DNA of 64,000 nucleotides from Mobula birostris (taxonomy: Eukaryota): contig NC_092394.1 in assembly GCF_030028105.1 (NCBI RefSeq), positions 43,254,477-43,318,476 of the forward strand, written 5' to 3'. Under the pieces are notes generated by a model. That model was given only the letters and a program-made list of their open reading frames with translations. It made no database searches and was not told the DNA's origin. This document shows, one piece after another, positions 1-64,000 of the stretch (the first letter of the stretch is position 1; each line of letters begins with the position of its first letter). A program made the translations under genes and the position numbers.

Positions 1-324
1 AGACAAACTCCAGACATCTTTACCACAGAGTTTTGAGAGATGATTCTTTGGATACACAAGCACCCCAAGCATTGACCAATGGAACAGATATGACAACAAC
101 CATGTTTGATGTGCAAAACAGTCAATCTGGTATTTCCTTGATTTCATTCTGGAGTGGGAGATGGAATCGCCTTCTTGTTTGTCATTTTGATGCAAACTAT
201 CTGAGCTCAAAATGTCTAATGGCTGGTCTAAAGCCTGGATCTGGGAGACATAGAATCATACTTGTGCACCACAGAGATAGGGTCCATACTACCAAAGCCA
301 AATCCATCTGCATCACATTAAATT

Positions 325-735
325 CACAGAGTTATAGTAAATTAAAGCACAGAAACAGGCCCTTTGGCCCATCTAGTCTGTGCCAAGCCATTTAAGCTGC
401 CTAATCCCATCAATTTGCACTAGGGCCATAGCTCTCCATACCCCTACCATCCATGTACCTCTCCAAACTTCTCTTAAACATTGAAATCGAGCTCGCATGC
501 ACCACTTGCACTGCCAGCTCGTTCCACACTTTCACCATCCTCTGAGTGAAGACGTTTCCCCTCATGTTCCCCTTAAACTTTCCACCTTTCACCCTTAACC
601 CATGACCTCACCCTTAACCCATGACCTCTGGTTGCAGGCCCACCCAACCTCCTTGGGAAAAAGCTTGCTTGCATTTAATCTATCTCATAATTTTGTATAC
701 CTCTATCAAATCTCCGCTCAATCTTCTATGTTCCA
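325..735 (-). mobile_element. CR1 3' fragment
   Basis: GNMRGNVFTQRMVKVWNEL...FKRSLERYM. Confidence 0.85.
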
Positions 736-799
736 AGCATTGTATCTTTCTATGCCTTGCCAATTTAATTGTCTACCTAAACATAGATTAAACATAGTA

Positions 800-1484
800 G
801 ATGGGAGAAGATGGTGGTGCGACGCAGCTCGCAATGGCCACTCCAGTGGTGATGTCTGTTATTTGTCAAGTAGGGTGCCGTGCACAATCCTGATTTGATG
901 GAGACGGACGTGAGAGCACAGAGGAACATCTGGTGAAACTTCTGAAATGCCTGCTTCGTTGCTGCTGCTACTGTGTGGTCCAGAATCTCCGGAGGAGAAG
1001 ATCCCGAGTCCTCGGCTTTGCTTGTTGCTCGGCAGCCAGGGCGGGGTCAAAGAGATTGGCAGTGGATGGTGCTCGGAGAGGCTGTGTCGGAAGGGCTGGT
1101 TGGAGGCTCGAAGTTTTCGGACGGACTAAGAGACCACTGCGATCGGATGCTTCCAATGGTGCTGCATCGGTAAGTTGGCGGCACTTAGGGGGTTCATGGC
1201 GGGGAGAATTCCTCCCTTCTGCTGCCTGCGTGAGATGATGAGTCTATCGGGACTTTGAGACTTTTTTTTACCATGCCCATGGTCTGCTCTTTATCAAATT
1301 TTGGTATTGTTTTGCACTGTTGTAACTATATGTTATAATTATGTGGTTTTGTCGGTTTTAGTCTTGGTTTGTCCTGTGTTTTCTTGTGATGTCATTCTGG
1401 AGGAACGTTGTATCATTTTTTAATGCATGCATTTCTAAATGACAGTAAATGAGGACTGAGTGTCCTCAATCTAATCTAATCTAA
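800..1484 (+). mobile_element. Non-autonomous LINE-dependent (SINE-like) element, full length
   Basis: 5' AAGATGG start, 3' hairpin gaggac-tgagt-gtcctc, (AATCT)n tail, TSD aaacatagta / aaacacagta. Confidence 0.8.
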
Positions 1485-2049
1485 AAACACAGTAATTGCA
1501 CCAAATTCCACCAGCTCTTGTCTGTGCAAAAAACGATGCCCTGAGCTGCAATAGCATTGTGCTAAACTCTACACTACAATGGAGCTGGGGTTTCAATATA
1601 GTCCCAGTAAAATTGCCCCATTGTCTTCAGGTAGGGTCAATGCATGGTCACGTCGGTTTCTAAAGCATATGTCAGAAAGGTAACCCACTCCCTTCACAGA
1701 GCTAGGTTTGTACGTATATCACCAGTTCAAACAAATTTGTGCTTCGTGTTACACTTGAAAGCTGGTTCTTGTATATCTTGGGAAATTAATGCCTGCAATA
1801 TTATATACCCTCTATGGCTTATTACTCCTTAACAATCTGAGGTATACAAAGGTCAATGGTGAGCAAGAGATGGATATTGAAGTCTTGGATCACACGTTGT
1901 GCTGTGAAAGTCAATCTATAGACCTGCCTGTTCAGGTAGAGATAAATATCTGAGCATAACATAGAAACATAGAAAACCTACAGCACAATACAGGCCCTTC
2001 GGCCCACAAAGCTGTGCCGAACATGTCCTTAACTTAGAACTACCTAGGC

Positions 2050-4790
2050 TTACCCATAGCCCTCTATTTTTCTAAGCTCCATGTAGCCATCCAGGAGTCT
2101 CTTAAAAGACCCTATCGTTTCTGCCTCCACCACTGCTACCGGCAGCTCATTCCACACACTCACCATCTCTGCATAAAAAAACTTACCCCTGACATCTCCT
2201 CTGTACCTACTTCCAAGCACATTAAATCCATGCCCTCTCATGTTATCCATTTCAGCCCTGGGCAAAAGCCAATCCATACGATCAATGCCTCTCATTATCT
2301 TGTACACTTCTATCAGGTCACTCCTCCTCCGTCGTTCCAAGGAGAAAAGGCCGAGTTCACTCAACCTATTTTCATAAGGCATGCTCTCCAATCCAGGCGA
2401 CATCCTTGTAAATCTCATCTGCACCCTTTCTATGGTTTCCACGTCCTTCCTGTAGTGAGGCGACCAGAATTGATCACAGTAATCCAAGTGGGGTCTGACC
2501 AGGGTCCTATATAGCTGCAACGTTACCTCTCGGCTTTTAAGTTCAATCCCACGATTGATGAAGGCCAATGTACCATATGCCTTCTTAACCACAGTGTCAA
2601 CCTGCATAGCAGCTTTGAGTGTCCTATGGACTCGAATCCCAAGATCCCTTTGATCCTCCACACTGCCATGAGTCTTACCATTAATGCTGCACTCTGCCAT
2701 CATTTTTGACCTACCATAATGAACCACATCGTATTTATCTGGGTTGAACTCCATCTGCCACTTCTCAGCCCAGTTTTGCATCCTATCAATGTCCCGCTGT
2801 AACCTCTGACAGCCCTCCACACTATCCACAACACCCCCAACCTTTGTGTCATCAGTCAATTTACTTCCCATCCCTCCACTTCCTCATCCAGGTCATTTAT
2901 AAAAATCACAAAGAGTAGGGGTCCCCAGAAAAGATCCCTGAGGCACACCACTGGTCACCGACCTCCATGCAGAATATGACCCGTCTACAACCACTCTTTG
3001 CCTTCTGTATGCAAGCCAATTCTGGATCCACAAAGCTAGGTCCCCTTGGATCCCATGCCTCTTTACTTTCTCAATAAGCCTTGCATGGGGTACCTTATCA
3101 AATGCCTTGCTGAAAATCCATATACACTACACCTACGGCTCTACCTTCATCAATGTGTTTAGTCACATCCTCAAAAAATTCAATCAGGCTTGTAAGGCAT
3201 GACTACTCCTAATCATATTATGCCTCTCCAAATATTCATAAATCCTGCCTCTTTTTCATCAACTTACCAACCACTGAAGTAAGACTCACTGGTCTATAAT
3301 TTCCTGGGCTATCTCTACTCCATTTCTTGAATAAGGGAACAAATCCACACCCTCTAATTCTCCGGAACCTCTCCTGTCCTCATTGATGATGCAAAGATCA
3401 TCGCCAGAGGCTCAGCAATCTCCTCCTTTGCTTCCCACAGTAGCCTGGGGTAATCCCATCCGTCCTGATGACTTATCCAACTTGATGCTTTCCAAAAGCT
3501 CCAGCACATCCTCTTTCTTAATATCTACATGCTCAAGCTTTTCAGTCCATTGTAAGTCATCCCTACAATCACCAAGATCTTTTTCCATAGTGAATACTGA
3601 AGCAAAGTATTCATTAAGTACCTCTGTTATCTCCTCCAGTTCCATACACACTTTTCCACTGTAACACGTGATTGGTCCTATTCTCTCACGCCTTATCCTC
3701 TTGCTCTTCATATACTTGTAGAATGCCTTGGGGTTTTCCTTCATCCTGTCTGCCAAGGCCTTCTCATGGCCCCTTCTGGCTCTCCTAATTTCATTCTTAA
3801 GCTCCTTCCTGCTAGCATTATAATCTTCTAGATCTCTATCATTACCCATTTTTTGAACATTTCATAAGCTCTTCTTTTCTTCTTGACTAGATATACAACA
3901 GCCTTTGTACACCTCAGTTCCTGTACCTACCATCCTTACCCTGTCTCACTGGAACATACCTATGCAGAACCCCACTCAAATATCCCCTGAACATTTGCCA
4001 CATTTCTTCCGTACGTTTCCCTGAGAAGATCTGTTTCCAATTTATGCTTCCAAGTTCCTCCCTGATAGCCTTATATTTCCCCCTACTCCAATTAAATGTT
4101 TCCCTAACTTGTCTGTTCCTATCCCTCTCCAATGCTATAGGAAATAAGATAGAATTGTGATCACTATCTCCAAAATGCTCTCCCTCTGAGAGACCTGACA
4201 CCTGACCAGGTTCATTTCCAAATACCAGATCAAGTACAGCCTCTCCTCTTGTAGCTTATCTACATATTGTGTCAAGAAGCCTTCCTGAACACACCTAACA
4301 AACTCCACCCCATCTAAACCCCTCGCTCTAGGGAGATGCCAATCAATATTTGGGAAATTAAAATCTACCACCACAACAACCCTGTTATTATTACACCTTT
4401 CCAGAATCTGTCTCCCTATCTGCTCCTCGATGTCCCAGTTACTATTGGGTGGTCCATAAAAAAACACGCAGTAGAGTTATTGACCCCTTCCTATTCCTAA
4501 CTTTCACCCACAGAGACTCCGTGGACAACCCCTCTATGACTGTCTCCTTTTCTGCAGTCATGATACTATCCCTGATCAACAGTGCCACGCCCCACCTCTT
4601 TTGCCTCCCTCCCTGTCCTTTCTGAAACATCTAAAGCCTGGCACTCTAAGCAGCCATTCCTGCCCCTGCACCATCCAAGTCTCTGTAATGACTACAATAT
4701 CATAGCTCCAAGTACTGATCCATGCTCTAAACTCATCCACTTTGTTCATAATGCTCCTCATAGTAAAATAGGTATATCTCAAACCATCAG
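2050..4790 (-). pseudogene. CR1 ORF2 (AP endonuclease and reverse transcriptase), frameshifted
   Basis: ITETW, DFNFPNIDW, SDHN, KENPKAFYKY, TDDTKVGG (FADD variant), WQMEFNPDK, LYRTLVRPHL. Confidence 0.93.
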
Positions 4791-4914
4791 TCTGAGCACG
4801 TCCTTTCTCTATCACCTGCCTATCCTCCCTTTTGCACTGTCTCCAAGCTTGCTCTATTTGTGAGCCAACCTCTTTTTCCTCTGTCACTTCAGTTCAGTTC
4901 CTACCCCCCCAGGA

Positions 4915-5800
4915 ATTCTGGTTTAAACTCTCCCCAATAACCTTAGCAAACCTTCCTGCCAGGATATTGGTCCCCTTGGGATAAAAGTGAAACCCAAGCT
5001 TTTTGTACAGGTCACTCCTGCCCCAAAAGGGGTCCCAATGATTCAGAAATCTGTATCCCTGCCCCCTGCTCCAATCCCTCAGCCATGCATTTATCCTCCA
5101 CTTCATTCTATTCCTATACTCACTGTCACGTGCACAGGCAGTAATCCCGAGATGACTACCTTTGAGGTCCTGCTTCTCAACTTCCTTCCTAACTCCCTGT
5201 ATTCTGTTTTCAGGACCTCCTCCCTTTTCCTACCTATGTTATTGGTACCAATATGTACCACGACCTCTGTATTCTCCTTCCTACTTCAAGATATCGTGGA
5301 CGCGATCAGAAACATCCCAGACCCTGGCACCTAGGAGGCAAACTACCATCCGTGCTTCTTTCCTGCGTCCACAGAATCGCCAGTCTGACCCCCTAACTAC
5401 AGAGTCCCCTGTCACTGCTACCATTTCCTTTCCCTACACTTCTGAGCTACAGGGCCAGACACTGTGACAGAGGCGCGGCCACTGTTGCTTCCCCCAGGTA
5501 GGCTGTTTCCCCCAACAGTACTCAAGCAGGAGTACTTATTGTTAAGGGGTCAGCCATAGGGGTGCTCTCTAGCATCTGACTCCTACCCTTCCCTCTCCTG
5601 TCTGTTACCCACTTGTCTGTTTCCCCAGGTCCCGGTGTGACTACCTGCCTATAGCTCCTCTCTATCACCTCCTCACTTTCCTTGACCAGATGAAGGTCAT
5701 TGAGCTGCATCTCCAGTTCCCTAACATGGTTCCTAAGTAGCTGCAGCTCGACGCACCTGGTGCAGATGTGGCCATCTGGGAGGCTGGGAGTCTCCAGGAC
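4915..5800 (-). pseudogene. CR1 ORF1 (zinc finger / coiled coil + esterase)
   Basis: HICTRCVELQLL, GDSVVRG, INAWLRDW..GYRFLNHWDPFWGRSDLYK. Confidence 0.85.
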
Positions 5801-6715
5801 CTCCAAATCTGACATCAAGCACAGGAAAACCAGCCTCACACACATACTTTCTGTCTGCATTTTACACAAATATCCTCCCTCACCTTGACCCTTTATCACT
5901 GAAGCCCCATTGAGCCAAAGCTTTCCTGCTCTGTCTCCCTCTACTCTGATGCTGCTGTATAAATCTGTCTTCTTTTTAAACTCTCCTCGTTGTTCTCACT
6001 GGCTGACCTCCCAACGCTTGCGCAGTCATGCCCCGTTCAAATTGCTGAAGAATAAATACAATTCTGCCCCATTTTGTACAGCAAACCCACCACAGAAAGC
6101 TAAGTGATGCTCCAGGAAGCTAAGATCATTCGGTCAATTTAAGGACTAGGTGGGGTGAAGCTTGCAGCATGATTGCAAGATTTTACCCCAAATTTGAGGC
6201 TCTGCTACTTAACGTTACAAAATTTTAAAGGCTAGACCACCAAAAGATCTGCACAATCAGGGAGTATAATTGTTTCTCTTCTTTCTCTTTTCATTGAGAA
6301 GTACTTCTTAATGCACCTAAGAATAATAGCCTGTTGGAGAGCTCTAACAAAAGCTGAACATTGCTAAGGATCTCTATTCCTCTGACAGAGAGTAACCTCA
6401 TTAAAAATGACTGCCAGTGACTTAAAGTAAACTACATTAAACAATTTAATAACAGGTATATAATAGATAGTCTTTTATTTAGTAAATTGCATAATTTTAG
6501 ATATGATAGAGCTCTTAAAATGTTCCAGCTGGTGCCTGTGAGCTGGAGAAAATGAATCGGATGTGAGGCTATCCTGAACCAGGAAAGTCAAGAAAAGCTT
6601 CAACACGAGGATCATAGCGCTGAAACAGGGCCTTCACCCCAACTGGTCCATGCCAACCAAGGCACCTCTCCAAGTGTACCCCATTTGTCCATGTTTGGCC
6701 TATATCCCACTAAGC

Positions 6716-6797
6716 CACTCATTTCCCAACCTTTTTTTATGCCATGGACCCCTAGCATTAACTGAGAGGTCCGTGGACCCAAGGTTGGGAACCCCTG
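6716..6797. mobile_element. 82-bp hAT MITE
   Basis: TIR ...ttcccaacc / ggttgggaacccctg; 8-bp TSD cactaagc / gtctaagc; partial second copy at 13143-13197. Confidence 0.75.
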
Positions 6798-7202
6798 GTC
6801 TAAGCCTTTCCGATCCACGTACCTGTTATATTACCTTTTAAATGCTGTTAATGCACCTGCGTCAACTACTTCTGCTGTTAGCTCATTCCATATGCACTCT
6901 ATCCTCGAAGTGAAAATCTTCCCCTTCAGGTTCCTATTAAATCTCTCCCCTCTCACTTTAAACCTCTACCATCCAGGTCCTGATTCCAAACTCCTGGGAA
7001 AAAGACCATATGCAGTGACCCTATCTATGTCCACTATAATTTTATACACTTCCATTACAGCAACCTTCATTCCCCTAAGTACACTCCAACGGAAAAAGTC
7101 AGAAAATCCTCACCCTCTTTCACTTGAGTCCTGGCAACATCCCAATTAAGCTCCTCTGAACTCCTTCCATTATAATTGCATCTTTCCTATAGCTGGGTGA
7201 GC

Positions 7203-7612
7203 AGATTAGATTAGATTATGAGGACACGCAGTCCTCTTTTATTGTCATTTAGTAATGCATGCGTGAAGAAATGATACAATGTTTTTCCAGAATGATATCA
7301 CAGAAACACAAGACAAACCAAGACTGAAAAACTGACAAAAACCTCATAATTATAACATATAGTTACAACAGTGCGAAGCAATTTAGTAACTTGATAAAGA
7401 AGAGACCACGGGCATGGTACAGTCTCAAAGTCTCTCGAAATCCCCATCGTCTCACGCAGACGGTAAACCTCCAGCGCCGCAGACTTGCCGATGCAGCATC
7501 CGGGAAGCATCCGACTACAGTCCGACTCAGAGTCCGTCCGAAAACTCCGAGCCTCCGACCAGCTCCCCGACACCGAGCACCGAGCACCATCTCTGCCGAG
7601 CGCTTTGACACC
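7203..7612 (-). mobile_element. 5'-truncated copy of the 800-1484 family
   Basis: reverse-complement homology, same hairpin and (AATCT)n tail. Confidence 0.85.
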
Positions 7613-9275
7613 GGTCTGAACAGTATCCAAAATGCAACCTCACCAAAGTTGAACTGCAACACGGCATCTATACTCAATGCCCCGACCGATAAAGGCCAAT
7701 ATTTCAGAAGCCTTCATCATCTACCTGTGACACCACTTTCAGGAAACCATGCATTTGCTCTCCTAGATCCCTCTGTTCTACAATACTCCCTACTGTGAAA
7801 GTCCTAGCGTCAATTGTCTTCCCAAAGTGCAACACCTCCGACTTACCCAGATTAAACTCTACTTGTCATTCCTCAGCTGATGAATACTCTCTCTGATATT
7901 CCTGATAACTACCCTCACTACCAGGGTGATGAGGCAAGGGAACAGGAAGTGGCCATTCAGCCCCTCTAATCAGTTCTATCATTCAACAGGTAAGGATACC
8001 TCACTTCTCCCCACATTCTCTTAATCCATTGGCTAACAATAAACTATCAGTATTTGATTTACAATTCACAATTGACCCAGCACCAGCTGTCAAGGAGACA
8101 AGGTTAGTTTTGGTAAACTGAATTTGGAAGGTTGTTTTTTTTGAAAGAGCAAAGATCTCAAAAATTACTTTTAGTTGTCACATATACATTCATGTACATA
8201 CTGTAAGTTCTGAGAAAACATTAAAGTGTAAAGGATAATTTAAAAAATAAGGTGCTGGTAGGCTTGTAAATACAGAAAATACAGGAAATAGCTGGTCAAG
8301 CAGCATCTGTGGGAAGGGAAACAGATTTATTGTTTCAGGTTGAGGATGCTTCACCACTCAGTGATTTGGCTGGTTTTCAACTGAAATATTAATTCTCTAC
8401 AGTCATGCTAAGTATTTTCACTGTTTATTATTTTTTTATTTTTGAACCTTTTGGCTATAACTGAATTCCATTTAAAACTTCTCCGCCCTTTGCGCTGATG
8501 TGGTCATTTCAATCTGTATTGTGCAATCAAACAGAAATTATACAACAGAACCCAAGCAAAGTACCTGCAATTAGCTCTACCAAGTGAAATGCACATTTGT
8601 TCCAGACAGTTCAATAGAAATTGCTAGCTAGCTGTAGACTCAAAAGAATGTTTAAAACAGTAGAATTTAGAATTTAGAGATTAGAGGAATTCAGTGATGC
8701 AGAGGGAGAGGGGTTGGATGTTGAATTTTTAAAATTTCAGCAATAAATTAAAAAGAAAAATACAATTTTTTAATCATTAACCTTAATTAGTAAAGTTAAG
8801 GTGAAATATATGGATGTCAAATTTTACAGGATAACAGATTAATATACAATATCTATAAAGGGAATAGAGAAGGATTGCAAGGCTTCTTATGTTGACGGGC
8901 CCACTGGGATCTATTGCCTGTAATTCCCGCACCACACAGGGTCTTCAGGATAATCTGCATGCCCTGAGGACTGTGTGTACAGGAAATATCCCAGAGAGAC
9001 TGAGCTCAAACTCAGCAATTTTAAAACAAGGAACTGCTTGATCTTTACAGGGCACTGGGGAACTTGAGAGTTTCCAGGAGATAGTATTGACCAACCGAAG
9101 AGCTTGGGATGGTAAACAAGTGAGCACACCAAAGAGAAATGATATGTTTTCCAACTCCAGGAACTAATTGAAAAAAAAATACAAAACATATGTTTTGTCT
9201 ACTTAGTTTTTTTTTCCTAGTAAGACGCTCACATATGACGTGGCGGTGTGATGACATTGACCATTTACGTATTCC

Positions 9276-9618
9276 TTTTTTTTTGTAATTTATTTTTTAT
9301 TGAAGTTCATCATCAAACAAACATTTCCGTAAGATGTATTTCAGATATTGTACATATATATCATATCATCATATTTGCCACAAATCTCCACATAATATTT
9401 ATCTGAGGTGCAGTTTACACTTATAGAAAAGAGAAGAAAGAACAAGCAAAAGGAGAAAACTCTGTACAGAGTAGGGAGTGATTTTTTTTTACAACATATT
9501 CATTGACTTGTGAGAATAACATCAGGCCTATGAGGTATTATGCAGTTGAACCATTTTTCCCAGTATGAATCAAATTGTTTGAACTTATGATTAACAGATG
9601 CTGTTATCTTCTCCAGAA
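9276..9618 (-). mobile_element. L1-clade 3' fragment inserted in the Gypsy LTR
   Basis: poly(A) tail, LEKITAS..F..YWEKW C-terminus, TSD catttacgtatt / catttgcgtatt. Confidence 0.8.
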
Positions 9619-12055
9619 CATTTGCGTATTTCTTACATAAAACCCATAAAGAATTCTTAATCAAACAATATACAATATTACTCAAGTATTACTGAAATAC
9701 TGAATACACTATATGCCTCCCTGGTTATATATAAACTCCAACTCAATATAGAATACATCTCAACTCAAATATAACATATTGCTCTCTAGTCTATATATAC
9801 AGCGTATATACACACACACATACACTGTGTACTATATAATACAACTAATATATAGACATCCACAGCACTGTCAATTTTAAATTCTTCCATTCAGGCCTAA
9901 ATATTTAAGCACTATAGAGAATTTCTTACTCTTGTGGGATAACGTCTTTCTGACGGGGTGGGGGGGGATATTGTGGAGAGAGAAATCACTGTGCTCTTGG
10001 CAAGTGAGACTTGTGGCTGTGAAACAATCTCAGGTTCTGGGGCCTCCTCGATGGTGTTTGTAGGAGTTGACTCTGGACTCCAGGAGGTGGTTCTGACAGC
10101 TCTGCACACTTTTCCTCTCTGATAATTGGCTCTGCTCTCCTCAACTGATTGAGGTATCATCTCCTGATAACATGAAACCCAGTCTCCTGTGTGTCAGACA
10201 GTCATCCAATTCTGTTCTTAATCTTTTCAAGTTCCCACTATTAATCATTTCTGTAGTCCCTCACCTGGACTACTTGTTCAGGAGTGAAACATCAAACTCC
10301 TTGTTTAAGGAGCCCTCAATTTGTCCCAGCTGTTTGTTCTGCATACTGCTTCCCAGATTGGGTTTGAGGAAATCCAACTGTGAGCACAAAGGATGACTTA
10401 AGAACAACAAAGCAGGTGAGTTGTTGGTTGTGGAGTGTGCTGCATTGTGATATGCAAGGAGAAAATTAGTGAGCTTCCGATTCAGTATTAGCGTAGTGTG
10501 TTCTGCTGACATTGCTGGCAGTGTATTCTTTTGATTCTGGACAAACCATTTCACAAAGCCATTTGTAGCTGGGCAGTGTGGTACAGTTATAATATATCTT
10601 AATCCATCCATCTTCAGGAATGACTAAAACTGTTCCACAACAAACTGTGGCCCGTTGACACGGATTAAATGTCCTGGACACATCAACAGTGTGCAAGGCT
10701 GTAGTGGAGATTATTGGGAACACTTCTTGCCCCAAGGTAACCGCATCCACTGTAAGCAAAAAATTTGTGCCCGTGAACAGTCTGGTCCAGCCAAATTTAC
10801 GTGAACCCTCGGCCAGGGTAGTGTGGGCTATTCCCAGAGATGGAGTAGCATCTACTTGATGTATTAGCATCCCAAACACTGCATGGAAAGCTGCTCGATT
10901 TGCTGATCTATCCCAGGCCACCGGATAAAGGTTCGAGCCAACCCTTCCATTTTGACCATCCCTAGATGACTAGCATGTAGCTCCTCCAACTCTTTAGCTC
11001 TCAGCTTGGATGGTACAACTCTCAATCCCCACATTAGGCAACCCTCATCAAAAGCAAGCTCATCCTAGTCCTGGGTAAAAATGGAGGATCTGGAAATTAT
11101 GCTGCACATTCCAGTCATTTTGGCTTGTCATGTAAGACCTGAGAGAGTGTAGTATCTTCTCCGATTTCCTTTTGAATCATCCTTATCTTATTAGGGAGAC
11201 TTTCAATTTGCTTCAGGAAGAATATGTCAAGAGGAGTGTCCTCTTTTGTAAATTTTTCTGGTATTTCCTTCCCCAAGGGTAAATGGGACAATCCGTTATC
11301 AGTTTCATGATTAGCAGCTTCTTGAATTTGATTGTATAATTGTTTCCTTCAAGAAACAGACCCATGTCTGCATTAGTGCTGCTGCTGTTAGTGGATTGAA
11401 AATGGACACCAGTGGTTGATGATCAGTAATGAGGGCAAACTCTCTCCAATACTAGTACTGGTTGAAACGTTTTACACCCCAAACCTGACTCAAGGAATCT
11501 CGGTCAATCTGTGCATATCTTTTCTCTGCAGTAGTAATGGAACGTGACTTCACTTCCATCATTCATAACATGTGACATAACTGCACCTGCAACATGAAGC
11601 AAAGCATCACAGGCGAGTTTACTGGACAATGTGGAACAAAAATTTCTTAGTACAGTGTCCGATGTCACCATTTTGTTTGTCTTTTGGAAGGCCAGCTCAC
11701 ATTGCTTTGTCTATTGCCCTTTCTTTCCGATCTGTAGTACTGAGTTCAAGGGATGGAGCAAGGTAGCCACGTCTGACAGGAACCTATTATAATAATTGAC
11801 AAATCCTGAAAAGACTGCAACTATGACATGTCCTTTGGCCTTTGGGCATCCACCATTGCTTGAAATTTCTTAGCACATCTATGCATTCCTTGTGCATCAA
11901 TGGTGCGACCACAGTAACTGATGCTTGATTTAAAGAATTCACACTTATTGCACCGTGCTCAGAGTTCATGGTCTTCTAATCTCTTTTATAATGTCTTGAG
12001 ATCTTGGGATGTTCCTTGTCATCCTCAATGGTAATAATGATGTCATCCAGGTAAC

Positions 12056-12157
12056 TAAGGCAGCTCACCACTGCCTTCTGAAGGGCAACTAAGGATGGGT
12101 GATAAATGCTGGCTTAGCTGGTGACACCCACATCCCGTAAATGAATAAAAAAGAAGA
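12056..12157 (+). mobile_element. L2 3' end inserted just before the Gypsy YLDD codons
   Basis: aaggcagctcaccac...gggtgataaatgctggc...cccacatccc...aatgaataaaaa. Confidence 0.75.
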
Positions 12158-12859
12158 GTGCCTGGGCAGCCTCGCGGCTCCTGGTCCATGGCTTTCTGCC
12201 AGGGTGCAAGTGCAGATGCTACTCCAAAAATAAGCCTATTATAGCAATAAGGCCCTTTGCGAGTGTTTATGGTGAGATTCTTCTTCCATCTCCAAGTGTA
12301 GGTAGGCCTCTGCTAAGTCCACTTTACAAAAGTGTTTCCTTCCAGAAAGGTTTGCAAAGATATCCTCTATCCTGGGCAAAAGGAACTGATCTACATTCAG
12401 TATTGGGTTGATGGTGACCTTAAAATCACCACAGATCCTGACAGACTCCATCCTTCTTGACTTTGGGGGCACTGGCGTTACCATGGGTACCACTCAGCCT
12501 TTGGAAAGAATTCATTCAGCCTCCATGCAATCTAGTTCACTGGCTACTTTACCATGGATGAGCTGAATCTGTGCTTTATCATGGGTGGTTGCTCCCTCAA
12601 TTCATATAACTGGTAGAGGGGTCAACATCTTGAAACAATGCACTCTAGAAACTTGGCATCATTGGCCAAACTCTGTGCTAAATGTGAGGGGGACAGAGCT
12701 GAACAGTGATTGCAGCACTTTGAGAAGTTATCAACAACAACAGGCACAAATGGTGTATTGCTCCCAGTGGCAGGATAGAGTGCAAGGGAGATGAAGGGGC
12801 AGAATAGTCCACACAGGAGAACAGGCTAATGAAACTACACTGGGGGAGAGGGTGGTTGC

Positions 12860-13400
12860 ACAAATGGGGGTCCTGAGATCAAACGTTCAGCTGCAAGGTA
12901 CGATATTAACAAGCTGAACACTGAAGGCAGGAATTGTCAGTTTAGTCCCGGCTGCATGCCCCAGCAAGAATTAAAATGAGCAGATCAGGCAGGTTTACTT
13001 ATGGCTAATCACACAGCTTGGGAGAAAGGGCTTTAGATTCCTGAGACTCTGGAGCCAGTTCTGGCACAGGGGCGAGATGATGAAGTCAGGTGGGCCGCTT
13101 CTAATGAATCAGCCTATTAGTAGGTTTGGGAAGGGTATAAACCAGGGATTCCCAACCTCTTAAGCCATGGACCCCTACCATTATCTGAGAGGTCCACAAA
13201 CAATTGGTTTAAACCAACCAGCAATAGGATGCAAAACAGCATGTTGCAATGGAAAAGATGCCCAAACAACTGGAGGTGTTAGAGGGGAATAGGAAGTTGA
13301 AGCTGCTGGGTAGCGGCAACTAAGAGAGACGATGAATGGAGTGAACTTCTCAAAATATACAGTCCAGTATGTATCTGATGAGCTCCAGGTACAAATAGGT
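12860..13400 (+). mobile_element. Decayed CR1 ORF1 (esterase) remnant
   Basis: ggagaaagggctttagattcctgagactctggagccagttctgg resembles the GFRFL..W..FW block. Confidence 0.5.
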
Positions 13401-14044
13401 CAGGCTATTAAAATGCTGTAAGAATGGGAATATGGCTCAGAGGAAGGGCAGGACTTAATATTCCAGGCATGTTCAGGAAGAGAGAAAGGCATGGGATAAC
13501 AGTGCAAAGGAGTGTAACACGGGGAAGCAAACTGACATTTCGAGGCCTGCTCTGTAACGTAATGAGCTGAGCAGCCAGATACATATTGGATGCGGACTCT
13601 TGGCTTCACGCCAGCCGCAGCTGCCAAATCTAGTGCAGTCCCCCTCGATGGAAAGGAGCAGTGACCTGCATTAAAAAGGTAAGTGGGAATAAGTGGGTTG
13701 CTGCTTTAATGCTAACAATTTTAAACCACTTCTGTCAATTATATGTGCCTTTAAGTGCATTTTTATTAATAACATGCAATTAATTTTCAACTGTTTCTAA
13801 ATTTCTCTGTGCAAAGGCACTTACAAACAGTGAGAAGACTTGGCAGCAAGAGCTATCTGGAGACCAGCAGTTTGCTGACAGGGCTTTATGTCTCTGTCGT
13901 AGGGGCCTTGTCTGTGCCTTAGAGCCACTCCATGTCCCAGAACAATGACAACAGGAACACTAGCAATCATTGGAAGCTGATACAGAGGACAGCGTGAGGT
14001 CTGAGCTGGTCTAGCACATTTCAGTCCATGGCTGTGCCAGAGCA

Positions 14045-14600
14045 ATTAGAATTAGAATCGGTTTATTATAGTCACATGTACTGAGATGCAAAGATTTTCT
14101 TGTATGTTGTTCATGCAGATCGGATCATGGCACAGGGCATTGAGGTAGATCAAGATAAAATATTAACAATGCAGAATATACCATAACAACTACTGAGAAA
14201 GTTCAGTGCAGGTCAAAGGGGCAAGATCATAACAACGCAGATTGTGAAGTCAAGAGTTTTACTTATTGTACTAAAGAATGATTGAATAGATTATATCAGT
14301 GGGGTAGAAGCCTAGTGGCACATACTGACAAACTTTTGGATCTACTGCCCATGGAAGAGGTGGGTGGGGTCTTTGATTATGCAGGCAGCCTTACTGAGGC
14401 AGTAAGTCAAATAGACAGTTCCTTGGAGGGGAGGCTGTTTTCTATAATATGCTGAGCTGTGTCCACAACGTTCTGCAGGTTGTGGCAGTCACAGGGAGGT
14501 CAATTGCCACACCAAGCAATGATACACCCAGATACGATGTTTCCTATAGTGCCTCAGTAAAGGTTGGTAAGGATCAATGGGGACATGACAAAGTTCTTGA
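14045..14600 (-). mobile_element. Rex1-type 3' fragment
   Basis: tandem tail and aataaa on the minus strand; decayed RT C-terminus. Confidence 0.65.
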
Positions 14601-16760
14601 TCCTCCCGAGTAAATAACTTTGAAAAGTCAGGTACAAAATCCATTTAGTGAGAGCTGAGAAGCAAGAAAGTAGTTACCAGTATTTCTCAGAGCACTTCAT
14701 GAGCTGGCAAATAATGAGAGAAGGATAAAGGAGGAAGCTGGTGGAGAAAGTCCAGTACTGTGTGAGAGCCATTGAGCGATGATACTGAGGGACATACAGC
14801 AAATCACTCAGTTTTTGGTTGGAACCATTCCAGAGTACAAGACAAAAACAGAGAGGATCTTCCCAACTACTTTTAGGAGAACTTCCTTAACAAGACATTT
14901 CCCAGTGGTTCTGGAGATTGAGATGGGTCAAGTGGAGGACTGTAGAGATCACTGATTATTAGGTTTGGATTAAGAGTAGAAAGGGGTACAGAGATACAAG
15001 TAGATTAAGGCTGTTTAGGAAATCATAGGGCCATGCATTATGGTTGGGTAGCAATGTGGATATGAAGTTGGCTTACAGGCAGACACCAGAAGTTAGTAGT
15101 AAATGGTAGTGCACAGAGTGAAACTTAGGTATTTACATAGCAAATAAAGCTTAGAAGTGTGGAATACAATGAAAGGGATAGCAATAGACAGCAGGAAGAC
15201 ATAGGTTGGCTGAATGGGCATACCAGTACCAGGTACAATTAAACAGAGTAAGTGTACAATGATATATCTTGGTAGTATGAATAGGGAATGTAACATGGTG
15301 TGAGGGGCAAGGAGGAAAAGAGACATATATCCGCAAATCCATGCACATGGGGGGGGTTAATAAAGTCAAGAATTTATGGGATTCCTAAAAAGAGATGTGG
15401 AGTACAGAAATGGGCAGTTCTGCGGATTCTGTACAGAACATGTTCAGAATTAGGAGAATCCCATCCAGCTCTGGTCAGCATATTTCAGAAAGGATATAAA
15501 GGTCTTAGAGAAGATGCTGAAAAAAGTTACTTGGATGATCCTGAAGAAGGGTGTCAGTCTGAAAGACTGACTGTTTATTAATTTCCATGGATGCTGCCTG
15601 ACCTGCAGAGTTCCACCAGCATTTTGAGTTCATTACTAGGATGAGGGATTTCAAGTAGATTGGAGTCATAGAGTTATAGAGAACAGAAACAGTTCCTGTG
15701 GCCCACACTGCATATACCAACCATCAAGCATTCCCTTGTACTAATCAGCACAGGCCCACAGCCATCAACATCTTAGTGATTTAACTGCTGTTCCAGATCC
15801 TACTTATGTGCTTTGAGAGGACCTGTCTCCACCATACTTTGCAGGCACTGTATTCCAGATTAAAATCACCCTCTTGGTGAAAGTAGTTTTTCTCAGATCC
15901 TCTCCATCTTACTCCTCACTTTAAACCAGTGCCCCAATGCCTTTAAAATATGCATCAGACCCCTCTCCAGGACCTCTCTCCATGTCTCCAAGGAAGACAT
16001 TTCACAACTGAAATGCTCCATCCCAACATCTCAGTAAAACTCTCTTGCATCATCTCCAGCACAATCACAGCCTTCCTACAGTGAGATGGCCAGACTTACA
16101 CACAATACTCTAGCTATGTCCTCAGCAAAGTTTCTGAAAGCTGTACCATTAACAACACACTTTTACATTCTGTGACAATGCTAATGAAAATCTGCACTCT
16201 ATGGGGCTTCTTCACCATGTTATCTAGCAGCTTTGGAGAATTATGGACTTGTACACCAAGGTCTCTCCATTCCACAATACAGTACTCCTAAAAGCCTTTA
16301 TTAGACATCACCTCATATTCGTTTTGTTTAAATTTTACCTGTCATTGCTCTGACCAATTTACCAGTTAATCAATATTGTTTTATCACCAAAATCTACTCT
16401 CCTCACCATCAACAATTGTTTTCCTCCTTGGGGCAAAGAAAGTTGTTCAGGGATATAATGAAGTGGACAATACAAAAACTGGTTCAGATAGAGGGAAGGT
16501 GTTCCAATTAATCAATGGTCAATTGTGCTTGGAACACATTTAAAGTTACTGGCAAAAGGTAAGGACTTTGAGGGAACAACATAGTTAGGATTTAGAATTC
16601 ATTGTCTATGAGACTAGTGAAAAATCAAATCAATGTCTTCAAAAAGTGTATGGATAAAATCTCATACAAATGGCTGGTTAGCAAAATTAAAAGGAAAGGC
16701 CATAACAATTCCTTAATTCAGTGTGGAACCAGCTGCAAAGATTTACCTTCATACAAGAAA
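14600..16760 (+). mobile_element. Old CR1 (plus) containing a PLE and an antisense CR1 (~15667-16415)
   Basis: degenerate RT motifs continue across the nested insertions. Confidence 0.65.
15539..15632 (+). mobile_element. Short PLE 3'-end insertion inside a CR1
   Basis: begins tcctgaagaaggg; TSD ttacttggatga / ttactaggatga. Confidence 0.75.
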
Positions 16761-19700
16761 TTCCATAACAGCACAGTTAACTTCAGATGTGACTATTCAG
16801 CCTTTTTAAGAATCAGAAGTCACTTATACCTAAACACAGTTTATATCTAACCATTTTACCTAAAAAAATACACATTTTGTAGCACATACACTAGTCATTT
16901 GAGGACTGACACGTCTACTGACCATTTCAGCTTGTCCTTTTTTTTTATTACAAATTGACCACAACTTGATTACCAATTAGCCACATACAACCAGAAGTTA
17001 AATTGCAGGGTGGCAGTCTAGTTTCTTGGATTAGCTGCAACCATTGTGTTTGAATACAGCAGCTCATCCTGTCTTACCAGAGCTCTTTCTGTTACATTGC
17101 TGGCAAGTTCTCAAATATTGATCACTAGGAAGAGAACATCTTCAAGCAATGCACTCAAACATTAACACTTTCTGAAGAGGAGGAATTATCTATTGTGTCA
17201 CTGTGGTAAGTATTTTCCCATGTTTACAGTCTTGTGGAACTTGGCCTTGTGTAAAACACTGGGGGCATGTTTGCCAGTCAAAATGCAGCCATTCATTCTC
17301 TTTTTGACACTTGAGTTAATGTATATTATGTGCAGGCTTATTGTTAACCATTTGATTATCACTGAGTTTCATGCATTAAGAAAGAAAGCAGCGTCCACTG
17401 CTTGGTGGTGGTATTTTCCCAGACAGTTAAACTGGTATGGAACGACTTGCTTCCCATGTTGGTTTGGTTACAAGTGTATGCAGGGTAAACGTTCTGAAAT
17501 GCTCTGGGCTTTGTTGTGCTACTGAGCTAAGTTTTTTTTTCCCAAATGTAGGATGTGTGCAGCCAAATCCTGCTGAAATTGTGCATTGCACTGTACTCTG
17601 CCCCGACTGGTCTTTGTATAAAGCAGCAGGAACACCAGATAGTCATGCTTAGTACCTGCCTTACAAGACTTCCCGTGACACAATCAGATTTCATGGATTC
17701 AAGTGAATGATCGAGCATTCGAGTGAATTTGCAATGTGTCTCTATCTCCAACATAGACAGTACAACCAGAAAAGCTCAGCATAGGTGCCAAAATTAATTT
17801 TAATTACCAGTTGTTCATACCTACAGTGGATTGACTTTTAAACATATACTTTAGTAGAGGCTGAATAAGGCAGCCAGACATCTCCCTTTCACCTCAAAGG
17901 AATCCAATCCAGACAGAAAGAACCAATCCTCATTTTTGTCTGAGTATCCTTCTGTGTGACAGTTTTCTATTTTAGAGGCTCCATTATGACAAGTCACTGT
18001 TGTAATTAGCAGTCAGGATCCTGTCAATGAGTAAGCCTGCTGAGACTTGGATCTCAAACACGAACAGCTTGTGACCTTGTCTGTGTTAACAGTAAACGCC
18101 AATGTATCTCAGTGAGGATGCACTGGTAGTTTCAGAAGGAAAGTCTAGATTTTGCAGCACTGTCTTTGTCCCTCCAATGGCCCTTTGCTATTTATTCCAA
18201 GACTTCTGAGCATGTGGCTGGCAGCTTCCTGGTGGCATTACCAGAACTACAGGGATTTTCTCCCCGCGCGGGGGTCAGGAATGTAGCTGCGATGCCACAC
18301 TTCAGTGACAGCCTAAATGATTTTGCAGACTCCCATCGGGCTTGTTACAATGCCACCGGTAAGCTCCAGTCAACATAGCCACTGTAACATTAAAATTCCT
18401 TCAATATTCCTGCAACACAGGTTGTGATGGTGTTTCTCATTCCCAATGAGAATAGAGCTTAAAGGTGAGATGTACTTGAGTTTGCAAAAGGAATAGTTAT
18501 CTATTCATTTTCAATAGAAGTCAGGAGCCAACAGAACCATATCCACCCACTCAAACTCAGAAAATGTAAACCAGAACTGCAGTGAAAGGCACTTTCTGTT
18601 TCTCAGGCATACTGTCTTGGACAAAGAAAGAAGGGACATCACCCCACGCCCACATGTGATATTTTGGAACATGAGTGCTTAATCCTGACACTAGGCACAA
18701 AATATTTATTATTTTCCCTCTGACTAGGTTTGTAAAACAACACCTGCTGTTTTTCCAAGTCATCAGTTCAGGAACATTCAGTTCTGTGCCATTTAGCTAA
18801 CAACTGATACCATCCCACACCATAATCACTACTGGTATCTCAATTTTGAATGTTGGAGCAGATTTATATACGCATACCATGTATTCAGTTTCATGACTTG
18901 AATTTACAAAATATTTCATTGATATTATATTACATTATTAGGCTCCTCCTGCTCCATTGAGTCAGAGCAGAGCAGAAACAAATTATTGATTGGCGACCTC
19001 ATTCTCATTAGCACAACTTGAAGGGTGTGATTAAGACCAAGTGGAAGACCTGGGCTTTGGCACGTGGAGGCAGGAAAGCAGAATACCAAGATTTGGAAGT
19101 AGAAAGTGGATCATGAGGAAAAGGACGTGCATTTGGAAGGAGGTTTGCTGAACCCCAAGCAGAAACCTGGGTAAAACAGGGGAATTGGCCAATCATCTTG
19201 TGTGCATTGTGACTTGCAATCAAATCACATCTGATGAACCTCAACTCTCTTTGTGGATCCTTTTCCTTGTTTTCAGATCAGGATATCTTTACACTTTGAC
19301 CTCTGGATCACTGGATTGGAGCCTTGAAGATCTCTACTGACTCAGTGCCCACTGGTTTTTGAGGAAACAGATTTCTAGGAGGATTGGAAACCCAACAGGA
19401 TGAAGATATGCAAATGGTAAAGTGGCTAACAGGAGACTTCACAGAATACTTACATCACAACATAAGAGCATGAAATTGCTTATTATGGAACAGATGGTCA
19501 TTCAGCCCATCTTGTACACGAGTACCAACAGAGCAACATAGACACTAGAGACAACAGATGCTGGAATCACAAAGGAGCAATCCCAGCAGTCCCATTTCCC
19601 ATTTTTCTTCTTCCACAGGACTGCAACCTATTCCTTATAACACCCCCTCAGCACTCTAGTTAATCCACCGGCATCTATGAAATGAGGGAGTCAGCAGAGC

Positions 19701-20964
19701 ATCTGGGGGAAAACCACTCAGTCAGAAAGAGAATGTACAACCTCCAGATACTGGGTCCAAGGTCAAGATGAGGCAACAATACTGTGTAGTACAGTGCTAA
19801 CATTTGTGGCTCCTGCTGGTTTCTAGGGCAAGAGTAATCAAATTAATCCCACCCACCTCCCAAAGTTCTGCTTTTTGTCCTTTTCATACATGTTCAGTTT
19901 GCTTTGAAAACTGTGATCGAATCTGCCTCCACTACTGCATTTGGCTCAAGCAATCACTCACTTTTTCCTCATATCTCTTTCTGCTAGTCACCTTAATTTT
20001 CTTTCTCCTGGGGTTCTTGTTGCTCCACAATGGAACAATATCTTTACTCCCAGGTCAACCAGGGAGTTCAATTTCAATTGGCCCCTGTCAGAGAAATATA
20101 TATACCTAGATTCCACTTGATCCATCAACGGCACACCAGATCTGTTATCATTTCATTGAAATCAGCCCTCCTCCAACTGACCATTTTAACTTCCAGTTGC
20201 CTACATCTGTATCTGTAGCTATTTGAAACCATGTGACCTCTGATCCCTCTATTGACACCAACTTCATCGGGCCTATCACTTCCCCAGAACTACAAAGCCA
20301 TCTTCCTCACTGAGACAGAGGCATAGCAGTTGAAAACATTCTTCCCAAGACACTTCAAACATTCATCCCTACTTTGGGAAGAATATGACAAATGGGACTT
20401 GGAAATGAGTGGAAAACAGGAGCAGGAATGAGGAGCTTAAGTAGAGATGGGCAAAGAGAGGTAATAATAAAGGGGATTATTATTACTGCTCAGTGAGAAG
20501 GGTTATTAACAAGATGAAGTGCTCACAGGACAGGCAAAGTGAATGGATGTTCAGGAACTGGGCTACTGTGGAAGAGAAACAAGAGGAGACAACAGGATAG
20601 TGGGCACACAGAAACAGAGGGCAATGAACTCTTGAAGTTGAAAACCCAGGACGGTCTGGAAAACAGGGCAAAACAGGGGAAAAGGAACTTGAAGGACAAT
20701 AGATGACCCCAGCAGATTTATAGGTGAAGCATTGCCTCACTTGTGAAGGTGAAGCGTTAACTTACTTTAGGAAAGTTGGGAAGGAATGAAGATAGACAAA
20801 TGGTAATGGTGAAGAAGAATAGAAAACTGAAGCCAAAGATAATGAAGTTGACAGAAAACCTGAAAGATGAAGGCTGGAGGATGAAGACGTGAATATCTCA
20901 GGATTATTGCACGGTTGGTGCAAAGAAAAAGTGAGATCTTACAGAATAACAGCTGCGGATCAAA

Positions 20965-22875
20965 GTTAAACATTCAGGGTATATTTATTATTGAAGTATA
21001 AGTACGGTATAGTACCATTTACTACCTTGAGATTTGGGCACTCAGGAAAATAAAGAAATACAATAAATTTAAGAAGAACTACACATAAACAAAGACTGAC
21101 AAACAACAAAAAGACAAATTGTGCAATTTTTTTAAAAATCTGAGAACAAGTTGTAAAGAATCCTTGAAAGTGGGTTTATAGGTTGACAAGTTCAGATTTC
21201 TGGTGAGTTAAGTTATCCACAGCCTTTCAGCAGCCTGCTAGTTGCAGGGTAATAACTTCTCCTGAACCTAGCCCTGTAGGACCCAAGGCTTCTGTACCTC
21301 CTGCCCAATGAGAGTAGTGAGAAGAAGGCCTGGCTAGATGGTGGGGTCCTTGATGATGGGTGTGCTTTCTTTTGGCAGCACTCTATGTAAATGTGCTCAA
21401 TGGTGGGGAGGACTTTGTGATAGATAGGGTTGTATCCACCACTTCCAATATCTCTGATTTATAGTAATTCTCCCATTTTCTCTTTTTCCGTTCCTCATTT
21501 TAACTCTCTTTTCCTCAACTGTCCATCACCTTTCTCCTCCTCCCTTTTCTGCCACTGAGGTCCACTCTCCTCTCCTATCAGATTCCTTCTTCTTCAGTCA
21601 TTTTTCTCTTCTACCTTTCACCTTCCAACTCCTCACTTCATTCTCCCTCCCCACCCACCCACTTACCCCCTCACCTGGCTTTACCTATCACCTACCAGTT
21701 TGTACTCCTTCCTCTTCCCCCATCTTCTTATTCTGGCTTCTTCCCACTTTCTTAACAGTCCCAATGAAGGATTTTAACCAATTTTTACATGAGCATAATC
21801 AAGAGTGCCCTGGCCAGCTGAGTCACCTTCTTCTATGGGAAATGTAAGGTATCTGACCGCAAGATCATACAAAGGATTGGGAGAACTGCTGGGAGGATTA
21901 TCGGAACCTCTTTGCCATCCATCAGACATATTTATCAGGAGTGCTGCAATGCCTTAGCATTGCAGCCCTTAATATTGTCAATGATCCCTCCCATCATTGA
22001 TCCCTTGCTATTAGGCAGGAGGTACTGTAACATTAGAACTGTTAGGACTAATAAGCCCATAAAACTACTGAACTCCCCAGGATCATTATACTATTTACAT
22101 TTTAACTTGTGTCACAAATACACCTTATTATTTCTCAATTTATTTGTGGTAATATAACTTAATGTGTTACACGTGTGAGTTACATGTACTGTGTGGTGCA
22201 ACTTGGTCTGGACAAATGTTGTTTCGTTTGGCAGTATACATATGTCAGGTTGAATGACAATAAACTTGAACTTAAACTTAAAACATTGACTGTTTATTCC
22301 TCTCCAAAAATGCTGCCTGATCTGCTGTGGCCCTCTGGTATTTTGTGTGCGTTGCTCTAAATTTCCAGCATTTGCAAAATCTTGCATTTGTGATTCGCTG
22401 CACCACTTTCTGCAGCCTTTTCTGTTCCTGGGCATTGGTGTTTCCATATCAGGTTGGGATGCAACCAGTTCCCTGTGCATCAATGGAAGTTTATGGAAGT
22501 TTTTGGTGACATGCGAAATCTACGCAGACTTCTAAGAAAGTGGAGGTGCTGTTGTCATCTCTTTATGATGGTACTTCCATGCTGGTCCCAGGACAGATCC
22601 TCTGACATGATAATGCCAAGGAATTTAAAGGTACTGACCTTCTTTACCTCCAATCCCCTCATGAGGACTGGCTCCAGGAACTCTAGTTTTTTCTCTTGCA
22701 GTCAATTGTCAGCTCCTTGGTTTTGGCTGACATTGAGTGAGAGGTCGTTGCTACGGCACCACTCAACCAGATTTTCATCTCCCTCCCATATGCCAATTTG
22801 TCACACCATTTGATTCAGCCAACAAGTGAGGTTATCAGAAAACTTAAATATGGCATTGGGGCTGTACTTGGCCAC
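20965..22875 (-). mobile_element. Rex1-type fragment hosting nested PLE and Rex1 insertions
   Basis: Rex1 3' UTR at the left end; RT remnant resumes at ~22395. Confidence 0.7.
21440..22392 (+). mobile_element. PLE 3' end split by a Rex1 fragment (~21780-22280) inserted in its hammerhead
   Basis: pyrimidine-rich PLE tail ends cagtcccaatgaagg; resumes aaacattgactg...tgctgcctga. Confidence 0.7.
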
Positions 22876-22899
22876 TCTTGGGGTTGGTGGAATAAGACT

Positions 22900-24635
22900 A
22901 TCAAACAATACAGCGGGATTTAAATCAGGTACAGACAAGGCAAAGAAGTGGGATATGGAGTTTATTCTGGGCAAGTGTGAGGTACCACACTTTGGGAGGT
23001 CAAATGAAAGGAGAAAGTACGCAGTTAATGGTAAACCCCTTAATAGCATTGAGCTACAGAGAAATCTTGGATTCCAGGTTCACAACTCACTGATGGTAAC
23101 AATGCAAGTTGAGTTGGTAAGGTGGTGAAGGTGGTATATGGCAGTGTTGGTAGGGGCACTGAGTACAAGAGGAAGTAATTCATGCTGTAGCTATATAAAA
23201 CTTCAGTCAGACCACAGTTGAAGATCTTGTCATATAGGAAGAATCTGCAGAGGGTGTAGAATAAGTTTACCATTCTGTGAGAGAATCAGGGTATTCAACT
23301 TGGTCTTCTCTACCATTTGATCATGGCTGATTTATTTCCCCTTTCATTCCCTTTCTCCTGCCTTCTCCCCAAAGCCTTTGACCCCCTTATTGATCAATCA
23401 AGAACCTCTGAACCTCTGATGTGGAGTCCTCTGATCCAAGACTATTGGAAACATCCTTTCCATGTCCACTCTATCAAAGTCTTTCAATTCTTCCACGCCC
23501 TAGTGAATAAAGGTCCAGAGTCATCAAACACTTGTCATATTAACCCTTTCATTCCCAGGATCAATCTTGTAAACCTCCTCTGGACCCTCACAAATGCCAG
23601 CACATCCTTTCTAGGTATGGGGCTCCAAATGTGACCTGATGAATGCCGTGTAAAGCATCAGCATTACATCCCTGCTTTTATATTCCTGTTCTCATGAAAT
23701 CAAAGCTAGCATTGTTTTTGCCTTCCGTCCTACCAACTCAACCTGCAAGTTAACCTTTAGGGAATACTGCAGTAGGACTCAAGTCTCTTTGCACCTCTGA
23801 TATCTGAATTCCCTACCCCTCCCCATTTAGAAAGTAGTCTATACCTTTATTCCTTCTACCAAAGTGCAAGATCATACATTTCTCTGCGTGGCATTCCATC
23901 TGCCACATTTTTGCCCATTCTCCTAATCTGTCCAAGTCCTTCTCCCCTGCTTCGTCAACAGTACCTGCCCCTCCACCTCTCTTTGTATTAGTTGCAAACC
24001 TAGCCACACAAGATGCCACCTGGATTACAAAATATGAACTATAAGGAAAGGTTGGATAAACCTGGGTTATTCTGCCTAGAATGTCAGAGACTAAGGTGAG
24101 ACTTCTAAAATTATGAGAGGTATAGATAGATATAGCTGGCCAGAGGTGTAGTGGCATCCATAATGGACTTTGAGGTGAGTAATCCCGGGTTCAAATCTGG
24201 CCAGCTCCTTGCAAGCTTTCCATCCATGCTGGGGTGACCGTCAGGCTAGCAACTCAGCCTCGTAGAACCAGACAAAAAGGAAAAAGGGAACAGCAAGAAT
24301 ACTGCCTGATGCACCAAACAAGGTGCGGAAAGGAACTCAATAGATAGACATAGATACCCCAAGGTAGAAATGTCAAACATATGGGTTTAAAGTTAGAAGG
24401 TTGAAGTTTAAAGGTGACATGGCAGTCAAGTACTTTTTATATATGTAGATAGTGGTAGGTGCTAGGAACAGTGTGAAATTGGAATCGGGTAGTCTGATGG
24501 GGTTTAAAAGCTTTCAGAGATACAAGAATCGAAAGGAATGGAGCGAGGAGGACAGACAGTATAAATTGACATCAAGGTCAGTGCAACATTGTGGGCCAAA
24601 TGGCCTGTCTAGTGCTGTGTTGTCCTATGCTCCAA
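22900..24635 (+). mobile_element. CR1 3' region with nested antisense CR1 (~23275-24015) and a tRNA-head SINE (~24140-24340)
   Basis: KWDMEFILGKCEVPHFGRSN; nested DLDRLGEWAKMWQMECHAEKC. Confidence 0.75.
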
Positions 24636-26068
24636 GAACCTTGAGGCTTTTAAACCAATACATCAAAAGTGGCAATGAATGCACTTGAGAGTCTGAGCAG
24701 AGTCTTATAGCAGCAAGTGATTCAAGTGTAAGGACTGGAGCTGAACCACGATTCTCTGCTGCTTCATCCCGAGGTCAGTTCACTCACATTACTGGAGCTT
24801 TCCATTGGGACAGACTTACGATGTTACCAGGTGGAGCTCAATATCCGTTAATAGCCTCATTTATAATCTGAACAGCACTTGTCTCTGCTTTAGGCTTTGA
24901 TGGATGAATTCAGACCAGGCAACAATGATGAAGCTCTCTGCTCATCGATGCTTTAAGCACTTACCATGCACAAGCTCCTCAAATTAATTTAATGGGATTT
25001 TGACAGTCAGTAAAACTGCGTTTGTAAATTAATTAACAGATACATTTTGGAACTAAATACACCAGCTTTCCACTCAACGAGCAAATTGAAAATGGTGTAA
25101 AATTCATTTTAATATTTAAAATAATTTATTACTTGAATGCAATCTAACCAAAGGATTCAGATGGTTTACACAGAATGAATCTTTGAGACAGATGTAGCTT
25201 GGGATCTAAATGAGAGATATGGGTGGTTACAGGTAGAATAACCTTCCTCTGACTGGAACCTAAGCTAAAGATTATATAATTTACATATAGGTTGCAAGTT
25301 GCAATTGAATTAAAGAATTTAAGATAGTTTATACTTGAGTTATGGATTCTTGGAAATGGTTTGTAGGCGGAGATCTAATATGGGAGTTTCTCATACAGCT
25401 GCCTTGTCTATTTCTACAAACATTAAACTATTCAAAATATGTAGAAATTCAAGCCACTTACAGTACAATGACTCTGCCATGGCATCTCATCTGGATTACC
25501 AGCTACTAGAAAACAACATGAAGTTATTTAATAAACGCAATGCTTCTGTGGCAAATAGCCCAAAGTGAAAATTTGCCATTCAGATCAGCAAAACCCCAGC
25601 GTACATTCTCACGGAAACTTCAGCTATGCCGGTGCTGCACAGGTGCAATTTACTGCAGTACTGCAGGGTAGAAAGAGCAGAGCACCCATTCTCACTGATT
25701 GGCCAGTGAAGTTCATGATCATCTCGTACCTGAGAGGATCGGACCGAGTAGTGACAGGGATCCACCTCACCCTCCTCATGCAGTAAGTTCAGTCAGTACC
25801 CCTTTATCCTGCAGTTATGAAATCTGAGATACAGAACCCAAATCATCCTCATTAAAACCACTGCAATGTTTCCACCTGGTAGACTGTACAGTTTGCATCT
25901 TGCAGACACAAACCTGGCGCAACTAGTGGGGGAGTAGCGAAGACAAATTGGCACAGAGTTCAAAGAGGAACTAGGTCAATGGTTGAAAAGAAAATAGTTA
26001 AGAGCTATGGATATAGGACAGGGGACGGCTTCCCGCACTGTTCTTGTAAGGAATTGACATGCTGTATA

Positions 26069-26625
26069 CACTCAGTGGCCATTTCATTAGGTACCTCCTG
26101 TATCTAATAAAGTGGTCACTGAGTGTATGTTCGCTGTCTTCCGCTGCTGTAGCCCATCCACTTCAAGGTCCAACAAGTCATGTGTTCAGAGATGCTCTTC
26201 TGCACACCACTGTTGTAATATGTGGTTATTTGAGTTATTGTCACCTTCCTGTCAGCTTGAACAACCTGGCCACCCTCCTCCAAACTCTCTCATTAACAAG
26301 TGTTTTCGCCCACAGAACTACCACTCACTGTATGTTTTTATTTTTCACATCATTCTTTGTAAATTCTAGAGACTTGTGTGTGAACATCCAGGTAATCAGC
26401 AGTTTCTGAGATACTCAAACCACCCTGTCTGGCACCAACAATCATTCCACAGTCAAAGTCACTTAAATCAAAATTCTTCTCCATTCTGATGTTTGGTCTG
26501 AACAATTGAACCTCTTGACTATGCCTGCATGCTTTTATGCATTGAGTTGCTACCACATGATTGTCTAATTAGATATTTGCATTAACGAGGTGTACAGGTG
26601 TACCTAATAAAGTGGCCACTGAGTG
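26069..26625 (-). mobile_element. Non-autonomous Tc1-like element
   Basis: TIRs cactcagtggcc...; TA TSDs; paired-type HTH remnant DLSDFDCGMIVGARQGGLSISETAD. Confidence 0.9.
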
Positions 26626-27259
26626 TAGGACTTGGGAGGAATGGTATCATCCGTGTCAGATACTTAGGGAGTGCTGTCAAGCAAGTGGCAGATCAAAGAT
26701 GACCTGCACATCTGCCAGATCAGGAGATCCAGAAAAGGTTAATTGACTCTTTTATTTGACGAAACATGATGCATACTAGAAGTACTCTACAGATTACAGC
26801 ATCCCAGGCACGTCTAACTCTCATTCTGCACAAGACCCACAACATTTAGAACATCACGAACAGGGCTATTCATAATCACCTTGAATATATACCAGAAAAG
26901 GTCCAGCTTCAATAAGCATTATTGATTACTGACCACTCCTGCATTGCATAGGTGGATACATGTGAGATCAGACTCGCTTGGAATGTTTGCCACAATCCAA
27001 TAGCCTATCGAAACTGGCTAGACTTGCACATGCAGATCAGCCACTTAGTGGAACATGGGAAGAGAGTGGCTAACAGCACAGTATCTTGGAGGTCAGAAAA
27101 CTGATTGTGAAAAAGCTGCAACATCGGGCTACCTGCTTAATGATTTGTTTGATGTGGTAATGCTGCCCTCTGCTGGATTTCTACGGGATTTGTCAGGACT
27201 ATTATACACACAGCATTCATTCCTCGCTACACACATCAAAGTTGCTGGTGAATGAGGTA

Positions 27260-27297
27260 CAGTCGATGTTTCAGGCCGAGACCCTTCGTCAGGACTA
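27260..27297 (-). ncRNA. PLE hammerhead, variant (GAAAC-ATC)
   Basis: CTGACGA and GAAA intact; cleavage triplet is ATC. Confidence 0.6.
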
Positions 27298-28242
27298 ACT
27301 GAAGGAAGAGTGAGTAAGGGATTTGAAAGTTGGAGGGGGAGGGGGAGATCCAAAATGATAGGAGAAGACAGGAGAGGGAGGGATGGAGCCAAGAGCTGGA
27401 CAGGTGATTAGCAAAGGGGATATGAGAGGATCATGGGACAGGAGGCCTAGGGAGAAAGACAAGGGGGGGGGACCCAGAGGATGGGCAAGAGGTATATTCA
27501 GAGGGACAGAGGGAGAAAAAGGAGAGTGAGAGAAAGAATGTGTGTATAAAAATAAATTACGACTGGGGTATGAGGGGGAGGTGGGGCATTAGCGGAAGTT
27601 AGAGAAGTCAATGTTCATGCCATCAGGTTGGAGGCTACCCAGACGGAATATAAGGTGTTGTTCCTCCAACCTGAGTGTGGCTTCATCTTTACAGTAGAGG
27701 AGGCCGTGGATAGACATATCAGAATGGGAATGGGATGTGGAATTAAAATGTGTGGCCACTGGGAGATCCTGCTTTCTCTGGCGGACAGAGCGTAGATGTT
27801 CAGCAAAACAATCTCCCAGTCTGCGTCAGGTCTCGCCAATATATAAAAGGCCACATCGGGAGCACCCTCCGTACTTATTCCTGGCATACAGTATTCTATC
27901 TGCTGTATCCTGGGGTAGGTGGAGGATCTCCTTGGCCGCTGTCCTGATGGCATGAACATTGACTTCTCTAACTTCCGCTAATGCCCCACCTCCCCCTCCT
28001 ACCCCGTCCGTTATTTGTTTATATACATACATTCTTTCTCTCTCTCCTTTTTCTCCCTCTGTCCCTTCCCTCCCCCCTTGTCTTTCTCCCTGGGCCTCCT
28101 GTCCCATGATCCTCTCGTATCCCTTTTGCCAATCACCTGTCCAGCTCTTGGCTCCATCCCTCCCCCTCCTGTCTTCTCCTATCATTTTGGATCTCCCCCT
28201 TCCTCTCCCACTTTCAAATCTCTTACTAACTCTTCCTTCAGT

Positions 28243-28280
28243 TAGTCCTGACGAAGGGTCTCGGCCTGAAATGTTGACTG
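28243..28280 (+). ncRNA. PLE hammerhead, variant (GAAAT-GTT)
   Basis: CTGACGA core intact; CpG-type changes around stem III. Confidence 0.55.
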
Positions 28281-28559
28281 TACCTCTTCCTAGAGATGCT
28301 GCCTGGCCTACTGCGTTCACCAGCAACTTTGATGTGTGTTGCTCGAATTTCCAGCATCTACAGAATTCCTGTTGTATTCATTCCTCGCTGTTCAATATTA
28401 TTTTTTCGTCTTGATTATACACAGCTATTGAGAGGAATGATTTAATTTTAAGCAAAATTTATTTTATATTCATCCATTGGGTACATTTTGGGCATTCCAT
28501 ACTGAGTGCGGTTGTGTGCCCAGTAGTTCTGGATTTTGTCCACTTTTCATTGCACTTAA

Positions 28560-28730
28560 AGGTAATTTTGTTTGACTCCTTCCTCAGATAGACTACCTCA
28601 ACCTGCACAAACCATGTGGCCCCAGTATGGTGACGTGGTGTGTGACTTTACCAATCACAGATTGCAGAGATCGTCATGTGACCCCAGTATGATGTGGTGT
28701 GTGACATCAATGATCATCATGCTTTTTGAA
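28560..28730. mobile_element. Possible decayed solo LTR related to the 9140-9712 LTR
   Basis: repeated tgacgtgg(t/c)gtgtga motif shared with 9235-9260. Confidence 0.35.
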
Positions 28731-31412
28731 AGTTACTCCATTCTTTCCCCACAGATCCACAAAATGTTCCTTTACTAACTGGCCAGTAAGTGATGTGCTC
28801 TCTGCACTATGCTAAACAAGAGTGTTGGAGATTTCAGTTGTTTTGCATTGTAGTACTTGAACAGCAGATCCAAACATGTTAATTCCACTAACAAAGTCTT
28901 CCAATTCAAAAGGTTAAGGATGACAAAGACACCCAGCACATGAACAGATGCTCACGGATAATGAATTCCAGATGAGGGGAGTGTTGCCTGGATGGAGATT
29001 CTACAATTTAAGATAAATAGAGGTTCTGGATATCATTCAGAAAGAAACCAAAAGCTAACCTTCAAATAGGTCTTTCCATGAAAGAACAAAGCATAGCATT
29101 TTTAAACCCTGCCTCAAAATTCTACTCTTGACCAGGAAATCAACATTTGCAAGATATCGATGAATTTAGAAGCAGATATCGATGAAAAAGAGAGATGAAG
29201 TACAGCCATGAAGATGGATTTGTAGAAAAGCTGAGAGACTGTTAGAAAGTAAAGCAGTGCATGTAGATAATTGCTGGAAGAATACAAGCTGCAATAAAGT
29301 AAGAGACATGGGATGTGCAAGTTGGATTGGAATGACACCAGGAGTGTCAGGAACCCGAGGGTCTCTGTGACTTGTCAAAGAGCATTGGACTTCTGGGTTT
29401 CTTGTGCACCTGTATTTTCTAATTGTTAGAGCCATTAAACCCAGGTGCTTACTGTTTGATCTTGTCGAGTTGATTGTGATCGGCATGTGTTCTCCGGATT
29501 CCATGATCATTTAAAGGGGAGTTTTGTTGTGCTCTGTAAACAGAGTCCCACTGTGTACGTGGAGTGTCGCTTGGCCACCCCTCCGATACTCTGTTAGTAT
29601 TCCTATGTCTAACCTCTTGTTTCCTTCTCTTTGTGGGGATGCTGCTGTTCCTCTGCTCCCGGGTTGGACTATCGTCAGAGCTAACTGTGACTGAGGCTGC
29701 CATCCACCACTCCAGGGGTTAGTTGGAGCCAGCGACCACCGTGATAGAGAGTGAGTCTGCCATCCCTATGCACTTGGATCCAGTCCTGAGAGCACGCAAT
29801 GTGACCCATGAGCAGAGGTGAAGGAGGTTCACTGGGTGGGAGGTGGACACTACAGCCACACAAGAACTTACAGCAGTAAACAATGGAAATGAGTAAGGTC
29901 AGAATTCAAGTGAAAATAAGAAAGCCAGTAGGAGAGAAATACCGTCTACAAAATCAGCCCTATGGACAAGTAAGTAAAATTCCAGCAACACAGATCCAAA
30001 GTGAAGGACATGGTCTTGGTGTTAGACTGAATGCAATGTTTTAAGTGCAGCTCACTGTGGATTGCCAGGGAACTGGAGCTGCAAGTCATGATGAATGGGA
30101 CACAATTTGAGTCACATTGGAACTTTCAGCTCAAAGGTACTGTATAGCTCAGGAAGGATTAATTAATGCAACTTAGAATTAGAAGGTAGCATTTAAAGGA
30201 GAGTGTATGCATTGAAAATAGAAGTTTATGAAAAGGTCCTTGAGAACTTTGCATCTTACATAGAAATCAGCACCCAGTACACAGCATTGGCTCCTGATGT
30301 CTGTTAAAAGCACGATAGCAACTTAAAAGTGCACATGATCAACCTCTCTCCATTTTCTGTCTGTTTATGCATCTGTCTAAATGGCTTTTAAATATTGCTT
30401 TCATTTCTGCTTGCATCACTCCTGCCAAGCATTCCGGTCACCAACCACTCTGTGTAAATAAAAAAAAGTCACACACATCTCCTTTCAACATTCTCTCCAC
30501 TCACCTTAAACGTCTTCTTGTATTTTCATCCTGGGGGAGAAAGACCCTGAGAACCCACCTGAGCAGAGGTGACAAAGAAAGAAGTGGAAAGAGGCATCAG
30601 AAGAGGAAATGGTGATACCTGGCATCTCCTAGGTGCCCAGAAGGGTTTTGGTTTTAAAGGGAAGATTTAACAGATAGAAAAATGCAATACAACTTGACTT
30701 GGTTGGGTTAACGTGTAAAATGTGCCCAAATCTACAGCCCATGAAGTGGAGCCCACTGCTTTACAGGAGTGGAAGAGGGACAAGTGATTATCTAGGACCT
30801 TACCTTTAGACAGATGGATGAAAGCACATACAGTTCACCAGTAAAGGAGCTAAATGTTAGAAAGTGCACAGGAACTTTAACCCATGGACTGAGGTCAAAA
30901 GCTGTAATATCAGGAGATCAGCTAATCCAGAAAAGAACAGGATCACACAGTCAACCTTCAAAGAATTACGACCATCCTGTCAGGGAACTTAACTACTGGC
31001 ACATCTTCCTTCCACTATCAGAAAGAAGGTCCAACCTTAAAGGGGAAATGTTTGGAAAAAACAATAGCAATACAAAACAGAACATTCTGAAACAGTAGCT
31101 TGCCATCAAAATTGTACTCATGACCAGAAAAATCAACATTAGCAAGAAGCAGATATCGATGAAAAAGACAGATGAAGTACAGGCAAGAAGACATCGCTAG
31201 CTGAAAGAGGTTCAGCTGATCACTGCAACTTTTCTACACCAAAAGTACTTCACTCCCTGTGCAATATTTGACCCGCAATGACATCACTATAAGCATTTAA
31301 TATGTCATGTTTACCGCCCAGAAATGCAGTTGTTTATAATAAGCACAAGTAAATCATCTTATAAGTTTCCCAAATTGCAAGCACATTTAAATTTCTAGAT
31401 CTGGATGTAGAT

Positions 31413-31715
31413 GGGGCGTAGCAGTTAGTGTAATGCTTTACAGTGCATTACAGTGACTCCTGCCACTGCCTGAAAGAAGTTTGTACGTTCATCTTGTGAC
31501 CGTGTAGGTGTGGTGCTCTGGTTTCCTCACAGATTCAAAAGGCATGCAGGTTAGTGTTAGCTAGTACATTGTGGGCATGCTATGTTTGTGTTAAAAGCAT
31601 GGCGATACTTGTGGGCTGCCCCCAGCACATCCTTTGACTGTGTTTTTTGTTGGCACAAATGACGTATGTATTATGTTTCAATGTACATGTGACAAAAAGC
31701 TGATCCTTAATCTTT
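31413..31715 (+). mobile_element. V-SINE
   Basis: tRNA-like head; gtgctctggtttcctcac V core. Confidence 0.7.
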
Positions 31716-32453
31716 AGATTTCATTTTCAAAGGGTAGGAAAGCAAAGTGGTGAATGGAAGCAAAAGAAAGAAATATATTGAACTAAGTACGGATTCCAAG
31801 CAAACAGCAAACAATTAATTGAAACAACAGAGGCTGAAAATCTCCATTTTTATGATTTAAAACAAATATTAAAAAGTATAAAGTCAGGCGTGTACAAAGT
31901 CAGAACAAATTCATTACAAGAGCATAGGTTCCGTAAGTGTACTCAGAGTTACAGAGTAATGCTACAGCAATCTAATCCCTGCAAAAGATCAGTCACAGCT
32001 TGCAATGAAAGGAGAAACATTCTCAGTAGACATCATCCATGGATCATCGTGGCTGGGGATTCACAACCAATGCTCAACTGCAAAAGATAAGTCAAACTTT
32101 CCTGCTAAAAAATGTTTATAAATTAAGCTATGAAGAGGATTAGAAGGTCCAACATTTTCAGGGAAAGTAATAATTAACATTCTTTGAGATACATTAGCAG
32201 ATTTGTCAAAGGTAACCTTAAATCATATTAAATAAATTGCTAAAATCATACTGTTTCTCAAGTAGTTACAAATCCAAGTGTTTCTCTCTCTCTGCTCTTA
32301 ACCAATGAACCACCTTTGCCAGCACCGTTTTACAAAAGTGATGTTACATAATAGAGTTGCAGTTGCCGAACTGTAAACTAATATAAAAACTTGGCTTTCT
32401 CCTCTCTTCCTTGAGTTAAAATGGGAATTTTACCACAGGTCTATGCTGCTCTT

Positions 32454-32563
32454 TCACACATAACGAGACACGATGATAGCTTGATCCCCTGAGATGTTCA
32501 CTACCACCATCATACATGAAGCAGAAGGGGACAGGGAAGGTGGAGAACTGTGAGATGTACAGG
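32454..32563 (-). CDS. HIP1: Candidate HIP1 terminal coding exon: ACTSHSSPPSLSPSASCMMVVVNISGDQAIIVSRYV*
   Basis: pyrimidine-rich acceptor tcatttcccttctttag, correct phase 1; SPPSL resembles human C-terminal SPPTL; followed by AU-rich repeat-poor sequence. Confidence 0.5.
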
Positions 32564-32974
32564 CTAAAGAAGGGAAATGATACTACAATGGAAAGCTAGT
32601 TAAGTATAAGGGGCAGAAAATAAGAGTACTTTGATGGAGAGCAAACAGACTACTAGAAGAACTCAGTGTCAACCAGCATCAGATGCAGATTCCAGCATTT
32701 TGTGTCTCTATCAACATTTCGATAGAGTACAATTGAATAAATGGGGTATAAACTTCAGCAATGACGAAACTGCATCATGTTGTAAAATGCTATACCACAA
32801 GATGACAAAATAGGGAGCATACCATAATGGCAAAGGAAATAAAGACAAGGGAACCTCACCACATGCAAGTTCCCTGAAAGTTACACATCATTCAGATAAT
32901 ACTTGCATTTCTTCACCACTGGATCAATACTCTGGGATTCTCCACCAAATAGCTGTCAAGCTGTCCACAAGTAC

Positions 32975-33350
32975 AATGATCCAGGGCATGCTCTGCTCTT
33001 GCTGTTGCCTTCAGGTAGAAGGTACAGGTGCCTCAGGACTAGCACCACAGGTTCAGAAACAGTTACTACCCTTCATCCATTAGGGTCTTGAACAAAAGGG
33101 GATAACTACACATCCATTGAGATGTTCCCACAACCAATAACTTCACTTTAAGACTCTATCTTGTTATTTCATGCTCTCGTTTATTTATTGCTATTAATTT
33201 AAATTTGCATTTGCACAGATTGTTGTCTCTTATGCTTTTGTTCTTTCATTGATCCTGTTTACGGTTACTGTTCTATAGATTTATTACGTCCGCAAGAGAA
33301 AGGACTTCAGGGTTGTATGTACTCTGATAATAAATTTCACTTTGAACTTT
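32975..33350 (+). mobile_element. Rex1-type 3' fragment
   Basis: HALLLLLPSGRRYRCLRT; tttgaacttt tail. Confidence 0.75.
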
Positions 33351-34449
33351 TGAGCTTTGTGCGAATACTTCCAGTTAAGGAAATCAGATCCTTTCCACTT
33401 TCTCGAGGACAATTACAGATGGTAGCCTCTCCTACAATGCCCAAATAATAAAATAAAAACCTGTGAAGTTGGGATGAAACCAATCACAGTGGGCATCTGC
33501 TGGGGACCCATGTCCTTTGTACAGGAGACAATCAAATAATTTACTCTCTTGCTACTTTTCTTGAGACTACTGGTGGAGTGCCACAGTTTTAGACTGTGCT
33601 GTCTATCCTCCAGGAACACAAATCCAAGAGCACTTCCTTCAGGCAGCCTGGACATGAAGGAGAGCATCACACACTTCCTATCCATTAATGAATTACTAAT
33701 AAGAACAACGGCAACTCATTTCACTCTCTAACGTGATGGATTTGAAGTGGTCCTGATTGCTACCTCGGGCTGGATTAACCAATGGATTAAAAGACAAACC
33801 TGGCATCTTCTGGTCTGTGTGCCCTGACCACACAGTAAACTTTCACTCGCCAGTCACCTCAACTTTGAAGAGAGGGAAAAAGCAAGCCAGTTGAAATGTT
33901 GCAAAACTTGTCATGGTTTGCTGACAGGTTAGTGATATGTGCCGGCAAAGGTGGGGGGGGGGGGGTAGTATAAATAGTTAAACTAAGATTTGCCGCAGGT
34001 ATTGGTAATGCAAAGATTAGCATAATACTTACCACTGGTGTGCAAAAACAAAAGGTAAAAATATACATATAATAAATAAAGGAAATAACAACATCGTGTC
34101 AATAGTGACAGAATCCTGGAATACAACTGGAAAACACTGATACAGATGTGTAGGACCACTCTGGTCAAGGCTCGCGGTTACTGCATGTATCCTCTCGAAG
34201 ATGGAGAGAATAGAACAGCTTTTGTGTCGAGAGGTTCAATGTTCATTCAGTCTTTGATTGGAGGATACAATCGCCACAATCTTCGCAATCTCCACTTCTT
34301 ATTCTTCATTCTGCACCTATTTGGTATCTGCATTTAACAAAAAAAAAACTTTTGTTTTAGTTTTACCTCCTTTCAATCATTACCCACATCCAAAATTGCT
34401 CTAATGAAAGGTCATTAACTCAAATTCTTCCTCCACAGAAGCTGCTTAG

Positions 34450-34805
34450 CAATCAGAATCAGGTTTAATATCACCGGCATATGTCGTGAAATTTATCTTT
34501 GCGACAGCAATATATAATAGAAAAAATATGAATTATGGCAAGTATATTTAGTGTAATTCATATTTTAATAGTTAATTAAGTAGTTCAAAAATAGAAATTA
34601 AAAAGTATGATGTAGTGTTCATGGGTTCAATGTCCATTCAGAAATCAAATGGCAGAGGGGAAGAAGCTGTTCCTGAATCGCTGAGTGTGTGCCTTCAGGC
34701 TTCTGTACCTCCTACCTGATGGTAACAATGAGAACAGGGCATGCCCTGGGTGCTGGGGGTCCTTAATGATGGATGCCAACTTTGTGCTGCATCGCTCCTT
34801 GAAGA
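34450..34805 (-). mobile_element. Rex1-type 3' fragment
   Basis: (attctg)n tail; IIKDPQHPGHALFSLLPSGRRY on the minus strand. Confidence 0.75.
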
Positions 34806-35959
34806 TGTGTATTTCTAGAAATTTGAGTTATTTTGTATATTCAAAATTACTAGCTTTACATTATTTTTAAGAAAATACTTGAATCTATTGCGCTTTATTT
34901 CAAATGGGATTAAGTCAAAATTATTTGAATGAACCAAAGTTAATTATTGATTATACTCAATTATTAATTATTCCCAACTACATTTTACCTTGCATGAACT
35001 ACATTTTCCAGTATCTTTACATTGCTGGGTTTGAAGTCTCAGTTGTGTTAATTACATTATCAATGTATCAATGAATATAACAAATAGATAAATCCTCATT
35101 GATATTTGTGGGACACCAAAAGTTACTTTCTTTGAGCTTGAAAACACACCTATTAGCATAGCTATCCGTGTTCTGGTGTCTAACCCCTCTCCTCGTCAAT
35201 TAATTCAATTTGATAAGCTTCAAATTTTAAGTGTCTCTTATGCATAGAGTATTTTCTGGAATATATTACCTGCAATTACCTCAAGAACTTTAATTATGTT
35301 TGTTAGGAGAAAAACCTGGTTAAGTAGGTTGTTTCTAATCAGCTCGGATTCCTCAAGTGCTCTGTCATTCTACCCCTTATCACAGATTTGAATAACTTTG
35401 CTGCAACAGATGTTAGACTAATAGATGCAAATTTTCCTGATCTCCCCTTTACTTCAGTAAATAATGAATTTATGCTTGCAAATTTTAAACCCAAAGCAAC
35501 GATCCTTGAAAGTAATGGCAAAGGCATCCGGAAGCATACACATATGCAGCCTTTACAAACCGTTGCTGAGGTAAAGGCATGGCAGCAATGTAATTCAATT
35601 ATTGGACTGATAATCCAGTTGCCTGGAGAAATGAATTAAATGATAGTGAGGCAGCTGGACAATTTAAATCCAGCTCATCCATTTCCAAGGTGCAAACCAT
35701 GAAGGACCTTTTTGTCATAAACCCATCTAGTTTACTAGTCCTATCCATGAAGGAAGCAAATCCTAAACATTTAGCTGTACCAAAATACACTTTGGTGGGT
35801 CAAGGAAGCAACTCATGGAAATTACAGATGATATTAAATGCTCACATCCCAGGCATTACAAAGGTGGAAACCATTAGATATAGGGTATATTTTAGCCTTT
35901 ATGGAACCATAAAGTAATGCAGTAAGGAAAGAGAACTTTTGGTCCAATACCTATCTACA

Positions 35960-36212
35960 CGAATCCTATACTAATTCCATTGCATTCTTCCCATGTTCCC
36001 TCAACTCTCCCCAGATACTACCACTCACTGCAGGCTAGGGCCAATTTACAGAACTCAATTAATCGACCAACCTACATGCCTTTGGGATGTGGGAGGAAAT
36101 CCACATGGTCACATGGAGAATGTGCAAACTCCATTCAAACAGCAGCAGAGGTCAACATAGAGCCTGGGGAAATGAAGCCGTGAGGCAGCAATTCTATTAG
36201 CCATGCCACTAT
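35960..36212 (-). mobile_element. V-SINE
   Basis: tttgggatgtgggaggaaa...ggagaatgtgcaaactcca. Confidence 0.7.
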
Positions 36213-36231
36213 CATCAGAACCTGTAATGTC

Positions 36232-36565
36232 ATATGATCTCATGACCATGATTGTTCTTGGCAAAGTCTTCCACAGAAGTGGTTTGCCATTGCCTTCTTC
36301 TGGGCAGTGACTTTACAAGACAGGTGACCCCAGCCATTATCAATACTGTTCAGAGATTGTCTGCCTCGTGTTGGTGATCGCATAACCAAGATTTGTGATG
36401 TGCACCAGCTGCTCATATGACCATCCACCACCGGCTCCCATGGTTTCACATGATCCTGACCATGGGGCTAAGCAGGTGCTACACCTTGCCCAAGGGTGAC
36501 CTGCAGGCTAGGGGAGGGAAGGAGTGTTTTACACCTCCTTTATTAGAGATGTATGTGCACCCCAA
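36232..36565 (-). mobile_element. RTE/BovB-like SINE or 3' end
   Basis: gaagaaggcaatggcaaaccact motif on the minus strand. Confidence 0.7.
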
Positions 36566-36796
36566 CACCCTTGCCATTACACCAACTACTTTTCTAATAC
36601 GGTTTTATTAATAATGTTAGTTTTAATGAATTATATTTCTTGATTTGTCAGGATCTCCTTGGAAAGTAGAGCACATTATTCCTTTTCAGTACTGTGAAGA
36701 CTGACTAAACCTGCAATACCTTTGATTTGGGAAGGTGCTGGGAAAGTCCACGTGCTTTAAAAATGCTGATTTCTAAGTTTCAGTCATGAACTCCCA

Positions 36797-38939
36797 CACA
36801 AAATGCTGGAGCAACTCAGCAGTTTCAGGCAGCATCCATGGATGAGACCCTTCATCGGGGCTAGAAAGGAAGCAGGCAGCAGCCAGAATAAAGAGGGAGG
36901 AGGGAAGGGAAAGGAGTACAGTTTGGCTGGTGAGAGGTGAGACCAGCTGGGGAGGAAGGTGCGTGGGGGAAGAGAAAGTAAGAAACTGGGAGGTGACAGG
37001 TGGAAGGGATAAAGGCTGACAAACAGGTGAGGAGCAAAGAAGGGTTGAATTAGGAATGGAAGAAGAGAGAAAGGGGGAAGATGGAGTAATTACCAGAAGT
37101 TAGAGAAGTTGGTTTTCACGCCATGAGGTTGGAGGCTACCCAAATGGAATGAAGTGTTGCTCCTCCAGCGTGAGAGTGGCTTCATCATAGCAGTAGAGGA
37201 GTCCATGGCCACACAAATGATGATGGGAATGGGAAGTCCAACTAAAATGAATGGCCAATAGGAGATCCTGCATTTTGTGTTGGACAGGGGTACTTATCTC
37301 TGTAACTGTGTTCGCCCTGTCCCTTTACCTCCTTCCTCACCACCATTCAGGACCCCAAACAGTCCTTTCAGGTGAGACAACAACACTCCAGTTGTGAGTT
37401 TGTCGGAACTATCGACTTTAGCCGGTTCCTCCGGTGCGGCCTCCTCCTCATTGGTGAGACGCGGTGCAGATTGGGAGGCCACTTTGTTAAGCACTTTCCC
37501 ACTGTCTGCCGCAAAAGGCTGAATGTCCTGGTAGCCTCTTACTTCGATTCAACTTTCCACTCCCATGTCCATGGCCTCCTCTACTGCCACGTTGAGGCTG
37601 AACTCAGGTTGAAGTAGTAATGCCTCATATTCTGTCTGAGTTGCCTCCAACTTAATGGTGTGAACATCAATTTCTCCAACTGATGCTAATTTTTCCCCCC
37701 GAATTTTTGTCCTGCCCCGCCCCCCCCAACTTTGTTCCTTTTCGATTCCCCGTTCTGGTTACCTTCTTACACCTTCTCTTCTCCTCATCTACCCATCACT
37801 TCCGTCTGCTGCCCTCCCTACTTCCCTTTGTTCCATGGTCCATTGCCCTCCCCAATTAGATTCCTCCTTCCTCAGTCTGTTACCTCCGCCACCTACTGTA
37901 TAACCTCCCAGTTTCTTAATTCCCACTACCCCACCTACCTGACTTTTCCTCTCACCTATTGTGTCTTTGTCACTTGGTGTGAGCAGAATTATCTGCAGCT
38001 TAATGTGAAAAAGACTAAGGAGCTGGAGATAGACCTGAGGAGAGCTAAGGTACCGGTGACCCCTGTTTTCATCCAGGGGGGTCAGTGTGGACATGGTGGA
38101 GGATTACAAATACCTGGGGATATGTATTGACAATAAACTGGACTGGTCAAAGAATACTGAAGCTGTCTACAAGAAGGGTCAGAGCCACCTCTATTTCCTG
38201 AGGAGACTGAGGTCCTTTAACATCTGCCGGACGATGCTGAGGATGTTCTACGAGTCTGTGGTGGCCAGTGCTATCATGTTTGCTGTTGTATGCTGGGGCA
38301 GCAGGCTGAGGGTAGCAGACACCAACAGAATCAACAAACTTATTCGTAAGGCCAGTGATGTTGTGGGGATGGAACTGGACTCTCTCATGGTGGTGTCTGA
38401 AAAGAGGATGCTGTCTAAGTTGCATGCCATCTTGGTCAATGTCTCCCATCCACTACATAATGTACTGGTTGGGCACAGGAGTACATCCAGCCAGAGACTC
38501 ATTCCACTGAGATGCAACACAGAGCGTCATAGGAAGTCATTCCTGCCTGTGGCCATCAAACTTTACAACTCCTCCCTTGGAGGGTCAGACACCCTGTGCC
38601 GATAGGCTGGTCCTGGACTTATTTCATAATTTACTGGCATAATTTACATATTACTATTTAACTACTTATGGTTCTATTACTATTTATTATTTATGGTGCA
38701 ACTGTAACGAAAACCAATTTCCCCCTGGGATCAATAAAGTATGACTATGACTATGACTATCACCTCCCAGTTTGAACTCATTCCCCTGCCCACCTTCCTT
38801 TTCAGTCCCGATGAAGGGCCTCAGCTCAAAACATCCAGTGTTCATTCCCTTCTATGGATGCTGCCTGACCTGCTGAGTTCCTCCACCATTTCATGCATGT
38901 TGCTCAACACTGCCAGCATCTGCAGATTCTCCTGTGTTT
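36797..38939. mobile_element. Penelope-like insertion with inverted arms (minus 36797-37290; plus 37291-38939 including decayed GIY-YIG), interrupted by Rex1
   Basis: RCGLLLIGETRCRLGGHF peptide; degenerate TSD agtcatgaactccca / agtcatgacctctccca. Confidence 0.85.
37962..38760 (+). mobile_element. Rex1/Babar LINE 3' fragment, young
   Basis: WCEQNYLQLNVKKTKEL; YKYLGICIDNKLDW..LYFLRRLRSF..SFLPVAIKLYN; (ATGACT)n tail. Confidence 0.92.
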
Positions 38940-39114
38940 AGTCATGACCTCTCCCATAAAGCAATGAGAGGGAATGCAAAACAAGTCTTGAATAAACTAT
39001 TTGGAAAAGCTCTCGGTGTAAATAGCCTTGGAATACTTGCCTTCACCCTTTTGCAGTTGATAATGATTATCCTGCTAAAGGCCTTGGGTAGAATGAGAAA
39101 GGAATTGCACACAC

Positions 39115-39223
39115 CTTCATCCCAGCCCTCAGCGACTCCTGCCAGCTCGTAATGCTTTTTACGCAGTCCTCCAAGGCGCTCCCTCTCTTTCTGTAGTTGA
39201 CTTTCCAGTTCTAAAACACGAAC
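39115..39223 (-). CDS. HIP1: HIP1 exon (109 nt): VRVLELESQLQKERERLGGLRKKHYELAGVAEGWDE
   Basis: aag acceptor, AAG|gtgtg donor, phase 0-1; LRKKHYELAGVAEGW matches HIP1. Confidence 0.96.
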
Positions 39224-39861
39224 CTTCAGGGAAGGAATGAAAAGACAAAAGATGTTGCATTGTCACTTTCATTGCACCTGCTCTTGTGCTGGAATCAGTC
39301 TGAGAGTGAACTTGTAGAGGCCTTGCACTAGTTTTCAGTGAATTTGTAGAAGCCTTGCACCAGTTTTCAGTGCACAGAAAAAGGTGACCACCCCCACTCT
39401 TTCTGCAGATCACGTACAAGTACCAGATCACCACCCCTAACCGCCAAAGGCAAATTCAGATTCTTTATCTTTAATAGTAATTGACGCAGAGCTCTTGAGC
39501 GGGCATCAGTCCCCTTCTCTCCACTAAAAGAACAGCACGCTATCTGGCCAAGAATTATTTATTTTTTGAATGATACTCATCATCATACTACAGGAGGAAC
39601 AGCTTTTGAGAAACTGCAAGTTGTGGCTTCCGACTGCCTCATTTGACAGAGAGCTTGCTGGATAAATTCAGTCTGATTAGAATGCAAGCTTAATGTTAAT
39701 TTCCCTAAAAATGTTCCCCTGCTGGTGGGCCACGGTACATAAAAGATGCATTTAATTGAAAGGATGTGGAAGATACAATCAGAGAGACACTTCATCTCTT
39801 TCATTACTTCAAGAAACAATGGAAAGAAGCAGAGTGCCAAGCAAAAGTAGTTTTATAATAC

Positions 39862-39923
39862 CTGTGAGTCCATTTCCTGTCGCTTGATTTGCGTCAGTGT
39901 CATGCTGGAGAAATCCATTGTGT
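39862..39923 (-). CDS. HIP1: HIP1 exon (62 nt): DTMDFSSMTLTQIKRQEMDSQ
   Basis: cag acceptor, CAG|gtat donor, phase 1-0; MDFSSMTLTQIKRQEMDSQ matches HIP1 rather than HIP1R. Confidence 0.97.
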
Positions 39924-40344
39924 CTGGAACAGATTAATGAAAGCAACAGACTATGCATCAGGGAAAAAATCATCAGCAACAGATAGACATAAGATACGGC
40001 TCCTCATTTGTAATTTATTTTTGTCAAACAGAAGTATTTTTTGATGGAAACAGTGCTGTGGGTGTTGGTATTGTCCATTTCCTTTCTACCCGCTGATTGA
40101 AGAGATACCATAAATTGGTAGTTTTAGCTACCTGTATATCATGAGGGTCTGCTTGCTGTCATCAACAATACCATTTGTCAATGTGAGGAACATGAAGCTG
40201 ATACATTAAAGGTGACTACTGCTATACATGCACCAACTTCTAATTGCTGGTCATTTTAATGCTGTAGATTGAAATACTCCACCTTTCTGATGAATTGTAA
40301 TGTTTCATATATTCCCCACTGACTCTCAAAGTAGCTGCAACATA

Positions 40345-40839
40345 CACTCAGAGGGACTTTATTGGGTACATATGTACACGCTCGTTAATGCAAATATTTA
40401 ATCAACAAATCATCTATCAGCAACTCAATGCATAAAAGTATTCAGACATGGTTAAGAGTTTCAGTTGTTGTTCCGACCAAACATGAGAATGGGGAAGAAA
40501 TGTGATCTAAGTGAGTTTGACCGTTGGTGCCAGACAGGGTGGTTTGAGTATCTCAGAAACCGCTGATCTCTTGGGATTTTCACGAACAGTCCCTAGAGTT
40601 TACAGAGAATGGTGCAGAAAATATCCAGTGAGCGGCAGATCTGTCAGCAATAACACCTTGTTAATGAGAGAGTTCAGAAGAGAATGGTCAGACTGGTTCA
40701 AGCTGACAGGAAGGCAACAGTCATTCAAATAACTCTATTTGAATGCAGAACATATGTCGAACCTCGAAGTGGATGGGCTACAGCAGCAGAAACCACACCA
40801 GGTTCCACTTCTCTACCTTAAAAAAGTGCCCACTGAGTG
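40345..40839 (+). mobile_element. Non-autonomous Tc1-like element (same family)
   Basis: TIRs cactcag / ctgagtg, TA TSDs, GARQGGLSISETADLLGFSRT. Confidence 0.9.
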
Positions 40840-41324
40840 TATAACTATCAGTATAAATCTAGCAGCTAAAATTTTAACAAAGATATTGCCATAGACTCTG
40901 TGTTTCTAGACGATGGGGTGATTCAGTCCCCCTGTATGCAAGTAGGCATCAATAAAAAAAGTAACACATTTGGAAAATGAGAAGCTGCCTGCAATAAAAG
41001 TAGAAAATCTACAAAAATTCATCAAAACAGGCAATATCTATAGAGATAGAAATGTTAAATAATTAACTTAATTATCTTTTGTCAGAATACTGAAGCTTCC
41101 CTATTTCCCAGATGATCAGTTAATGACCTCAAGGACCAGTTAATTGTCCTCTCTCCAAACAGTGCCTGACTTACTGAATAATTCCATGCTTCCAGTGATT
41201 GTAGTGTTTTAAGTTATATGAATGAATGCACACTTCCCCCACCCCCACCAAAACCCTCCACACACTCCACCACCCAACCCTTTGCTTTGTATCACACTCA
41301 TACACAATGGGAATAGTACACTAC

Positions 41325-41448
41325 CTTTCTCCTCAATCTGGAACTTCCCTGATTTGGTGGAAGCCACCACTTTGGCCGTGGCCTCGTTAACTCCCTTGGA
41401 TGCCTCCCGCAGCCTTCCAAGATTACTGTTGTCTTTATCCGCTTTCAC
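41325..41448 (-). CDS. HIP1: HIP1 exon (124 nt): VKADKDNSNLGRLREASKGVNEATAKVVASTKSGKFQIEEK
   Basis: tag acceptor, AAG|gtag donor, phase 0-1; also seen in ORF track 41209..41448. Confidence 0.96.
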
Positions 41449-41469
41449 CTACAGCAGAAATTGCCTCAA

Positions 41470-42850
41470 ATAAGAGTTTATCGGGAGCCAGAGGAGATCA
41501 GGGAAAGAGTGGATCACTGAGGAATAATCCACATGTGATCAGGCAAGGCCCTAAATGAGTATTGCTTATTTGGAGAAGGATGTGCAGTAAGCTCTGGGAG
41601 GAGTATATCAATAGTCTGCAGCATATCAATATTAAAGAATTGGAGGTGTTAAGTGTCTTGAGCACATAAGGGTGGATAAATCCCCAAGGTTGGATGAGGA
41701 AGATGCTGGAGGAACTCAGTGAAACAAGAACCATTTGTGAAGTTACATCTCCTAAATGAGATCTACTCAGAATGTTGTGGGAAGCAATGGAGGAAAGAGT
41801 TGGGGAGCTGATGGAGATCTCTGCATCTTCTTTAGCTATAGGTGAGTGCTACAAAACTGAAATATAACTAATTAATGTTGGGCAGCTGGGACAAGCCAGA
41901 TAACCACAGGCCAGTGAGCCTTATGTCAATTGTACAGAAATTATCAGAATAGGATTTAAGTACATTTGGAAAGACTGGGACTGATCAGAGATAGTCAAAT
42001 TTGCTTCATGCAACGGAATTCCAGTTTCACTAATTTGATTTTTTTTTTGAGGAGGCAGCCAAGAAGATTGAAGAAGACAGGGTGGTAGATGCTGCGTTTA
42101 TGGACTTCAGCAAGGCATGTGACAAAGTGCCACATCCAAAGGTTAAGGGTCAAAGGTGAGCTAAGCCAATTGGATCCAAAGTTGGCTTGGTGACAGAAGG
42201 CAGAGGATGGTAGGGGAAGGATACTTTTCCGACTGGAAGTCTATGGCCAGTGATGTACTGCAAGGATCAGAGCTGGAATCATTGTTAAGACGTCTATCAA
42301 TAATTTGGCTGTGAAGATAGGACAGTTAATTAGTAAAGCTGTGGATGACACAAAGGTTGTCGGTATTGTGGGTAGTGAGAAAGGCTAAGACTACAGCAGG
42401 ACATATATCAGAGGAAACTTGGGTAGAGAGTGTGCAGAGGATATTTGCCTGAATGTTGCATAGATTAGAGGCATTTAGGAATGGGGGCGAGACTACTTTG
42501 CTTTTCCTGGAGCAAAGGAGATTGAGCGGTGATTAAATAAAGGTATATAAATTATCAGAGGGGTAGATTGTTAGACTCTTATCCCCGTTGGGATATCAAA
42601 AACAGGGGGCATAGATTTAAGGTGAAAGGAAGGAGTTTTAAAGGAGATTTGAGGGGAATATCTGGAACGCACTGGCAGAGGAGGTGATGGAATCAGATAC
42701 AATCAATATTTAAGAGACATTTAGGCAGGCACTTAAATAGACAAGGCATATACTGATCAGGACCCAGTGTGGGCAAGTGGGGTTGTGTAGATGGATAAGA
42801 ATATTACCATGAGCCTACAGTTTCTGAGCTGTACAGAACGGTATGACTCT
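41470..42850 (+). mobile_element. CR1 RT/3' fragment, intronic
   Basis: VDKSP, MDFSKACDKVPH, DDTKV remnants; tgtacagaacggtatgactct-type 3' end. Confidence 0.8.
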
Positions 42851-43254
42851 CAGTAGTCGGACAATATTCAGTAAACATTAAACTCCTGGCAGCACTGCAC
42901 TATCTCAGACGCTGTCACTGTCAGAAGCAAGATTGATAAAAATAATCACAAACATGCTGAAATATGGGTGCTTTATAATTGCAAAGTGAACTCCAGGCAC
43001 TCTCATGCTTTACAGGGTCATTGATAAGACTATCCCTCACAAGCTGTACTGGAAGATAATTGTTGTGACTGTAACACATTGAATCACTCTCCCAATCCAT
43101 CTGTTCAATCAGTGGGATTTTATATCAAATATAAAGTTTTTATAAACTAAATTAACATTTTTCAACACTCTGCATTCCTTTTTTGGAAGGTTTCTACTCA
43201 TTTGCCTCATGTAATTGAAAGAATATGAAGCAATGAAGCAAGGCGAGGACTTAC

Positions 43255-43360
43255 CTTGGAGGCAGCAACCAGCTGTGCTGTACTGGCTGCAATCTCATGG
43301 GAACACACCATTAATTCCTCAAACTTCCCCTTTCCCTGGACAACCATATCTGCAGCATCC
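43255..43360 (-). CDS. HIP1: HIP1 exon (106 nt): DAADMVVQGKGKFEELMVCSHEIAASTAQLVAASK
   Basis: cag acceptor, AAG|gtaag donor, phase 2-0; EELMVCSHEIAASTAQLVAASK motif. Confidence 0.97.
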
Positions 43361-44277
43361 CTGAACAGACAAATGGGAGAATACTAGTGCAAGCTCCAAA
43401 CCACTTATCAAATCTCAGCACTGCACCATAAATCAGAAGAATGTTCAACGGTAGTAAGACAGCCACCAGCTGACAGAAGCTCAAGTTGAACGAGCATCAG
43501 TGAGAATTACCGCAAGGACATAATACACAAACATATAGCATAAATTGTGTAAAAGTATTAAAGGACATTATTGCCCAATAGAATCCACCCCTGTAGTATG
43601 CTAACACTTGACCTTGATAACCCACATAAGGACAGTGCTGAAGCAGCCGAGACAACGGCCAACCTCAAATATCGAGTGATCGCTGTGTTGCACTTGCCCT
43701 TTTCTGACAGTCTGTTTCAGCCAAGCAGCAGGATCCCTGACACCCAACGGCCACGACGTCAACAAGCTGTCTGTGTATCTAGTCACATAAGTGTTTCTGA
43801 ACCATTGCAAACCAGAAGGAAAGGACTTCATTTCTAGCCAAATACTATTTGGTCCAATTTTTAAAACATTTCTGTCCTATTTTACCTACATTCAATGCCG
43901 TCTCTATGCTTGTTGGGCCTTCAATGATTCGATCCTGTCTCAGAAATATATAATTTTAAACACAACAGCATGATCTCCTACATTAATGAAAATTTAGTTC
44001 TCTCCTTTCACGTCTGTGTGTGGTCACAAAGCATCCTAGAAAATCTGTGCAACTTTCAGACCATAACACATGGGAGCAGAGTTAGGCCATTTGGCCCACT
44101 GACTTGCTCCACCATTCCATCATGGCTGATTTATTATTCCTCTCATCCCTATTCTCACCATAACCTGTAAGACATAGGAGCAGAATTAGGCCATTCAGCC
44201 CATCATGGCTACCCTACCAGACTCATAATTACCTCATAATTCTGTAGCAACAAACCCAAGCCTCCACAACTGCTTGG

Positions 44278-44420
44278 TTTCAGTTTCAGTCCCAACAAAG
44301 GCTCTTGGCCCAAAACATCGACTGTTTATTCATTTCCACAGACGCAGCCTGACCTGCTGAGTTCCTCCAGCACTTTGTGCACGTTGCTCTGCATTTCTAG
44401 CGTCTGCAGAATCTCCAGCA
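44278..44420 (+). mobile_element. Short degenerate PLE 3' end
   Basis: cagtccc...aaaacatcgactg...gcctgacctgctgagttcctccagc...ctgcagaatctcc. Confidence 0.7.
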
Positions 44421-45239
44421 TTTTCAGTATTATATTGCTCAACCACTGCACCTCAAATCTTATATTTTGTATATACATCTAGTTTTCTATTATATTTTGT
44501 TGGAAACTTACTGCTTTGTTTAATGTCTATGACTTGAAAGAGAACTCCGCTTTCCCACAACACCAGACACAACAGTATATTTTTACCATGAAAACAAATT
44601 ATTTACACTGAGTTCCTACGGCATCACCCTGTCCATTCACGACCACAGCTTCCTTTGGTGCTTAGAATTAGTATCAACCCCTCCCCCTCAAGTAGAAATT
44701 TGCACAGCCCTCTTGCTAGCCATACATCTCTGCCATTGTGAACAGTACCAATCCCACAAACTGCTGGCTTTTTACAACTTTCTGAGCACCAGCCTGCAAC
44801 CTCAGCTCCACATTTCCTCTTTTAAACCTTCAAAGCAACAACAGTATCTGTAGCAGTACAACTGCTGTCAGAATCCTTTCTTAATCTTCTTCCCTTCCTG
44901 GCATGCTGAAAGTTGTTACACTTGTTCCAAAGTCTACAGGAGACAAGGACAAGGAGGAATTCAGCAAAGTTGTCAGATTTTTTACACTAGTTAATTTTGA
45001 GGCACTTTAAGATTAAGCATGGTTCACAATGGAAGTCTGAATTATAGATGTTGGTACAGAAATCTGCAAGTTGAAACTAGAAGTGTGAATATTTGAACAG
45101 GTAGATTTAGAATCACAGAGGCACAGAAAAGTGCTACCCAACTTCTGTTCAGCACCTAATAATTCCCTTATGGATATCTGGAATTTCACAAGTATCTTCC
45201 TTCCCAAGTAAGATCCCATTTTTGGCCTCTGTATTTATC

Positions 45240-46690
45240 TGACATTAGTTTTCTCTACATCCAGGAGGCAGATTGGAAATGCTTACTCAATGGAAGGGAA
45301 GGTACTCAAGGTCGCGGAAGGGGTGAAAGTTAACAAGGTTATGAGAAAAGCTAACTGTGCTTAAAGAAATGCCTCTTACAAAAAAGGGTTTCAGCAAAAT
45401 GCTGACTACCAACCATGGACCAGTCAGTTTATCTTCAATGATGAAGTTCTTAGAAACAATGATCAGGGAAAATTAAAAGTTACTCAGAGCCTACTTAAAG
45501 ATTTATTAAAGGCAACTTGTGTTCAACTAACATAATTGAATTTTCTGATGAGGTAATAGAGATGGTCAATAAAGGTAAATGTAATAGACGTTATTTACTT
45601 AGGTTTTCAGAAAGCATTTGACTAACTCCCATATAAAAAGCAGATCAGTTAAACTGTGGACAGGGAGTAAAAGGGTCAGTTTCAGAGTGGGTAAAGAACT
45701 GGCTTAGTGATAGAAATCAGAGGGTGATAGTAAACAGATGGTTTTCTGACTGGAGTACAATAGAGAGTTGTTCCTTAATGTCAATGCCTTTTTTATATAC
45801 ATGTTGCCAAATTCATAAGCTGTGGGAAAAATTTTGAAGTTTGCAAATGACACAAAAATGGGAGATGAGTAAATAATGAGCATAACATCAGACTGCAGCA
45901 ACCCAAAGCAGAGTGGATAGACAGGTAGAGGGGAAATTTAATACAGAGATAAGTACAGTAATATACCTTGGAAAAATGAATGATGAACAATATTACAGAC
46001 CAAGTGACATACTCTAATATAAATGAATGAGAGACAAGTGTTGTGTATGAACCTTCAGAGCTGGTGGGGCACACAGGGAATGTGTTTGCTAAGGTACAGG
46101 AAGTATTGGAAATGCTACTACATTAAAGATTTGATACACTGTTTGGCTACGAATAAATTTACTTATGAAATTCTGGTCACCATACTTTAGGAAGAACGTG
46201 GAAAGTTGTAGGGAGATTGAAGGTGAGGTTGGCTTCAGGAATGAAGGACTTGATCAACAATGTCTGACTGGAGAGACTGGAGCAATTGTGCATGGAGTAA
46301 AGAAAGTTGAAAGATTTGTACAAGACTGGGATTAATTGAGGAAATTAGGGGTAATGGGGAGAAGGCTACAGACCAGGGCTGAGGGGGAAATGGATCAGCT
46401 ATGATGAATTGGCAGAGCAGACTCAATGGGCCAAATGGCCTGATTCTGCTCCTATACCTTCTGGTCTTAAAAGGAGCACAATTGAAGAGATCAGAAAATG
46501 ACATGGAATGATGTTGCGTATAAGGGTCACAGAAACAAAGTCTATCAGGACTTATAAATGAGAAATAGATAGATACTCAAAGGAAAGTTATTTTCAGGGC
46601 AAACAGAGTGAAGTAATGAGACTGACTGCATTGCACTGTGAATTCAATGGGCCAAATAGCCTTCTCCTGTGTCTTACTTCTATGATTCTA
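45240..46690 (+). mobile_element. CR1 RT/3' fragment(s), intronic
   Basis: FQKAFD, KFANDTK remnants; two CR1 3' UTRs. Confidence 0.75.
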
Positions 46691-46868
46691 GGAAGAGAGA
46701 TTTTTTTTAAATTTGAATATTCAACTCAAATGTAATGGTATCCAATCCTTAAACTCCGATTGCAATCTTGTGAACCAGACGTGATTGTAACTGGGATCCA
46801 GATTCAACAGCAGAGTCCATAGGTGACTGCTACTAGAACCATAAAAGAACAGCAGTTGTAATACTTAC

Positions 46869-46969
46869 ACCAACACAGTCGCTCCCCAGCCAACAGCCTT
46901 TGATGCAGAAATGAGTCCTTCGGTCCACCTGGAGTTCTTGGCATAGAACTCTTTCTGGGACGCTGCCCC
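46869..46969 (-). CDS. HIP1: HIP1 exon (101 nt): GAASQKEFYAKNSRWTEGLISASKAVGWGATVL(V)
   Basis: tag acceptor, gtaag donor, phase 0-2; signature EFYAKNSRWTEGLISASKAVGWGAT block. Confidence 0.97.
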
Positions 46970-47763
46970 CTATGAGCAAGAAACACAAAGCCATCATGGC
47001 ACCTTCTCAGCTGAAGGTTCCTACAAGTTGCTGGATAAGCTAGGACTACTACTTCATCTAAGTGCCCGTTCTCCATGTGCCAGTTCACGACTGACAGATG
47101 CAATTCAAACCCGTCATCCTGAGCCCAGATAAAGAATTGGGCATTGTCTGAAACACAAATGATCGGAAGGGAAACTAAGGACCAGGATGGCCAGAACATG
47201 AAACATTTTAAGGAAGGACAAGTGTGTTCCTTGTTGCAGTTTCCTGACTTGCTGCCGTCAGTTTGGGAAGGAATTCCAGTAAAATGACAGCAAACAACTA
47301 TTAATTTCATATGGTGATTATATGCAAATAGTCTCTTACAAGTCTCTTCCATAGTTGCTACTAAGTTGTTCCTGAAATACCTGGTTGGAGGACTCACCGA
47401 GCTGCAATGAGAGCCTGTTTTAGTAGCACTATGCACTGATATAATCACCTTTAACAGTGAATCAACAGCACACTTCACAGCTTAGTATTCAAATATTGAA
47501 AACTAAGCCTGCAGAGAGATACATGACCAACTGCTTGGACTTAATGATGCTTCTTAAAACTTGCATTAAGTAGGAGAGGAAGATATTGAGGAAAGGCTCA
47601 TATATGTTAATAGCCCTAGTGTGTGGGTGAGTGGTAGAATCTAGCTGGAGCGATGGAAATACGGGGAAAGTGCAATTGGATTGATGTGAATAGATGATTG
47701 ATGGCTGGTGTAGTTTCAAGAAGCCACATATAGTTCTGTGACTAGGTTTTACAAGGCTCTTAC

Positions 47764-47857
47764 CCTTCCACTCTCCACTATGTCCCTCTGTAGATCCTTC
47801 GATGTCAGAACCAACATTTTGACAGCATGCATCAAGTCAGTGCAAGATTCAAGGATC
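47764..47857 (-). CDS. HIP1: HIP1 exon (94 nt): ILESCTDLMHAVKMLVLTSKDLQRDIVESGR
   Basis: cag acceptor, AGG|gtaag donor, phase 2-0. Confidence 0.95.
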
Positions 47858-48697
47858 CTGAAGTAAATAACGCAGACAAACAAACTTAGAGAATAGGATT
47901 GAAAGCAGTTCAGTAAGATTGTAGTCAAAAGGAGGAAACAGGTAATAAACTAGTCAATTTTATTTTTGATTCAAGTCTATAAATGGACAAGGAACTTATT
48001 CAACAGAATCTGCAAAGAAAGTGAATGAAAAATGGGTTTGTCCAAGCCCGTGAGAATTCTGGACAAAAGAAAATTAGCAGTCATTCATCATTCTGTGGAA
48101 TGGATTGGATGAGAATGGAATTAGTTAATCGACAATCGAGGTGGTGAATGGGAATCAGTTTCATCCTTGGACCTCGATCAAATAGAGACAACTTTAATGA
48201 TGACACACGAGCTGCGTAGTTGACTTCTGTTTTGGATCAAAACAAACAACCCTTCCAGCAGGAACTTCTGAAGTTCCATCCACAAATCAGCAGATCAAGA
48301 CTGATAGCTAGCTGATTCATACCTCTACAACATTCAAAGGCCAAAAACTAAAGAGATTTTAAAAAAAAACAAACAATGTGTTATTCGTAAGAATCTAAAT
48401 TGGTGTAGAATTGTCACAATTTTATAGCTCCATGTTGCCTCCTGAGCACACTTACAAACACCATTGCAGAGAGATGACGGCAAATATAAGCCTACCGTAC
48501 TGAGTAGATACAATGACTCTGGAAAATATTGGTGACTGCATGGCAGCTTGCTGAGATTTCACAAAACAGGGGCTACAGAATGGTAAACAATTGCTTTCTC
48601 ATTGAGAGTTTAATATTAAAAGAACTTTAACAGTGAAGTTGTATTCAATGGCCAGCATCCAAACTTGATGTAGACTGATATGAACCAAGACAATTAC

Positions 48698-48756
48698 CTC
48701 TCATTCACCTCCAGCTTTACACCAGTGTCTCCTGCTCTTGACTTGCTCAGCATTTC
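48698..48756 (-). CDS. HIP1: HIP1 exon (59 nt): EMLSKSRAGDTGVKLEVNE(R)
   Basis: cag acceptor, gtaat donor, phase 0-2; peptide essentially identical to vertebrate HIP1. Confidence 0.96.
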
Positions 48757-48834
48757 CTGATTACAAGATTTTAAAGAAAAGAGAGAACTGTTTAAACAAA
48801 ACCACTTTAAAATCCAACAGGTAACATTCACCTG

Positions 48835-49076
48835 AGCAACACACACAAAATGCTGGAGGAACTCAGCAGGCCAGGCAGCATCTATGGAAAACAGTACAGT
48901 CGACATTTCAATCCGATACCCTTCAGCAGGGTCGATCCCATTTATAGATGTGTTTCTCGGCCTGAAATGCCAACTGTACTCTTTTCCATAAATGCTACCT
49001 GGCCTGCTGAGTTCCTCCAGCATTCTGTGTGTGTTGCTTGGATTTCCAGCATCTGCAGATTTTCTCTTGTTTGTGA
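48835..49076. mobile_element. Miniature palindromic Penelope insertion (two inverted 3' ends)
   Basis: both strands give MLEELSRPGSIYGK pseudo-ORFs; degenerate TSD aggtaacattca / aggtaacgatca. Confidence 0.85.
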
Positions 49077-49768
49077 TTAGGTAACGATCAGTCTTATGAA
49101 GATGAAGAAATTGAATTCTGCGTCATGTCAATCTATTCTTTCACTTTTCTACACGGAGAGTACATATTGGACTAGCTGTTAGAAAAGGCACACAGTTTCA
49201 AGTAATATAGTTTTCAACTTCCTGCAAGCTAACTTCAGGCAGGAAGAGTAGGCCAGATGGTAATAAATGGAACTTAAGTAAGTACTAGCAGTAATACACA
49301 GAGCTCTTGCTATCACCTCGTACTGAAAACCTTCAGACTTTGCCTTTTAAATACACTCTTCACTTTCTACCAAGTGCTCCTTCTCATCCTACATAGCTTT
49401 GCTCTATACAGGACTGACATAACAAATTACTTCAAACTGTTCTATAGTAGGCTAACTCGAAACTGAAATTCCAGAAGTGAGAAAATTTAGTTAAGTACAA
49501 AGAAAATCTTCCCTCCCTTTGCAAATGCAAAAAAATACAAAACTGACTTTTTTCTTCGTGAATTTCACCCCTCTCCCCCACAAATCTTTGCATGCCTTGC
49601 TTTACTTTGTGGAAAATCTGTACACAGTGACCTGTAAGCTAAAACAGGATATCACTGGCACAAGAAAACAGGTCAATCTATAGGAAGCCTCTAAACATTT
49701 GTTTTACCAACTCCACCTAACAATTTATCATTCAGCGTTTGAATTTAGTATTCCCTTTAAAACAAATA

Positions 49769-49910
49769 TCCTAAAAGACATCCTAGAAGACAGCGGCGCG
49801 GCTAATGTAGATGAACTGAACACACTGATGAGGGAGTCGGAGAAGTGGAGAGTCCGTCATCGTGCCCGAGGCGGCCCCCTAGGCCTGAGTCGACGTAGTA
49901 GTGGTAGTAG
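49769..49910 (+). mobile_element. RTE LINE 3' end
   Basis: LEDSG..ELNTLMRESEKWR; (GTA)n tail; perfect 12-bp TSD ttaaaacaaata. Confidence 0.85.
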
Positions 49911-50309
49911 TTAAAACAAATAAAACAGTCAGGGGCTCACCTGACCTCTCAAACCTGCTCTGCCTACCAACAAGATGACGACTGAACTTCGATGTGAATT
50001 GCACCTTCCAATCCTAAGCCCACATCCTTTGACTCCTTGTGCCCAATAAGATCTACTCATCTCAGTCTTGAAGTATTAAGCAAAAGCAGTCGAGCATTAG
50101 GAGTTCAGAAGATTCACAACCACCATCGCGGCTCTAAAAGGCTGCTCCTCATTCTGACACTCGGATCCTTCGCACTGAGAGCGGTAACCGTAAAGGAGTT
50201 GGGGGCTTACTGTTCTGGTTAACAACAGATGGTGCAATCCTGGTCATATTACAATCGAGGAACGTGTTTGTAGACCGGATATTGAACTTTTTGCTGTTGG
50301 ACTCCGGCC

Positions 50310-50575
50310 ATATTCCACCAAGATACAACACTGGGCGTCACGGGAGGTTGTTCCTGCCTGTGGCCATCGAACTTTGCAGCTCCTCCCGTGGAGGGTCAGA
50401 CACCCTGAGCCAATAGGCTGGTCCTGGACTTATTTCCATCTGGCATAGTTTGCATTTTGTTGTTTGATTGTTTGTGGTTTTTGTATTGCTATATTTATAC
50501 TCTATTCTTGGTTGGTGCGGCTGTAACGAAACCCAATTTCCCTCGGGATCAATAAAGTATATCTATCCATCTACC
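50310..50575 (+). mobile_element. Rex1/Babar 3' fragment with (ATCT)n tail
   Basis: homologous to 38500-38740. Confidence 0.85.
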
Positions 50576-51197
50576 TAGTTTTAAATTCTTCAGCCAAAGG
50601 AACCAGTCAAGTGTAAGGTTGATGCTGTTAAGTTTTAGGTGGTCAGATAAAGCAAATGGCAGAATACTGGAAAGTGCACAAATGAACACATGCACCAACA
50701 GCTAGAGCTGTAATTGAGGCAGAAATCCTCACGACTTTTAAATACTATCTGCCGAAGCGCATTAAGAGATCTGGATATCCTAGTTTAGTACAAGAGATTC
50801 TTTCTTTTAATTGCCAGGCTACAGAATACAAGAGAAAAGGAGGTCATTATAAAACAGCGTGAAGCAGCAATCAGACTACTGCTGGAATACTCTAAATAAT
50901 TGCACATTAGATAGGCTGACAGTGCTACAGAATGTACAGAGAGGATTTACAGGAACAGTAGCACAGCGGGAGGATTCAAGCAATGAGAAACTTTTCACTG
51001 GGCTACATTTGGTTGCCCGAGAACAGAGGAGTCCCGAGTGAAATTTACAGGAGATATACAGAAGGCACAATAACACAGTGGTGAGAGTAACACTTTACAG
51101 TACCAGCAACTTGGGTTCAATTCCAGCCGCTACCCATTAGGCATTTCAAAGTTGCTGGTGAACGCAGCAGGCCAGGCAGCATCTCTAGGAAGAGGTA

Positions 51198-51235
51198 CAG
51201 TCGACGTTTCGGGCCGAGATCCTTCGTCAGGACTA
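51198..51235 (-). ncRNA. Minimal hammerhead ribozyme (PLE), sense in the HIP1 pre-mRNA
   Basis: minus strand agtc-CTGACGA-aggatctcggccc-GAAAC-GTC-gact. Confidence 0.75.
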
Positions 51236-51564
51236 ACTGAAGGAAGAGTTAGTAAGAGATTTGAAAGTGGGAGGGGGAGGCGGAGATCTGAAATGATAGG
51301 AGAAGACAGGAGGGGGAGGGATGGAGCCAAGAGCTGGACAGGTGATTGGCAAAGGGGATATGAGAGGATCATGGGACAGGAGGTCCAGGGAGAAAGACAA
51401 GGGGGGGAACCCAGAGGCTGGGCAAGGGGTATAGTCAGCGGGACAGAGGGAGAAAAAGGAGAGAGAGAGAAAGAATGTGTGTATAAGGATAAATAACGGA
51501 TGGGGTACGAGGGGGAGGTGGGGCATTAGCGGAAGTTAGAGAAGTCAATGTTCATGCCATCAGG

Positions 51565-52539
51565 ACAGCGGCCAAGGAGATCCTCCACCTACCCCAGGAT
51601 ACAGCAGATGGAATACTGTATGCCAGGAATAAGTACGGAGGATTAAGCCTACCAAAGTTGGAAGTGCTGATTCCGATAGCTGTGATGAGGAAAAGGCCGG
51701 CATTGGAGCTCTCGGAGGACAGAGTTATCAAAGTGTCGTTCACCATGGCCAACAAGGACAACCAGGCAAAATCAAGAGTCTGGCTAGTCTCGAGGTGCTG
51801 AAGGAAGTCATGGGGGAGCAGGACTCTGACATCCAATCATACATGGTGGACAGACCGAGAGCACCTGGTAGAGGTTACGACGTCTTTGGGGAGATGATGG
51901 AGGATGAGGTGAGTGGACCACCCAAATTCGAGTTAGACTGGCGGACGACCGAATTCGAAAAGTGGGCCCAGCTAACTATACAGGGATCCGGAATCAGAGA
52001 CTTCAGGAATAATGAGCCATCTAATTGGTGGCTGAAAAACCACGAAGGCTGGAAGGGCTACCAGATAGCGGATGCTTTGCTGCTAAGATGTGGACAGTAT
52101 CCAACACGGTGTACAAGGAATAAAGGGGACAAAGATCGAGTGAAAACCTGTAGGAGATGTAGTGTGGCCAATGAGACCCTGGCCCATATCTCCGGGAGAT
52201 GCGCGGAGGTGAAAAGGAGCCGGATTAAGAGGCATAACAAGGTGGCTGAAAGACAAAGCCTGTAAGCTTGGATGGGATGCGTACGTCGAACCTCATATAA
52301 GAACAGAGGACGGATCACTATGGAAGCCGAACCTGATCTTTGTTAAGAGAGGGAAAGCAGCTGTAGTCGACGTGACCATCAGATATGAGGACAGCCATCT
52401 GTCCCTTGAAAAGGCGTGGAAGGAGAAGGAGGAAAAGTATAAACATCTCACACGCCAGATAAAAGAGCTTACAGGTGCAGAGACAGTAGCTTACTTTGGA
52501 TTCGTGGTGGGAGCAAGAGGTCTCTGGCTGAAAGAAAAC
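51565..52539 (+). pseudogene. R2 non-LTR retrotransposon fragment (RT thumb, CCHC knuckle, restriction-like endonuclease), 2 frameshifts
   Basis: IRTAAKEILHLPQDTADGILYARNKYGGL; DWRTTEFEKWAQLTIQGSGI; CRRCSVANETLAHISGRC (C-X2-C-X8-H-X4-C), RIKRHNKV; EPHI..KPNLIFVK..VVDVTIRYE..KEEKY..GFVVGARGLW. The PD motif reads PN. Confidence 0.92.
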
Positions 52540-52861
52540 GATGGCATGAACATTGACTTCTCTAACTTCCGCTAATGCCCCACCTCCCCCTCGTACCCCA
52601 TCCGTTATTTATTTTTATACACATATTCTTTCTATCACTCTCCTTATTCTCCCTCTGTCTATACCCCTTGCCCATCCTCTGGGTTCCCTCCCTCCCTTGT
52701 CTTTCTCCCTGGGCCTCCTGTCCCATGATCCTCTCGTATCCCCTTTGCCAATCACCTGTCCAGCTCTTGGCTCCATCCCTCCCCCTCCTGTCTTCTCCTA
52801 TCATTTTGGATCTCCCCCTTCCCCTCCCACTTTCAAATCACTTACTAACTCTTCCTTCAGT

Positions 52862-52899
52862 TAGTCCTGACGAAGGGTCTCGGCCTGAAACGTCGACTG
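52862..52899 (+). ncRNA. Minimal type I hammerhead ribozyme of the Penelope 3' end
   Basis: agtc-CTGACGA-agggtctcggcct-GAAAC-GTC-gact; stem I agtc/gact; predicted cleavage after 52894. Confidence 0.8.
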
Positions 52900-53635
52900 T
52901 ACCTCCTCCTAGAGATGCTGCCTGACCTGCTGCGTTCACCAGCAACTTTAATGTGTGTTGCTTGAATTTCCAGCATCTGCAGAATTCCTGTTGTTCCCGT
53001 AAGGCATTTGTACATTCTCTGCATGGGTTTCCTCCAGGTGCTCTGGTTTCCTCCCTCACTCCAAAGATGCAGGTTAATTGGTCATTGTAAATTGTCCTAG
53101 GATTAGGCGAGAATTAAATCGGGGATTGCTGGGCAGATGCAGCTCGGAGGGCTGGAAGGGGCTATTCCGCGTTGTATCTCAATCAATCAAGAAAATTATG
53201 TGTGTCTGCTAGTTTCCCTTAGAGAAATGTCAACAGAGGCAAAAATTTCCAAAAGCTGGTAAGCTTATTCAAAAACTGGGGAATTTTGGTTTAATCTAAA
53301 GTGCAACAGATGCTTCTTCCGTTCTTTTATAGATGGTTGGAACTCACTGCCTGTAAGGACAATTGAAGCAGAAATTCATTTTAAAAGTTATCTGGGGAAG
53401 CATGTTCAGGGAGCTGGGTGTCCAAGTGCATATGACAAAAGACCAATAGGCAGGCAGAGCAGATAATTATTAAATCCAAAGGAAAGTTATTATTTATAGG
53501 TAGGGAATTATAATGTACCATGCATGCAGCACTCTGTATAGGACAAGTCGCTTAGTTAACTAAGATGGTAATGCACCAGAAGCAGTTCACAGAAGATTTA
53601 TTAGATTAAAACCTAGAGCTGGCAGGTTGCCATAC

Positions 53636-54370
53636 AAGTTCAAAGTACAAAGTATGTATAATCAGATACAACACTGAGAATCAGTTTTTGCAGGCACCCA
53701 CAAGGTAAAAGAAATACAACAGGATCCATGAAAAAAAAACATAACAAAGACCAACAAACATCCACTGTGCAAAAGAGGACAAACAGTGCAAATTATAAAA
53801 GACAATAAACAAATAGTACTGAGAATGTGAATTGCAGAGCCTCCAGGCTGCAGAGTCAGTTCAGCACTGGGTGAAGCTGGTTAAGGATGGCTGTAGGGCA
53901 ACAACTGTGCCTGAACCTGGGAGAACGCGACCCAAGATCCCTGCACCTCCTGCCTGGCAGTAGTGGTGAGGAGAGAGGGAGACGGTCAAATAGGACAGGC
54001 TCAGGTGGCGGGTGGTGGGGGTGGATCTTGGCTGGGACAGAGTAGTGGGGCTGCACACTGGTTTGCTTTCAGCTCTCTGGCCTCAACACTTTAAATCTGG
54101 CTTGAAGCCCACCCCGACATTCTCTTCCAGCAATGCTGGCTGAACTTCGTCCACTTCAGTGTGGTGTATCTCCAATCCTGGGAGTCAGGTTCACCAAGTC
54201 CTTCAAGAGATTGTAAAATTGCTAGCTCGATTAGACGGCTCAAAGGTACGTTCCTTAAAGGGAAATTACAGCTGCGGATTGCAGCGATCGCATTTCAAAA
54301 GAAGTATACCCAGTAGAACCTTCACTAGTTTATTAAGCTGTCTGCAAAATATCGTCAGCACCATCTTGGA
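53636..54370 (-). mobile_element. Non-autonomous Rex1-tailed element, full length
   Basis: 5' tccAAGATGGtg, Rex1 3' end, TSD atacaag on both sides. Confidence 0.65.
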
Positions 54371-55126
54371 ATACAAGGGAAGGCTGGGCTTGTATCTATT
54401 GGAATTTAAAAAGAGTGATACATGATTTAACTAGAACAGACAAGATTTTGGGCAGGCTTGATAGGGTGGAAGTGGAGAGGATGCTTCCTTGTGGGAGCAT
54501 CTAGAACTAGCCTGTCCCATCCGCCTGCATTTGACCCATTTCCCTTCTCTTCTCACTGCTTAAAAATACGGAGTCATCACTTTAAGACACAGATGAGGAA
54601 AACAGTTTACACTGAGGACTGTGAATCTTTAGAACTCTCTTCCTCAAAGGCCACTGAAACACTGAGCCTTTGAATATCTGCAAAGCAAATGAAGATAGAT
54701 ACTTGTTTTGCATGGGAATGAAAGATTCTGTGGCTAAGTAGCAATGTGGAGGTGAGGTCACACAATCAGATCACCACAACCTTATTAAACAGTGGAACAA
54801 ACTTGATGGTCTGAGTGCCCACCTAGTGCTCCCTATCTGTTCTTTTGTATATGTGTCTGCCGTCACCAACATAGTTACTGGCTGAGAGCTGAGAAATGGG
54901 ACTCGTACTAAATAAAAATACAAGAGACTGCAGATGCTGAAAACTGGAACAGAAAACAAATTGCTGCGGGAAGATTCCATATGTCCCAGGAATCAATCTT
55001 GCTCTAAGTGTTTCTTCACGTACACCACAATATCCTCTCGTCCAGACATGCCTCTTAGCACAACAGAATATTATAACAACTTTCTACTGTTCTAGCCAAT
55101 GAAATTAACACTGTACTTGAAATCAC

Positions 55127-55237
55127 CTCTATCCTTTTGGTTGCTGCCTCAACAGCGGCAGACGTAGCAGACATCTCTTGCTCCACAAGGTCACCTAGTT
55201 CTTTCTGTTTGATGTCTCGTCCTTTAGGCCTTAGTTC
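55127..55237 (-). CDS. HIP1: HIP1 exon (111 nt): ELRPKGRDIKQKELGDLVEQEMSATSAAVEAATKRIE (start of I/LWEQ domain)
   Basis: tag acceptor, GAG|gtga donor, phase 0-0; matches the HIP1 LGDLV.xEM.ATSAA.E motif. Confidence 0.95.
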
Positions 55238-55516
55238 CTAAAACAAACACATGTGCAGCAGTCAGCAGCATCGCAGACAACAGAGATGAATAGAAAGCTC
55301 AGTCAGTCCAGAATTTCAAGAGTTACACAGATAGCATATTTTGCCTTCAATGAACAACAGTGGTTCAGTTCTTAAATCCTGTTACTTCAGCTGTTCTCGG
55401 ATGGAGAAACAGTGTAAGTAATCCCGGCTGGACCTTCCCGCAGTTTAGATTGTTTCAATATGCTCCCAACTTTATCCAGTTCTCGCAGACTTAAAGGAGC
55501 AGGCTCAGCTTCTTAC

Positions 55517-55653
55517 CTCTGCAATGGTGTGTATCTGGTTCAGACTCTCTCTCACTTGAGTGCAATCTGCAGCGCTCAGTGTCGTAGAGTCCTTGAAATT
55601 GGAGAAGTAGGAGAGTACGTTGCTGCCGCACTGTTTACATGCTTCCAACAGGT
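55517..55653 (-). CDS. HIP1: HIP1 exon (137 nt): NLLEACKQCGSNVLSYFSNFKDSTTLSAADCTQVRESLNQIHTIAE
   Basis: ttag acceptor, GAG|gtaag donor, phase 1-0, open frame. Confidence 0.9.
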
Positions 55654-55979
55654 CTAACAATCGGAAAACAATACAATGTCAGGTCTGGCCAGGATAGTGT
55701 GATCAATTATTATAAATGCAAAACACTATACCCAAGGTTTTTTATTTCAAGTTCGTTCCTTATTGACTCACCATGGACTCAACCCGCAGATTTTGACATT
55801 TTTAGGTTATGGAACAAGTAAAGATCAGGCAGGGTTACTACTTCTAGAAACTGTGCGGCACGCGTGGCCAAATATTCACCACCCCTGCCCTGAGCTCAGA
55901 TCTAGGAAAGAGTGCTTGGGAGAGTAGCACCTATTTCACCATCCACACCAGGGTACCAAAAAGTCAGAACACCAGAAAG

Positions 55980-56370
55980 CCTTAATCAGAATTATTAACA
56001 GTGACTATGTCGTGAAGTGCGTTGTTTTGTGGCGCAGTCAGTGCAATACACAAAATACACTACAAATTACAACAAGAATTATATTTAAATAAGTAGTGCA
56101 AAAATAAGAGCAAAAATAACAAAGTAGTGTTCGTGACTTTATTGTCCGTTCAGAAATCTGACAGTAGAGGGGACTCAGGCACCTGTACCTCCTCACCGAT
56201 TTTAGCAATGAGAAGAGGGCATGGTGGGGGTCCTTAATGATGGCTGCTGCTTTTCTGAAGTTGTCCTTGACACTGGGAAGGCTAGTGCCCATGATAGAGT
56301 TGGCTGTTTACAACTCTCTGCAGCTTTTTCTATCCTGTGCAGTGACCCCTCTACGCACGGTGATGCAGTA
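55980..56370 (-). mobile_element. Rex1-type 3' fragment
   Basis: KAAAIIKDPHHALFSLLKSVRRY. Confidence 0.75.
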
Positions 56371-56448
56371 TCAAATTAGAGCCCCACTGCAACATATAAT
56401 CTTTTCAAAAATATGCTGAGAGCAAAAAAAAAATCAAGAAATCAATAA

Positions 56449-56585
56449 CGCAAACATGAGGAAATCTGCAGATGCTGGAATTTCAAGCAACACACATAAA
56501 AGTTGCTGGTGAACGCAGCAGGCCAGGCAGCATCTCTAGGAGAGGTACAGTCGACGTTTCGGGCCAAGTCCCTTCATCAGGACAA
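56449..56585 (-). mobile_element. Short PLE 3'-end insertion (hammerhead plus tail)
   Basis: 10-bp TSD aaatcaataa (56439-48 / 56586-95). Confidence 0.85.
56548..56583 (-). ncRNA. Minimal hammerhead ribozyme (PLE), sense in the HIP1 pre-mRNA
   Basis: minus strand gtc-CTGATGA-agggacttggccc-GAAAC-GTC-gac. Confidence 0.75.
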
Positions 56586-57594
56586 AAATCAATAAATCCA
56601 TTTCGTTCTTTTAAGAAATTATCACTGATTTTTTCTGAAGAAAGAGCAGCAAATATACAAGATCTACTTGCATAACAGTCCAAACCAAAGGTCCAAACCA
56701 ATTGTTCTGTACCAATTTACAGGAAGGTGGAGGGTTTTCTGTTCCCTTCTTTCCTATTACGGAAGAATTCCAAGAGAGGTGCAGAGACAGCACGGAGGAA
56801 ATACAGAATGGGGGAGGGGAGAGGAAGCTGAGTGGTGCAAGAGAAGGCAGCTAGGGGACAGACACACCAGAGGAGGGGAAATTAAAGAGATGGAGGAACA
56901 GAATGTGAAGTGCAGTCATGATGCTGTTCATGCAGTGCAGAGGTATGCAAGTGTGAAGACCATCAGACATAGAAGCAGAATTAGGCCATTCAGTCCATCG
57001 AGTCCCGTTTGCTATTCCACCATGGCTGATTTATTACCCTTCTCAAGACCCTATTCTCTTGCCTACTTCCCGTAACTTTTGACACCATGACTAATCAAGA
57101 ACCTATCAAGCTCTGCATTAAATATACCCAAGGACTTGGCCTCCACAGCCCTCTGTGGCAATAAATTCCACAGATTCACTATCTGCTAGCTAGAAATTCC
57201 TCATCTCTGTTCCTCTATTCTGAGGCTGTGCCATCTGGTCCGAGACTCCCCTACGATAGGAAACATCCTCTCCTCATCCACTCCAACATGTCCTTTTGAT
57301 ATTCAATGGGTTTCAATGAGATTCCTCTTCATTCTTCTAATCTTCAGTGAGTACAGGCCTGGAGCCAAATGCTCCTGTGTTAACCCTTTCGTTCCCTGAA
57401 TCATACCCAAAAATTTCCTCTGGTCCCTCTCCAATGCCAGCAATACTCCAAATAAGGTCTGATCAATGACTTATACAGCCTCATCATTACATCCTGATTC
57501 TATATCCTAGTCTTCTTGAAATGAATGCCAACAATACAATTGCCTTCCTTACCAGTAACTCAACCTGCAAGTCAATCTTCAAGGAATCCTACAA

Positions 57595-58665
57595 AGTTCA
57601 AAGTATATTTATTATCAAAGTATGTATACTATACACAACATGTACCAGCATGTGAAGACAGACTCCAGCGGATTGAGTGGACGAGACCAATGGAAGGTCC
57701 AACGGTCAAGAAGGAGGTCTCTGCAAGCGTCGTGGAACTCATACAGCATGACTAGACACAGAAGACGTCCTGGTCATCCACTGCACCTAGTCCCATCTCC
57801 AGCCGTCTCGACTATTGTCTTGCCACTGGATCCAGATGGGAATTGGGAAGAGAGAGTGAGGCTGACACTGCGCAACTCTCCCTCACTTAAATCCAAATCA
57901 TGCGCTAGACTCGACACCATCAATTGGTGTCAAGGCCTTCATCGACAATGATGGACAAACACGAATACTTATTATCGATGTATACTATACACAACGTTGA
58001 GACAGCCATAAAACTAAGAAATCCAGTAGAATCGATTAAGACAGACCACCAAACACCCAATGTGCAGGGGGAAAAAAAACACAAATTGGGCAAACAGTAA
58101 AATTGAGCCCATTATTTGCAGGCCACAGCCTCAGTGCAGCACAGAGCCGAGTAAACCTCGCGGAGCAGCAAACTGAAGAGGCCCACCCTCACCTCCAGCC
58201 CTGGCACCCTGATCTGGCCCAGCGCTCAAATCTTCCAAATCTCTGGTCAATCCTTGCTCTTGAACCCAGGCTCCAGCACCTCGACTTGTCCTGTACTCGA
58301 CATTACCAATTTGACCCAGTGCTTAAATTGATCAAACCTCGAGTCTTTCCTCTGCCTCACCTTGTCTCTACAGCATCCAATCGCCTCCAGCCGCTCCAGC
58401 AATGGCCAAACATTAGCTCATTTCCTGCTCTCGGGCCTGGCCCTGCAGCCTCAATTCAGCCCGTACACACCACAACGCAATTGTTCCACACCTTCGAGAG
58501 TTCAATTCACACCTCAAAAATGCCAAGTCATACAGAAGGCTCAAAAGCTCATCTCCAAAAGGAAGTTGTTCACCAGGAAAACTACGATTAGTAAAGTAGT
58601 TCATAGCTATGTTTGTTTATCTCTAACCAGCAAATAGTCACTACGCTTCATAAAAGCCATCTTAA
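57595..58665 (-). mobile_element. Non-autonomous Rex1-tailed element with an RTE-derived insertion in its tail
   Basis: 5' AAGATGGC at ~58663; (ttgaac)-type tail at ~57600. Confidence 0.65.
57641..57963 (+). mobile_element. RTE-derived non-autonomous element
   Basis: RTE 5'UTR-like motifs (tggtcatccactgcacc, cttgccactgga, cctcacttaaatcca); ~30-bp degenerate TSD. Confidence 0.6.
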
Positions 58666-59814
58666 ACTGGAGAGTCTTGGGAGACCTGTATGTGGACTCC
58701 CTAGTCCCTTTGCACTTCTGATTTTTTTTAAAAATTCTAACTTTCCACCAAAGTGCATGACTTTACACTGCCTTACACTATATTCCATCAGGCACTTTTT
58801 TGCCCATTCTTCCCATCTGTCTAAACCCTTCTACAGACTCCCTGCTTCCTCAATACTACCTGACACTCCACCTATCTTCATGTCATCTGCCAACTTTGCC
58901 ATAAAGCCATTAATTCCATTATTCGTATCACTGACATATGACATGAAAAGAAGCAGTCCCAACACCACTAGTCATTGGTAGCCAACCAGCAAAGGTTCCC
59001 TTTATTCCCACACTTAGTCTCCTGTCAGTCAGCCAACCTCCTATCCATATCAGAGTCTTTCCTGTAATACCACGGGCTCTTATCTAGTTAAGCAGCCTCA
59101 TGTGCGGCACCTTGCCAAAGACCTTCTGAAGATCCTTATATATACATCCATCAACTCTCCTTTGTCTATCCTGCCTGTTATTTTTTCAAAGAACTCTAAT
59201 AGATTTGTCAGAAAGGATTTCCCCTTTGGAAATTGTGATGACTTTGGCCTATTTTATCATGTGCCTACGAGTACCTCGAAACCTCATTCTTTATAATTGA
59301 CGCCAACATCTTCCCAACCAATGAAGACAGGCTAACTAGCCGATAAGTTCCTTTCTTTTGCTATCCTCCCTTCTTAAAGAGTGGAGTGATATTTGCTGTT
59401 TTCCAGTCCTCCGAAACCATTCCAGAATCTGGTGACTCTTGAAAGATCATTACAAATGCCTTTACAAAAGCCTTCAGCTACTTCTTTCAGAACATTGGGG
59501 TGTAGTCCATCTGGTCCAGGTGACTTATCTACCTTAAGAACTTTCAGTTTCCCAAGCACCTTCCCCTTAGTGATAGCAATTGAACCCACTTCTGCCCACT
59601 GACTCTCAAATTTCTGGCTTATTGCTTGTGTCTTCCACAGTGAATATTGATGCAAAATACTTATTAAGTTCATCTGCCTTTTCTGTGAACCCCAATACTA
59701 ACTTTCGAGCCTCATTTTCCAGTGGTCCGATAGCCACTCACTTTCCTTTTACTCTTTATACCCGAAAAATTTTTTGGTGTCCTCCTTTTTTATTATTGGA
59801 TAGCTTACCTTCAT

Positions 59815-59995
59815 ATTACATGATGGTATTACTCTGCTGTCAGCAGACAGCAGAGAGATGACATCACTCGCGGCAGAGTGATGACATCACTCACGGCAGA
59901 CAGCGGAGTGATGGCATTACTTACCATCAGTACACAGCAGTGATGACATTACTCAGTCTGCAGAGAGCAGACAGAGCATTACTAACCGCCTGCAA
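59815..59995 (-). repeat. Degenerate tandem array resembling duplicated 5' splice sites
   Basis: ~6 units, g(t/c)(a/g/t)agt(a/g)atg(t/c)catcact.. on the minus strand; palindrome gagtgatgacatcactc. Confidence 0.75.
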
Positions 59996-60043
59996 ATAAT
60001 GGATTAACAACACTGGCAAATGCAGACAATAAACGTTACTTAC

Positions 60044-60151
60044 TATCCGCCTGCTCCATTGGAACCATGTGGGAAGTGGCACTTCCCTGAACAATGGTGT
60101 CACTCATCAGATGGGTAAAGAGGGTCACTGACTGCAGCAGGCTGCTAGCAT
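60044..60151 (-). CDS. HIP1: HIP1 internal exon (108 nt, ~human exon 21): (D)ASSLLQSVTLFTHLMSDTIVQGSATSHMVPMEQAD
   Basis: AG acceptor 60153-52, GTAAGT donor at 60043; open frame, phase 1-1; splices in frame to the next exon; HIP1-like peptide. Confidence 0.9.
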
Positions 60152-60779
60152 CTGAAAAATAAATAAATCTTTTAGAGAATCAAAAAAAACAAACACAGTA
60201 ATGTCAGATGTGAACCCAGTACATCTTAAGCAGCGATCCCCTGTCCATATCATGAAGAATTTCCAGCTCCTCCATCTCTGAAACAATTAATTATGCTGGC
60301 ATACACTTTGCAAATATTGGTGCAGACATTCCAAGTGCCCAACTTCATCAACCATGGTAGGAGAGAATAAAAAGTATTGGCAATATTAGCAATAGGGATA
60401 TGCTTGGACAAAAAGATCCCAAAAGCTGTCCAATTTACCAAGTAATTAGAAGATAAAACAGCCTAGTGGTGATTGCAATGGAGTTGTAGTAAAAGAACAA
60501 AGAACAGTCACAGCACTTACTCAAGCTTTGATGCAACCAAACTTTGCATGTTGTGTGGTTTCCTTAACCCAATGAGGAATGATATACAGTACTTGTTTTA
60601 AACTGATGTAACAAATCATTCACGGGATACCCTACAGTGATGAAACAACAGCCCTAATGGCAAAAGTCAACTGAATGGGCATGTCTTCTCTGATAAATGG
60701 GGATTTCTTTCATCACACAGATGTCGATAGGCTGATTCAAAGGCAAGAGTGTAGAACTAAATTCACATCTACTGTCATG

Positions 60780-62005
60780 GGCTTACAACTGGGTAATAAA
60801 TGCCATGAAAAGCAGAGTTTTGTAGTAGCAGCACATTACAAAGAAGACAAACACAATTTACATTAATTTAAATGAACATAAATCATAAACAACTTACAAG
60901 ACACAAACAAAAATAACATAATGGAATTAGTGGAATCAGAGGGAAACCTAGTGCAAGACAGAATTTTTCAGGTTGGTTCAAGAACCTGATAACAATGGGG
61001 AAGAAGCTGTAGGTCTTCAGGCTCTCGTATCTGCTGCACAACAGCAGTAATGAGAAGAGGCTGTGGCCCAGATGGGGGGAGTCTCTGATGACCAATGTTA
61101 CCTTCTCACAATGGAAATAGCTGAGCCCACCACTCTCTAGAGCCGGGGTCGGCAACCTTTTTGCCTCTGTGGGCCGGATCGTGTATTAATGAGCGGACGG
61201 TGGGCCAGATAAATGCCATAAAAAACTTGAAATATGGGAATTATCCATTTAAATACATCTAGTTATGTTTTGCCTCAAATTAATGAATAACGCATGCTAG
61301 AAAATCATTTGTGCTTAAGGTTGCCGACCCCTGCTCTAGAGCCTTTTATGTCTCTGTGCATTAGAGTTCCCATATCAGGCCGTGATATTACCAGTCAAAA
61401 TGCTTGTACGTCATTAGAAGTTTGGCAGAGTCTTTGGTGCCACACTGAATCTCCTTAAACTTCTAAAAGAGTGACTGGTGCACCATCACCACGGTTTCAT
61501 CTGTTTGCTGGGCCCAGAATAGAAATCCAAGATGTTGACATCCAGGAACTTGAAGCTGCTCACTCATTCCATCACTGATCCTTGAACATGGACTGGCGAG
61601 TGTTTACTTTCCCACAATCAGTTCCTTAGTTTTGCTGACACGGAGCACAAGTCTGTTGTTATGACACTACTCGAGCGGCCAGCCCAACTCACTCCTATAC
61701 TTCGCTATTCATGATGCTGCCGACTACAGTGTGTCATTGGCAGATTTGTAGATGGGTTTGAGGCTGTGCTTAGCCATGCAGTAAGAAGCAGAGAGAGAGC
61801 AGAGCAAGTGGCTACACACACAGGCCTGAAGTGCACCTGTGTTTTAGGTCAGTGAGGAGGAGACGAAGTTTCTGATCCATACTGATCCTGAGCTTCCAGC
61901 GAGGAGGTCGAGGGCCCGACAGCACGGGAAGCTACAGAGACCCATGTCTTGGAGCCTGACAACAAGCTTTGACTGGATAATGGTGTTGAAAATACCGAGC
62001 TGTCA
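60780..62005 (-). mobile_element. Rex1-type fragment with a hAT MITE insertion
   Basis: IRDSPHLGHSLFSLL..YSFFPIVIRFLN. Confidence 0.7.
61143..61333. mobile_element. 191-bp hAT (Charlie-type) MITE
   Basis: TIR ccggggtcggcaacct / aggttgccgacccctg; perfect 8-bp TSD ctctagag. Confidence 0.93.
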
Positions 62006-62239
62006 TCACAGTCTGAGACTGAGGGGTTGTTTATTTATAACCAAAGGAAAAAAATTCTTTGGTCAAAGATATAGATCTTTGGAATTCTTTATCAGAGAGG
62101 GATGTGGAAGCTCAGTCATCAGTGGATTCTAGCCTGAGACCGAAGAGAATAAAGAAAAATGGTGATGGTGTAGAAAGGTGGATTTATGTTAGAACTCCAT
62201 GCAGACATGTTCAGTTGAACAGCCTGTTCACCATCCCGT

Positions 62240-62670
62240 CTTTCCTGGTGGTATGGAGCTCCTCGGTGGTACTGAGGGAACCCTACACTGGCAGAGATGC
62301 TATTTTTCATTAGCCAAGAGACCACATTCCCTCAAATGGATTCAGAAGGCCAGGGCATTAAATCATTGAGGAACTCTCCCTATTTGCACAGGCTGATGTT
62401 TATCCTTCAATTAACACCAAAACAGATGATCTGATCCTGATTTGTGGCTATGTTTCCAACAGCACTCAGATTTCACATGAAAACTGGACACCGCACTAGT
62501 CAATTGAGTGATCAACTATACATTGAATGAATACATGTCCTTCCTCTGTGCTTATTGTTATCTAACCTGCTAGCCAGTTGCTTGCCATCAAGGACACCCA
62601 TTGTGGCCTGCATTTCAAATGCAGAATGGCACCCTGACAGTGCAGCACTCCCTCTGTACGGTACTATGAT
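62240..62670. mobile_element. Two DeuSINE (SacSINE-like) remnants in opposite orientation
   Basis: gtactgagggaaccctacactg (+) and gacagtgcagcactccctc (-) Deu-core motifs. Confidence 0.55.
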
Positions 62671-63359
62671 GGCATATCAATATATATAAAAAACACTCGG
62701 GCAAATGCAAGTCTGCCCCTGAAGCAGGCTTTTCCTGACCTATCACACACCCCCTTTTCATGTTGAATTGGTATTCCCACTGGCGAGCTGATATACTGTA
62801 ACTCTTGCTTTATATATTCGCAGGCTGCAAATTACCCGATTCCAGTCATGTGACTAGTTGCTCCTAGGGAGAAGGTGAAAGTCTAGTAGTAAAGGACCAT
62901 GGTAACTTCTAGCACCACAACCAATGCATGGCCACCTGTCAATGTGAGGAGCACAGGTCCTTGGTACCTTGACTGGAAGACATTAGGTTGCTAATTCCCA
63001 AAGCGGCTGCAGACCAGTCCACGTGGGGGCACTGTGGCCTTGTAACAGCAGCAGCCCCAGCCTCCAGTGGATTTATGGCTCCGGCTTCTAGCTACTCCAA
63101 AAGCTCTTCGTCCCATAATCAAACTGACCAATTGAGCACCGAGCTTTTGATGTAGAAGCAGAACAAAGATTCAAAGAAATTGGACAATAAACCACACTAG
63201 TACACTGACATCAATGCAGATTTTCCCTTATTATGCATGCAAATTCCTCCAAATCAAAACTTGGTCACAGTTCTAAAACCAACCCTGCCTATGATGACTG
63301 AATGGGTTCAGCAGCGGGTAACCTTACATACATCCTAAGGATAAAGATATCAACAAAAT

Positions 63360-63860
63360 AGAGTACAGAACAGAGAAGATTTACTATAATGTTACCTGGG
63401 TTTCAGCACCTAAGTTACAGAGGAAGGTTGAACAAGTTGGGTCTTTATTCTTTGGAGCATAGAAGGTTGAGGGTGGACTTAATAGAGGTATTTAAAATTA
63501 TGAGGGGGATAGATAAAGTTGACATGGATAGGCTTTTTCCATTGAGAGTGGGGGAGATTCAAACAAGAGGACATGAGTTGAGAGTTAGGGGGCAAAAGTT
63601 TAGGGGTAACATGAGGCGGAACTTCTTTACTCAGGGAGTGGTAGCTGTGTGGAACAAGCTTCCAGCAGAAGTGGTAGAGACAGGTTTGATATTGTCATTT
63701 AAAGTAAAATTGGATAGGTATATGGACAGGAAAGGAATGGAGGGTTATGGGCTGAGTGCAGGGTGGTGGGACTAGGTGAGAGTAAGCGTTCAGCACTGAC
63801 CAGAAGGGCCGAGATGGCCTGTTTCCGCGCTGTAATTGTTATATGGCTATATGATATTAT
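63360..63860 (+). mobile_element. Young CR1 3' fragment
   Basis: open ORF 63389-63775 LGLYSLEHRRLRVDLIEVFKIM...RNFFTQGVVAVWN; gttatatg-type tail. Confidence 0.9.
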
Positions 63861-63879
63861 TGGAACCCAATAAAAGCGG

Positions 63880-64000
63880 GAGGAGAGAGAGCAGCACGCC
63901 TGCACGTGCGCAGCCCTCTGGTGAAAAATGATATCGCAACCGTTAAATAGGGGCCGTGGACAATTCTGATTTGATGGAGAATTGACGTGAAAGCACAGAG
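63880..64000 (+). mobile_element. 5' part of a relative of the 800-1484 family (runs off the window)
   Basis: caattctgatttgatggagaattgacgtgaaagcacagag matches 885-923. Confidence 0.7.

What the first reader, a model, noticed from the sequence alone, without database searches (positions are those of the whole stretch)
51146..52995. Penelope-R2 chimeric element: R2 endonuclease-region cargo between outward-facing ribozyme-bearing Penelope arms
Seen: ~420-bp inverted PLE 3' ends, each with a hammerhead, enclose 975 bp of R2 (thumb, C-X2-C-X8-H-X4-C knuckle, PD-(D/E)xK-type nuclease with PD->PN), bounded by a 14-bp TSD inside a V-SINE in a HIP1 intron. Established: R2 normally targets 28S rDNA, and PLEs carry minimal hammerheads and form inverted ends. 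No rDNA flank and no R2 3'UTR is present, so R2 did not insert here by itself. Inference: a non-autonomous composite retroelement uniting two unrelated classes, in which a transcript of either strand ends in a PLE tail. I do not know of a description of it; this is the best candidate for a new system in the window.
Basis: partly seen in the sequence, partly recalled or inferred. Interest (0 to 1): 0.9.

Follow-up and report, generated by a model that had tools for sequence, protein, structure and literature searches.

The report
Penelope insertion carrying an R2 fragment
A Penelope-like retrotransposon insertion with two inverted ends picked up a dead piece of an R2 retrotransposon and was copied at least once more, which is a natural example of Penelope elements moving foreign sequence rather than a new kind of mobile element.

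Summary
At 51147-52995, two inverted Penelope-like (PLE) 3' ends of 415 and 456 bp enclose 978 bp of vertebrate-type R2 coding sequence. That sequence runs from the thumb through the CCHC motif to the restriction-like nuclease and is decayed. A 14-bp target duplication (12 of 14 matching) bounds the whole unit. Each arm holds the last PLE codons, a 3' UTR and a minimal hammerhead motif. The hammerheads are supported by motif only, because Rfam finds nothing.

A second insertion at 27229-28375 has a perfect 14-bp duplication and carries the same R2/PLE junction with 80 nt of the same R2 sequence. Its other arm runs into the PLE GIY-YIG coding region. So the chimera, or its parent, was transcribed and reverse-transcribed again.

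Inverted arms, a 30-40-bp tail at one end, cutting and priming on both target strands, and unrelated sequence framed by PLE repeats with duplications are all published (Craig 2021; Frangieh 2024; Arkhipova 2013). R2 is passive cargo. I found no paper describing a PLE-R2 chimera.

Reads (contigs only) neither confirm nor refute the junctions. Family size, and whether the whole unit replicates, remain untested. This scan's earlier notes report similar chimeras elsewhere in the genome; I did not check them.

The parts
51133..51146 (.). Left copy of the 14-bp target-site duplication (CCCATTAGGCATTT)
   Evidence: It matches 12 of 14 positions of 52996-53009.
51147..51561 (-). Left arm: inverted PLE 3' end (last 12 codons of the PLE ORF, 3' UTR and hammerhead motif). 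It lacks the terminal ~45-nt tail.
   Evidence: Inverted repeat. Alignment A1. blastn to the right arm, arm positions 1-410.
51203..51230 (-). Minimal hammerhead motif of the left arm: CTGACGA-A-GGATCTCGGCCC-GAAACGTC. The predicted cut follows GTC.
   Evidence: Pattern match with 0 mismatches. Features compared with PMC4209133 passages. No Rfam hit.
51559..51564 (.). Left junction: ATCAGG is shared by R2 (sense) and by the antisense PLE ORF end, a 6-nt microhomology.
   Evidence: R2 homology starts at 51559 in 6 of 6 tblastn queries and in R2 contigs (records 3 and 13). Genuine PLE copies read GCCATCAGGTTGGAGG (loose end at 51564).
51562..52539 (+). R2 cargo, equal to residues ~750-1071 of a 1121-residue vertebrate R2 protein (thumb, CCHC, restriction-like nuclease), read in three frame pieces.
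51767..51768 (+). First frame break: a 1-nt deletion relative to R2 contigs of the same and a related species.
   Evidence: table 4: an A, or in one X5 contig a T, is put in behind 51767 in X5 and X16 contigs. Frames.
52149..52202 (+). C-X2-C-X8-H-X4-C motif (CRRC...H...C).
52246..52247 (+). Second frame break: an 8-nt deletion relative to R2 contigs.
   Evidence: table 4: TGAAAGAT is put in behind 52246 in X1, X5 and X16.
52324..52332 (+). KPN in place of the nuclease motif KPD. The genome's multi-copy R2 contigs have G at 52330, which gives Asp.
   Evidence: alignment. table 3, row 52330..
52540..52995 (+). Right arm: complete PLE 3' end. The ORF end DGMNIDFSNFR plus stop is 52540-52575; the tail is ~52951-52995.
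52867..52894 (+). Minimal hammerhead motif of the right arm. The 10.1-11.1 pair is G-U here.
   Evidence: No Rfam hit.
52996..53009 (.). Right copy of the target-site duplication (CCCGTAAGGCATTT).
27215..27228 (.). Second insertion: left copy of a perfect 14-bp duplication (ATTCATTCCTCGCT).
   Evidence: (D3).
27229..27865 (-). Second insertion: inverted genuine PLE 3' end. It runs on into the GIY-YIG coding region (CSRCGLLYIGET...EH...) and lacks the last ~36 nt of tail.
27866..27945 (-). Second insertion: 80 nt of the same R2 sequence (cargo positions 1-80), joined to the right arm at the same point as in the first insertion.
   Evidence: blastn 98.75%. 1 difference in 80. Alignment A1. tblastn.
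27946..28375 (+). Second insertion: right arm with tail. Its hammerhead core is mutated (GAAATGTTGAC).
28376..28389 (.). Second insertion: right copy of the 14-bp duplication.

Best explanation
This is a chimeric insertion made and moved by the Penelope-like element (PLE) machinery. R2 is inert cargo.

**Shown.**
- One insertion event placed the whole 1849-bp unit, because a single 14-bp duplication flanks it.
- The two outer parts are PLE 3' ends pointing outward.
- The middle is an internal piece of the genome's own R2.
- The same R2/PLE junction was used again in a second insertion. The other arm of that insertion came from an ordinary PLE RNA.

**Inferred mechanism.**
1. The PLE protein nicks both target strands 14 bp apart and primes reverse transcription on each nick. 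One nick starts at the distal start site, so that arm carries the tail. The other starts at the proximal site, so that arm has no tail.
2. Both cDNAs ran to about the same point, 36 nt before the PLE stop codon. I take that point to be a discrete RNA 5' end or a strong stop, most likely the 5' border of the terminal repeat (pLTR).
3. The right-hand cDNA then switched template onto R2 mRNA and copied ~1 kb.
4. The left-hand cDNA end annealed to it through the shared ATCAGG, closing the insertion.
5. Later, an antisense or read-through transcript of such a unit served as template for one arm of the insertion at 27229-28375.
For: **A single unit with PLE-type ends.**
- Inverted repeat, duplications and alignment.
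- The arms are PLE. The 36 nt at their inner end are the last 11 codons plus the stop of an ORF. In the second insertion that ORF continues as C-x2-C-GLLYIGET...EH, that is, two cysteines directly before YIG, as PMC8557442 describes for PLE nucleases.
- The arm sequence is extremely abundant in reads of two species.

**The cargo is R2.**
-.
- A 4416-nt contig in a run guessed to be RNA covers 51559-52527 at its positions 2863-3840, so the cargo is an internal R2 piece.

**The junction was re-used.**
- The 80 nt shared by the two insertions differ at 1 position.

**The inverted form is usual here.**
- Four inverted PLE insertions lie in this one window.

**Published support.**
- Both target strands are cleaved and extended, and there are two internal start sites that equal the tail (PMC11167929).
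- Inverted arms and a one-sided tail are generic (PMC8557442).
- Foreign sequence framed by pLTRs with duplications is mobilised in trans (PMC3846280).

**Microhomology.**
- ATCAGG at the left junction.
Against: **The junctions are not confirmed in reads.**
- No read or contig shown bridges either R2/PLE junction.
- In the best DNA run (X1), the window's own cargo letters were absent at the listed places 51634-51681 and 51824-51840. Only diverged R2 contigs lay there.
- The tool states that contigs drop rare variants, so this is no proof of absence. It is also no confirmation.

**Inferred steps that were not tested.**
- The discrete PLE RNA end at the arm border is inferred from 3 of 4 arm ends in one window, not measured.
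- Most reads continue from that point into the PLE ORF: 187 X1 records.
- The order of events, two-armed founder or one-armed founder, is not resolved.
- No transcript of the unit was shown.

**Searches that could have found further copies were blank.**
-.
Confidence: 0.6

Rival explanations
1. One-armed master (5' transduction). A 5'-truncated PLE tail once inserted in antisense into an R2 copy. Transcripts starting in R2 antisense and ending in the PLE tail are the mobile template. The second arm is added anew at each insertion, and in the first insertion it happened to end at the same PLE position.
For: Only the left junction (R2 position 1 joined to the arm) is shared by the two insertions. 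The second insertion needs only R2-antisense plus the tail. PLE reverse transcription starts internally and copies whatever lies upstream (PMC11167929).
Against: It needs a separate explanation for why the right arm of the first insertion ends within a few nt of the same PLE position. It also needs antisense R2 transcription. Earlier unchecked notes of this scan speak of R2 fragments with the same two breakpoints elsewhere.
Confidence: 0.2
2. Self-perpetuating two-armed family. The inverted-arm unit is itself the replicating element. Transcripts of both strands end in a PLE tail, and the complementary cDNAs made at the two nicks anneal over the cargo and regenerate the unit.
For: Geometry of the unit. 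Both-strand priming by a PLE protein. Re-use of one junction. Unchecked notes of same-breakpoint R2 fragments elsewhere.
Against: No second full copy was seen in any call. In both arms the PLE sense direction points outward, so any sense-strand promoter they hold would not transcribe the cargo (inference from orientation). The second insertion is a mixed product, not a regenerated unit.
Confidence: 0.12
3. Break-repair capture. A head-to-head pair of PLE arms was inserted first. Its palindromic centre later broke, and an R2 cDNA fragment was ligated in as filler.
For: It explains why both arms end at the same point. Head-to-head arm pairs without cargo exist in the window (48835-49071). Palindromes at inverted PLE junctions are described (PMC3846280).
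Against: The 6-nt microhomology at one junction fits template switching or annealing equally well. Later retro-copying is still needed to explain the second insertion. No empty palindromic version of this locus was seen.
Confidence: 0.05
4. Assembly artefact: repeats were mis-joined across PLE arms.
For: PLE tandem and inverted structures are known to trouble assemblies (PMC8557442). No shown contig bridges the junctions. The window's own cargo letters were not seen in run X1.
Against: Matched 14-bp duplications flank both insertions (12 of 14 and 14 of 14). The same junction stands at two loci 23 kb apart. A related species' run holds cargo pieces with 0 of 128 and 2 of 123 differences from the window (records 21 and 23).
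Confidence: 0.03

Closest known systems
Penelope pLTR-framed foreign sequence in the rotifer Adineta vaga (Arkhipova, Yushenova, Rodriguez 2013, PMC3846280; passages read)
   Same: Unrelated sequence lies between PLE terminal repeats, one of them inverted, bounded by a target duplication, and is mobilised in trans by PLE enzymes. The repeats hold the first ORF codons, and an optional ~31-bp tail sits on one side.
   Different: The NRPS case there has two direct repeats plus one inverted repeat, and the cargo is a host gene with introns. Here there is one inverted and one direct arm only, the cargo is a fragment of another retrotransposon, the host is a vertebrate, and the duplication is 14 bp (8-10 bp there).
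Generic PLE insertion architecture (Craig et al. 2021, PMC8557442, passages; Frangieh et al. 2024, PMC11167929, main text)
   Same: An inverted 5'-truncated copy forms inverted repeats. A 30-40-bp tail sits at one end only. There is a hammerhead in the repeat. Both target strands are cut and extended, with two internal start sites.
   Different: Ordinary copies hold PLE sequence between the arms, or nothing at all, not R2.
LINE-1 chimeric retrocopies and twin priming (recalled: U6/L1 chimeras, Ostertag and Kazazian twin priming; PMC13174262 seen in a search listing only)
   Same: Template switching from the element's RNA to another RNA during target-primed reverse transcription. Two cDNAs are joined through microhomology, giving inversions.
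   Different: A different enzyme class is involved. L1 inversions come from one RNA and have no ribozyme-bearing arms.
R2 retrotransposon (solved vertebrate R2 proteins 9nl2, 9nl3, 9dou)
   Same: The cargo aligns to the thumb, CCHC and restriction-like nuclease region of R2.
   Different: Only ~29% of the protein is present. There is no reverse-transcriptase core, no 3' UTR and no 28S flank. There are two frame breaks and KPD has become KPN.
Animal non-LTR retrozymes (Li, Clavereau, Pollet 2026 preprint, 10.64898/2026.07.22.740005; abstract and section 14 read)
   Same: Non-autonomous sequences derived from PLE terminal repeats that carry type I hammerheads.
   Different: Retrozymes are tandem direct repeats thought to use circular RNA. 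This unit has inverted arms and a foreign insert.

Membership tests
Penelope-like element (EN+ PLE) insertion | [quoted passage not shown] | tested here: inconclusive
   The translation of 27589-27867 (minus strand) reads G-C-S-R-C-G-L-L-Y-I-G-E-T...EH, and its end is the inner 36 nt of every arm. This matches the description quoted. However, Pfam and PDB give no hit for the 78-residue remnant, and the Atlas gives only a weak GIY-YIG lead of 0.87. No PLE reverse-transcriptase sequence was examined.
Penelope-like element (EN+ PLE) insertion | Inverted 5'-truncated copy forming inverted repeats, with a 30-40-bp tail at one end only. | tested here: met
   The tail is ~45 nt in the first insertion and ~36 nt in the second, and is present on the right arm only in both.
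Penelope-like element (EN+ PLE) insertion | [quoted passage not shown] | tested here: met
   The motif read, compared with PMC4209133, shows CUGACGA, an extra A, a GG...CC helix II and GAAA-CG-UC. The left arm has G-C at 10.1-11.1 and the right arm has G-U. This is motif level only: there is no Rfam hit, and cleavage was not tested.
Penelope-like element (EN+ PLE) insertion | Target-site duplication. | tested here: met
   14 bp in 2 of 2 insertions whose ends I read.
R2 (28S-specific non-LTR retrotransposon) | C-terminal CCHC motif plus restriction-like nuclease (PD...D/E-x-K type), homologous to R2 proteins. | tested here: met
   (E down to 1.4e-23 against vertebrate R2 structures). The catalytic D is replaced by N.
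R2 (28S-specific non-LTR retrotransposon) | Reverse-transcriptase core and N-terminal DNA-binding domains in one ORF. | tested here: not met
   The cargo starts at about residue 750 (thumb). tblastn with 6 full R2 proteins finds nothing upstream.
R2 (28S-specific non-LTR retrotransposon) | Insertion in the 28S rRNA gene, with an R2 3' UTR at the junction. | tested here: not met
   No rRNA hit in the window (Rfam gathering). The cargo ends ~50 codons before the R2 stop and abuts PLE sequence.
Non-autonomous PLE-dependent family (multi-copy composite) | Several independent copies sharing both internal junctions, each with its own duplication. | tested here: inconclusive
   Two insertions share one junction. 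No second copy with both junctions was seen. The genome outside the window could not be searched (searches were blank). Unchecked notes report more.

The most novel reading that the evidence does not exclude
In this fish lineage, inverted-arm PLE units may be a replicating form in their own right. Any sequence caught between two outward-facing terminal repeats would be copied from transcripts of either strand. The cDNAs primed at the two nicks would anneal over the cargo to rebuild the unit. PLEs would then act as a general two-ended vector that spreads pieces of other retrotransposons, and possibly host sequence, through vertebrate genomes.
Probability: 0.12. Interest if true: 0.65.

Novelty: new member of a known kind. 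Interest (0 to 1): 0.4.

Why it matters
Very little is known about how PLEs transpose in vivo. These two insertions are natural products that fit the recent in vitro finding that a PLE protein nicks and extends both target strands.

The second insertion has one arm continuing into R2 and the other into the PLE ORF. Its two arms therefore came from two different templates. That argues for two primed cDNAs rather than snap-back self-copying as the source of PLE inverted repeats.

The result also shows that PLEs can scatter fragments of a strictly rDNA-bound element (R2) into genes. This matters for repeat annotation: such fragments would be mis-scored as non-rDNA R2 insertions. It also matters for dating R2 activity.

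It does not reveal a new class of element.

Tried and rejected
**Rfam.** A search of the whole window at gathering score and of 51100-53050 at E<=10 gave no hammerhead. Only three chance-level snoRNA/ssnA rows appeared.

**Monomer RNA folds of five hammerhead regions.** None gave a hammerhead fold, and z-scores ran from -0.49 to +0.93. This is expected for minimal motifs thought to act as dimers, so it is uninformative.

**Pfam.**
- The three R2 pieces gave nothing relevant.
- The GIY-YIG remnant gave nothing.
- PDB gave nothing for the same remnant.

**Protein word searches meant to find further copies.** All were blank:
- the ORF spanning the R2/PLE junction;
- the 156-residue R2 ORF;
- the 116-residue ORF of the arm.

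These blanks say little, because the tool only sees proteins of similar length.

**HMMER over representatives.** It found 358 R2-type hits, none above 46% identity over the 160-residue query piece, so the host's own R2 protein was not retrieved.

**Look-ups in this scan's earlier findings by sequence.** Both were blank.

**Reads.** Only contigs were available, so depth, ends and strand could not be used, and no bridging record was listed.

**Nested independent insertions.** I rejected this reading because one duplication flanks the whole unit and R2 abuts both arms without any intervening host sequence.

**Arm subfamilies.** I first thought the second insertion's left arm belonged to another PLE subfamily (88.8-90.5%). 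A cleaner alignment shows all four arms are 93.2-96.2% alike, so I dropped that idea.

**Unverified host context.** HIP1 and V-SINE were not verified.

**Literature.** Searches for a PLE-R2 chimera and for elasmobranch PLE work found no description. The library lacks most subscription journals, and supplements were closed. The supplementary figures of PMC11167929 and PMC8557442, and Repbase/Dfam entries, could hold related cases.
Full report
**What is in the sequence**

Between 51147 and 52995 lies a 1849-bp unit.
- Its outer parts are an inverted repeat: 261 nt at 95%, 120 nt at 95% and 44 nt at 91%, together about 414 nt.
- The right arm (52540-52995) is 456 nt.
- The left arm (51147-51561, minus strand) stops about 45 nt short of the right arm's outer end.
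- The unit is flanked by CCCATTAGGCATTT and CCCGTAAGGCATTT, 12 of 14 identical.
- The 978 bp in the middle (51562-52539) read as protein in three frame pieces.

**The cargo is R2**

- The three pieces match solved vertebrate R2 proteins (9nl2, 9nl3, 9dou) at E 1.9e-7, 3.2e-21 and 1.4e-23. They are collinear with residues about 750-1071 of the 1121-residue chain. Bombyx R2 matches only weakly, at E 0.032.
- A HMMER scan of 1.84 billion representatives gave 358 hits at E<=0.001, the best at 42-46% identity.
- Of the six hits I looked up, two carry the name R2 (Platysternon, Syngnathus), three are named only as reverse transcriptase, reverse-transcriptase-domain protein or ribonuclease H (Beryx splendens, Denticeps clupeoides, and a Cyprinus carpio member of P0015's cluster), and one (P0011) carries no name.
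- All six hit 51559-52542 by tblastn.
- The CCHC motif (52149-52202) and the nuclease motifs are present. KPN stands where R2 has KPD.

**The cargo came from the genome's own R2**

Laying contigs of four runs gave the following.
- The genome holds a multi-copy R2 that differs from the cargo by about 7-9%. Contig depths were 1319-1737, against about 52 for the unique flank in run X1.
- A 4416-nt contig in a run guessed to be RNA covers 51559-52527 at its positions 2863-3840. The cargo is therefore an internal piece of R2, with neither the reverse-transcriptase core nor the 3' end.
- Those contigs carry one extra base after 51767, eight extra bases after 52246, and G at 52330.
- So the cargo's two frame breaks are a 1-nt and an 8-nt deletion, and the Asn is a changed Asp. 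The cargo is dead.

**The arms are Penelope-like 3' ends**

- The inner 36 nt of each arm read DGMNIDFSNFR-stop.
- In a second insertion (below), the same reading frame continues upstream as GCSRCGLLYIGET(stop)RRLGDCFAEHLRSV.... That gives two cysteines directly before YIG followed by R...EH. This is how PLE GIY-YIG nucleases are described (PMC8557442, passage).
- Pfam, PDB and the Atlas did not confirm this remnant independently. The call rests on motifs and architecture.
- Each arm holds CTGACGA-A-GG(G/A)TCTCGGCC(T/C)-GAAACGTC. The pattern occurs 4 times in the window against 0.01 expected.
- It shows the traits listed for PLE minimal hammerheads (PMC4209133): an extra base after position 9, G10.1-C11.1 (G-U in the right arm) and a palindromic CG at 15.2-16.2.
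- Rfam models do not detect it, and monomer folding is uninformative.
- The arm sequence is enormously abundant in reads of two species.

**A second insertion shares the junction**

- blastn of arm and cargo against the window found 27229-28375, flanked by a perfect 14-bp duplication, ATTCATTCCTCGCT.
- Its right arm (27946-28375, with tail) is preceded by 80 nt (27866-27945) that are the reverse complement of cargo positions 1-80. They differ at 1 position in 80 and are joined to the arm at the same point as in the first insertion (alignment A1).
- Its left arm (27229-27865, no tail) runs straight on into 241 nt of PLE coding sequence.
- So one arm was copied from an RNA carrying the R2/PLE junction, and the other from an ordinary PLE RNA.
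- The junction was inherited, not made twice. The chimera or its parent was transcribed and reverse-transcribed again.
- All four arms are 93.2-96.2% alike. Arms of one insertion are no closer than arms of different insertions, so both insertions date from one period of activity.

**How this compares with what is published**

- Craig et al. 2021 (passages) describe PLE insertions as often having an inverted 5'-truncated copy that forms inverted repeats, and a 30-40-bp tail at only one end.
- Frangieh et al. 2024 (main text) show that a purified PLE protein cleaves and extends both target strands. They also show that reverse transcription starts at two internal sites whose spacing is the tail.
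- Arkhipova et al. 2013 (passages) describe host genes and other unrelated sequences framed by PLE terminal repeats with target duplications. They conclude that the repeats suffice for mobilisation in trans.
- The window itself holds four inverted PLE insertions: 27229-28375, about 36800-38940, 48835-49071 and 51147-52995.
- Everything about the frame of this unit is therefore ordinary PLE behaviour. What is particular is the cargo and the junctions.

**The junctions**

- R2 homology starts at 51559, not 51562.
- Genuine PLE copies read ...GCCATCAGGTTGG... at that place (187 loose ends).
- ATCAGG (51559-51564) is therefore common to both partners, a 6-nt microhomology.
- At the right junction, R2 runs to ...AAAAC, the Asn codon aligned with the conserved N of R2 proteins, and PLE starts at GATGGC.
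- Both arms thus end within a few bases of the same PLE position, 36 nt before the stop. So does the right arm of the second insertion.
- Two independent truncations would rarely coincide like this. I infer a discrete end of the template there, most simply the 5' border of the terminal repeat or a transcription start. This is not shown.

**Most likely mechanism (inference apart from the points marked as shown above)**

1. The protein makes nicks 14 bp apart on both strands.
2. Each nick primes a cDNA on a PLE RNA.
3. Both cDNAs run off at the arm border.
4. One jumps onto R2 mRNA and copies about 1 kb.
5. The other anneals to it through ATCAGG.
6. Repair completes the unit.
7. A later transcript that crossed the left junction in antisense templated one arm of the second insertion.

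Rivals are a one-armed master with R2 antisense upstream of a PLE tail, a truly self-perpetuating two-armed family, filler capture at a broken arm palindrome, and mis-assembly.

**Arguments against mis-assembly, and their limit**

- Duplications are matched at both insertions.
- The same junction stands at two loci 23 kb apart.
- A related species' run holds cargo pieces with 0 of 128 and 2 of 123 differences.
- The limit is that no listed contig bridges a junction, and run X1 did not show the window's own cargo letters at several places. Contigs drop rare variants, so this settles nothing either way.

**What I could not do**

I could not search the rest of the genome. The protein searches aimed at further copies were blank. 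Earlier notes of this scan, unchecked by me, report R2 fragments with PLE at other places in this genome, and 14-bp duplications as the rule for this PLE family.

**Verdict**

- The reading as a composite that PLE machinery has moved is supported.
- The claim of a new system is not supported.
- This is a new member of the known kind 'foreign sequence framed and moved by Penelope terminal repeats'. Its value is as in vivo evidence for two-strand, two-template priming.
- I found no paper describing a PLE-R2 chimera, within the limits of that library.

Noticed in passing
window 48835-49071: A short head-to-head PLE insertion of a more diverged family (about 79-81% to the arm), with arms of ~96 and ~117 nt. 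Their inner ends lie at arm positions 327 and 339, just at the hammerhead core. Again only the right arm carries the terminal tail.
   Followed up: partly
window ~36800-38940: An older inverted PLE structure. PLE C-terminal coding lies on the minus strand at 37096-37285 and on the plus strand at 37468-37680. The right arm is apparently interrupted by another LINE-like ORF (38087-38605).
   Followed up: partly
window 56453-56586: A solo 5'-truncated PLE tail (minus strand, 91% to the arm). It starts ~6 nt upstream of an intact hammerhead motif (56553-56580). With 48835-49071, this hints that PLE truncation points cluster at the hammerhead.
   Followed up: no
window 27229-28375, 36800-38940, 48835-49071, 51147-52995: In the inverted insertions I measured, the two arms are of similar length: 96 and 117 nt at 48835-49071, and 637 against 536 nt (arm plus R2) at 27229-28375. 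The decayed insertion at 36800-38940 also looks roughly symmetric by eye, but I did not compute its arm lengths. This near-symmetry is not expected from independent random truncation and may reflect coupled synthesis at the two nicks.
   Followed up: no
window 51559-52527 (reads): A 4416-nt contig in a run guessed to be RNA (X16, depth 164) covers the cargo collinearly at ~9% divergence. Multi-copy R2 contigs in DNA run X1 stand at about 25-33 times unique depth. This suggests a full-length, possibly expressed R2 in this species.
   Followed up: no
window 2920-3114: Weak similarity (E 7.6e-4) of one R2-type protein's reverse-transcriptase region on the minus strand. It is probably another reverse-transcriptase-bearing repeat and not R2.
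   Followed up: no
window 52911-52995: The arm contains an ATG ~20 nt after the predicted hammerhead cut. In the less decayed copy (28294-28375) an open frame runs from it to the element's end. This is consistent with the PLE ORF starting inside the terminal repeat, as described for other PLEs.
   Followed up: no
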